NCBI GenBank assembly: GCA_038496445.1
Contig: JALMLS010000420.1
Location: forward strand, 124,001 to 188,000
Reading direction: 5' to 3'
DNA from: Trichosphaerium sp. ATCC 40318
Taxonomy: Eukaryota; Protista; Tubulinea
Length of the DNA: 64,000 nucleotides
This document shows positions 1 to 64,000 of this stretch, piece by piece. Numbering within the stretch: position 1 is the first letter of the stretch; each line of letters opens with the position of its first letter. The notes under the pieces were generated by a model. It made no database searches and was not told the DNA's origin. It saw nothing but the letters and a program-made list of their open reading frames with translations. Made by a program: the position numbers and the translations under genes.

Positions 1-630
1 TTGGTTGACAACTGAGTAACTGTGTACGCCTCCAATCCAAGCAGAGCCTCTGTATATATTAGGTATGTACAAGGGACACTATTTCAAGTCATACCCTTGC
101 TCATATTTGTAGATATGCGCTTCTGTGCCTACAATAAACTCCTCTCCTTGACGCCAATTTAATTTAAACTTAAAACGGTACAAGTCTTACCACGCCCATT
201 ACAGTGAAGAAGTACACTAATGAGGTTTCCTACGTATGTCAACGTGCTAGAGACGCTTAGTACTCGTACCCATGGTTCCTGAAGGTACAAATAGTGCGCC
301 TTCCTAAAATGACTTAGTACAAGCGTATAAATTGTTACCGTACCTTTCCAAGTAGTTTGGCAGTCTTTTCTTCAAGCGACTAGCACAATTTAATTGACGT
401 TTTAAAACGCTAGAAAGGGTACGTTGACTGTTGGATCGTCTCCTATTAAGCGTTATGAATGTAACACGTCGTACAGCATATTACGCACCATACACATCAT
501 CACCAACTACGCTTGCCAACATTGCCTTTACTTTCAGTATGCTAAGTGTATAATCTGTTTACGCACCTCTCGCATCTCTTTGGTTGGTTTTGTTACCGTA
601 TCGGCTTGTTCAAAAGTCAGTGGTCAGTAC

Positions 631-2386
631 ATGAGGTGTTAAATGACGCACAGCGCATATCTATAACTTGGGCCATGCTGTTTGCTTCGTTGCAGGGATG
701 ATAGAGTCAGACTTAATCTTCGTTCTACTTTTTCAATTTTCAAGCTTTTAGAGAATTCGTTACATAGTTTACTTGTTGAGCGTAGGAGAGAGAACATCCA
801 GAGAAATAATGCGTAAGTAGAGTAACTAGAGTAATGTACACAGGCGCGAAAAAAAAATACATTACTTCTATTAGCTTATATTATTGAGCAGAGCAACGCA
901 GCAAGAAGCGTAAACGCAAAGAGAGGAAAACTAAGCAAGGAGAGTACGAATATGTTTACCTTGATGGGGAATCATACTGTGTGTGTGGTCGCGCTCATGT
1001 TGATGGCATTCCAATGATTGGCTGCGATATTTGCGATCAATGGTATGGTTACACCTGAAACTAGTTGTACAAGCTAACACACGCGTAAGGTTTCACCAGC
1101 CATGCGTTCGTGTGGCCAAGCAAGATACAAAGGCAATTCAAAAGTATGTATGTCCGTTTTGCTCTGGACCCAAAGGAAGTACGCACTACCAGCTCTGATA
1201 TTCTTATTGAGTAATTTAAACCGATAGAAAATTATGTAAAACGCGTCAAACGGTGTTCTACGCCTTGTGTTAACTTTGAAACATGCAAGACGAATGCTAG
1301 AACAGGTTCAAAGTATTGCTCTCACAATTGCGGCATTGAACACGCATTGTTGTTATTTAAACGTAAAAAACAAGAAGAAGTGGAAGAGGAGGCTTTGTTG
1401 AAACGTAAAGTAAGCATTGTGACTGACACGCACATTTCTTCTGTTTTTTGATCAAAAGATTTTATTTTTTTGATTTTTTACCTTTTAGGAACGTGAGAGG
1501 CAACAGAGTATACTAAAACACATTTGTGATAATCCATCTGATGGTAATGACCTTCACCAAATACAAGATCATGCACTCTTGATGCAACTAGAAGAAGATG
1601 AAAAAGATAGCAATGTACAATCCAAAACAAAAATGTTTCATGTTTTGTTAAATTTTATTTTAGCGAGAACTTGAAGAGATTGCATTACAAAGAGAGGAGT
1701 TAAGAAAAGCTGTAGCTAGAGCTGAAAATTTACCTTGTAGTCCAGCAAATACAGGGAACAAGAAGCGTTACTCACGTGCCCAAGGCATCTTATATGATTG
1801 CAAAACGTGCGGTAAACCGTTTCAGCTCCATCAATACGCTCAGCACTTGGAATCTTGTTACCTAAAGAAAGAATCGCACTCCCACATTTCTGGTATAGCC
1901 CCATCATACTCAGAGGATGCCTCTCATATCGTATACTGTGATTACTTTGATGCTAAGACTAAGACATATTGCAAGAAACTTAAGGCTTCATGTCCACTGC
2001 ACGCTGGATGGGCAAGGTACAACAAAAAAAAAATTTGCTGTTGTTTATTCCTTAAGGCCTTCGTCTGTAAAGTCAGATACAAGAGTATGTAGCTTTCCAT
2101 TCCAGAATGGCTCATATTGCAAAAAAGCAAGAAGAGATTGCTTACAACACGTTAATTGGGAGTGCATGTTGAGGCAGTCATTGCTCTTAAAGGAAATATC
2201 TGCTGTGCGTTTAACTTTATTCAATTTCATGTTTATTAATTCTCTGTTGTATAGAAGCAAGCACTACAGGCCATAGAATACGAGCGCTGTATTCTATGTA
2301 AGCGTGTTGCAGATCGATTAGGGCTAAAGACACCAGCGCCGCCTGCTAAACCAGGTATAAAGATTGCTGAAATATCAGAAATGTAA
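631..2386 (+). CDS. CXXC1: CXXC1/Spp1-like COMPASS (Set1 complex) PHD-finger subunit, multi-exon; 5' end approximate
   Basis: Spliced PHD finger YCVCG..MIGCDICDQW|FHQPCV..YVCPFC, then SKYCSHNCG, then a C-terminal Cys/His region YCDYFDAKTKTYCKKLKASCPLH as in CFP1. Stop TAA at 2384-2386. Confidence 0.8.
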
Positions 2387-2889
2387 GAATAAAAATAACA
2401 TGTACAAACGCAATCTGTCACTTATACTTTCTCACTGTAACATCTTGTTACTGCGTACGGCATGTTTACCACCCTTTCTATGCTGCTTTTGTATAGTTTG
2501 AGACTGCACTGCAAACGTTACAGTGAGTTTAAGGCGCCATTCAGAGAAGGGTAACAGCACGAAAACAGCGAACGTAAAATGCTTCTTAAATGGAGCCAAA
2601 GACTTAATAAACAAAACAATCATTCATTCAACAGAAAGAGTTGTGCAGTGTCACGAATGGCGACCAATAGAGCCCGTAATGACACCTCAATACATCCTCT
2701 GTTGTATCCAGTTGATTTGGTTGTAAAGGTTTCGGTTGTTTACGTATTTAGAATACAAACACTGTTTAGATGCGAGAATTAGATAAAGGAGGCACAGAAT
2801 GGACATGTTGCCTAAATCAGCTGAATAGCTCTAAAAACGCGCCATTCTACAGTACTCTATGTACGCGCGATACACAAGCTGTGGTCTAA

Positions 2890-5489
2890 ATGCTTGTAGC
2901 GCCTGGGATATCAAAATTGATTTGTAACCAGCACAGCACTGCAGCGCAACTAAGCGATTACGCAAACACGTTGTCTGATAATGGAATAATCAATTGGCAA
3001 CATGTGACACATGCAAGACATTTCTTTTCTGGTGTCAATAAGTTCATTCTTAATTTAGGATTGGCTCACCAATTCCGCAACTACCCTCGTACATATTCCG
3101 CCACACTACAGAGAGAATGTCTGATGTAAAGGTAGGAACAGAAATACAGCATTGGGACAAGCAAGTGTCAAAAAATTGGTGCAGTGGTAAGCTACAAACA
3201 CTTGCAATTGCTCAGAAAATATTTAATGTTTTGACAGGCTTTGAAGCATTTAAACGCTATGGATACATTAATGTTTAAAGAAAAATACAGTACATTATAT
3301 ACACCTTTCTCCAGTTACTGGGAAGGTGGATTACCAGATATTTATTCAATGTTTAAGCAAGGTAATAACATTTTTACTCTGTTTTTTATAGGTGTCTTTC
3401 TGATATTTAACAAAGCATAGGACGTATTTATCAAGCAGGCTTAATACTTAGTGTCCTTATTGGTATGGTAATGCTTAGTTGAAAAGTTCATTTACGGGTT
3501 TAAAAGAGCGTGTTCTTGGAGACATATACATGACACAAGGTGTCACTGTACCGCAAATGCTCAAAGATTTGTTGGATGGAGATACCGCATTGTCGACCTT
3601 TGGTGAGGATAGAGTGTCGTTTCTCAAGATGATAATTGGACCTTCAATAGGTACTATTATTAAATAATTTGTAACATCTCAAAGCATTGCCTTTTGACTC
3701 AGTTTACAGGACTAAATTTACGTAATATTTTATGGCATGGGTTCATTGATGAAACTGAGTTAGATCCATCTCTCGTAGCTTTACTTATCGTAACATCACT
3801 GAGCATGGACTTCCACAAACACCATAAATCTTGTAGAGAGAGGCTCAACCTCGAAAACCTAGTTCCCTCGTCATTATATGATTGCAAAGAAACTCCAATT
3901 ACAATGGATGTTTTTCGTGAACCGAAAATTTTTAAAGAACTTGAGAAGCTCTGCACAGAGTCATACCTGTTTCTGCCCAGCAGAGATACCATTATTAAAA
4001 CATCACTAGAGTATTTGAGAGAAGGTACAACTACCAATTCAGAGCAAACACAGCGGTAAGTTAATGCTTTCAAAACAAAACTTGCAACTAACTGTTATAC
4101 AGAACTTCCTTCTTTAAATTCCTTACAGTGATTTTGCCTCAGTTTGAACATGGGCTTCGCCGCCTTTTTGTACACTCCAATAACCTCTCGTTTGATTACA
4201 TGTGTGCTCAAAGCAACATACATTACACAACTCTCGATATCTTTATTACAGGAGACACTACAAAGACTGATGGAACACAGTTAGAGCATTTAGAAGACAA
4301 CAAATTAACAGACCTACTTGGTGAGTCATGAACAACTGGAGAATCGCAGTTGAAACTAATAAGAATAGGTCCTTGCATATCAAATGCACTCTATGACTTG
4401 TTCATACATGCTGCAGGTCCCCGATTGAGGTACGATACTACATAATAAACCATGCTTATTTGAACTTAGAGACCGTGTTTCACATGGGGAATACGACCCA
4501 GAGCACGTGTCAACCGCACTTATATGTAGGTTTGTACAAACAATTGTGAGTATATCCCTCCTTTATCATCCGCAACCAGACCTACTACCTGGCACGTTAT
4601 GTATAGGATACAGTATGCTAAGTCACTTTGTAGGATTACAATCTATCAATGCGTATTTCTGCCCTTATATATCTGCTTTCCACCCAAAATCAGTACTTCA
4701 ACGCAAGTACGATTACAGTTGATTTTACGCGAACCGTAGTAAATAGGATGCTAGATTAAAGTCATTGTACAACGTGAAAAAAGAGGTTTCAAAGAGGATT
4801 GCCGGTTATCCAGTGAAACCAGATGATAGATCAGAAGTCGAAGATGGAGATGAAGATGTTGCTCTTAAGTACCAGCGATTCGACATCAAATACGACGATA
4901 TCCGAAACATCTTGGTAGAGCAGCACAGTATCATTCAGAACTTGTTGGATATTTATAGATCTGACACGTGCCTATTTTTACAAATTGGTCAAAATAATTT
5001 TTTGGATGCTTTGCCAACTTTGGGGTGTCCTCGACGCGAGTTGATTAAAATCACACAACTTTCAGCTATTGCTACAAACTTAGAGCGTTTTGGTAATACC
5101 TTTATTGACAAGATTGACACTACACAATCGAAGATCCAGCAAGGAAAAGCCTCAAGGTACCCAAACCACGAAACAAAAAAACAATACTAAAAACTATTTT
5201 TAGGAGAGTCGAGAATTCGTTCTATAAACTCCTTGGATGTTTAGGACTCTTTGAATCTGTTTACACTAATCTATTTGGGTTAGTAAACCTTTGTATCCAC
5301 GAGGATATATCACAAGTTCCTAACAAACTACTCCGACAAGTGGACAGTGCGATACAACGTGGTACAAACAAGTTTTTGGACAATACGTACTCTGCCACTT
5401 TGCAGCAATTTCAGGTAGTTATGCCTAAACTGACAGGAGTACTGAAGAAACTGCAGAACGCTACTATGTCGGATAACCCAACGCAATAA
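2890..5489 (+). CDS. ERMARD: ERMARD/C6orf70-like (DUF4209) protein, multi-exon
   Basis: Motifs GLNLRNILWHGF, LPQFEHGLRRLF and GPRLR|DRVSHGE are characteristic of ERMARD. GT-AG introns join the ORF fragments. Confidence 0.75.
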
Positions 5490-5675
5490 ACAACCGGAAC
5501 ACAAACTTTATTTATTTCCGTACTTACAACCATGCCAGTTTTTAAGACTTTGAATGGCTCACGTGAGCACAGCTTGGACGACTGCCCACGACTCGGTGGA
5601 AATATTGACGTTAAGTGTGGTTCTATCCGAAACAATCACGTTGCTAAAGTAATGGAAACCCAAATGTAAAATAAA

Positions 5676-8600
5676 ATGAGTCAAGCGATGCGTAAATCTA
5701 ATACAGTAACCGTGATGGGCACAGGTATTCTTTCACATACATATTAACTTTTTCTGTTTGAGTGTATGCCGCGATTGTATTTATCTCGTTTTAGTGATTG
5801 AGGGAAAGCATATAGCGACTGCAACGCGTTGTTACTGCGTGATAAAAGCTGGGAAAAATCAATTCAAAACAAACGCAGTTAGGAGCAAAAACCCACAATG
5901 GTTACACAAGTTTAACTTGTACGGGTCACGTGATACTTTTTTTTTTTGTTTTGGTTTTAACCCTGAACTATTTCAGCAAAAGTACCGCAGAAGAACTTAT
6001 CGACTTGGAGATACTCGTTTATAACAGGTACACGAACGCAAAATCTTAGTGGGCAAAAATTAAAGTATTTTTTTTTGTTTTTTTTTTTTGTTGTTTTTTT
6101 TGTCTGTTTTGCTGAAGCAGATCCGTTTTACATATTCGCTACTATCTCTTACTATAAAAATTGGTAATTTAATTAAAATGTTACCTTTGTAGGCGAAAGG
6201 TTGGTACAGATACTCAGATTGCGTATACATCAAGTACGTCACGTGTTCTTAACAATCAATTATTGTTGTTTTTATTTTGAGTCTTAATTAGTGAAACGTT
6301 GTTTGTTCACATGCTAAATCTCTATTTAGCGTATATTGATCCCAACTTGCTTATTAATCACCCACAAGAAGTACACCCCAACCAGCCTTGTTTTTATCAG
6401 TTAGAACCAACCTAAATGAGGTTTTTAGGTTTGGTCAACTTTAAAGTCGCCAAAGAGTGTAACTGGCACTAATCCGATGATGCCAATGGGATCCATTCAT
6501 TTCCTATTCCAGGTCATTCCAAAAAAACGAAGCCGAAAAAAGCATGGGTAGGAATATATCCTTTTTGATGTGATATATGATGAACTAAATATCTTGTACA
6601 GCTCACGTGTAGACAGAGCAAAATCAATGATAGTGCCAAGAGAAAAAGCATCTAAAAGCAGTTCTCCGTTATCAAAGGCAACAAGTGCTCATTCACGTAC
6701 CCACGTGAGAAGATCATCAATGAGTCAAACTGCCATTAAAAGTCGTGGCTCAGGGTACAATCTAAATAAACTTGTTCTGTTACTTACTTAGTTCAAGACC
6801 TTCAGCGCCACCTGATGCCCGAAGAATGCGTGCTATCAGTACTACTGCATTGATGAGACCTGGAAAAGCCAACGAAACGAAAGTAAGCCATTCAGGACTT
6901 GATGAGTTGAGCTCCTTAACAAAACTTGTATCGGATATACCTGATAGCCTTACTCTTGACTTTAACAAACCAGCCTCAGATCCAGTCAAAAGAAAAAAGG
7001 TGTGGTCACATGTTATGATAAAAAAAGCAACATCTTAACACTACTTATAGAGCAGAAACGGTAAATCGCGACGAGCAAAATCAAAAAATGGAGCGTCTAA
7101 TTACAAGGTCAAAACACAAAAAAGGAGAAAACATTTTGGAAATTGGGGAGACCCTGCGCCAGCACCAGAACAAAAAAAGGATGCTAAACCAAAACCAAAG
7201 TCAACAGAACCAGAGCTTGAACCTACGCCAGTTGTAGCAGGCCTGAAGAATAAAAAACTGAGCGAAGACGAGAACTGGGGTCTTGCAACACTAGAGGAAC
7301 CAAGTGATGATGTTGTCAACGGATTGAGAGCACTAGCCCGTTCAGCTCTTCTCGCTTCCAAAAGCAACGAAGAAAATGATAGCAAATCTAACGGTGCTGA
7401 CTCTGGTACAGATACAAGCGATATTTCGATATCTAGTGCATCATCAAAGTCAAATACAATGGAGAAACTTAATGGTTTAAAAAAATCAAAAGATTCAACA
7501 GAGACATCCTCATCATCAAAAAGCGATAAAGTTAAAAAAGTTACCAAGAAAAAAAAACATACCGAAGAAACTTCATCAACGTCACTGGATGTAGAAGAAA
7601 TATCTCCAACATATGATAAGGATATTGAATTACCTGATAGCATTAAAAACAATAGTACTCTTTCGAGACAAGCTGCATTAGAACGGAAAAATATAAGAAC
7701 GAACAACAGCAGACCTGCATATTCCAAGCCAAGACCGTCTGGAGGAGAAGGATTACCGTCATTCTCTAAGCCTAACGAAAGTGGTAACGCTGCTACTAAT
7801 GGGAACTATGATAAAGACAAGCATATGCGTACTATTAGGTTCCTTAAAGCGCTTAGTTTTACACTATCTGAGCGAAATCAAAAAGACAGGCCTTCAGTGA
7901 GTTAAACAGTTTTTTCTGCTAGCGACTAATATTTTACAGCTCAATGGACTTTTCAGTCCACGCCCTCAGAAGAACCAAGAGGAAGTTAAATCCACAGAAC
8001 AGAAAAGTGATCCTACTGAGAAGATGATGCTACAAATATCCAAAATGGTAGACGACAAGCTACAACAGCAAGTCAGGGTACGAAAATAGAAAATGAGTCT
8101 CGTTGTTTACGAATGTGGTCAGGATATGGAGAAAAAAATGCGTGCTATGGAATCACAGCTTGCAGCAGCGAGTGCTCAACAAGCACCTCCAGAACCAAAC
8201 AATGAAACAAATGACATGATGCAAATGCTCTTAGCTCTTGATAAGAAGCTACAAGAGAGTGAGGAGAACATGGAACGCGAAAAGAAGCTTCTCCAAAGGG
8301 TATTGTTACTTCAAGATCTTGTTTTAGAGCAGAATGTTGATTCGCTTGTTAGGAAAGAGAATTGCAGGAGATGGAGCGTAAATTAGAAGAAGAAAAACTC
8401 AGGCTAGCCGCAGAAAAAACCCCTGTTGAACCTCCATTGCCGTACGCAATTGACGCGCCTAATTGTTTGTACATCCTAATCGGATACTAGGGACTTGTCG
8501 ACAATGTTTACGGAGCAACAACTAGAAAAATTAGGTACGTAAAAAACCTCACATATATTTTTAAAGTCTATCCGATCTCCCTATGCGTTGACTCGTATAA

Positions 8601-9857
8601 AAGAGAACATTTTAGATACTTCCAGAAAAAATATAATATCACGTGATATTAATTTGGTGTATAGAGCAATTCATGGGGAAATTTGATATTGAAAGCCTGG
8701 AGCAGAAGCTTGAGAAGATTTCCCAATTCGACGATAAAAATCTGGATAAACCTCCTCCAATCGAAATTTTACAACAATCTGTGCGTTTAAATAACGTATT
8801 CCTAATTATTAAATTCCGTCTAGCCTCAAGCACCTATGGTGGTACCAGCGCCAAGTGAGGAAGGAGGTGAACTTCAAGAGAACCTAGCTAAATTCCAAGA
8901 GTTTATGTCCATGGTATGTTTTAAGGGCTTTTTGCCACGCCAGCATTCTTAGTCATGTGCTTACTTGCATTGTTTGTTCTTTAGGTTAATTTGGATGACT
9001 TGCAAACGAAACTATCTAAATTGGATCATATGCCTGGATTACCAGAGTCTACGAAGAGTTATAAGGAATTAAAGGAGGATCTAGCTGAACTGCAAAAAAT
9101 TTTATTCAGTCCAGAATCCTCACAACAGGATATCGAGCGGGCAAACATTGAGGTACGCAAAAAAGACATTGTCTATTCAACTCCCTTTATTGGTTCTGAT
9201 CTTTGTACGCATTAGATTGAGAAGGTTATGCAAGATATAGAAAGATCTCCTGACTTTCAAGCAGAACAAGCCAAACAAAGGAACGCATGGCTCGCAGAAC
9301 AAAAACCTAAAAACACGTGCGTTTTTCATCTATTTTTGTTTTGATAGTCTTCTTTCAGTCTTTCTTATATTTTTCTTAACTAGTGCTGCGTTTGCCCGTG
9401 TATGTGCCTCTATGCAAAGTATGGATGTAAAAGAGTTTACTGATTTAATGAGGAAAACACCTGAGTTACAACTAATCTTAAGCACAAAAGAAGAGATTCT
9501 TAGAAAGCATCAAAGTGATTTCAGAAACTATGTCTTGTCTGTTTCTGAAGATCAACTTCGTGCCATTAGACATAATCTACCAAAATTTAGACCTGATCAA
9601 AAGACTCAAATCAGGTTTGCTGAGACGATAGATAACAAAATAAGAGAAATTGAAAACGCGCCCAAAAAACCACCAAAGATTGAGCGTGTTACGCCTATTA
9701 GAAAGTGGAAACCAAAAATTGTTTCAGGTGGAGGTATGTTTACAACTGTAACCAACATCTACAAAAATAACTGACAACAATAATCACAGGTGGGTCTTTC
9801 ATGGACGAACTTCAAAAAAAGTTTTCAAAAACAGAAGATGGCGATAGTGATGCATAA
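5676..9857 (+). CDS. Large C2-domain protein with a Ser/Lys-rich middle, coiled coils and a short C-terminal helical (WH2-like) motif
   Basis: N-terminal C2 (VIEGKHI..YCVIKAGKNQFKT..KNPQW..F), long low-complexity exon around 7050-7897, coiled-coil exons, and C-terminal GGGGSFMDELQKKF. Confidence 0.65.
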
Positions 9858-10222
9858 AGTGTTTTTTTTGGTTGGTTCAACAAAACAAAAAAATACTGGA
9901 AAGTCATTCATGTCAAAAAAAAAAGTTTAGACACAAAAAGAACAAATCTTTGAACAACGATGTAAAATGAACTGTAGTTTATTGCCTACGAATAAAAAAT
10001 AATGTACAGATACGATAATATCAAGGCAACACAAGTACACTTGTTTTTGGAACTTTGGAAGCGCAGCTGTTTCGCGGGAGGGAAGTGAGGTAATAATTCT
10101 TGCAAAAAAAAAAATTGTGTGAAGTATTTCTTTTTTTGAGCTACTGTACAAAGGCCAAGTGCAAAAAACCAAAAAACAGTTATTTTGCGCTAAAGCCAGT
10201 TGAGAAGGATGGTTTGAACACT

Positions 10223-13370
<3,148 letters not shown>

Positions 13371-13481
13371 TATTATAGTATAATTAGTACTAGCGCGTGA
13401 ATTCAACAAAAACAAGGACGAAATAGTTTTTTATCCATGTTTCGAAAAAAAATAATAATTGAGAGCACAAACATAGGTAGA

Positions 13482-15458
13482 CTAGCGCGCACGTGCCTTA
13501 TTTAACGAATTATGGAGTTGATTTACAAAATTCGCCGACGAATACCGCTGTCCGGGCATCATCGACATATTTTGCTGCTGAGCATTGTTATATTCATCAA
13601 ATTGGCTCAAGATGGAATTTCTATGATTATCTGGAACCATACTGGATAAAAACTTGAGGACGTCCATGAAATCTGCTCTTGTGTAAAACGCGGTGTTGCA
13701 TAGTATATTTTTAGAGTACCTGGTACGTATGTGAAGTATTTGGATTGAGGAGAAGGGAAAATAACGTTATTGTAAATTAAAAACACTTGGACCGTGCGAG
13801 GCGGGAAACAAGGAGGCGTGGTGCATATCAAAACCTAAAGTCCCATGTGGTCAACCCACAGACCAAACCATAACAAACAAATGTGATCTATAAATTCTAC
13901 CCTTGTCACGTACCTTGTGTTCTTCGTCTTCTCTAACATAAGGAGCTCTCTGCTCTCCAAACAAAACACAAGCGCTGAATATCGCATCATTACAAATGGA
14001 ACCAAAATAACATTTTTTTGAAGCTTTTTTTTTGCAAAACGCCGTTTTTCTTTTTGTATAATTTGAAACAATATAAATTATTTCGCACGTGACAACACAC
14101 CAAAAACTACTGTCCAAAAAAACAAAAATTCTAAAATAAAAACAAATTACGCGTACCCCGGTCGCCAATTGCGTAAGAACACATCAACTGTTTGTCCACC
14201 TCTACAACTACCGCTTGAAGGATTCATACGGCTTATATGTGGTATTTGGCCTTGTTCTTCAAGGCTAGTTCCATTTTCCTTATAGCTCCCTTCTGTATCC
14301 ACACGTCTTCGTTTAGCCATACGTGAGTTATCATGCACGAGAAAGTTGTTAGAAACAACAGTAACAAAGTCCGTATCTAAAAAAAATTATTATTAGAGAA
14401 CTTCTCAAAAAACTCGTTTTAGAATTAGCTCATGACTTCTTTTTTTTCGTTTGTCCATTGGTACGTACAAGCGCTAACTCTTGCCGCTAGATATAATGCA
14501 AATGAGTTCATATTAACACGACTACACTGTTCCATCACTCTCAAGAAAATGACTAGTTCATTTGTGGCATGTGCAACATCACAAGTACAATACCGTCTTC
14601 GTGCTCTAAAAACAGATAAGTTTGTAAATTTACGTATGAGGAGTGTTGTGACATTTTCTTTCATCATATTTTTTGTACTGTACCTGCAACTGTGTATGCT
14701 CTTTCCGCGTTTACAATGTTGACATGTAGATTCATGGGTTTCCAAGACATTCTCTAAAACAGGAAATTAAGAAACGGGTTATGGTAAACCTAAATTAGGC
14801 AGGAATTACCAGACTTGTTAGAGTGAACTACAAGGCTTGTTTGTTGATATGAGTGAGGGTTTGTTTGGCCTGGGTAATAATTATTTTAATTAATTCGTGG
14901 TTTTTTTGCCTCAAAGGCTTACCTTCAACCAAATGCATTGTCAGTTCGATTGGATTAGGACACTCTGCTACAACCACGCTATAGCGAACGCCGTTGCTTT
15001 CACTACAAAGCTCAGGATCGCCCAATTTATACAAAATGCGCGTACTTGTTCTTTAAAAAGTCTGTAAACTTTGCTGAGCGTAAATGTAACTCGCTACCAT
15101 CTATTCCGTACAATTTGACTGTAATATTCAAGTAACCTCTCCAACGTAATATACTATGAGGCTGTGTAACGATTCTAAGGTAGTTTTAGAGATTTTTGAC
15201 GTCAAGTGTAATTCGTAAAATGTACTCCTTTCATTAAAAGCGACACATGTTTAACTTTTTTATTACCTTATTTCCCTCAAAATATCTTCCTCTTGTTTTA
15301 CTGGCGTTGGTGCTACCTCTACAGCTGTTTAGTAAAAAAAAATTTTGCAATAAAGTCCAGCATTGCGTACCTGAAAACAATACTGGGTCAGGATAGCAAC
15401 CATCCCCATCCCATGGGTCAGGGCTTATCTTTGGGAATAATGGCTGTGGTTCGGTCAT
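13482..15458 (-). CDS. COE/EBF (Collier/Olf/EBF)-like transcription factor: DNA-binding domain with zinc knuckle, plus an IPT/TIG domain
   Basis: Spliced translation gives IVTQPHSILRWRGYLNITVKLYGIDG..FTDF, ESNGVRY, VLETHESTCQHC, LVIFLRVMEQC and VSNNFLVHDNSRMAKRRR, then IPT (PHISRMNPSSGSCRGGQTV..VLFG..CTTPP..VQVFL..YFTY). This is colinear with EBF1 motifs recalled from memory. Confidence 0.75.
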
Positions 15459-15825
15459 GTTTGACGTTTCAAAGTTGTATAGCACTCCCTATTCAATGTG
15501 CATAAGCTTGGCCAACTGGGATATGGCTAGGGCACAAATATGTTTTTTTTTAAGCCCTATTGACCTCAATGTTGACCCTTACTAAAAACGAAATAGACTG
15601 CAAAAACGCCTACTCATTGCATTAAACCCTTGTACATCACTTCGTGTCAATGAAATTTCATTTGTTGTGTAGGCTGAATAAAACTATTCATACGATGTTT
15701 GAGTATAACTACGCCTAACTAGCTAGCAGTTCTAGCGAACGGCGACTTACGTTAGGGTTTAAGTTTTTTTGAAAATCCCTTTTTTTGCTTGTCTTCTTTA
15801 TTGTTGCATGCAACCTTGTTGAACA

Positions 15826-18800
15826 ATGTCAAAGCGTAGGGACCCGCCTTCTGGTGCTCAAGAGCGGGATAGCAAGCGCGCAAAGATTGAAGTTCCCCAG
15901 TCTGCGTTTCAAGATGTATGTTGTTGTTAAAATTACTATTTCTTACAAATATAGGCTGAAGAGTTTAATATTGCTGTGTTAAAGCAACAAAATCAACAAC
16001 TTTTCTGCAAATTAAAGCAGCAACAAACTGAGATCAAAGAACTAAAGGTTGAGCGCAATGCAAGCAAACAAGCCAGTGAAAAAGCGGCTGTTTGCGCAAA
16101 CGGTGTAGAATTAGCGTTTCAGGAGGTTAGTGTTAATATACTTGTTATTGTAACAATTAACGGCTTATAGCTAATTGAAATTCTTAAATCCGTTCCAAAA
16201 CTTGCTACAGTAGAACAAGTGGTAGATATAGACTCTTCACTATTAACAAAGGATTTTCTCGGCGTAGTAAAGGACTCTGGCGCTTCCTCTGCACTTTCGT
16301 TGGAATTCACTCACAGAAATGGCCAAATACGAGAAGCGCTCACGCAACTCTCTTCGCTGCTAGCACAGACCGTCCAAAAGCAAATTAATTATCACAAAGC
16401 TCTAAGCACCTTATCAGGTAATTAAACTAGCATTAAAGTAATCTTCCTAGTCTGTGCAACGCTTTTAAATACTCACAGGGCAATTTAACTGATTACGAAG
16501 TAGGTGACGATCAAAAACTTGCGCAGCTCACTGAACGCCACGCAGAACTAACAAGAGATCTTAAGGATACTAAACAGGCTCTCGCCATTGCTGAGAATAA
16601 TGCGCGAGTGCAGCAGCGTAAAATGGATGCGTTGCAGCTGCAAGTGACAGGTAATTTCTTTGAAGAGAACTTTTTTGTTTGACCGAGCTGTCAAGAAAAA
16701 TGACCTCCTCCTGGCGTTTAACGGAATAATAACGATATTGTAGACTATGAAGCCGCTAAGAAAGAAACTGTTGAAGAGACTTTCAAGCTTAGAGAAAGGC
16801 TTGAACGTTTCGAACGGGATTCACACAGGCTAGAACAAAAAGTGAGCACAATGACAGTTAAATTGGAATCCGCACAACTCAGTTCTTCTTTTGACACGGA
16901 CCATGATATGGGACAAACAGAACAACCTTTACTCGATAAGGTATGAGCCTAATTCCAAATGGTATCTTTAATAGTGGCTTATGAGTATAGGACGTCCAAG
17001 CGACTATAGAAGAACTTAGAAGAAAGTTGGCATCTCGCCTTCAAGAAATCAAACAGCTTCAGGACGAAAAAGTTGGCTTACTCAAAGCAGCCAATGCACA
17101 CAACCTGGTAAGGTCCTTTGTTAGCTTGTTTGAATGCATTTCTGTTATGCAATATGTTTATTGACACCCTCAGGGCCAAGGAACACATTCAGGGCATAGT
17201 ACTACAGAGTACAAGGCTCTAGAAGCAAAATATCTTCACATCAAAGCAGATCTTGATAAGTCAACACAAACAGCTGCTTCTCTGCAAGAAACTCTTCTCG
17301 ATGCCAATGCCAGTCATGCCAAGCAACTGAAGGATTTAGAGGTATATTTATCGCCGTGAGCGCTTTGTATTAAACATACTTGCATTTAGGCAACACGGAT
17401 AAATCACGTGAACAATCTTCAAAATAAAATCAACGAACTTCACAGCAAGATGGCAACTGCTATGCTTAACGAAAATAAGAACAAGCATGGATCAGAGCAA
17501 TTAAAAGGTGTCAAGAGCTCCCAAGAGCTAATGAAGGAACTCAAGCAAATGGCTGAGTCATCAGAGCTCCGATTGAAAAAAACTCAAGAAGAAAATGCAA
17601 AACTGAAGAAACAAGTTGAAGAGTCAAAAGCTCTCTTGGATAAGAAGTCCGAAGAAGCACTCAATAAAACTTTGGAAGAAAAGGTAATAATAATTGGCGT
17701 TATCTTAATCATAGCAATGTTGTTAACAGTCATACGCTAGGAGCTGGCTGTGAAGATGGCTAATGAAGAAATTAAAAAATTAAAATCAGTCATCGATCAA
17801 CACAGCAAGCAACAGCAAAAGTGGACTGACAAGGAGCATGAATTAAAACTAATGATAAAGGGATATCAAAAATTACCTTCTGAGCAACTGGATGCAGCGA
17901 AGGTAAGTCACGTGGCGGAAGCCTACGTCACTCTTGGCGTTTTCTTTAATGAAACTTCAAAAAGTCGATTTTTATGTTTCATGCTCATTCCTTTTTTTAG
18001 CTTCAGGTTGCTGCTAATATTGCAACAAGTAAGCAAGAGAAAGCTGAAGCAGAATTGGAGAAATTCAAATCTGGAGAGGCCTTAGAGCGTGTTAAGAAGG
18101 AAGTTGCTGATAAGATGAAACGACTTGAATCACAAAACAAGGATCTTTCTAAACATATATTTAAAGTAAAAGAAGAAAAGACCAAGATTTTAGAAGACCT
18201 TTCTTCTCAAAAAGAAGAAGTAAAAGCTCTTTACAGTGAGATTGAAACAATCAGTCTAGAATACGAAAAGAACCTTGAACAAAACGCCAGGTTGTTGACA
18301 CACATGCAAGACAAGGATGAGTCCAATACCACCATGTATAAAGAGGTATGTTTAAGGGATATTGAGTCCAGCACTGTAACTGTAAAAGGCATGGAGCTAA
18401 TGTTGTTCTAGACGCTCAAGATGACTCAAATACAAAATAATCTAAGGAAAGAAAATGACTTACTCAAAAAAGAGGCTGAAGCAGCTAGTAATGCTCTTAC
18501 TCAAGTGAAGACCCAGATGGATTTACTTCGAGAGAAAGTAGCTATTGTAGAAAAAAAGAACGTAAGCTAAACATCATCCTGTATTCAACCTGATAAAGCT
18601 CACTTTCTTCCTCTTAGCAACAACTCATGACTGAGCGAACTCTTACAAAAGACCAAAAGAAGGCATTAGAAGAGAGCGCACAGCACTCTGATGCATTGAG
18701 TATGTCTTTGTTTTTGGAATGTTTAGTAGTGTTGACACGTGCTCATAAATAAAAATAGGTAACGAGGTCAAGACGAAACTAGTTCTCGTTCAGAACTCTT

Positions 18801-19287
18801 TCGATGACTTCAAGAAGAACTCAGGACAGGGCACTATTGAAGCTGAGAAAGAGAAGCATATTAATAAGCGGCTCGAAGAGGAGTTGTTAGCCACAAAAAG
18901 AAAGTTACAGCGCTATCAGCGTGATCCACAACATCGTAGCAGTAAACTCGAAGAGACCGTAGAAATACTAACGGCACGTTAACAACATTTTTTTAAAGAG
19001 GAAGAGCACGCCACTGAAAAACAGCTAAAATTGTTGACATCCTACAATAGAAAACACTGCGTTGTCCAATATGTTGTCAGAAAGATATAAACGCTGTTAT
19101 CGGAAACGGTAGATGTCACCATTTATTTTGCAAAGACTGCTTGTATGAGCAACTCGCTGTACGAAATAGAAAGTGCGCTGTTTGCGATCAGCTCTTTGGT
19201 ACGTGGTACAAACTATTTTACATTTTCTAACTTTTGGATTTTTCTGCCTTAGGTCGCGATGACATACAATCCGTCTATTTTGCTTGA
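15826..19287 (+). CDS. BRE1: BRE1/RNF20-40-like histone H2B E3 ubiquitin ligase
   Basis: N-terminal AVLKQQNQQL, long coiled coil with LYSEIETISLEYE..EQNARLL..DKDESN, and C-terminal C3HC4 RING LRCPIC..CHHLFCKDC..RNRKCAVC..F...DI..VY. Confidence 0.85.
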
Positions 19288-19427
19288 TGTTCAACCATGC
19301 TTCATCTTTGTCGTTCCAATCATGGGTTTAACAACCGATCAATGTGTCTTTTATGTAACATATAAAACGCTTTTTTTTTTTTCTTGTACGACTTTGTATT
19401 GTTCAAAAAAAAGAATGTCAATTTCTG

Positions 19428-21427
19428 TTAATCCTTTGCTTCGTCTGTATCTGTGGTCTCTCTACTATCTTTTTCTTGTGATGACTCTGTGACATCCACA
19501 GGTTTAGAAGGCTCTTCCTGGGGTACTTTTTCTTGTGGTGACTCTGTGTCATCCACTGATTTCGAGGGTTCTTCCTGTGGTTCTTTGTTTTCAGTTTGTT
19601 GTGACAATTCTGTTTCATTTGCTTCTGGACCCTTGGCTTGTGCTTCTGCTGAAGGGTTCTCTTGAGTGTTATGCTTTACTCCCATAGCTTGTTCTGTTTG
19701 GGCAGCATCGCTTGCATCTGTGACACTTTCAGTATTCGGTGTTGCAGTTGCTTCTGTTTCAGTGTATGTTTGGTTATTTTCAATAGGTGTGTTATTGGTT
19801 GTAATAGTGGCCTTTCTAACATATACTTGCTTCTTTACAGGTGTCTTTGTCTTCTTTGGCACGTACTTTTGTTGTTGGTACTGGGCGCGTCCTTGCTTGC
19901 CTTTTTCGGGAGTTTCTCTGGCATTTCTTTCTCGATCCTTCTTTGGAATATATGGTTCGTGAACGTAAGGCTCCCGTGGTCCTCTTTGTGGACTTCTTCT
20001 ACGTCTTCCTTGCGTAGGCTGTTTGTCATGGACCCAGGTATCAGATGACACATCTTGGGTGTTTTCCTGTCCTGATTGCCTTCTAGGCTGCCTTGGCTCT
20101 CGTTTTGACATTTGCTCATTTAGCTGTCTTGTTTCCTCAGCGATTTTTCGCTCTTTCTCATCCAGCTCTTTTTGAGCACCGTCCATTAGTTCTCTTACTT
20201 TATCTGCTATCCTTGGTATCAAGTCATCGTCTAGAGAGTTCTTTTTGCAAAAAGCAGTAGCTAACTCTGTAGGATCATCCTCCTAAACCGCAACATGAAC
20301 AACCAAAGAAGATATACAAAAAAAAATCGAAAAGAAGAAAGTTACCTTGTATGCTTCAATTTTATCTACCTCAAGATCGATGATAATCAGGGGTTGTCGT
20401 CGCCGTGAAGGTGGCACCTGGGTGGTATTGATTAGGTGGGACATTAATGAGTTTATATTATGTATATGTATTAACGTACGTATACATTGATAGAATCTTG
20501 TTCTTGCTTTTGTCTACGTTGTTGCTTCAATTGTTGATTTCTGAACTTAACATTTCTGTATTTTGAAAAGTCTAATGGAAGATTACGTCCATGACGATCA
20601 TCACGACCACCCCGTCCGCCACGCCCATCACGACCTCTTGCATTACCACTCCCTTTATATGGACTATCATAATCCCTTCCAGAATGCCTACACAAAGAGT
20701 TAGTCTCAACACACAATCAGCACTTAAGCAAACAACAAAAAATCATCAGATTTTGTTTTCTGACACATACCTTTCGTTATTATACCCTCCTCTATTCTGG
20801 TATCTCCCTCTACCACCTCGACCTCTGTTATTTTCATGCCTATTTGGTGACCTCTTTACACGTTCTTCTTCTTCCTTCATGTGCTGCTCGAAGCCATCAT
20901 GTCCCCATGTGTCAACTTGATCAGCTCTTGTGTCCATCGCTACTTCTCTACCGCCTCCTGAGCGGCGTCGGTCTCCGCGATCGCCACGGTCTCCACGGCC
21001 ACCACGGTCACCACGGTCACCTCTGTCGTAGCGATCTTAAACCGGATAGTTAATTAAAAACCTTCAACGGCATTGTAGAATTCCAAAAATCGTTCTTTTT
21101 ACCTCTGCTGTTGCCTCCATAAGCGTCTCGTTGTCCATAACCTCTGTTTTGTTGATAATCACCACGTTCGTATGTATTGTCGCGGTTATTGTATCTATTG
21201 CCTCTGTATTCGTCCCTGGTATAATTATCACGCCTGTTATCATAACCTCTTTCGTTTCTACCACTATAACGCTGTTTAGGAGCGTCATTTGTTTGTCGCT
21301 CTTCTCTGTAAGCTTCTCGTGGAGGCGATTGTTCATTTTTTCTATCTTCTCCTGGCGATAACGGACCATCGTCTAGTCCATCATCTACATCTAAGTCTGC
21401 CCAATTGGTGCTCTTACTGACACTCAT
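19428..21427 (-). CDS. RGG-rich, largely disordered putative RNA-binding protein with Btz/CASC3-like WxHD motifs
   Basis: N-terminal NWAD, GDRGGR/RGG repeats, DTWGHDGF and DTWVHDK, and an acidic C-terminus with a duplicated PQEEPSK.VD.TES.QEK unit. Confidence 0.6.
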
Positions 21428-21554
21428 TGTGGTTGTAATAGCTGCAGTTTACTCAGTGAGACACAGGTTGACTGCTTTACCAGCCATTTTTTTTTTTGCT
21501 GTTTTTTTTTGTTTGGTCGCCACGAAATCATTGCCTATTCGTAGTTAACTCATA

Positions 21555-24174
21555 ATGAGCGATCGTGACCGAAAGAGAGGTCGTAGCATCAGTCGTTCAC
21601 CTTCTAGGGAACGTCCACGAAAAAGAGAGCGAAGGCACAATGACAGAGACGATTCGCGTCAGGCTAGGTACCTGCGCTATTTGCTTAGTAAAATTGAACT
21701 AATTTTTTTGTTTTTAGTCGGGACGGACCATACCTACAACGTGGGCCAAAGGAGGCAGAAAAGAAGGAGGAAACAAAAGCAGAGCAAAAGAGAAAGACTG
21801 CTATGTTAGAAAAATTAAGCAGCGCTGCAACAGGAAGAGCGGGCGGTGTATACATCCCTCCATTCAAACTCAGGCTTATTGAGAAACAAATAAAGGTACA
21901 GGGCATTTTAGCGGTTAAACAAATACAGAAACTGTTTTAAACAATCAAAAGCGCATCAAAAGCATAAATAACAGCCGTGAGAGTGAAAATAACACTAAAT
22001 AACTTTAAGTGAGAAAATGCACCTATTGACACGTTTCTGCAGGATAAAACAGGCGAAGCCTATCAACGGTTAACCTGGGATGCTCTAAGGAAGAGTATAA
22101 ACGGATTAGTAAACAAAGTGTCAGCAACGAACATAAAAAACATTATACCGGAGCTCTTTGCAGAGAATATCATCAGAGGCAAGGGTTTATTATGCCAATC
22201 ACTCATGACGTCCCAACTCGCTTCACCAATGTTCACACACGTCTACGCCGCTCTAATCGCCGTAATCAACACAAAAATGCCAGAAATTGGCGAGCTCATA
22301 CTTCACAGACTTAGACGCACTTTTGTAAAGGTACGCCTTCGTTCAGCTCACCCTCTTTGTCCTAAACGTGAAGATATCAAACCACGCTATTTATTTGCAT
22401 CAATCAAGCGCAAAAAACAAGCGTGTCAGTGTCACAATGCAAAATTTCAAAAAATGAAAAAAAAAAATCGATTACGTTTTTTGATTTTTTCTACAAAACG
22501 CGCTGTGGCTGTCAAATAATTATTGCCTTGCTATTTTCCGCGTGTACATAGACAAGTGCTTACTATGGTGTGTTTTAGGCGTTCACAAGAAATGATAAAA
22601 AGCGTCTTTTGTCTTCAATTCGATTCATAGGCCATCTTGCGAATCAATACGTTTGTGGTATTATCCTACCGCTTCAAATTATAACCAAGCTTATTCAACG
22701 ACCTACGGACGATTCTATAGAAGTTGCTGTTAATTTTGTTCGAGAATGTGGTGAGAGGCTTCAAGAGGAGTCACCTACTGCGTTTAACGGTATTTTCAAA
22801 CAATTCCGAGCTATCCTGCAAGAAGGGAGTCTAGACAAGAGAACACAGTATACTATTGAAAATTTGTTTGCTGTTCTTAAAACAAAGTTTACCGATCATA
22901 AAGCTATCATTGAAGAGCTTGATCTTGTTGAGAAGGATGATCAGTTTACTCATAATATTGATTTGGAGGAAGAGTATGATGTTGAGGATAGATTGAATTA
23001 TTTCCATTTCGACCCTGATTATGAAGAAAATGATAAAACATACGATAATATTAGAAAGGAAATTCTCGGTGATTCTGACGATGATGATTCTGATTCTTCT
23101 TCTGAATCTTCTTCTGATGAAGATGAAGTACGTAAAGGCACTGTTGATATTCGTGATAAGACAGATATGGCCCGTCAGAACCTCAAGAGAACAATCTATT
23201 TGACTATCATGTCGAGTCTCAACTTTGAAGAGTGCGCACACAAATTGATGAGGATGAAACTCGATGACGAGCAGAAGCAAGAAGTCTGTCAAATGTTAGC
23301 AGAGTGTTGTGCACAGGAGCGTTCATATACTAAATTTTATGGACTCCTGGGTCAACGTCTTTGTATGATCGACATGATGTTTCAAAGGTATTTGGGCGAA
23401 ATCTTCGCCTTACAGTACCAGGCTATACACGCTCTTGAGACAAATAAGCTAAGGAATGTTGCTAAGATGTTTGCACATCTTCTACAGACTGATGCTTTGA
23501 ATTGGGAGGTGTTTAAGTGTATTCATTTGACTATGGATGATACAACGAGTAGCAGTCGTATTTTTGTCAAGGTATTGTTCCAACACTTGGCAGAGTTCCT
23601 TGGGCTTCCTAAGCTCAAAGCTCGACTTGAAGAGAATGTTATGCAACCTTTCTACACTGGATTGTACGTCTACAATTTTTAGGGTTTATTTTAAACGGAA
23701 GAAACGCTCGTTTTCTCTCTTTCTTTTTTTTTGTATCTACGCGAAAACAATTCGTCTACGCGTAGATATTGATGTTTATGTTTACTGCGCGAGTAGCGGG
23801 ATTTTATTTTTTTTTGTTTGCGTTTGCTGGTCGCTTATTTCGTTTTTCTTAGGTTCCCTCGTGATAACCCTCACCATACTCGATTTGCTATTAATTTCTT
23901 TACATCCATTGGTCTCGGCGCGCTGACGTACGTTCTTTTTTTGTTTTCTGCTGTTCCAGAACATGTTACTAATTGATTCCTTTCTTTCAGGGATAAATTG
24001 CGTGAGCATCTGCAGAACGCTAAATATGACGAGGAAGAATCTTCTTCATCCTCCTCATCCTCGTCGTCTTCTTCAGATTCGTCGTCCTCCTCTTCGTCGT
24101 CTTCTGACTCGTCCTCAATCAGTTCTTCCGATACTGACTCATCTTCGGACTCTGATTCGTCTTCATCAGACTAA
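21555..24174 (+). CDS. CWC22: Pre-mRNA splicing factor CWC22 (MIF4G + MA3)
   Basis: [62 protein letters not shown] and [13 protein letters not shown], with a Ser-rich tail. Confidence 0.97.
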
Positions 24175-24627
24175 ATGATATACATCACTCAGGAAGAGGT
24201 AACATCTGGAGCTAAAAAAATAAACAAAATTGGTAAAAAAAAGAAGGTTTGGTTTATGCTATGTTTGCCTTTGAGTGGGTTTCAGTTTCCAAACTGTAGT
24301 GATTTCACCTTAAAAGTAAACTGCACTATTATTGATCGTTTCTTGCTGTTGCTAAAGGGTTAATATTGAAACGACACCATTAAATTCCTGAAAAAGGAAT
24401 AAAACCAGTTGGCTGCACAAGTTCCGTATCGTCGTTTTCTACTTTTGCAATTCGTTTTGTGCAAAGCGAAATCATTGTATAAAGGTTCTCATAGCCAACG
24501 CAATGCGATAAAGCAAATGAATACTTACAAAAAGATGCTCAAGCGGAGAAAAGAATTAATTGCTTTCTAGTGCGTTTCAAATACTAAAACATCGCTGATA
24601 CTGTTCTCACACGCGCGACAAGCTAAC

Positions 24628-25023
24628 ACAAGCGATTACGAGCATTTTGAAATGTGCATTATCCATATTCGAGTATTTTAAATGGATATTTCGGTGAAGT
24701 GTATCCCACAATTTATTTTTTTCGTGTTTGTACGTGTACAAAAGGATGACCGCTTGGTTCTTCTATCACTCAGCGGGTTGGTCACCGCCAAATTAAAGGC
24801 TGCCTGTCATGCGCAAACCCATGGCTGTCGTAGTTGCTGCTCTATGTTGACCATTAGAGCCGGGCTTGCATTGTGCTGTTACCTTCGTTAGGGTACATAA
24901 ATTTCAGTTCTTAATAGTGATAATTCCTGATTGCAGCAGGCATTGTAGAATGCTGTTACCAACAATGTGAGCCTACATGAGTGAATTCCTTAACAAAGAT
25001 ACCAAAGCCTCTCATTCTTTTTG
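24628..25023 (+). ncRNA. Copy 1 of a 396-bp multicopy element; putative structured ncRNA in invariant core 24762-25023
   Basis: Near-identical to three other copies. Long-range helices with G-U pairs, TCCCACAA at 24704, ends in TCTTTTT. No match to snRNA/SRP/RNase P/MRP motifs I can recognise. Confidence 0.6.
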
Positions 25024-26475
25024 CATGTAATCGCAGAAATTACTCTTTTAAGTTTTGTTTTCTTTCACTAAAAAAATGTAAAGTAACATTCCCGTGTTTT
25101 GATCCAAAGCTTGATCTTTGTGTTTTGGCTTCCTTAAAGCGCAATTCGCTCAAAACATGCCTTGGTTACATACTGTACATGAGATTTAGCGTTGGTGACT
25201 CTTTTAACAGGTTTCCTGCCTTTTCGGTTTCAAAAACGTGATCGTACCGTTTAACGATTTCTCTTGCTTTGCTCTTGGGACAAGCGTTTACGTACTATGA
25301 GAGATGGTTCTTTCGCTTTGACGCCACTTTAAACCTTCTTGGGCTATTTTAGTTCCAAAACCTGCGACTCTCAAATTGTAGGTGTTGTGCATTGCTATTT
25401 GGATTCATGACACTTTGAAGCTCTTTTTCTCTCGTTCTGCACCAACAAAGCAATAATAGATCAAAACATGTTGTCGTGGTGAAACTAACGAGCCGCTATG
25501 ACAACCAAGGGCCCCAATACCTCCTAAATAATCTTGTGTTAGAAACTGTTTGAAAGTCGTACATCGTATCTTTAAACAACAGAATAAGATGACATTCGCG
25601 TCAGTATACTGCACCTCCAATTGCTGATTGTTTTGGTAATCTAAAATTACAATATGTGACACCAACCGCTAAAGATGACTGTGTTTAGCCGTTATCTGTT
25701 CATTGTAAAGATTGAAGAGATAAGGATTGTAATAATATTCCCTGCTGCTTTGACGATCCTAGACAGTATTAACGGTACTGGTTAGCTCTTCTCCAGCTTG
25801 CTTTGCGGACAGTTTAAACAAATTTCGCTTAAACGAACAAATCCTGATATCTAACCCTTCTTGCACCAAACAGGCACGGTAGCGAAAGCATATTTCATGT
25901 TCTCAACCCAGACTAAAAACCAAAAAACCGAAACACTCTATCATTATTGCTCACGCGCGGCAGATGCTTGGCGCAAAGCTCAAGCTCACCAAGGAAAAAT
26001 ACAGTGATTTCTCCATCCAAGCGGTCTACGATACAAGCGGATGTAGAGGTACGATCAGGTGAAACGCTGAGCGCTTAAACTGCAAAAAATTACCTTCTCG
26101 TAGAAAATAGCAAGGTTCATCTTGCCGCGACACGTAGCCATGAACTAAAATTACAATGTAAAATAAACGATTGCAACAGCATGCTGCGAACACGAACAAT
26201 TGCACATTTTATTCAGATGCAACTTCAAACGCAAAATTCTGTGAGGCTCTCACGTGCCACACCTTTATTTTTTTGGTGTGCCATTTCACAAGCATTTCCT
26301 AATTTATGTGAGTCGTATTTCTTTGTGATGTCGATTCGCTTTGTTTTCCTAATTCATTAAAAAAGCATGTTTTTATCAAAGTTATCAAAAATATCGGTTG
26401 GAGTATTGCCGCCAACTTGCTTCACTTAGTTCGACTTAACAGATTTCTTACCTCGTGCATTACTGTAACAAGACT

Positions 26476-27436
26476 ATGGCCAATTTATTCCGTACAATCG
26501 CTCGCTTTGCTAGAACTGCGTACAGAAAGTGTACTTTACAAGGTACGGGTTGGGCGACGATTATGTCGGCAAAGCCATTGGGAAGTAGTGAGAGGTGTCG
26601 TGTGTTAAAAGCGCGACGAAATGATAATGGAGAGAGTGTAGCTCTCAAAATTATTGAAACGGCTAATAGAAGCACAGATGAGTACGAGGAGGACGCTGAG
26701 GCACTTGTAAGCACTTTTCCCTTTCTTAGTTTTGTTATTTTTGCACCAACCGGCACAAATACTTACTCGACTTCTCTAGGAGCGCGAATACGACTTCGCT
26801 AGCAGTCTCAAGTGTAAAGGCGTCGTCAAACCCTTGAAGTTTCTAAGTGGTAACCATGGAGTTGCGATAGCAATGCCCAGAGCTTATGGATCCGTGTTGG
26901 ATGTGTTTGCAAATCCTTCGGTCAACACTGTGGCGGTTGTAGCTGAGAGTACGTTATCTACACTCACGCAACTGCACAGAGAAGGTGTAGTGCATAACAA
27001 CATCACGCCGGATAACATATTGGTGTTCCCTTCAATGGACATAATGCTCGCTGATTTTGGCGCTTCTGGGTATGTAAAGGATACCAGAAAGCTCAAAACC
27101 TTTATGGGCACTCCTGGTTACGTGTTACCTTCTGTTGAGCGCAGAGGGTACACAACACAGAATGACCTTTACGCAGTTGGTGTGACAACAATGCGTATTG
27201 CATTAGGCGACGAATACATGCCGTGCAATGAGTACTCTGGTGAAAGTGAGTTTGAGGCTAATCGCCTCTGTTTTCAAAAGTTGAAGGAAGTATTCCTGAA
27301 ACGCTTTGAGAGCTCACTTAACCACAATGAGTGCTTGCTGGTCGATTTTGTTCACGCTTGCCTTGAACCATCAGCCGAGTATCAGAGCGCGTCAGATTTG
27401 ATGGAACATGAATTCATCTCTTTAGCGTATGACTGA
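26476..27436 (+). CDS. Protein kinase-like, probable pseudokinase (one intron 26707-26779)
   Basis: VALKII, DFG and GTPGY are present, but the catalytic loop reads VHNNITPDN (HRD to HNN) and the Gly-loop is degenerate. Confidence 0.8.
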
Positions 27437-28252
27437 TGGGTGTGCGTAGAATCTCTTGGGATGTCAAAATTTTTTTTTGGCATAAATATGGCAGACGGGT
27501 TTTTTTTGGAGAGTTTTTTTTTATGGTGGGATCTTTGGTTTACAACTTGTGGTATGAACCAAAGTTCTTTCTCATTTCTCTCTATCTTTAGGTTTTTAAA
27601 AGGTGCTCTTCTTGGTTTTGCGTTGTGGGATGAACCAAAAGGGCTCTAGACCTAGTTTTTTTTTTTTTTTGGACTTTTTTGTTTTTTAGGTGTTTTCTGT
27701 TTCCTTGATCGTATTGGATGTGCGTGACAGGTCATTCTGTAACGGTTCGCCTTTCTAATAAAAGAATTATTCCTTTAATAACTTTGTACATTATTGTTTG
27801 TTCATAATCGTTGCCATTCACAGCATTGCTCAAAGTTTTTTTTGTATTTTTTCACTCGTTGTAGTGCCATTATAAAACATTGCAAAGTTGTTTGTTTGCA
27901 TATCATTTACGCCTTGAAGACATAAGTGTAGAATAATACCTTTGAAAACAAATCAAAAAAAGCGTTATTGTTTGTGCCGAACTGTCAACTGAACTTTTTA
28001 CCTGTTCAGCACGTGTTTGAAACACCGCCAAAAGTACGAAGATCCTGCCCAATTGGTTTAGACGCACTTTCTGAACCGAGAGCGTGCCATTTAACATAAG
28101 GCACGCAATTAATCAACTTTAGATTGTAGTCCTACCAAAATCGCTAGAGTAGCTTTAACTGAACTGGCAATCAACTGCGCAGCTGTGGTGCTTTTTTTAT
28201 TGATTTGGCAGTTGGACTTAACTTAAAACGACAGTTGTGCATTTTGCTTGCC

Positions 28253-31200
28253 ATGTCGCATAACACGGACCTTCAACGGCGTGCAAGAGTCACGCTTAAC
28301 CACTTATCACCTCCAGAACAAGAGTACAGGCAACCTTGTGCCACAAGTGACACTAAGGTACGTAAATGTTGTTTTATGGTTACAAAATACGAGGGAGCGA
28401 GTTTTTTGGTGTGTACTGGTAAAAGGTAAATAACCGCAACGAACAGGATATTTCGTTCGACCAACAGACTAGTCATGGCGGTTACTTGGTTGCTCAAGTG
28501 CTTAAGCACTACGGTGTAAGGTACAAACCGTTTTCAACTAAAATACGTTGATACACGCCACTAAACGCTGTTAGTTGTATTTTTACTCTCGTTGGTGGCC
28601 ATATATCTCCAATCTTAACTAGCTCATCAAAACAAGGCATTCGCGTCATAGACGTACGTATAATAGTAACGTTGGCCAACTGTAACAAATTAAAACCGCT
28701 TTCGTTGCCTTTAAAACGTGTCAAGTCCCAAAAACCAAGAAAAAGTTCAAGCCTTCTTTTTTTTGTTTCAGACCAAGCACCTTACTCTATAATCATAGGT
28801 ACGTCATGAGGTTAATACTGTGTTCGCGGCCGATGCTATAGCGAGGTACACGTGAAAATACTGAAAAGGTCACGTGTCGTTTTGCTAAACAATGTAAGAT
28901 TGACAGGTTCAATTGGTGTTGCTGCTGTGACTGCAGGACCTGGCGTTGCTAACACTGTGACTGCTGTAAAGAACGCCCAAATGGCTCAATCTCCATTACT
29001 TGTACTTGGTGGTGCTACAGCTGATATTCTTAAAGGTACTTATAAATACTTGAAGTGATATCTAACGCTGAGCAGGAAAGCGATCACTTCAGGATGTAAG
29101 ACATGCTTTGTCAAAAAAAAAATTAACGTTGATCTCTTAGATTGATCAATTCGCTCTTTTGAAGCCACATGTTAAGTGGATGGCGCACGTGGGTAGTGTT
29201 AAATATATTGTACCTTCAGTAGAGCGCGCTATGTACGAAATTTTTTAGACTATGGGAACTGACTGATTCCATCAGCGCAATGGCAACAGAAGGAGTACCT
29301 GGTCCTGTATTTCTAGGTAAACTACATTCTTTTTTCTTCTTCAAATTGACAGCCGCCTTAGAATTTCCTGTTGATGTTCTTTATCCTGCTCATCTGATAC
29401 GTGCTCAAGTATCTAATGAGATGCCTAAAGGTGGTGGCCTAACAGGATACGCAACACGTCGATACCTAAACGTACAATCATCTCACAAACGTATTCCCAA
29501 TTTTTTGATTTTCGGTAGTACTATCTGGATCAGATTTTCAACGATGTGCCAAAACAGATAGCCTTGCGTCCGTACACGCCACCTAAACCAGCTATAGCAC
29601 AAGTATGGCAAATAGAACGCGTACTTTCAATGCTAGCAGATGCTAAGAAACCCACTATGATAGTAGGCTCAGGAGCTATGATGGTTCCTTCAATCGTACG
29701 TAGGTTTTTTCTAAATAGCGAATTGTTTTAACTTTTCCCACTAGGCCGCTGAGATTGCTGCTGGCGTCAAAAAGCTAGGTATGAGACCTTTATAACCTTT
29801 TATATCTCATGTGGCCCACAGGCATTCCTACTTTCCTATCTGGTATGGCACGTGGCCTTCTTGGACCAAACGCAGACTTGCATATTAAGTACGTAATATG
29901 AAAATCACCATGACATTTTTTATTATACGTGCTAAGTTATTTCTTGTGTGATTGCTAGGCATAAACGCAAGATGGCCTTAAAAGAAACAGATCTCCTCAT
30001 AATGGCAGGTTTACCATTTGATTTCCGTCTTCAGTATGGTAGATCTGTTAATTCCAAGGCATTTGTTATTGGCATCAATAGATCCAATGATGATTTGAAA
30101 GTCAATCGGTAAATCACAATTTCTCTTTGTTGCTGAGATACTGACAATGCCATTAGTGCTCCTTCATTTCCTATACTAAGTGACCCAGGCATTTTCCTCT
30201 CCCTTCTTGCAAAACGAGCACCAAAAGGTGGTTTCGGACACCAGTGGAAAGAATGGCATGCTTCACTTAGAGCCCGACATGATGATCGTGAACGAGATAT
30301 TACTGTACCTTTTTTCTTGTGTTTAATAGGTTTTTAATAATGGTTCACAAATAGGCTCAATCTAGACTGGATGGTGATTTCATTAACCCTTTGTTCTTAT
30401 GTAAAAAACTAGATGAACACATTCACAAAAAACGTAAATTCCACTTTTGATACTTAGGATTTCATTTTTCTGACTTTTACTTACTTAGGTGCTATCCTCG
30501 TTGGAGATGGTGGAGATTTTGTAGCCACAGCTTCTTATACCATTAATCCTAGAGGTCCTCTATGCTGGTTAGATCCTGGTCCTTTCGGAACTCTTGGGTA
30601 CAAACTTTGAAGAAAAAATCGAGAAAATTTACAATTGTTTTTAGAATTGGAATGGGTATGGCAATGGCTGCTAAGCTTGCAAGACCTGATCATGAGGTTG
30701 GTTTAAAAATACGTATATATTTGATTTTAACTTGTTGTTTAACAACAGGTATGGATACTATTCGGGGACGGTGCATGTGGATTCAGGTGCGTTTCAAAGA
30801 ACAAAAAAAGTGTAAATCTAACTAAAAACTAGTTTTATGGAAATTGACACTTGCGTTCGCCACAATATACCTGTTATCGCTGTTATTGGTATAAATATAT
30901 TTATTACTAGTATAGCTAAATTTACTCAATAATATCATAGGAAATGATGCTTGCTGGTCACAGATCCACAGGCACGCACATTTTCTACTTTCTTTTTTTC
31001 TTTTTTAGTAATCAGAAAACAGTCAGCAGACTGACGTCTGGTATAGGGATCAATCTGTAATCTTCCAAGATGACACAGCGTGCATGCTAGATTATACTAG
31101 CTATGAACAAGCTGCTATGGCTCTAGGAGCAGAAGGCATTTTAGTGGAACGAAATGAAGATGTTGATGATGCTCTCAAAAGGCAACATTTAACAACTCTT

Positions 31201-31319
31201 TTGTTCACTGTTTTTAATAATTCTCTAGAGCAAAGAGACTGTATGCACAGGGCAAAACAGTCGTCATCAATGCTAAGATTGGTAAGACTGATTTTAGAAA
31301 AGGGTCTCTCGCAATATGA
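28253..31319 (+). CDS. ILVBL: ILVBL/HACL2-like thiamine-diphosphate enzyme (2-hydroxyacyl-CoA lyase), about 17 introns
   Basis: [81 protein letters not shown] and C-terminal [10 protein letters not shown]. Confidence 0.93.
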
Positions 31320-31841
31320 TCTAAATAAAGTTGATTTGTTGTTATAACTGATGTTGTTCTCCACAAAGTGAAATGAGAGTTTGGCTCAAATACCGGTTAT
31401 CTTGAAGAATGATTCAAGAAACATTAGCTCCTGGGCGACAAGAACCTTATTTTGTGTTTTCTCGGTGGCATCTACAGCCTTGGCGTAGTAGTCAACTGGG
31501 ATGGTGTCGGATTCAAGTCACTGTCCGACTACAATTCTTTAAGATGATGCGAAACCGCTTGTTGACTTCTGCAGGCGCTCTTCTGATTACATTTACACGA
31601 AAAATTCATCTATAATTATTTAAAACATTTTCACTACGAGTAGCTATCAGACAGAAAAATGTACCTACAATGCGTCCTAAATAAGAAAATGTATTCAAGA
31701 ACACCTCAAGTACGGGGAGTATCATTTCAATCGCGTTTCGTAAGGATTTTTATTTATAGACGACTAAACAATCGATTAAAATGGTTTAAGTGAAACAGAA
31801 ACACAACCCTTTACACTGAAACGCGCGTACTCAAGCTCTTC

Positions 31842-33020
31842 ATGTCTGACACTGATGAGAGTAGTTCCAGTGACAACGACATGCAGAATGACAAACAAGC
31901 TGAAGAAACCTTGATCGGAGAGCTCTCAAACACATCACAAGCAAGCAACGACGCTCCGCAAGATGCTAAATCACCATGGCATGTTGGAAATGTATCAAAA
32001 AAAGAATCAGACTATGCGGTACATCTAAAAGAAGTTGAGAAGATCAGAAGGGCAATAAAACGACAAAAAAAAGGAATTTATAACTTTAACGCAACTGAAG
32101 CGATAAACCACTTCAAAACCACTTCAACAGAACTGGAAAGACGCTTCGAGCTACATAAAGGACATCGCATCCTCAAAAAGCTCAAAATAGAGCTTAAAAG
32201 AAGACAATGTTGTTTACCACTCAAAATGAAACAACCCATCTACCTATGTGATCGTTTAGGTCTTCATCGTTCTGTAAATCAAATGGACATTCTTCCACCT
32301 GAAGTTATATGGTGCATTCTATCCAAAACTGACATGAGTACGTTAAACGGGTTAAAAAACCAATGTCCCTCGGATGTTATCAAATTCTCTTTTTTTTCTT
32401 GAAAGTCTTATTGTACTAGTTGATATACTTCGTTTCAAGTCAACCAACAAGGTGCACTGTGTAGTCGTTGGTGATGAATTTATTCTCAAGCATATCGGGG
32501 ACTTGTGGGACACTAAACTTGAGAGACGCAACGTACTGCCTTTTTCTGAACTTTCTCATTTCTCTTTTTGAATTTGTTGGCGTTCTATCGACAGTGTTCG
32601 ATTTAACAACCTTATTATATATATATAACGCTTATCTACTTTCGCCTTATTGTCGTTGTTGTGCACGTGATTTTCTATTTGATTTTAAAAAATTATTTTA
32701 GGGACTTAGTTTATGGCGTGACATTCAACGCCATGCAATGGCATACAGAAAAATAAAACTGAAAGAGAACTACATGGGTGATGATACTCGTCTTGAATTT
32801 TTAGAGGATAATGTGTACAAAGTAATGAGTACTGGGGTCGGTGCTTTCATGACCTGGAGTGCAACCAGTACAGGTAAATACAGTGATATCTTCAAAAATT
32901 GATTAACAACGTTCATTAGGCACATGGCGTATTTCAAACGTATTCAAAGGTGGCTTTGACTTTGATTTAAAACTAAACGAATTCAAATACTTTTCGAGAA
33001 ATGCTGGTGATGGCACGTGA
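31842..33020 (+). CDS. F-box-like protein, multi-exon
   Basis: MDILPPEVIWCILSK F-box-like motif; downstream exons with GT-AG boundaries. Confidence 0.5.
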
Positions 33021-33411
33021 CATTTTATTTCAACAAAAAAAAAAAAAATCTGAGAAATCCAGGTTTTTTTTAACTTTGGACGTTCGTTTGTTCTAAAAGT
33101 GAACGCTCTTTCATATATATTTCATACAATTGCTCTCATATTGGGTGTCAGCAAGCGTAGAAAACAGCCTCTTTGAGAGCACATACGTGCTGCAATCAGA
33201 AATAGCGCTAATCTGTTAACCTTGGTTAGATGTGACAAGATATACAATCAATGAAGAGTTCCACTTCAAAGTACAGTTTGACCACCAAGAAACTATATTA
33301 TTTTACCCTACAAAACAATGCGAATATCCATGCTGCCGCACTATAAAAGTAAAGTAGAGCAAGTTCACTAGTGACAGTTATTTATTTCAGTTAAGTGATA
33401 CTAATAAACGT

Positions 33412-34819
33412 TTATTGTTGCTGCAATTGTTGTTTTCTATACTTTACAAATTTGACACGCTCGACCATATTGAATTTGAGTTCATCCATTACATCACCTG
33501 TAACGTCTTTTAGTGTTGCATTGATTTCATTAAGAACTAATCCAAGCTCTTGAGCTCTTATGTCAGTCAATCCGGCTTTCTTTAAAAATTGTATCCACTC
33601 GAGTTTTTCTGAATCATCATAAATATTCATGGTGGTTGATTCAGCTGGTGTCAAGGAAAATAAACCCTAAAAGAACCTGAGCATGTAATGGCAATGATAA
33701 GGGTATTGTACTTTGTCATCATAAACTGATTCAAAAGGTTTATTTTGCCAAGACTTGTCGCCTACAAGTTCGTTTACATCCACATCTGGAAGTTGTTGAA
33801 AGCTCTTGTCAATATGCTAAAAACGTGTGAGTATTGCTCTTGTCTCAATTACGTTACCTGATTATCTTCAACACGTGGATGTTCATGTATGGCGTTTAGT
33901 GCATCCTCGATAGCATCCATGTCATTGGAATTTTGCCCAAACTTGATTGGAACCTCATCTTTGACTGTTAAACGCAATTCTTTTGGATCTTCTTTGATTG
34001 ATGTGTTTGAAGGAAGTTGTTCATTACATTGGTCTGTCTGATTAGAAGAAGAACTGGAACCTGTAGTCAAACGTTTTGTGTTCATTTTAAGCTCATTTGT
34101 TGAGGTCTTAGAGCTGTGGGTATCCTTCACTGTTGGTGCAATAGGTTTAATATTAGTAGCAGTAGGTTTTACTACAAGGGATTCAGGTGTATACACAACT
34201 CGTAGGAAAACTTGACCAAAAACACCAGCTGCTTTGGGTGGCCTAAAAGGCAAGTAAGCAACTATTGTTTGGATGTTGACAAATCAGGTTCTCTTTGTCA
34301 CAAAAATTAGATAGTGTACTTGTACAAGTTAAACCACCCTTCCTTCTTCATGAATAATAAGAAATATAATGTATAAATACAATGCATAAAGCAATAACGT
34401 ACCTTGACAATACGCATTTGGTCCTTAAGCCTTGTAACTAGCAGTTTTACTTCACCGAAAAACCAGTTTCTTATCACAATATTGCGATTCTACAGTTGAA
34501 TTACAGCATACCTTTTTGTTGATTTTAAATGATTTGCGCACGTGATGCAAAAATCTAATTAATCACATACTGGGTGTCTTTGTACAAATTAAACTCTACT
34601 TGTTCTGTCCATTTTGGGTTTGTACCAACAGCATCTTGGGTCCTAAACTGCTGGTTGCCTACTGTAATTTTACAATATGGCGTCACTACTAGGTATTAGT
34701 TATGCTTTACGTACTTTCTACCACCCTTTTCTATTCAAGTTTTTATTAGGCAGCCCTCTGGCTTCTTGAACGTTAATACTGATGATTCCAATGACTGGGG
34801 CTGCGCCAGAGCCATTCAT
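33412..34819 (-). CDS. C2-domain protein with a C-terminal SAM-like helical domain; frame anomaly near 34680
   Basis: IGIISINVQEARGLPNK, PYCKITVGNQQFRT..GTNPKW.E.VEF, FFGEVKL, WFNL and GQVFLRVVY; C-terminus WIQFLKKAGL..LKFNMVERVKF. Confidence 0.7.
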
Positions 34820-35121
34820 TCTTTCTGGAGCTTTATTGTTCTCAATAGTTTACTAGAGCTTCACTACGTAACAGTAATAATCCAAAATGGTACCTTTATC
34901 TCTTCTTACACGTGTTTATTAAAAAGGAACTTAATTGAATTCGATTCTCACCCTGGACTTAATCCAAATTCTCGGCCTTGGTTGCACCTTTAATACTGGG
35001 TTAACCCTTAGCTGAGTACTATGACTTTAAAAATATAAACTAGGTGTAACTACGCTATGCTGTAACGTAACAATACAGTGTAGGGGTACAAATGATTTTT
35101 TATAATCATTGGTTATTATTT

Positions 35122-37203
<2,082 letters not shown>

Positions 37204-37281
37204 GAGTAGTTTTCGTCTGTTCCAATTTTAAAGTCTAAGTTAGTTGAGTAGTAACTTAATCCATAATTGAATGTCCCCGAC

Positions 37282-38699
37282 ATGTCACAGCAACTCAGTG
37301 CACCCACACATCGAACGTTGAATAATGAACCTGAAGAACCGGCCAAAAAGCGGCTGAAAACTGAAACGCTTGTAAAACAGCACAACGGTAGCCACCATGC
37401 TGTGACATTGCCCACACTAGAGAATACTGGCACAGTGGCACCTACCGATAAAAGTATAGTTGACGCGCCGACGCAAGCAGTCTTTTCCCCTAATGTACAT
37501 GCAAAGCTTATTGCCTTGTCATCAAAAGATCAGAACGTACGCAAAAAAGTTGTTTCGCATATTTTTTTAGTTATAGCATCGCTTTCTTCTAATCATCCAC
37601 AACACAATACACAAACCAGAGCGAAAGTAAAAACGTTTGAGCTCAAGATATATGGATTTTGAGTTTTTTACCTCTCTCTTCAAATATCACAAACCTTCTT
37701 TAACTGTTCTGTTAGAAAAGCTCAGACGCATTAATGGGCCTTGTGGGTACGTGCATGTGACTTTTAGCCCAAATAAAGGCATGTGTATTGTCTTTAAATT
37801 ATCAGTTCAAAGTACTTTTTGTTTTTATGTTTTTATTTTATTATGGGTTTTTTTATGTTTAACCGAAGAATAACAAAAAAAAAAGATTCATTGGTGTCTT
37901 CTGATGACATTGATTTTGTAACGTTTATGGACTCTCTAAAGACAAGTATTGAAGATAAATTATCTCGGTTGACAGCTAACAAGCTCATGAAGAAACACTT
38001 TGTAAAACGTTATACAACTTGGGCTGCCGCTGAACTACGCTTAGAGGTAAGAGAAAATAATAACAGCATTCAAAGCAACGAAAAAAGAAAACCCAAAAAC
38101 CCATAAACCAATAACACAATATTTGATAAAAAACCTTTTTTTTTTGGCTTGTCAAGACACAGCAACGTCGGTTTTTTACTTTTCCGTTGACTGGAGCTAA
38201 AGTCCCGAAAAACAGAAAAAAAAAAAGTTGTTATGTGCTGACTGACGTTGGTTTTTTTCATTAGGAGAGAAAGGTATTGGATAAGCTAGTAAAATCACTT
38301 CAATTCGAAAAAGCAAGTGTTTCTAGTCAGATTCTATCAGATGGAAATATTTATTCTGATTATTTATGTTCTACATTCACTTTGGGAAAAGATCCTGTTG
38401 TACACTTCAGTTTTGAAGCGTTATCCACATGTAATCAAAACTGGCCTTCTAATCTACATCAAGTTTCGTTTACAATGGACAAGACTGCGTTACTAAAGTT
38501 TGTATGTGATAATGGAGAGTATGCTGCTTTTAATATGGATCCTATAAAGCGACAGTTCCCAGAGTTAAAGAAAATAAGGACTGCGTCTTCTATTTTCAAG
38601 TTTCTAGCGCTCATGTGTGATTTAAAGCCTGCTAGAGGTATTGATTTTTTTAAAGAGATCCGATATTTTAACTGGTACGCCGAAAATATATACGAGTAA
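37282..38699 (+). CDS. Hypothetical protein with an NLS-like EPAKKRLK motif, multi-exon
   Basis: Consecutive coding-like ORF segments (37267.., 37637.., 37819.., 38277..38699) separated by GT-AG A/T-rich introns. No family recognised. Confidence 0.55.
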
Positions 38700-39298
38700 A
38701 TGAATGAATAGAAAAAACAAAAAAAAAAAAACATTGTGTATACATTTTTGGCGTTATGAACAAAACAATAATAAAAAATCAAATCCCAAACCGTCGTATT
38801 CAGTTCTAAGATGTACAATGCACTTGTTGGTTGGATTGAGGAGGCGCTTAACATTAGCAGATCTTAATTCTACCAAATACACGCCGAAACGCTGTAAACA
38901 AACTATTCTACGCGTGTGGCGTTGCTCTTACATGATCACATCGCTGTTTTGGGATGTGGGAAAAACCACAACTTAGCTCGTAACATAGTTTTACCTGTGT
39001 TCAGCACGACGCTTTATTAGCAAATATTCGAACACGTGTTCACGAGAAACTAAAAAGTGACACTTTCTTAGCGTATTTCAACAAAGAATTGTACGTAACT
39101 TTGCGAGTGCGTATTACGCGCAGTATTTTGGGGTTCTATCCAATCAAAGAGCATTACAACAAAACAAAGGATTGACGGTTATTCTTTTTTCTTTATTTAT
39201 TTTTTTTGGCGTTGGAGTAAAAAAAGGATCATCACTACATTATATGAACGTCAAATAACCCAAATCCGCAAGTGACCGCTCCATTTAAAATGCGCTGT

Positions 39299-41141
39299 TT
39301 ACTTGATGCGCAATTCGAATCGGGAAAAGAAGATAAAGGCGACAAGGATAACAACCCAAGCGGTAATTACCATCAATGGCTCCCTGAATACGTCCATGCT
39401 TCCGTAGTTGTAAGTAACTTGGAAGTATTTGAGGTTGTGTTGGTTCACAATGTTAGATGCGCTCAAAACAACGACAGGACGACCTTGGCTATCGAGGTAG
39501 CTCTTTTTGATATCAGAGGATTGTGATACACCAGCGAAAGGCACGTGCAATTTGATGTTACTAAAAGAAAGATCAGTCATGACAAAAACTTTCGAAAAAA
39601 ATACAAAAAAAAAATTATCCAGTAGGCTAAAAACAATAACGTACGTGGCGCCTTCAGGAAGGACTACTCTAACAACAGCTTCATCGACAACAACGTTTTG
39701 TACCCAATGAGGACCAAAGGTCATGTTCAACATGTAGAATGAAGAGTCAGAGGCATCTCTGAACAAGCTGTTTTCGAGAGGAATGCTGTATCCCAACAAC
39801 CATTCGGTTTTCCAACCACCAAAGAGAGGGAATCGAGGTTCGAACTCCAATTGAAGTTTTTTGGCGCCCTTAACGTCTTTTGGACCCATATGGGATGTGG
39901 AGATGTTACCAATAGCATCTCTAAATAAAAGTTTTAGAATCAAATCGTGAGCCATCAAAGCATACCTGTAGTAAACATTGGCGGCATTAGGTGCAAGGTA
40001 TTGAGTCATTGACTTGATAGCAGCTTGGCCGTTAGCTTGAGGGTTGATCTGGTACTCGTAACGAGAGAATGATCCACGAAGAGCAGCGCCATCGTGTCTA
40101 ATCTTGTAGGACTCTTCGAAGGCAATGTTACCCCAGTGAGAAACCTTTTAAACTTGTTAACAAATGGTTTTTGCGGATGTTGATTTTTTTTTTAGCGCGT
40201 TTGTCAAACGTACCTCGACTTCTCTTTCAACACTTTTTACAGTGACGAATGGAGAGTTGTTTTCGTAGTGTACAACCATGTGGGATTCAGCGTAAGATGG
40301 AACGTCATTGTATGGACCGTATTTGATTGAATCTCCCTTAACAGTTGTAGGTGGATGATCAGAGTTTGATTGGACAGAGGATGATGCCAATTTGACCTTT
40401 TTTAAAGTAAGTCAAACGTATTTAAAGTTTTTTTTTTGTAGGATGTCCGTACAGTTGTCGTTTGCTCAGTTGTTTTATATGGAGACGCAAAGAAGTGGTT
40501 TCCCTTGTATCTAAACGCAATTAAGTGATTTTGTGCGCGTTTTGATTATTTCTTTTACAAAAACATGGTCTGTGGCGCGTACCTGACCAATTGACGTTCT
40601 GATTGGGTGATAGAGTTTGGATATGGTTCAATTTGATGAGTAAAGATCATACCGACCTTGATTGTCATTGAATCGCTTGTTTTAAGGCTCTTACCGAGGG
40701 CAACCTCATAGAATACCATAAACCTTGAAATGTTAGTGAAGACACGTAACGTGGCAGTAATAGAAAGTATTTTTTGCGCTTACCTGTTTGTTCCTTTTCT
40801 CTTGGCCTTATCTGGGCTCTTTTTGGTGGCTAATTTCGCTCCTACGTCAGTGTTAGCATTTTGCCAAATGTTTTTCGTTTGCGCAAACGCAACAAAAAAG
40901 TACCAGTAGCCTTGTCTGTTACGGACAGGTAGGATAGATTGGCCTCATCGCTTTCATCAAGACACAACAAATACTTATTAGTGGCTTCGCCTTCGTTGGT
41001 GATGGCTACTTCCACTGTGTGTTTAACAAGTTGGGTTTTAAGATCAAGCTTCCTTGTCACTTTGGTGTTAACGAGACCTTCAGAGGCTACTGCCACTACC
41101 AATAGGCAACACAGAGATAATATATGCGTGAAACGAGTCAT
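39299..41141 (-). CDS. RPN1: Oligosaccharyltransferase subunit ribophorin I (OST1)
   Basis: Signal peptide; YGPY..VHYENNSPF, EVSHWGNIA.EE, FSRYEY, PRFPLFGGWKT, VVLPEGA and SYLDSQGRPVV; C-terminal TM segment. Confidence 0.95.
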
Positions 41142-41303
41142 TAGAGCGCACTCTGATTGCAAAACTTTGCCTAGAACGAATGGTATTTGACACTCAAAAA
41201 AAGTTGCTGACGAGGCAATCTAGGTAAGTCAAAAAATGTAAACAAAATAATTTTTTTTATCACAACCTTTTGTCTTTTTATCTCTTTTTACATAATCTAC
41301 AAT

Positions 41304-42600
41304 TTATTTTTCTCCAACGGCTTTCTTGTCGCCGTGGTGGAAGTAATACTGCTTCCAGATGTTTTCTCCTACATACTTCAATTTCCACTGCAACGTGCAC
41401 TCAATAAGTTTTCCTCTACAGAAGTACCACACGTAGCTTGAGTTACTGAATTTTTCATTGCTCAATTTTAACAATTCTCGTGTCAATCCTAAAAAAAAGT
41501 CTCAATCAAAAACATGATTTCTAACATTGTCATTGTACCTGCGTCGTACACGAGCACAAAACGAAGATTGGGTCGCTCCCAACTAGCAATTTTGGCAAGA
41601 AGGTGTGGGATGTTCCTTTTGGCACGTGTCAATAATACTGGGAAAGACTAAAATTAGAGAATGATTTTCGTACTTGAGAGAAAAGTCAGTGTTTTGTGCT
41701 GTGGACGGATGACAGATCTGAAAAATGACTGTGACAGCGTCATCATGTATACTTTTCCATACTAATTCCGTTGTATCTGGACACTGGACACCATTGAGTG
41801 CCTCCTTTTCGCTCTTTAATTCCATGTCATCAGCGAAATTTATATTCTCTTTTCCTGTTATGGTTTTAAGTTGCATATTTCCTTGAGGTTCTTATTGGTA
41901 CCTATGAAAATCACGTTGGATTCCCAGTATCCACCAGCTGCTTTTTCTTTTTCAGCACGTTGTTCGCTCTAATAGAAGCTTTAGATAACAAGAAAATTAA
42001 AGGAATTTATGGCACCTCAGCAACATCAATAAAATCTGTTAGACAGTAAAATTCAGCTTCAGTGAGGACTTCCTCCCTTATGATTGCGTCTGGAGGTATT
42101 ATTATACGTCCTGATCGCATAAAATTTAGTATGATGCGGAAATGTGTGCCATCTCTGAATACAAGTCAGTGCGTTTTCAAACAATGTGAAAACTGGTATT
42201 TTTTTTTTTGGTTTTTGATTTTTAGAACTATTTCAAACCTGTCAATAAATATGCTACCGTCTTCTTGTAGTGGTATGTCATAGTTTCCATTAAAAAGAGC
42301 GCTAAATACTTGAATTACAATTGACACTTCGCAAGAAAGCCATATGGGAGTAGCGTACCTAAAGTAGGTGTTCTTGAACTTGCACATTGTGGATTTTGTC
42401 GTTGTAAAGATGTTACCACCCACGTTTAATTTTACAATGTCGTTTTTGGATTTTACGAGCTGCTCAGCGTCGTAGCGCACTGGGCGCACCTTTTTAACTG
42501 CTAATAAAGCAGTTTGGCTTTTAGCGCCAGTATTATGCCTAGAACCGCTTTTGGCGTGATGTGATTTGGTTTTTTTACTCTAAACCGGTAGTTTAGTCAT
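41304..42600 (-). CDS. KCTD-type BTB/POZ (T1) domain protein; 5' end approximate
   Basis: IVKLNVGGNIFTTTKSTM..TYF.ALF.G..DGSIFIDR|DGTHFRIILNFMRSG..EAEFYCL. Confidence 0.85.
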
Positions 42601-42873
42601 AATTGTAAAATAATCGTTACCATGAGTTCTTAAGAAGCCAGATATTTGGCCAAATACGTTACAATAGGGCGCAGATCCAAAGAATTGCAAATAGGGTCGG
42701 TTAGGCGAAAGCATAAGGTTGAAATCTTAAGCGCGTTTGGCACAAGCCTCGCTTACCTAACTTGATTTTTTACTAATCCAGACGTATTGACAACTGTGGT
42801 TATGCGTCAAGGCTTTATTTGAAACCACAGCCAGTTACCACACTTTCTGCTTTTCGTTCCGGAACTTTATATC

Positions 42874-45800
42874 ATGGCTTTACGCTCGGGCAAGACTAAA
42901 AAACGCCTTTCGGCAAGAAATCAAGTATGTTGAGACCAATTAGTACTTTTTTTATGTACTGGATGCGGTTAACCGTATGCTTACCACATACAACATTAAC
43001 GGCGCGCAGAACAATAGAATGAACTCTTTCGATAAGCGTACAAGCTTGCATGGTTATCCTACAGCGCCGAATGGCGTGGAGCTTACAGCACGCTTCAACA
43101 AACTCCTCGTGCGTACAAGCGCGAAAATATAAAAAAAAGTGTCGTACTAATTCCTAGTCTAGGATAAACTGAACATCCAAAGTGAAATCAAGCGCCAGGA
43201 CATGCATAAAAATTTTTCAGAAGAGAAGAAATGGATGTTTATTTGTCGTTACGACGAAAAAGGTATGACAGTGCTTTATTATCGCTTAGCGTTATTTATG
43301 GAGGCGTTTAGAACAAGCGAAAAAAAGCGCAAGAGCAAAAGATATGATAGAAAGTCTTAATAAGCACGTGACAAACAAGACACTTGGTGCTCTTGCTATT
43401 GCTCTTAAAACGGAAACTATTGCTTGGTTACAAGAGTTTATACAGTTGGGTGGTTGCAAGCTTATTTGCAGATTATTCTGCGATATGGTGCTTCGTGAAG
43501 AGCAAAAACGCGAAGGCAACTTGTAAGTTAATTTTTTTTTTCAAGTTTGTTTTAGTTAATCTTTATCTAGCCCACAAATAGTTTCTTTTGGTGCTGTGGA
43601 GGATCCAAAAGAACTTATAGGTGCACTCATACTTTGTTTGAGTAGTTTGATACGATATGAGGTGAGTACTACGCTTAATAACCATGACGATTTTAACTTT
43701 TTTTTTTCTTTTTTAGGAGTCTTTAGAGATGGTTGTACAAACTGAGAATATTGTTGACAACTTAGTGTCAGCAATTGATTTTATACATGATAAAATGCAA
43801 GCTACAACACTGCATTTACTTGCTGGCATGGCTTTAATGAACATATCTTTTTACCAGTACGACACGAACACCTTTTTTTTTTTGAATTTAATTTTAATAT
43901 TTTGTCATTACTCAACTAATCTCTGATTAAGCTTAATTGTGGAGATGCTTAGTGTTAAAATAGACGTAGTTATGCGTTTACTAATTACTGGATCTATGGA
44001 GATAAAGGTAAATCAATTAAAACCTCAGATAACACTATTTTAACCAGTGCAACGTGTAGACAAAATGTCTTACAATGATTAATGTATTGATCCATACAAA
44101 AAAATACTCAAGTCCACAGCAAACAACCATGCGTGCCATGTTCTTACAACGAGGATTAATACAAATTCTAAAGGTTCAACCTTGATATAATTACAACACG
44201 TTTCTTTTCGCTTAACGTCCATTTTAGGCGATTAGAAAATATGACTTTTCTGAAGATCTAGCTAAGCAACTCGAAGTATTCGATCTATTGCACTCGAGAT
44301 ACGGTCAAAATGTTGAAGTATCATCCAACGCTATCATGAATGATCCATTAGATGTACTTCAAATACTGAAAGGACAACTCAAATCAAGTCCTCTCGAAAC
44401 CACCTTCATAGAGTATCTAGAGAGTATTGTAAGTGCTCTAGATTACTCTTGCAAGATTGAAGGTAATATCCGCCTGTTTTAAGAAGTCATAAGTAATGTA
44501 GTTTAACATGCATTCTATTTAGTTGTTCGTGCTATTTTAACAGATAGTATTACCAAATTCAAGGAGGACTTCTCAATATCTCATGAAATGATGCAAGAGA
44601 ATAGTTCCCAGTCATCATCAAACAAAGAAAAGCCCTCAAGACCGTTATCTATGCAAAACAATAAAACAAGGGGATGGAAGAGTGGTTCAGTGTCTGCTTC
44701 AACAACGAAGAGAAGAACAACTGTAGCTTTTGCGAGTGCCCCACGTGTTTCTCCAAGAGGTAATAATGGTATGTGCATAGTAAAATGAGTGTGTTATTAA
44801 GTTAAGTAGATGATGTAAACGCTGAGAGTATCTCGGACGTTCTAGCATTGGAGGTTATTTCAAAACACAAACCACCTATAACAGACAAGGCCGGAATTAC
44901 TTGCATGGCTGGTACGCTTTTTTCCCTGATAATTTGTTACACGTGTTAAACACCATATATAGTTGTCAACTCTCCACCAACAGAAATTTGGTGTGGTTGT
45001 GGCGATGGCATGGTACATATTTGGGATGCTAAAGTATGTCTTATAATTTTTTCTTTATTCTTCAGTGTTTTTGTTTACAGTGTCTTATATCCTTCACTAG
45101 GCACAACGGCTTTTGGATATTAGTTTCAATCCATTACCAGGCCTCCCAGTATTATCAATGCTGTGGGCTGACGTCATATGGGTAGGACAAGACGATGGTG
45201 GCATCTCATTGTATTCAACAAAGGTACTGAAATTAAGAAAAAAAACCTTATGTACCTTGGTTGTTGCTTACTTTTCTACTAGCAACGCTTCAAGAAGAGG
45301 ATAGACAAACACAAGAACAGTGGCGTTACAGCCATGACTAGACTTCATCCAGGGGCATCTAGCAGGTACCAACCAGTTGTTTGGACCGGCGATATGGGTG
45401 GACGTGTTATACGATGGAAAGGAACTTCTTATAATGCTGAGTTTACTTTACCTGGCAAGCAAAGAGTGTGTTCATTTGCTTGTCCTACAAACTCCTCGGG
45501 TGAGACTGAAGTAGTATGGGTTGGCGCATACCAGCAGATATTCTTGGTTTCCAATGCAGGCAAACTTCTCAAGCAGATTAGCTCCATTGTTGTACGTCTC
45601 TACACTCCTTGATATATCCATCTTTTCCGTGTACTTACGTGTTCCTAGGGTATGGTTCGTAGCATCTCCGTTATTGGTAACAAAATGTGGGCTGCAGGTT
45701 ATCAAAAAGTGTACATTTACAACAAAGTATGCGAAATTTGTTTTTACAGCTAGTAATCGGGTAACTTATATCTTAATTGTAGCGTGAACACGACTTAGTT

Positions 45801-48800
45801 AAAGAATTGGAGTTGAGTAAAGCTAAGTTGTCTTGCATGTGCTTCGCGCGGGCAACAAACCATGTATGGATTGGTTCAGATGACTCCGATATCCATGTTA
45901 TTGATGCTGATGTACGCCTTTTGGAAGACTTTGCTTGCCAATGAATAATGTTACTAACTACCTTCAAGTCTCATAATGTCATGTATCACTTAACAGATCA
46001 TGAAGATGGTATGCTATGCCTACGATATACTGGCACAGGTGATATCATTTCAGCTGGTACACAAAAATACTTTGCCTGATTTTTCTTTTGAGTGTTTTTT
46101 GTTTTCTCTTATTGCTGATACCATTAAAGGTCGTGATAATTCTATGCTTTTCTGGAAATATTCCAAAGCTACGCCGTGGCAAGCGCTTAATATTTTGGGT
46201 ACAAGAAAGATCTTTAGAGGTACAAACAAGGAATGAGTGAAATTGATACTTATATTCTCTTTTTTTTCTTAGAACGACAAACCAAGGATAAAGACAACCT
46301 CAAAGTCGAATCTCAAGCTCCACCTGCACCAAAGGCACCTCCTGCAACATGGAGCCAGGTGAGACCAAACATGAAATACAAACCAATCACTTGGAACAAA
46401 CTAGCACGGATTGAGGTAACTATTTTCCTTTTTGTGTCTTTCTTCGTTAAAGTGTATCAAAGGGCACCGTATGGGAGAGCTTGAGACCAACAGGAGCTGC
46501 TTTTGACGAAGAGAAATTAAAGACAATTTTTACTTTATCCAAGAAGCAAGCAATGGCAAGGGCTGTTAAAGCCAAATCGTATGTGGTTATTTTCTACTTT
46601 TTGCCCAACTTTTGCTTTGAAAACTGACGTAATTTTTTTTCAAGTGTCATGCTTACAGGTGAACAACGTGTCATACCGTTGAAGCGTGGTAACGATATTT
46701 GTATTATTGTATTATCTCGATTTGCAAAGAAGGTACAGTACACCTGTTAGCGATACATACAACCCCGCTCATCTTGTTTTGTTAGAATGTAGCAATCGAT
46801 GGCTTGAAAAAAGCAATCTTGGGCATGGACACCAGTATTGTGTCTCCAGAGGATCTAAAATATATGGTTCAATATATACCTTCTGCTAATGAGGTACGCA
46901 TGCCTAGAAACCATTATATCCTCTTATCTTGGCTTACCCTTTGATGCCTAGCGTGTTCTCCTCAAGCCGTTCTACAGAAATCCTCCAAAAAATTTGGGTA
47001 AAGCTGAACGCTACCTTCTTATGGTACATCCCCTCGCACTCTTTTTGCGTGTATCTATAATATTAACTTAGTTTAGCTCATGAGTATCCCTGATGTAGAA
47101 AAGAAGCTCGCTTGCTGGAACACTGCAGCCAACTTTGATCCAATAGTAGAATCAGCATTCGACGTACAACTAACTATTCTTCTCTGAACGCCTCTAACTT
47201 TTCCTCCTAAGGCTATCGACGTTTTATCGCGTGCTTGTCTTGAAGTGGAAGTCAGTACAAAAATGCCACGTATTCTACAAGTACGAGACCAAGGCCAATT
47301 CTGAGTTTTTTGTTTCTGGGAAAGCTTTGTTGTAACATTCTTGCTCTGTAGATTATCTTGTCCATTGGTAATTTCTTGTTGCCTGATAGTGAAGAAGGTG
47401 CTGTAAAAGGATTCAGACTTTCATCTTTAGGAAAGGTACGTTGTTGTTGGTTATTACCTAGTCGCGAATTCTTACTTTTTTCATTACCAGTTCATCAAAC
47501 TCCATGGCGTTTCTAGTACAGACAAATTTATGAACTACCTTGCAAACACAATGCAAAAGAACCAACCAGGACTTGTTGATGTACTAACAGAGCTACCAAG
47601 CGTCGTTGAAGCCAGCAAGCGTATGTATTAGTACACCAACAACGTACACTCAATGATATTTTTAGAAAACTTGAATCTGATAGCTGGAGAGCTTGGTAAC
47701 CTCAAAGCAGGTCTCAAAGTCGTTGAAGATTTTTGTGATTTTGAAAGCAACATTGACAAAGAAGACATTTACAAAATTGTCTTAACGGTACGCTACGCCA
47801 ACCCTATTAAACAAACCCACGTACCACGTGCTGACTTCTTTGTGTAGCCCTTCTTGCAGAGTGCCCAAACGCGTATCTCTCAAGTTCTCTCTGAGATGAA
47901 GGTGTTAGAAAGTTCATTTAATAAAATCTTGCGATACTTTGGTGAACCACCAGTCACACAATCGAATGAATTCTTCTCTCACATTGCTGAATTTGCAAAG
48001 CAACTCAAGGTTAGTACTCCTCCTATTTTCTTTGGTTTCATCACTTCGCTTTTTTGGGTGGTACTTACGATACCATAGAGTGCTGCTGTGGAAAATGAGA
48101 AGCAGCATCAGCTCAACACACGATCTAACTTGGCAAATCAAGTCCAAGCAGTACGTTCAAAATAGCAAAGTTTTCCTTTTGATTAATGTTAATGACTCTC
48201 TATAGCAAATATTATCAAGTATAGACAAGCCAAAGAAACCTCCAGCGCAAGAACAACCACGGAAGAGATCAGAGGCTACTCTCAGACCTGGAAGGCCCCG
48301 ATCACGATGGGTATCAGGTTCATCCAAGTACGAACAGAAAAAAAACCTCATGAAAAATCATATTAACTCTTCACGTCTAGTTCCAAGCCACCAAAGCTCT
48401 CAATATCATCGCCAAGCTCTCCAAAAGCAAGCCCAAAAGCAAGCCCAAGAGCAAGTCCACGAGCAAGCCCACGTGCAAGCCCACGTGCAAGCCCACGTGG
48501 TCGCATTTCTTTGTCGTCTAGAGGCGCTGCAAACTTGGAACCATACAAAGGACCTGTTGATGTTACAAAGCCTCCTATTGATAATCCGCTGACACAAACA
48601 ATGTTTGGTATTGAGGATGACTTGACGACTACAATTACACAAGTAGTTCAGAGCAACTCTACTACTTTTGAACGTGACTATCGTCCAAGAACGACAACCA
48701 AGAGGCATCCCATCCCTCTTATTAAAGAAGAGCTAGTAGAACCTGATGCAGTACCAGTAGAAGCATTTGGTGACCTCTCACAGACGTTTTTGAACAAATT

Positions 48801-48846
48801 TTTGGCAGGCGAAGCAGATATTCTTTTCGACAATGGAACAACCTGA
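42874..48846 (+). CDS. Diaphanous-related formin (GBD/FH3, beta-propeller-like insert, minimal FH1, FH2)
   Basis: GBD/FH3 (EKKWMFI, L.IALKT..IAWLQEFIQLGG), WD-like repeats (IWCGCGDG.VHIW, VWIGSDDSDIHVID), FH2 (KPITWNKL..GTVW, AERYL.M, ILSIGNFL..GFRLSSL.K, YFGE..EFF..IAEF). Confidence 0.85.
48409..48500 (+). repeat. 12-nt coding tandem repeat, (A)SP[KR] units in the formin tail
   Basis: gcaagcccaaaa / gcaagcccacgt repeated about 7 times. Confidence 0.85.
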
Positions 48847-49147
48847 TTAAGAGCTGCGACTTGCTGTTTGCACCACAACGTGGAATTGTATAAAGATAAA
48901 ACAAAATAAAGTAGGTTTGAGAATAAGCTAAAAAATGGATGAATTAATGTATTCTTCTAACATCTGTGAACACCTCTACTGACGACACTGGCAACATGGG
49001 CAACAATTGAATTTGTTCTTTATAAAAAGCATGGTCTTGGTACCAAAATGAAACAATACCTTGATTCCTAGCGATTTAGTACTTAGGTGTGGAACTTACT
49101 TTATGTCGACCAACAATACCTAGCGAGTAATTACTACAAGTACATTG

Positions 49148-49543
49148 CAAAAAGAATGAGAGGCTTTGGTATCTTTGTTAAGGAATTCACTCATGTAGGC
49201 TCACATTGTTGGTAACAGCATTCTACAATGCCTGCTGCAATCAGGAATTATCACTATTAAGAACTGAAATTTATGTACCCTAACGAAGGTAACAGCACAA
49301 TGCAAGCCCGGCTCTAATGGTCAACATAGAGCAGCAACTACGACAGCCATGGGTTTGCGCATGACAGGCAGCCTTTAATTTGGCGGTGACCAACCCGCTG
49401 AGTGATAGAAGAACCAACCAGTCATCCTTTTGTACACGTACAAACATGAAAAAAATAAATTGTGGGATACTCTTCACCGAAATATCCATTTAAAATACTC
49501 AAATATGGATAATGCACATTTCAAAATGCTCGTAATCGCTTGT
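49148..49543 (-). ncRNA. Copy 2 (inverted) of the 396-bp element; invariant core 49148-49409
   Basis: Reverse complement of copy 4; same helices and signals. Confidence 0.6.
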
Positions 49544-50400
49544 ATTAGCTATTTGCGCGTGTTAGAACAGTATTGGAAAGGTTTTGAGTTTTTTAACGCC
49601 TTTGTAAGCGATTAATTCTTAATTTTTACTAGTCTTTTGTAATTCATTTCTTTGCTCTATCAGGCTACATTGGCGGTAATGGCGCTTTGGATATTCGCTT
49701 TACTTTGCACGAAAGGAAATACGTAATTGGACATGGGTTGAAAGTTGCTTCACAAAAGTAGAAAACGACGATACGAATCTTGGTTTTTTTCCTTTTTCAG
49801 GTATTAAATGGTGTCGTTTCATGTGTATATGTTTGTTAGCCTTTTAACGAAAACCAGAGTACTGCAGCAAATTTTATGCAAAAACCGATAAAAAAGCGCC
49901 AAAAAACTATCCAATGGTACCTTACGACTATTTTCGCGTATATCAATCGTTTTGGCTATTGAGAAGAGAGTTTAGTGTTCATACATAACCTTAACTTTGT
50001 TTATTTTCCGCCAAGCGCTTAAATACCTCCAATCAATTGAACGGAAACTAGTGATACCAGATTTAACAGCTCTGTAGTTTCTGGTCTCTGACTTCGAACC
50101 GTTTCGCTCTTTTTGACAATCAATTCATTATACGCAAAACCCTACGCGCATAGATGCAGTGGGAAGATTCTATACCTCAGGTGGTTCATTGTTATTTGAC
50201 CACGATGATGGACTTATGCTGACTTGAAAACCGTTTTAGCTCTAATTTTAACGCTGTCCAGTACTACTCATGTTGTGGACCGTGTTAACAAACAACGATA
50301 GAAAATGGATCTCACGTTGGAAATAAAAGGCATTAAAGGCTCAACAATTGCAAACACATACCGTATGTTTTCTGACGCGCTCTTAGACGTTGTCATTTCT

Positions 50401-50527
50401 AGTAGACCCGCCAAAAGTAAGCAGACTATTACTCGTTTCCTCAGTACTTATCGCGTCTGCAATAGGTAGCTGTACGTTGATACCAATAGTTCTTGTCATT
50501 TCGCTTACACGTTTTATGTTGTAGACT
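50401..50527. repeat. 127-bp invariant island, copy A
   Basis: Exact reverse complement of 52899-53025, with diverged flanks. Confidence 0.85.
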
Positions 50528-51701
50528 GCTCTTATTATCACTACTAAGCTACCTGGTGTTCTAAAGGACCTCTTAAAAGTAGCTATGGCGTACGACGAAG
50601 AAAATAACCAACATCGATTGTATTTTAACATGGCTCGGTGGCACCGTATGCAACCTCCTCCCTTTTTTTTTTTGTTCTCTCCTCAATCTGTAAAAACTCA
50701 CTCAACTTTTCTCCTAGACACAACCAGACGCAACGGTAATGTCGGTATAAATCAGATACATTTATAACATAGACTGTCCTCTACTGTTAATTGGCCACCG
50801 TTCGTTTCATTGTGGTCAATGTAGATGAAGGCACACTGCGCACCTATCGAAAAGTGAGTTCTAGGTTGTTTATATAACTGTTCTAACTGCTGTAGTGTAC
50901 AAAACAAACTGCGTATTTGGTATGAATTTTATTTAACTACGTGACCTCTTTTTCAGCGTTACCTCCCATTGTTGACTGCTGACAATGCTCTTATAAAATC
51001 AGCGCTTTGCATTACAGTTGCGGAAGGCATGTACGTGAACACGTACCGTTTAGGTACAATGAAAATATAAACTAGTTTTCTTTGCTTAACCCACAAAGTG
51101 TACGTTAATAACAATGGTTTTACAGTTTATTTAAGTATCAGGCGTATTGCAACCAGAGCAAGGAAGGAACTGTAGTCTAGCCATGTAATGAGCGCGTAGT
51201 GATAGTACATATTTTGTAATGGTTTGGTACCTCAATAGAAACCTACCATTTATTAATAAAAATCTTAAACCCACTTCCTTGTACCGTCCTGGGATAGATA
51301 GCGAAAAGTGAACAAAATTCTACCGTGAAGGAAAGCATAAAGTAATTGTGGTTTATATTATGCTTTTTAGCCCGAAGCATGTTAAAAGCATCAACAAGCA
51401 CGCACAATTGAAACGACACCATTTAATAGTACCTGAAAAAGGAAAAAACCAGTTCGCTTCACAAGATTCGTATCGTCGTTTTCTACTTTTGTGAAGCAAC
51501 TTTCAACCCATGTCCAATTACGTATTTCCTCTTGTGCAACACGAAACCGATCAAAACGTTCATTTTAGCCATTGTAATGCAACAGAGCAAGAAAATGAGT
51601 TTCTTAAACAGTACAAAGGGAAAACAGAATTAATCGCTTACAAACGCGTTAAAAAACCCAAAACCTTTCCAATACTGTTCTAACACGCGCAAATAGCTAA
51701 T

Positions 51702-52097
51702 ACAAGCGATTACGAGCATTTTGGAATGTGCATTATCCATATTCGAGTATTTTAAATGGATATTTCGGTGAAGTGTATCCCACAATTTATTTTTTTCATG
51801 TTTGTACGTGTACAAAAGGATGATCGTTTGGTTCATCTATCACTCAGCGGGTTGGTCACCGCCAAATTAAAGGCTGCCTGTCATGCGCAAACCCATGGCT
51901 GTCGTAGTTGCTGCTCTATGTTGACCATTAGAGCCGGGCTTGCATTGTGCTGTTACCTTCGTTAGGGTACATAAATTTCAGTTCTTAATAGTGATAATTC
52001 CTGATTGCAGCAGGCATTGTAGAATGCTGTTACCAACAATGTGAGCCTACATGAGTGAATTCCTTAACAAAGATACCAAAGCCTCTCATTCTTTTTG
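51702..52097 (+). ncRNA. Copy 3 of the 396-bp element; invariant core 51836-52097
   Basis: Identical core; upstream flank from about 51408 is homologous but diverged. Confidence 0.6.
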
Positions 52098-52898
52098 TAT
52101 GTACTTCTAGTATTTACATGTTAGTTTGTACGTCAAAGATGTAATTCGTATAACCCACGTAGTTCGATACGAGTACCTTCTGCAATAGAGTATAATTTAT
52201 ATTCCTCTTTATTGAATAATTTACAGACGCAATGGCTCATATGCAACGGTATATCCGCGCCGAACGAGCTAGCCTACTGGCCTAAACATAATTAATAAAC
52301 AAAAAATATAAGCAAGGCGAGAAACGAATTTTTTTTACAACAACAATAAATGTGCGTGCCTTTTGAAACTGTCGAAATAACTATATCCAGCTCTGTTGCT
52401 TGTGTCATCTACTGGAATTGACGACCTCGGGTACGGGCTCGCTCTTGTTGATATTGCGCTGTGTGTTACAGCACTAGCGTCCAGAATTCAACAAGAAGTG
52501 TACCATTCATAATAAATATACCTTCGGGTTTATACAACGGATTAGAAAAGAGCAATCTACAGAACGCCAAAAAAAAAGTAAAACAACATGGACTCACCTT
52601 GCAATTGGGCCGTTGGTTGCCTTCAACTACAAACGAAAAGTTCAATTGTTGCATCCACATTACAGATGCAGTCTGGTTTATGCTGTCGTTGCCGTTGTCT
52701 GGTTGCGTCTAGGATGAAAGTTGAGCGAGTTTTGTAGATTGAGGAACAAAAAAAGAGGTACTTGGTTGTAGTATCGTCACCTTGGCCTTAGTAAACATGT
52801 CTTTTCAACAGTTGCGATAAGTTACAGAGATAGAACTACCCTCCAATGTGCGGAGAATAAACGCCTAGAGGTCATTTATGTACTCTGAAGCGATAAAG

Positions 52899-53025
52899 AG
52901 TCTACAACATAAAACGTGTAAGCGAAATGACAAGAACTATTGGTATCAACGTACAGCTACCTATTGCAGACGCGATAAGTACTGAGGAAACGAGTAATAG
53001 TCTGCTTACTTTTGGCGGGTCTACT
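52899..53025. repeat. 127-bp invariant island, copy B
   Basis: Exact reverse complement of 50401-50527. Confidence 0.85.
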
Positions 53026-53724
53026 CGAAACGCCAACATCGTAGATAGCTTCTAAAAACGTATACGACGCGCTTGTAATCATACGTTGTTCAAAAAGACT
53101 TGTTTGTATGCCCTCTGATTTGTTGTTTGGGCTTAAAACACGAGACCGTTTTATGTTGGGTTTGTGTAGCATACAAGCTAGTATTTGAAGCGTGAACAAA
53201 AGCTAAAAAAAACGTTTGAGTTTAAAGTGAGTACTCAGTCATCACTGTCAACTAGCGATGTTCCAAACGAATAGAATACCGAATCTATCGCCAAAACGTA
53301 AAAAGTTGGAAATAGTCGACAATATTCCGATTAGCCGAAACATTGCCAAAACTAATACCATACGCGAAAATAGCCGTGAGGCAACATTAGCTAGTTTTTT
53401 GAGGTGTTTTAACCGGTTTTTACTTAAAACTTGTTGTAATAACCGTAACAAACTGTACATCTGAAACGATAACGTGAAATACCTGAAAAAGAAAAAAAAC
53501 CAGTTCGCTACACAAGATTCGTATCGTCGTTTTCCAATTTCATCTAATCTCCATATTCCCTTTTTGTGCAAAGTAAAGCAAACATTCGAAGGGTCACTAT
53601 AACCAGTGTAACATGAAGGAGCTAAGGAATGAATTAGTGCAAGCGCAAAAGAATTTATCACTTACAAACACCTTTGAGAACCAAAACTATTCCAATACTG
53701 TTCTCATACGCACAAATAGCTACC

Positions 53725-54120
53725 ACAAGCGATTACGAGCATTTTGAAATGTGCATTATCCATATTTGAGTATTTTAAATGGATATTTCGGTGAAGAGTA
53801 TCCCACAATTTATTTTTTTCATGTTTGTACGTGTACAAAAGGATGACTGGTTGGTTCTTCTATCACTCAGCGGGTTGGTCACCGCCAAATTAAAGGCTGC
53901 CTGTCATGCGCAAACCCATGGCTGTCGTAGTTGCTGCTCTATGTTGACCATTAGAGCCGGGCTTGCATTGTGCTGTTACCTTCGTTAGGGTACATAAATT
54001 TCAGTTCTTAATAGTGATAATTCCTGATTGCAGCAGGCATTGTAGAATGCTGTTACCAACAATGTGAGCCTACATGAGTGAATTCCTTAACAAAGATACC
54101 AAAGCCTCTCATTCTTTTTG
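53725..54120 (+). ncRNA. Copy 4 of the 396-bp element; invariant core 53859-54120
   Basis: Helices TCACTCA 53863-53869 / TGAGTGA 54075-54081 and GGGCTTGCATTGT 53959-53971 / ACAATGTGAGCCT 54059-54071. Confidence 0.6.
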
Positions 54121-54215
54121 CAACGTACTTGTAGTAATTACTCGGCAGGTATTTCTGCTTGGTCATTACGGCTTAAGCTCAGAAACGACTTGGCACATCA
54201 CTACATTGATAAAAA

Positions 54216-54795
54216 AACATACAAAGAGCCACGGAATTGGCGGAGATATGGGGTGTGAAACCGGATAGTAAGGATAATTTCTCGTATCGCACGTCCATGG
54301 GGTGGGTGATTAAAGGAATGTGTGAGAAGGTGAAAGGCATACTTGGATTGTCCAAGGCTAAAGCGGAGATGGCCACAAGTATGATCAACGTGGCATACAT
54401 TACGCTATTGTATCGAAAACACAAAGCGAGATGTAAAACGGAGGCAAAAATAAGGAGTGAGCGAGGTAGAACAGTTGGTAAAGGTAGATGGAAGAAGGTC
54501 AAGAGAAAGAGGAGTGAACGCTTGGACGAGTGAGTCGGGATGAAAGGGTATTGGTAGATAAGGGAGCGGAACAGACTATGTAGACGGGGTCGCAGGTTTT
54601 TATGCCAGGGGGCTTTTCCTGCAAGGGGGGTTTTCTGTAACTTTTCCTCCATTATTTTAATTCTTATTTTATTTTTTTACATTATAGGCTCTAGTAGCCA
54701 TGTCGGGTGGTGTGGCGTCTTTTCTATAGCGGCCTTATCTGCGCCCTGAAAGTCAACCCCAGACAATAAACAATAAACAAACAACAAACAAACAA
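54216..54795 (+). mobile_element. 5'-truncated non-LTR retrotransposon (LINE-like) copy
   Basis: 13-bp direct repeat ACATTGATAAAAA at 54203-54215 and 54796-54808. Intronless G-rich ORF remnant ending at 54533, structured 3' UTR, and a (CAATAAA)2(CAAA)n tail. Confidence 0.8.
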
Positions 54796-54974
54796 ACATT
54801 GATAAAAACCTAAACACGCGTCTTCTGAAGAGCTCCTGTACATAAATAAATGCTTGTTACATGTAAATTGATATCACAGTGACCTCTTGTACTAAGATAA
54901 ATGATTTGAACGCCTGATGAGTACCAACGAAAGGACACGGAAGATTTCATCTGCGAACTTGAATCCTAGTTTTG

Positions 54975-55357
54975 CTGAAGGCTGAAGGTACTCGTAATAG
55001 CGTTTACGCGTGTATTTAAAGCGATTCCGTATTATCTCCGTGCAATTGTTGGAGCTAGTGCAGAAAACAACTGAAATGCCTTTTTTTGCTACTTCGAGGC
55101 TTTGTTTACAGTTTCTACGCGTTAATTTGCATACTAACTACCGCTGACTTTGTTTACAGCACCGTTTCCTAAATAAAATATACTGCATCAAACGCTTCTA
55201 AAACCACCTTGAGTTCTCAAATACGCGTTTACCTCAATCACGCCCTTTTAAGGTTTGCTTCTTTTACTCTTGTGCTAGCTCCAACAATTACACGGAGCTA
55301 GTACGGAATCGCTTTACACACTTCGCAAACGCTATTAAAAGTACTTTCAGCCTTCAG
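54975..55357. repeat. Imperfect inverted repeat, arms 54975-55058 and 55275-55357
   Basis: CTGAAGGCTGAA..TAATAGCGTTT..TAAAGCGATTCCGTA..AATTGTTGGAGCTAG recurs as its reverse complement. Confidence 0.85.
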
Positions 55358-55559
55358 AAAAAACGCCTTGAAAACTTTCTTCAGAGTTAGTCATGACGAA
55401 TCTGTAGCCTACCACTTGAAAAGTACAAAACGGAAAGATACTCCACCAATAGGGCTTTCCAGAAAAGCAAACTACGGGAAAAAAAAAAAAAAAAAAAAGA
55501 ATGAATAAAAAGTTTATTAACAAGTTTTACAATTATAGCCTAGCAGTTGTACTTCAGTT

Positions 55560-56962
55560 CTAACGACGGGAGGATTGTCTACGTCCTTGGTTCCTCTTTG
55601 GTTTACCTTTTTGGTCCTTTTTCTTGCTCCTATTTACTCTCGAGCTGTTTCGTTTTGGCTTTTTTCTATTTGCTGTGCAGTTGTTAGGGTTCCCAGGTCC
55701 AAAATAATAGTGCGGTCCAAATATTTTCTTTTTTGCGTCCTCGCCTTCTGGTGCTACCTCTTCATCTTCTTTGATTTCTTTATAAGGGTGCGCAGCCATC
55801 CATAAGTCCTGTTGTTCTTGTGATAGGTTCATCAGATCTAAAATAAGCACGGAATCAACGACGACACCAAGAATAAACATGTTGTTCTGCCTAAAAAAGA
55901 AAGGAGCACAAGGAACGCCGAAGTACTTGACGCAGTCTTCTAGAAGAACCAGGCTATCAAAAAGTTGCTCCTTCTTCACAGCCTTCTGAAACAATACAAT
56001 ATTACCAATACGGATCATCGTATCAAAATCAGCGAAATAGTAGTCGCCATTACAACCCAGATTTGACACCTTTGACAAAGCGCGACCCTGTTTCAAAAAA
56101 CACTCAGCGTTGTATCTACTTTGACACTCCTTGAGAACCTTTCGAATGGTACCGACTAAAAAAGAATTAGTCAACGACTGGGTCATACAAAAAAGGAAAA
56201 AATAAAATGAAAAAGATCTAAAAATAAAGCAAAAAAAAACCGTTTTTTTCGAATTTGACGTGAAGGAATAACGGTAATTTGAAACGTAATAAACACGGAT
56301 TGTAACTATACGCGCAAAAATCGCCAAAAAGATAACTTGAAACATAATTGTCGCGACGTTTCGCGAAACGACAAAAAAAGTTCGGAAAAAAACCAAAAAA
56401 AGCAAAAATAAAACATAAACGCGCCTTTATAGTCCTCTGCAGGTACATAGCACTGTAACTGGAAAGGTTTTCTATTACCAGCGTTGGTGAATACCCAAGT
56501 GAACCAACAGTCATCACCCATCGGTATTTGTTCCAACATCTTTGACACCATATCTTCAAAAATCTTAGATGGAATTTGAGAAATACAAGTGACATTTTTA
56601 GAACCTACAATGTGTCAATTCAAAAACGATGATAGGCTAATTTAATCGATAAAAAACGCACCCATGTTCCACAAGAGAAGCGGCCGAAGTTGCTTATCTC
56701 GCACTATGTGGTTTTGTATTTTTGTACAGTCCGCATTGCGCTTTAGCAATGCTACCCGCAATTCAACGGAGAGGTGGCGAAGTTCTTTAACTTCGCTGCT
56801 AAAATATATTTTCACCATTACCGCAAATTCCTTGCAGCAAACCCCAAGGGGGGCCAGTATATCTACGTTCAGTAGAATACGTAAAATAATCTCTAGCGGG
56901 AAAGCTAGAATTAAAAAAGCCGTTTGTGCAGGCTTACACGACCTCTTGAACGAAGGTATCAT
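55560..56962 (-). CDS. F-box-like protein with a basic C-terminal tail; further 5' exons up to about 57200 possible
   Basis: LAFPLEIILRILLNVD..LGVCCKEF; long terminal exon; GT-AG introns. Confidence 0.55.
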
Positions 56963-58037
56963 TTGATGTCTACCTTATCTGACAACGAGAATTATGGTTA
57001 ATAAACAGAAATTTCGCCAAGATTTATAAACTATAACGGTTAGTATATTGTTTCTTCGTAATTTTGCTTGGAAACATACCTAAACCAAGAATGTGCGCCG
57101 CAGACGCATTTTAGAAAAAGCGCTAAAACAAAAAACCCAAATTTCTGTTCACTGACACATTTCTCACCAGTTTCCCATGTCTCGTTTGCTTCTATTTACG
57201 CATACGGGATGCTGAGGTGTTATTGAAGCGCAGAATTACGTCTAAAATTGAAATGTCAACTAAATCGGTATAGTTCGTCTTAGCATTGTTACGTTGAGTT
57301 CAAACAAGCAATTTCTAACCATACAAAGCATATTTTAGACGCTAATTTAGCGATACCGAAAAAACCGTTTTTGTTTTGTAAAAACGAGCTACGCGCATAG
57401 CATTAAAGTTTTAAATGCGTGAGGACTCATTTTTCGCGATAAATACAAAGCTACAAGGTAGGAATTCAAGAATAAAAAAAGCAAAAGCAGGTTAAACCAA
57501 ATCGTGCCTTTAAAGTCTTCTATACGTATGTAGCAGTCCCTTCGGAACGCTTGATGCGTATTTAATGCGTTTGACGGTAATAACAGTTGTCACCAATAGA
57601 ATTTTATCAAAATAGTTTGTTCTCTCAACAGCTTTAGCCTAACGAAGGTGAAAACGGCTTTATTTCCTACACCAACTTGTTAGCAAATTATCTGTTTTTT
57701 CAATAAAAAAGGAATGTGACGTACGAATAGTCTAGGCGATGCAAGTCGTTCGGACGCGCGTAGGAGATGTTAGCAGTGTTATTTATAATAAACTCCGACG
57801 TCGAAGATAAAAAAAACCGTCAAAATCGAAACGTTTTTGTCAAAATGCGTGCTAAATGTCCAAAGATCTTTCTCAGGGACCTTTGTAGCGATACCTTTAA
57901 TATAGCGTGAGATTTTTTTGCTAGACCTAAGGTAAGCAGAAAAGGAAACACGTAGTTTATCATGAGCAGTTTCTTTAGTGGTAACGTGTTTAATATTTGA
58001 GGGATGGTTTAAATACAGCTGCAAGATAATTCTTTTT

Positions 58038-59559
58038 TTACTTGCTTGGTTTGCGCGGTGGTCTGTCTACATCATCAAGAGCGACTGCTGTTACAGCACG
58101 TTGATGTCCACTGTACTTATTAACCGTTTTACCTGAGTTTAGGTCCCATAATAACGCAGATTTGTCGGACGACGCTGAAAGATAATTACAAAATATTTTT
58201 TTTATATACACGTACTTGTTAGAAGATATGCTGAATCGCTTGTAAACGCACAGTCCCATACCCACTTCTCGTGACCTTTTAATGTCTTTTCAGGTATCAT
58301 GCCTTTCGTATTCCATATTTTAGCGAGGTGATCCGCACCTGTCGTGACAACAAACCTACACATGTGTCAAAACAAACAAGCAAAAAGTACTTTAATTATC
58401 TTTCTGAGGCCTAACTAAATCGCCTCACAAACAATTTTTTTAATAGCACAACGTGCAAGAGAGTATAAGAACGCTATTAATCGTAAATAGCGCTCGAAAA
58501 AAAATTAAAAAGGGAAAACAATAAATAATGAAGGTTTTCTTGCTGTTTGGACGTACGCAGCATTGGGACTAAATTTACACTTAAGAGCATACGTTCCATG
58601 TGCGCTTATCGTTGTACTTTCCTTCATGCCAACCAACGAAGTAGCCACACCACGATAAACGATGAGTTCGCCCTTGTTATTTACAGTTGTGGCAGCGTCT
58701 CCTTCTACAATAAATATCTTAGTCAATAAAACCCTCAAAGCGCACTGCTCACTTTTACGCCTACGTACTTGGAGAAATATCTACCCATTGTAGAGGTGCC
58801 ATACTTTGTGTTTTCTATACCACAACATCAACGACAAGCGATTTATGAAAAAAACCTGTGGCACTTACAATAATAGCTGCTTTTTTGTTTTCTGCGAGAT
58901 CTAGCACGTGAAGTGTACCGTCAGCGCAAGCACAAAGTAATTCTGCCTGTAAAAACGCATTCTGTTAGTCATCGATAAACAAGCGCTACAGGTAATAGAG
59001 TACTCACTTGATTCGGGTGTAATGCCACACAATTAACAGGCGCCCCAAAGCTGTACTCTCTTTGGCACCCTTTAGCGCTAAATAGAGTTAGTGTTCAAAT
59101 GTGACGTTAATGTGCTTGCCTGTAGTCCCAGATTTTTACAGTTTTGTCTTCTGAGCTTGTGTAGAGCCATTGGCAGTTTTTTTGATATCCAACACGCGTT
59201 ACATTATTTGCGTGACCTGAAAATGTTGTAACCTAACGCTATAATTACACAATGCGTTGGTGTCATATTCTGGCCGTGTTGAGCCGTTCTAAGTTAAACA
59301 GTAACGTACAGGATTAGCATTATTGCTCAAAGCATCATACAATGCCACGTTAGGGTTACCAGCAGCCGCCAAATGTGCTCCATCCGGTGAAATCGCAAGA
59401 GAATTAATTTGCTACTAAATGTTGGTGGAAATACGTTAAACACAACCTCCGACGTACACTTTTGCCTTGTTTGATCAAGCGAACGCATGTAGCAGTTTGA
59501 GCAACCCAGAAACGTATGGTATGATCATACGCGGATGTAACAAGCTGTATGCGTCCCAT
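58038..59559 (-). CDS. LST8: TOR complex subunit LST8 (WD40)
   Basis: LVTSAYDHTIRFW.A, QINSLAISPD, AAAGNPNVALYD, YTSSEDKTVKIWD, LHPNQAEL, AHGTYALKCKFSP and YSGHQRAVTAVALDD. Confidence 0.92.
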
Positions 59560-59676
59560 GAGGAAGCGGCGCAAGAATCTGGATATCCAACGTGTCTGAT
59601 CAAGAAAAATGGTTCAAAATTTGGTCAGCCGGCGTCACTTATACAAATTGCCTTGTGCTACGCTGTACCTCCTACA

Positions 59677-60429
59677 ATGTTTGGTGCCAACCTAATAAAC
59701 CCTAATCCAAAGGTTTTTGAAGTAGCCAAGCTAAAACGAGACACAACTATAGTTGATGAGCAAGAATACGAGCCATTCGACTCGTTAGAGATTTTTGGTA
59801 TCCTTTACAATATTTTTTGGCATTTCGCGTGTAATACCTGTTTTGTCCTTCACTTTTATAGAGCTCATACGCCATATTAATGATCCCGAGCATCCATTAA
59901 CTTTGGAACAATTAAATGTAGCAAAAATCGATGGTACAGCGTTACAATGTTACTGTTAGCTTATTGGTGATAGGTATTGACGTAGACGAAGAGAACAGTC
60001 AAATAGAAATCCGATTTACACCTACAATTCCACATTGCTCAATGGCAACGCTCATAGGCTTATGTATACGCGTTAAACTGTTGAGATCACTTCCAGAACG
60101 ATTTAAAGTACAAAAGAGGTGATATTATGACTGTTTTTATTGACATTTCATAAGGTTGATATCAAAATAGCCCCTGGCACCCACCAATCTGAGGAAGAAG
60201 GTAACGATCTTGATTACTATGTGTCTATGTTTATATTTTTTGTTGTAGTAAATAAACAGCTAAACGATAAAGAACGTGTTGCTGCTGCCTTGGAAAATAG
60301 CACACTTTTGGGTATGTACTTTTTTTTTGTGTTCGAACATCAAACAAATTAGCCTTTTTGTTAACGTGCTTATCTAATTGTTTTAAAGATGTTGTAAATA
60401 ATTGTATCGCAAACACTGATGGGGAGTAA
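59677..60429 (+). CDS. CIAO2B: Cytosolic Fe-S assembly component CIA2/MIP18 (FAM96B-like)
   Basis: [58 protein letters not shown] and [17 protein letters not shown]. Confidence 0.96.
59798..59861 (+). other. U12-type (minor) GT-AG intron in CIA2
   Basis: 5' site GTATCCTTT; branch site GTCCTTCAC 8 nt before the end of the intron; removal restores EIF-ELIR. Confidence 0.85.
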
Positions 60430-60829
60430 TAAAACTCAACGCGTCGAAAACAAGCTAGTTGTTAGTGTTAAAATTGTTTTTTATGCAATGCTACTTTTTT
60501 GTAACCTTGTGACATTGGCTTCGAAAATCTCGCTACTCAGTACCCTCGATCAACAAAGGGACGGTGTGATTGATTCGTACATAGAGTGTTACGCCTAAAA
60601 TTTGTGGTGTTATACACTGTGTTGGAACACTAATTTTCATTGGGGTAAAATTTCTGTTAAAAACTTGGAGCAATTGGCCGTTTGAGGCCTCCAATGATTC
60701 TATTTCTGACTGAGAATGTGCTTCTTGTTCAGTTCCCAAGTATAGCAACGAGAAGAAAACATTGTTGGGGTTTGGTTTCTAAAAAGCGTGTAATTTCTGC
60801 CCCAAACAAAATCTGTCAAAACTTTTATA

Positions 60830-62814
60830 ATGTCATTATTTTTGTGGTGCATTAAGGTGACACATGGTCATCTTTCTTGTAGTATTTTCGTTCTTGAGCG
60901 TTTTAGTTGGGTTTTATGGCGCGCGTTGGTTCCGGGCAAAGACACAAGCGAATATATCCGACTGTACGCTATTTCGCGTAATACACGCCTTTTACTGCTT
61001 CTAGGGTCTCAAATAGCGAACTTGAAGAAAATCAGACAACTGACGCATTTCGAATCGTTATATATCATTCTTCATGAGGTACAAGCGATAAACAAGCTGT
61101 TGTTAATTGAAGCAAACCGTTATCATAGCTGGCATCGTCAAATAAACTATGTGCTGCGACAAGGTTTGAAGTTGACGCTTCTATAAGCGATATACGCAAA
61201 GCTGTTGTAAAATTACAACAACGACATCAAAAATTAAGGTACCTGGTTTTTTTTTTGGCTTTGTTCTGAAATAGATAACACGCGTTTTTTTTTATGTATC
61301 ACGTGATTCTAAATTTTTTTTTGTAAAGGTTTGGTGTTCACGATGAGAATGGACACTTTTTTTTTCATGAATACGAAAATGCAGAACGTCTTGTTCGTTT
61401 TGATGTTGTAGAAAGGCGTGATGACGATCACTACTATGACGTGCGTGGTTTCTGCCTCCTTTAAAGCTCAAACCTTTGTTATAAGGTATGGGAGGATTGT
61501 ATCAATAAGTTTGATAGTCCGCTTGGATTTGATAAGCTGCTTTGGAGTATCAAATTAGTTCATAACCCTGAGCCTGGGAAGCAAAAGCACGAGATAGTCA
61601 TTACAATTTTTCATTTGATTGTTGATGGGACTGGGTTGACAACGTTAACAAAAGAGCTCCTTGGATTTATAGCCAATCCTGAGAAGAGTAAGCCATGTTT
61701 TTATCATTTTTTTTTTTCTGACATTGTTTAGATGTTGACCAAATTCCTGAGCACCCACCGATGAATACGGTTTTAGAAGATCCTAAACTTAAGAATGTTA
61801 GAGATATGATACCTTCTTACTATTTCTGGGTTCCATTATGGTGAGCCCTGTTAAATTCAAACAAAAGTCTAAATGATTTTAGGCTTTTGTCGCTTTGTTT
61901 TTTGCTAAAGAAGGATAACAGTGATCACCTTCCTCGAGATAGCGAAGCAAACGTTAAAGATAGGAAGGATAGATTGTTTGGGCTGACGTATGATCTATAT
62001 TGATAACACGTGGGCTTACACATGCAATAGAATCAAAAAAACTGATTTTGATAAGTTCATATCGAAATGCAAACAAAAAGGAATGACAGTTCATTCGGGC
62101 CTTTGTGGTGTTCTTTTCGAAACTCTTCAAGAAGAACTTGGGCTAAAGAGTGGATTTAAACTAGCTGTCAGTACACCCGCAAGTTCTAGGAAGCTGTTGA
62201 ATATACCAAAGACTGCGCTTGGTCCTTATATCACTTATTACAATCCTGTCTTTTTGATAAAAGAAGGAAACACTTGTTGGGATTACGGCAAGCAGGCACG
62301 ATTATCAAAAGAGTTGGTGAATGGTGGTGAATCTAATATTGCATAGGTTGGTGTTTGTAATAAGAAAAACGTCCCAGCAAAAACTCTTCCTAACTGGTAC
62401 ACTACACTTGGCATCGCTGATTTATTTACCCTGAGTAAGTAAATGTTACAAAACTTTTTATTTAAACATTATCAGTTGGTTACCCTCTGGCCCGTGAGAC
62501 TATAAATAAGAACTCTGGGAGGGCTCCACATACTCTTCTTTCCAATGTTGGTATCATTGATGCCGAAAAGACATTTAACAACAGACTTGACTTCAAAGAG
62601 TACTACTTTGGATCAGGTAAGTATTTTTCTCTTGTTATTGTTGTATTTGATATTAAGACTCAAAAAAGGTCGAAGAGGCACTGGTGAAATATTCCAGATG
62701 TTTGTTGTAACATGGGGAGGAGATTTATGCGTATCATCACAATGGATAGAACCGTTCATGAGTGCTGAGGCAGCAAAGAAGATAGCCACAAAATTTTGTT
62801 CAAGAATAAATTAG
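60830..62814 (+). CDS. Condensation-domain / alcohol O-acetyltransferase-like protein; 5' end approximate
   Basis: AVVKLQQRHQKLR, FHLIVDGTG (HxxxDG), KCKQKGMTVHS.L, P.SSR and FSNVG. Confidence 0.7.
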
Positions 62815-63174
62815 TGAACTTCGGTTTATGTTACAAAGTTTTCACTGGCTACAATGATCGATTTATTCTTTCAAGGATGAAAGACAATGCATCTTAGTGG
62901 CTGCATAACGCGCATTAGGATAATAAACAGTTACAACTGCAGAATTTTGTGTTCTGTTACAAACATTATATTCATTGCTTTCACGTGCTACTAAACCTGT
63001 TTTTATCATTTTTCACAAAATGTACCAATGTAGACATAATAATAGTTCGTCATTTGATTAATATAATTTTATTCTATCCATAATAATAGGTAGTTAACTT
63101 TTTTTTGGAAAATGTCTTTGAATCTACTCGTTAACAATAATGTAAATTTTTTTTTTCATGTCTTTTTTTTCCTT

Positions 63175-64000
63175 TCAACTCAAGTTTGAGTCAACACGTG
63201 ATTGGTATGAATTTGTAAGAGTTACTGTGCGGACCCAACGGAAAGGTTCTTTACCATTGACACCCTCAGAAGGGTTGGCAAGGCGAAGATATAAAATTTT
63301 CAAGTTAGAAGTGCTGAAAGTGGGCACTTCAAACTTAAGGCTGTTAAAAGTTAGATTTAAGTCATTTTGCGCTTGTAGTATACTAAAACCGTACCATATA
63401 GGTCCTATTTCTGCTTTTGCTTGATTATTAAAACCTGGATGGCCAAGGTTGATCTTAATTCTGCAAATATGTTCGTCACCACCACGAAATTTTCTAACAA
63501 GCCACAACATTCTTTTTTCTTTCTCCAAGTATTCACATTCTTGGTTTCTCGCGTCCAAGTCCATTTCACAGCTCGCACTAAATTCATATTATAAATAAGC
63601 CATGATACAAAGAGATAACGAAGGACAGGACAGGAATTGATGAAGGGCAAGTCTCAAAGAAAGACAAAAGTGTAACAAAAAAGAAGGAATAAAAAAAAAC
63701 CTCAACGAACCTTTCTGTTATTTGTGGTAACCTGCAAGAACACAATACGTTGCTAGCCGTCTTATCACTTGGTAAATCAGCTCGAATCTATACAAAATGA
63801 ATAATAAAACCCTCCACAAGCAAGGCAATTCTGTCTTTGAATTTTTAACCAGAAGAGTTTGTTCACCTTTACAACTACATCTACTGAGCCTCCACCAAGA
63901 TCAGATACGTATGGAAATACTCGAAAAGGCGGTGCAAATTTATCAGATACATGATACTTCATTAAGAAAATCTCGCCATTTGGTGGTGCAAACACCAATT
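63175..64000 (-). CDS. Adaptor complex medium (mu) subunit, AP-4 mu-like; 3' part only
   Basis: FAPPNGEIFLMKY, PPFRVFP, W.VRKFRGG.E, IGPI..KFEVP..STSNLKI.YL and PFRWVR.VT...SY. Confidence 0.85.

Follow-up and report, generated by a model that had tools for sequence, protein, structure and literature searches.

The window analysed here, a 64-kb (64,000-nt) stretch of genomic DNA, holds one expressed 26-exon gene of the marine amoeba Trichosphaerium sp., and its 1117-residue product appears to join a DNA-binding domain (DBD) and IPT domain of the COE/EBF type to ankyrin repeats, a PBD/CRIB and a PAK-type kinase. The best explanation as a whole, to which we give a probability of about 0.55, is that this COE-type DBD-IPT/ankyrin/PAK fusion works as a DNA-binding factor, latent or coupled to signalling, that carries an ancient DBD-IPT unit. 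COE/EBF factors are textbook developmental regulators of animals. An earlier note had taken the locus for a stand-alone COE-like factor; the 26-exon mapping and Pfam make it the front half of a fusion in the order DBD, IPT, ankyrin, PBD and PAK kinase, an architecture of which no other case was found in the databases or literature searched. The features, all on the minus strand, are as follows.

15459..15521, minus strand: 5′ UTR; one transcript contig stops at about 15521, beside a sequencing adapter
15503..15489, minus strand: upstream ORF of 4 codons within the 5′ UTR, read from the sequence
10223..15458, minus strand: complete coding sequence, 26 exons, 3354 nt, 1117 codons plus a stop at 10225..10223; exact spliced mapping of MMETSP protein P0032
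14303..15280, minus strand: predicted COE-type DBD, residues 43-230, exons 2-8; Pfam PF16422, PDB sequence search, DBD-only HMM, VIA
14810..14869, minus strand: exon 5, 60 nt, residues 117-136; both joints in one transcript contig (run X1), also in P0032
14686..14736, minus strand: putative zinc-knuckle equivalent, His143/Cys147/Cys150/Cys159; alignment with 20 animal COEs
13727..14242, minus strand: predicted IPT/TIG domain, residues 251-335, exons 8-10; Pfam TIG, PDB sequence matches, VIA
13292..13672, minus strand: predicted helical region where COE proteins have the HLH, residues 338-422 (exons 11-12); the AF2 model shows four helices
13370..13496, minus strand: intron 11, GC-AG, 127 nt; joint 13369/13497 in four runs (X1, X2, X3, X5)
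12751..13144, minus strand: predicted ankyrin repeats, residues 424-510, exons 13-14; Pfam Ank_2 E 1.3e-16, Ank E 1e-9, PDB ankyrin matches
11947..12750, minus strand: basic Ser/Thr/Pro-rich low-complexity linker, residues 511-734, containing the exon 14/15 junction; P0032 sequence
11733..11946, minus strand: predicted PBD/CRIB, residues 735-789; Pfam PBD E 4.5e-12
10376..11553, minus strand: predicted PAK/STE20-type kinase domain, residues 833-1082; Pfam Pkinase E 1.5e-66, best PDB matches PAK2, PAK3 and PAK1

The COE-like locus is one expressed gene with 25 introns of 43-182 nt (mean 75), 24 of them GT-AG and one GC-AG. Four runs, belonging to three studies, yielded spliced contigs, each at least 99% identical to the locus, and 11 junctions of the upstream part (13369 to 15371) are present in transcript contigs. 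All peptide strings quoted in the earlier note lie on the minus strand, in the order given and flanked by GT-AG introns. Its gene model, by comparison, required revision at several points. A supposed single intron hides exon 5 (14869..14810), the inclusion of which restores an EBF-like spacing before the zinc knuckle; exon 2 begins at 15318 in the transcript contigs, not at 15324; and the string EQISMDVLKF had joined two reading frames, the true junction being ..YVP/DFMDVLKF... The ORF had been closed at 13482, but the stop at 13482-13484 sits inside the GC-AG intron, whose removal is seen in four runs. The frame continues through 15 further exons to 10223, giving 1117 residues in place of about 380. 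Evidence for the fused mRNA comes from short-read assemblies only, in a genome where contigs can cross genes, and one transcript contig (run X2) exceeds what the coding sequence requires by about 1.4 kb.

The two halves of the protein are joined in frame at the exon 14/15 junction (12578/12510), which is present in both MMETSP contigs (P0001, 926 residues; P0032, 1117 residues), independent of each other. Were the 67-nt intron 14 retained, translation would stop immediately, with an ATG 145 nt further on; on this basis, and as a contig may cover more than one gene in a genome this compact, the locus might be read as two adjacent genes, one encoding DBD-IPT-ankyrin and ending at TAA 12577-12575, the other a PAK starting from the ATG near 12430, merged by short-read assembly. 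We regard such a merger as very unlikely, given RNAs that lack 12577..12511 and join exons 14 and 15 in frame in both contigs, the canonical ends of the intron (GTAAGA...AATAG) and a 220-residue linker that is open throughout.

The host is the amoebozoan Trichosphaerium sp., and the suspicion of a non-animal host is borne out: the protein shows 100% identity with a transcript of Trichosphaerium sp., the source label of both MMETSP proteins is Trichosphaerium sp. (taxid 498012), and GC content and intron size fit the published genome (GC 37.7%, mean intron 75 bp; PMC10521059), the mean of 75 nt in this gene equalling the genome mean. GC is uniform across the whole window. Contamination is a known problem of MMETSP data, and a contaminating sequence, or a recent transfer from an animal to the amoeba, would be another way to account for a COE-like gene here. 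Either is extremely improbable for a gene that sits in a window of uniform GC with 25 short introns averaging the published 75 nt, recurs in contigs of at least 99% identity in runs from three studies, and is only about 25% identical to every animal COE, when animal COEs share 62-85% among themselves. None of the 11 introns of the aligned region matches Scomber ebf2 in both position and phase, a comparison that we call uninformative; the nearest, at the IPT/helix boundary, is in phase 1 and one residue off.

Sequence comparison identifies the N-terminal 340 residues as a distant, genuine homologue of the COE/EBF DBD and IPT, as the earlier note had proposed, the DBD being a Rel-like beta-sandwich with a predicted His-Cys3 zinc knuckle. 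For residues 1-260, Pfam COE1_DBD (PF16422) gives E 2.6e-6 and 27.6 bits against a cut-off of 27, across almost the whole profile (33-229 of 231), and no other Pfam family matches these residues at E up to 10. In a PDB sequence search with residues 1-420, all five matches were COE1 or COE3 (best 3mlp_A, E 3.6e-8), with query positions 48-328 aligned to COE 31-307, and BLASTP against amphioxus COE found 25% identity over 332 residues (E 4e-16). An HMM made from animal COEs only scored the protein at 72.2 bits, whereas none of 5000 shuffles exceeded 9.5; the corresponding DBD-only HMM gave 35.8 bits, the shuffles reaching at most 11.4. The animal COEs were gathered through a search with residues 1-420 plus a 55-residue EBF1 fragment, whose E-values are inflated by the EBF1 row and were left unused. 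Alignment with 20 of them left 52 invariant columns, zinc ligands included. Foldseek with an AF2 model built on the COE alignment returned EBF structures as all 12 best matches, with Rel-family structures next, and VIA aligned the DBD of the same COE-based model with that of EBF1 at Z 14.3, Rel chains ranking lower; the model has a pLDDT of 60 (moderate confidence) with the COE alignment and 30 from the single sequence.

This homology is easily overlooked. Searches of Pfam with single exons, and of the PDB with the exon 5-6 read-through by phmmer, gave no matches, because the DBD is spread across seven exons, each contributing too short a stretch. On the full-length protein COE1_DBD scores 25.8 bits, slightly under the curated cut-off of 27, so that automated annotation misses the protein, which may be the reason that surveys lack such proteins. 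The divergence noted earlier is confirmed: identity to the 20 animal COEs is 23-26%, whereas those COEs share 62-85% with amphioxus COE, in a family described as very highly conserved, with DBD similarity above 80% (PMC4312928).

As the DBD-IPT-ankyrin layout is that of SPT23/MGA2, CAMTA and NF-κB p105 and unlike that of COE, the N-terminal domain might instead belong to another Rel- or Ig-fold family (Rel/NFAT, CSL, SPT23/MGA2, CAMTA CG-1, DG1062_N or STAT/CudA), with the COE match reflecting a shared fold. SPT23_MGA2_DBD, DG1062_N, LAG1 and RHD clusters do occur among the neighbours in the Atlas searches, and SPT23_MGA2_DBD+TIG and CAMTA clusters among the structural neighbours, of which a fungal SPT23_MGA2_DBD cluster ranks third. 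We nevertheless consider this reading very unlikely: COE clusters outrank the others in both Atlas searches, COE1_DBD alone is reported by Pfam for residues 1-260 at E up to 10 (DG1062_N, a Pfam 38 family, was absent from the copy used or not reported by it), the PDB sequence matches are to COE chains only in a library that includes Rel, NFAT and CSL structures, and the COE-specific zinc ligands are invariant.

The zinc knuckle of EBF1 reads H-x3-C-x2-C-x5-C (residues 157-170; PMC4312928), and its Arg163 is absolutely required for DNA binding (PMC2923972, PMC5411688). The amoeba knuckle reads H-x3-C-x2-C-x8-C, its four ligands aligned and invariant with the 20 animal COEs and its last spacer longer by three residues. 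The motifs stand in the order given earlier, and the four zinc ligands are kept; the match in spacing claimed earlier does not extend to the knuckle, with x8 in place of x5. In both the PDB alignment and that with the 20 animal COEs, the Arg163 equivalent is His149, in a Lys/Arg-rich neighbourhood. The equivalents of Arg63 (the arginine of QPxSxLR) and His235 (the histidine of the VH(D/N)NS loop) are retained, and KRRR stands at the DBD/IPT junction, where EBF has its proposed nuclear localization signal.

Directly behind the DBD, Pfam TIG matches at E 2.4e-6. The best PDB sequence matches of this region are the IPT chains of EBF1 and EBF3, an IPT-only animal HMM scores 20.2 bits against 7.6, and VIA gives Z 12.7 and an rmsd of 1.9 over 88 residues for the model IPT, again from the model built on the COE alignment. 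The COE HLH (Pfam PF16423) found no match at E up to 10, and an HLH-only animal HMM gave -1.0 bits (rank 951 of 5001), so that no HLH similarity is detectable. The earlier claim that the second HLH helix is missing had rested on the false stop; helices are predicted there, yet without any COE HLH similarity. COE/EBF factors bind the palindrome TCCCNNGGGA as dimers, and the lack of a COE HLH signal makes COE-style dimeric clamping by the amoeba protein doubtful.

Behind the ankyrin repeats, the linker holds three tandem repeats of about 13 residues, and the protein ends in a PBD/CRIB followed by a kinase domain of the STE20 group, the combination that marks a PAK. Read from the sequence, the GxGxxG (GEGAAG), VAIK, HRD, DFG and APE motifs are intact, and the best PDB matches are PAK2, PAK3 and PAK1 (E 2e-79); the kinase is group-I-PAK-like and apparently active. 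IPT domains in plexins, and ankyrin repeats generally, act as protein-interaction or targeting modules, and amoebozoan PAKs have varied N-terminal targeting domains. The protein could be essentially a PAK kinase whose COE-like/IPT/ankyrin front serves interaction or targeting in cytoskeletal or GTPase signalling, DNA binding having been lost or never present. Conservation is best in the kinase and PBD, the Arg163 equivalent is a histidine, the knuckle spacing has changed and the HLH dimerizer is absent, all of which suit that account. We see it as possible but doubtful, since the zinc ligands, the QPxSxLR arginine, the VH(D/N)NS histidine and a strongly basic knuckle survive about 75% divergence, which suggests selection on the DNA-contact apparatus, and since KRRR occupies the place of EBF's proposed nuclear localization signal.

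Our preferred reading, a signal-coupled or latent DNA-binding factor, leads to a model of function. The retained zinc ligands, Arg63 and His235 equivalents, very basic knuckle and KRRR motif suggest that the DBD-IPT module binds nucleic acid. Its specificity probably differs from the EBF palindrome, as Arg163 is replaced by His and the HLH dimerizer is absent. In NF-κB p100/p105 and in SPT23/MGA2, latency of the factor depends on the region that follows the IPT. By analogy, the fusion is probably a signal-coupled, p105-like latent factor, in which ankyrin repeats placed behind a Rel-fold DBD and IPT would mask the factor intramolecularly. The attached PAK module would put the factor under the control of Rac/Cdc42-GTP in cis, and the kinase might autophosphorylate the linker, ankyrin or DBD region, altering localization, processing or DNA binding; alternatively, the fusion may bring PAK activity to chromatin. 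The fusion to ankyrin repeats and PAK suggests a short circuit, open to testing, by which Rho-GTPase signals would reach gene regulation and, if the model is true, a pathway from small GTPase to DNA in one polypeptide, undescribed so far.

Published surveys place COE in animals. No coe gene was found outside metazoans by Daburon et al. (2008), and COE 1-4 are listed among core animal-specific gene families by Richter et al. (2018). The notion of COE as a metazoan innovation is supported by both studies but disputed, as one paper reports, second-hand, a COE in Capsaspora; the text of Suga 2013 does not mention COE. No homologue from another protist came to light: an exhaustive phmmer search with exon 7 returned only the amoeba protein itself and TIG-repeat proteins, and no relatives emerged from word-index searches with P0001 residues 1-230 and P0032 residues 1-420, or from pattern scans of metagenome and viral contigs. 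A pre-metazoan COE lineage, carried by one organism so far, is a reasonable but tentative reading. The presence of a COE-type DBD-IPT in an amoebozoan would mean that the unit is older than animals, its DBD originating well before them, or that it was acquired very long ago by ancient transfer. We offer only tentatively, as a scenario well short of probable, that the ancestor of Amoebozoa and Obazoa possessed the COE DBD-IPT as a DBD-IPT-ankyrin latent factor, sharing ancestry with fungal SPT23/MGA2 and paralleling p105, and that in Trichosphaerium fusion to PAK wired this unit directly to Rho-GTPase signalling. The amoeba sequence also provides an outgroup for sorting ancestral parts of the DBD from those added in animals. 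On this comparison, the features that look ancestral are the zinc ligands together with the counterparts of Arg63 and His235, and Arg163, the x5 spacer, the HLH and the family's extreme conservation seem to have been added in animals.

Compared with animal COE/EBF factors (EBF1; PDB 3MLP, 3LYR), the amoeba protein has a homologous DBD over nearly the full length and a homologous IPT directly behind it, and shares the His-Cys3 ligands, the QPxSxLR arginine, the VHxNS histidine and a basic DBD/IPT motif. The x5 spacer and Arg163 belong to the animal proteins, against x8 and His in the amoeba, as do the HLH dimerization motif and C-terminal transactivation tail, neither of which is detectable here, and the family's high conservation does not extend to it (about 25% identity versus more than 60%). 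With group I PAK1-3 and amoebozoan PAKs, the fusion shares a PBD/CRIB followed by a STE20/PAK kinase; it differs from them in its degenerate CRIB core and in a 730-residue N-terminal extension with a transcription-factor-type DBD, IPT and ankyrin repeats. The order of N-terminal DNA-binding-type domain, IPT/TIG and ankyrin is common to fungal SPT23/MGA2 and to plant and animal CAMTA, although Pfam gave no CG-1 or IQ match to suggest CAMTA, and PF25603 of SPT23/MGA2 was not reported at E up to 10 (its presence in the Pfam copy being unconfirmed); SPT23/MGA2 also have a C-terminal membrane anchor, whereas the amoeba sequence shows no hydrophobic anchor at its C-terminal end. NF-κB p100/p105 likewise have ankyrin repeats behind a Rel-fold DBD and an Ig domain of the IPT type, an analogy of layout only: Pfam matches no RHD (PF00554/PF16179) in the amoeba protein, which lacks a death domain and a glycine-rich processing region and has a DBD with a COE zinc knuckle and a kinase fused in cis.

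The minus-strand gene at 15458..10223 is real and expressed. The earlier note had described a COE/EBF-like factor at 13482-15458, and all of the peptide strings that it quoted were found there on the minus strand, with canonical splice sites between them. Public transcript contigs (four runs from three studies, at least 99 % identity to the window), aligned on 13300-15800, confirmed nine of its junctions but required four corrections to its gene model: a supposed 169-nt intron contains a 60-nt exon (14869..14810), exon 2 starts at 15318, the string EQISMDVLKF mixes two frames (the IPT/helix junction reads ..YVP/DFMDVLKF..), and the stop at 13482-13484, taken as the gene end, is removed with a 127-nt GC-AG intron (13496..13370) that was spliced in 4/4 runs. 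The corrected model supersedes a hand-built one with a 382-codon ORF.

Exon 7, used as the query of an exhaustive HMMER search, recovered the 926-residue MMETSP protein P0001, which is 100 % identical, and, as a member of its 90 % cluster, the 1117-residue P0032. The latter maps to the minus strand with 0 mismatches in 26 exons (15458..10223), separated by 25 introns of 43-182 nt (mean 75 nt; 24 GT-AG, one GC-AG). The front and back halves of the protein are connected by the in-frame junction 12578/12510, where retention of the 67-nt intron would lead to an immediate TAA; this intron is spliced in both independent MMETSP contigs.

Several further features of the locus were observed. The donor GTACG(C/T), an unusual consensus, occurs in 13 of the 25 introns. 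A 4-codon upstream ORF (ATG CAC ATT GAA TAG; 15489-15503, minus strand) lies inside the approximately 63-nt 5′ UTR. One contig of public run X1 is unspliced across intron 2 (15148-15296), representing intron retention or pre-mRNA, and differs from the window by G>C at 15179. The 4020-nt transcript contig of run X2 exceeds the need of the spliced CDS by approximately 1.4 kb downstream of the contig start (below 10223, minus strand), which is explained either by an extended 3′ UTR or by continuation of the contig into the next gene. Lastly, a divergent plus-strand gene (15826-16170), beginning MSKRRDPPSG and continuing in coiled-coil-like exons, starts approximately 300 bp from the 5′ end, and a bidirectional promoter region is probably common to both genes.

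The claim of a non-animal host held. P0001 and P0032 derive from the MMETSP0405 transcriptome (taxid 498012; Trichosphaerium sp. ATCC 40318, Amoebozoa), GC content is 36-42 % in the window and mean intron size 75 nt in the gene, against 37.69 % and 75.4 bp in the published draft genome (PMC10521059), and the neighbouring ORFs are an ordinary eukaryotic housekeeping context. Contaminant or animal origin is, therefore, very unlikely.

Neighbouring ORFs
22609-23682, plus strand: CWC22-type MA3 domain exon
26834-27436, plus strand: protein kinase exon
35771-36331, minus strand: ALG6/ALG8 glycosyltransferase exon
39299-40009, minus strand: ribophorin I exon

The DBD-IPT-ankyrin-PBD-PAK architecture of the encoded protein is previously unreported in the databases and literature searched.

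Architecture of P0032 (residues)
43-230: COE1_DBD (Pfam E 2.6e-6)
251-335: TIG (Pfam E 2.4e-6)
338-422: helical stretch (AF2 model)
424-510: ankyrin repeats (Pfam Ank_2, E 1.3e-16)
511-734: linker, basic and rich in Ser, Thr and Pro, holding three tandem repeats of ~13 residues (sequence)
735-789: PBD/CRIB (Pfam E 4.5e-12)
833-1082: protein kinase (Pfam E 1.5e-66)

The nearest solved structures to the kinase are human PAK2, PAK3 and PAK1 (E 2e-79), and by sequence reading it keeps the GxGxxG, VAIK, HRD, DFG and APE motifs. The linker repeats, between ankyrin and PBD (~12200-12400, minus strand; listed as P0032 425-470), are candidate sites of phosphorylation or of SH3/WW-type docking.

Sequence statistics bear out the COE/EBF-like reading of the earlier note: the N-terminus of this amoebozoan protein is a real, strongly diverged DBD-IPT of COE type. 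Single exons gave no COE score in Pfam or PDB searches because they are too short, whereas the spliced protein scores clearly. COE1_DBD is the sole Pfam family matching residues 1-260 at E up to 10 (27.6 bits against a curated cut-off of 27; profile positions 33-229 of 231); the whole protein, at 25.8 bits, falls slightly below that cut-off, so automatic annotation would miss the domain. All five phmmer matches of residues 1-420 among PDB sequences were COE1 or COE3, the best (E 3.6e-8) matching residues 48-328 in one collinear stretch to 31-307 of the EBF1 chain, and BLASTP against amphioxus COE gave 25 % identity over 332 residues (single-comparison E 4e-16). With an HMM built from 20 animal COEs only, the real sequence scored 72.2 bits against 9.5 for the best of 5000 composition-preserving shuffles (DBD alone, 35.8 against 11.4; IPT alone, 20.2 against 7.6). 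The 52 columns invariant in alignment with these COEs include QP.S.LR with the equivalent of EBF1 Arg63, the NG.(x)Y motif, VL.THE, four zinc ligands, the VH.NS loop, which carries the counterpart of His235, and residues of the IPT core. A model built by AF2 with the same alignment (pLDDT 60) had EBF1 or EBF3 structures as its 12 best Foldseek matches (lowest E 6.5e-17), NFAT and NF-κB coming next, and VIA superposed it on the EBF1 DBD (Z 14.3, rmsd 2.9, 156 residues) and IPT (Z 12.7, rmsd 1.9, 88 residues). As this model depends on the COE alignment, and a single-sequence AF2 model gave no usable fold, the structural evidence serves as corroboration of the sequence statistics.

The coe gene has been described as absent outside metazoans, with individual DBD exons giving no non-COE matches (Daburon et al. 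2008, PMC2394523), and 'transcription factor COE 1-4' are counted as animal-specific families (Richter et al. 2018, PMC6040629); Fortunato et al. 2016, citing Suga 2013, also place COE in Capsaspora (PMC5064789). We found no literature report of COE-type domains in Amoebozoa, the Trichosphaerium genome paper does not mention one (PMC10521059), and database searches, which reach close relatives only, found no relatives of the protein.

The protein is 23-26 % identical to animal COEs, which are themselves 62-85 % identical to amphioxus COE in the same region. The zinc knuckle reads H-x3-C-x2-C-x8-C, with a last spacer of x5 in COE, and ankyrin repeats and a PAK replace the transactivation tail. 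Of the 11 introns that fall within the aligned region, none agrees in both position and phase with an intron of a fish ebf2 gene; the nearest, at the IPT/helix boundary, matches in phase but lies one residue away, and the comparison neither supports nor refutes common descent.

The front half is predicted to bind nucleic acid, since it retains the zinc ligands, two residues known to act in DNA binding, a knuckle of basic character, and a KRRR motif at the position of the nuclear localisation signal proposed for EBF. These retained features count against the main rival, that the COE-like front half does not bind DNA at all, which we consider unlikely though far from negligible: EBF1 Arg163, an absolute requirement for DNA binding (PMC2923972, PMC5411688), aligns with His149, albeit in a very basic knuckle, and no COE HLH is detectable (no Pfam PF16423 match; HLH-only HMM −1.0 bits, rank 951 of 5001). 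Both losses argue for a different binding mode or specificity, or none.

In the model that we propose, the front half would be a latent DNA-binding module, and a built-in switch under Rho-GTPase control would be provided by the PBD-kinase. This switch could act on the linker or on the ankyrin or DBD region. Alternatively, the DBD could bring the PBD-kinase to chromatin. The reading of the front half as a latent module is drawn from known systems: NF-κB p100/p105 have a Rel-fold DBD, IPT and ankyrin repeats in the same order as the amoeba protein, and SPT23/MGA2 and CAMTA, which are among the structural neighbours in Atlas, share this DBD-IPT-ankyrin layout.
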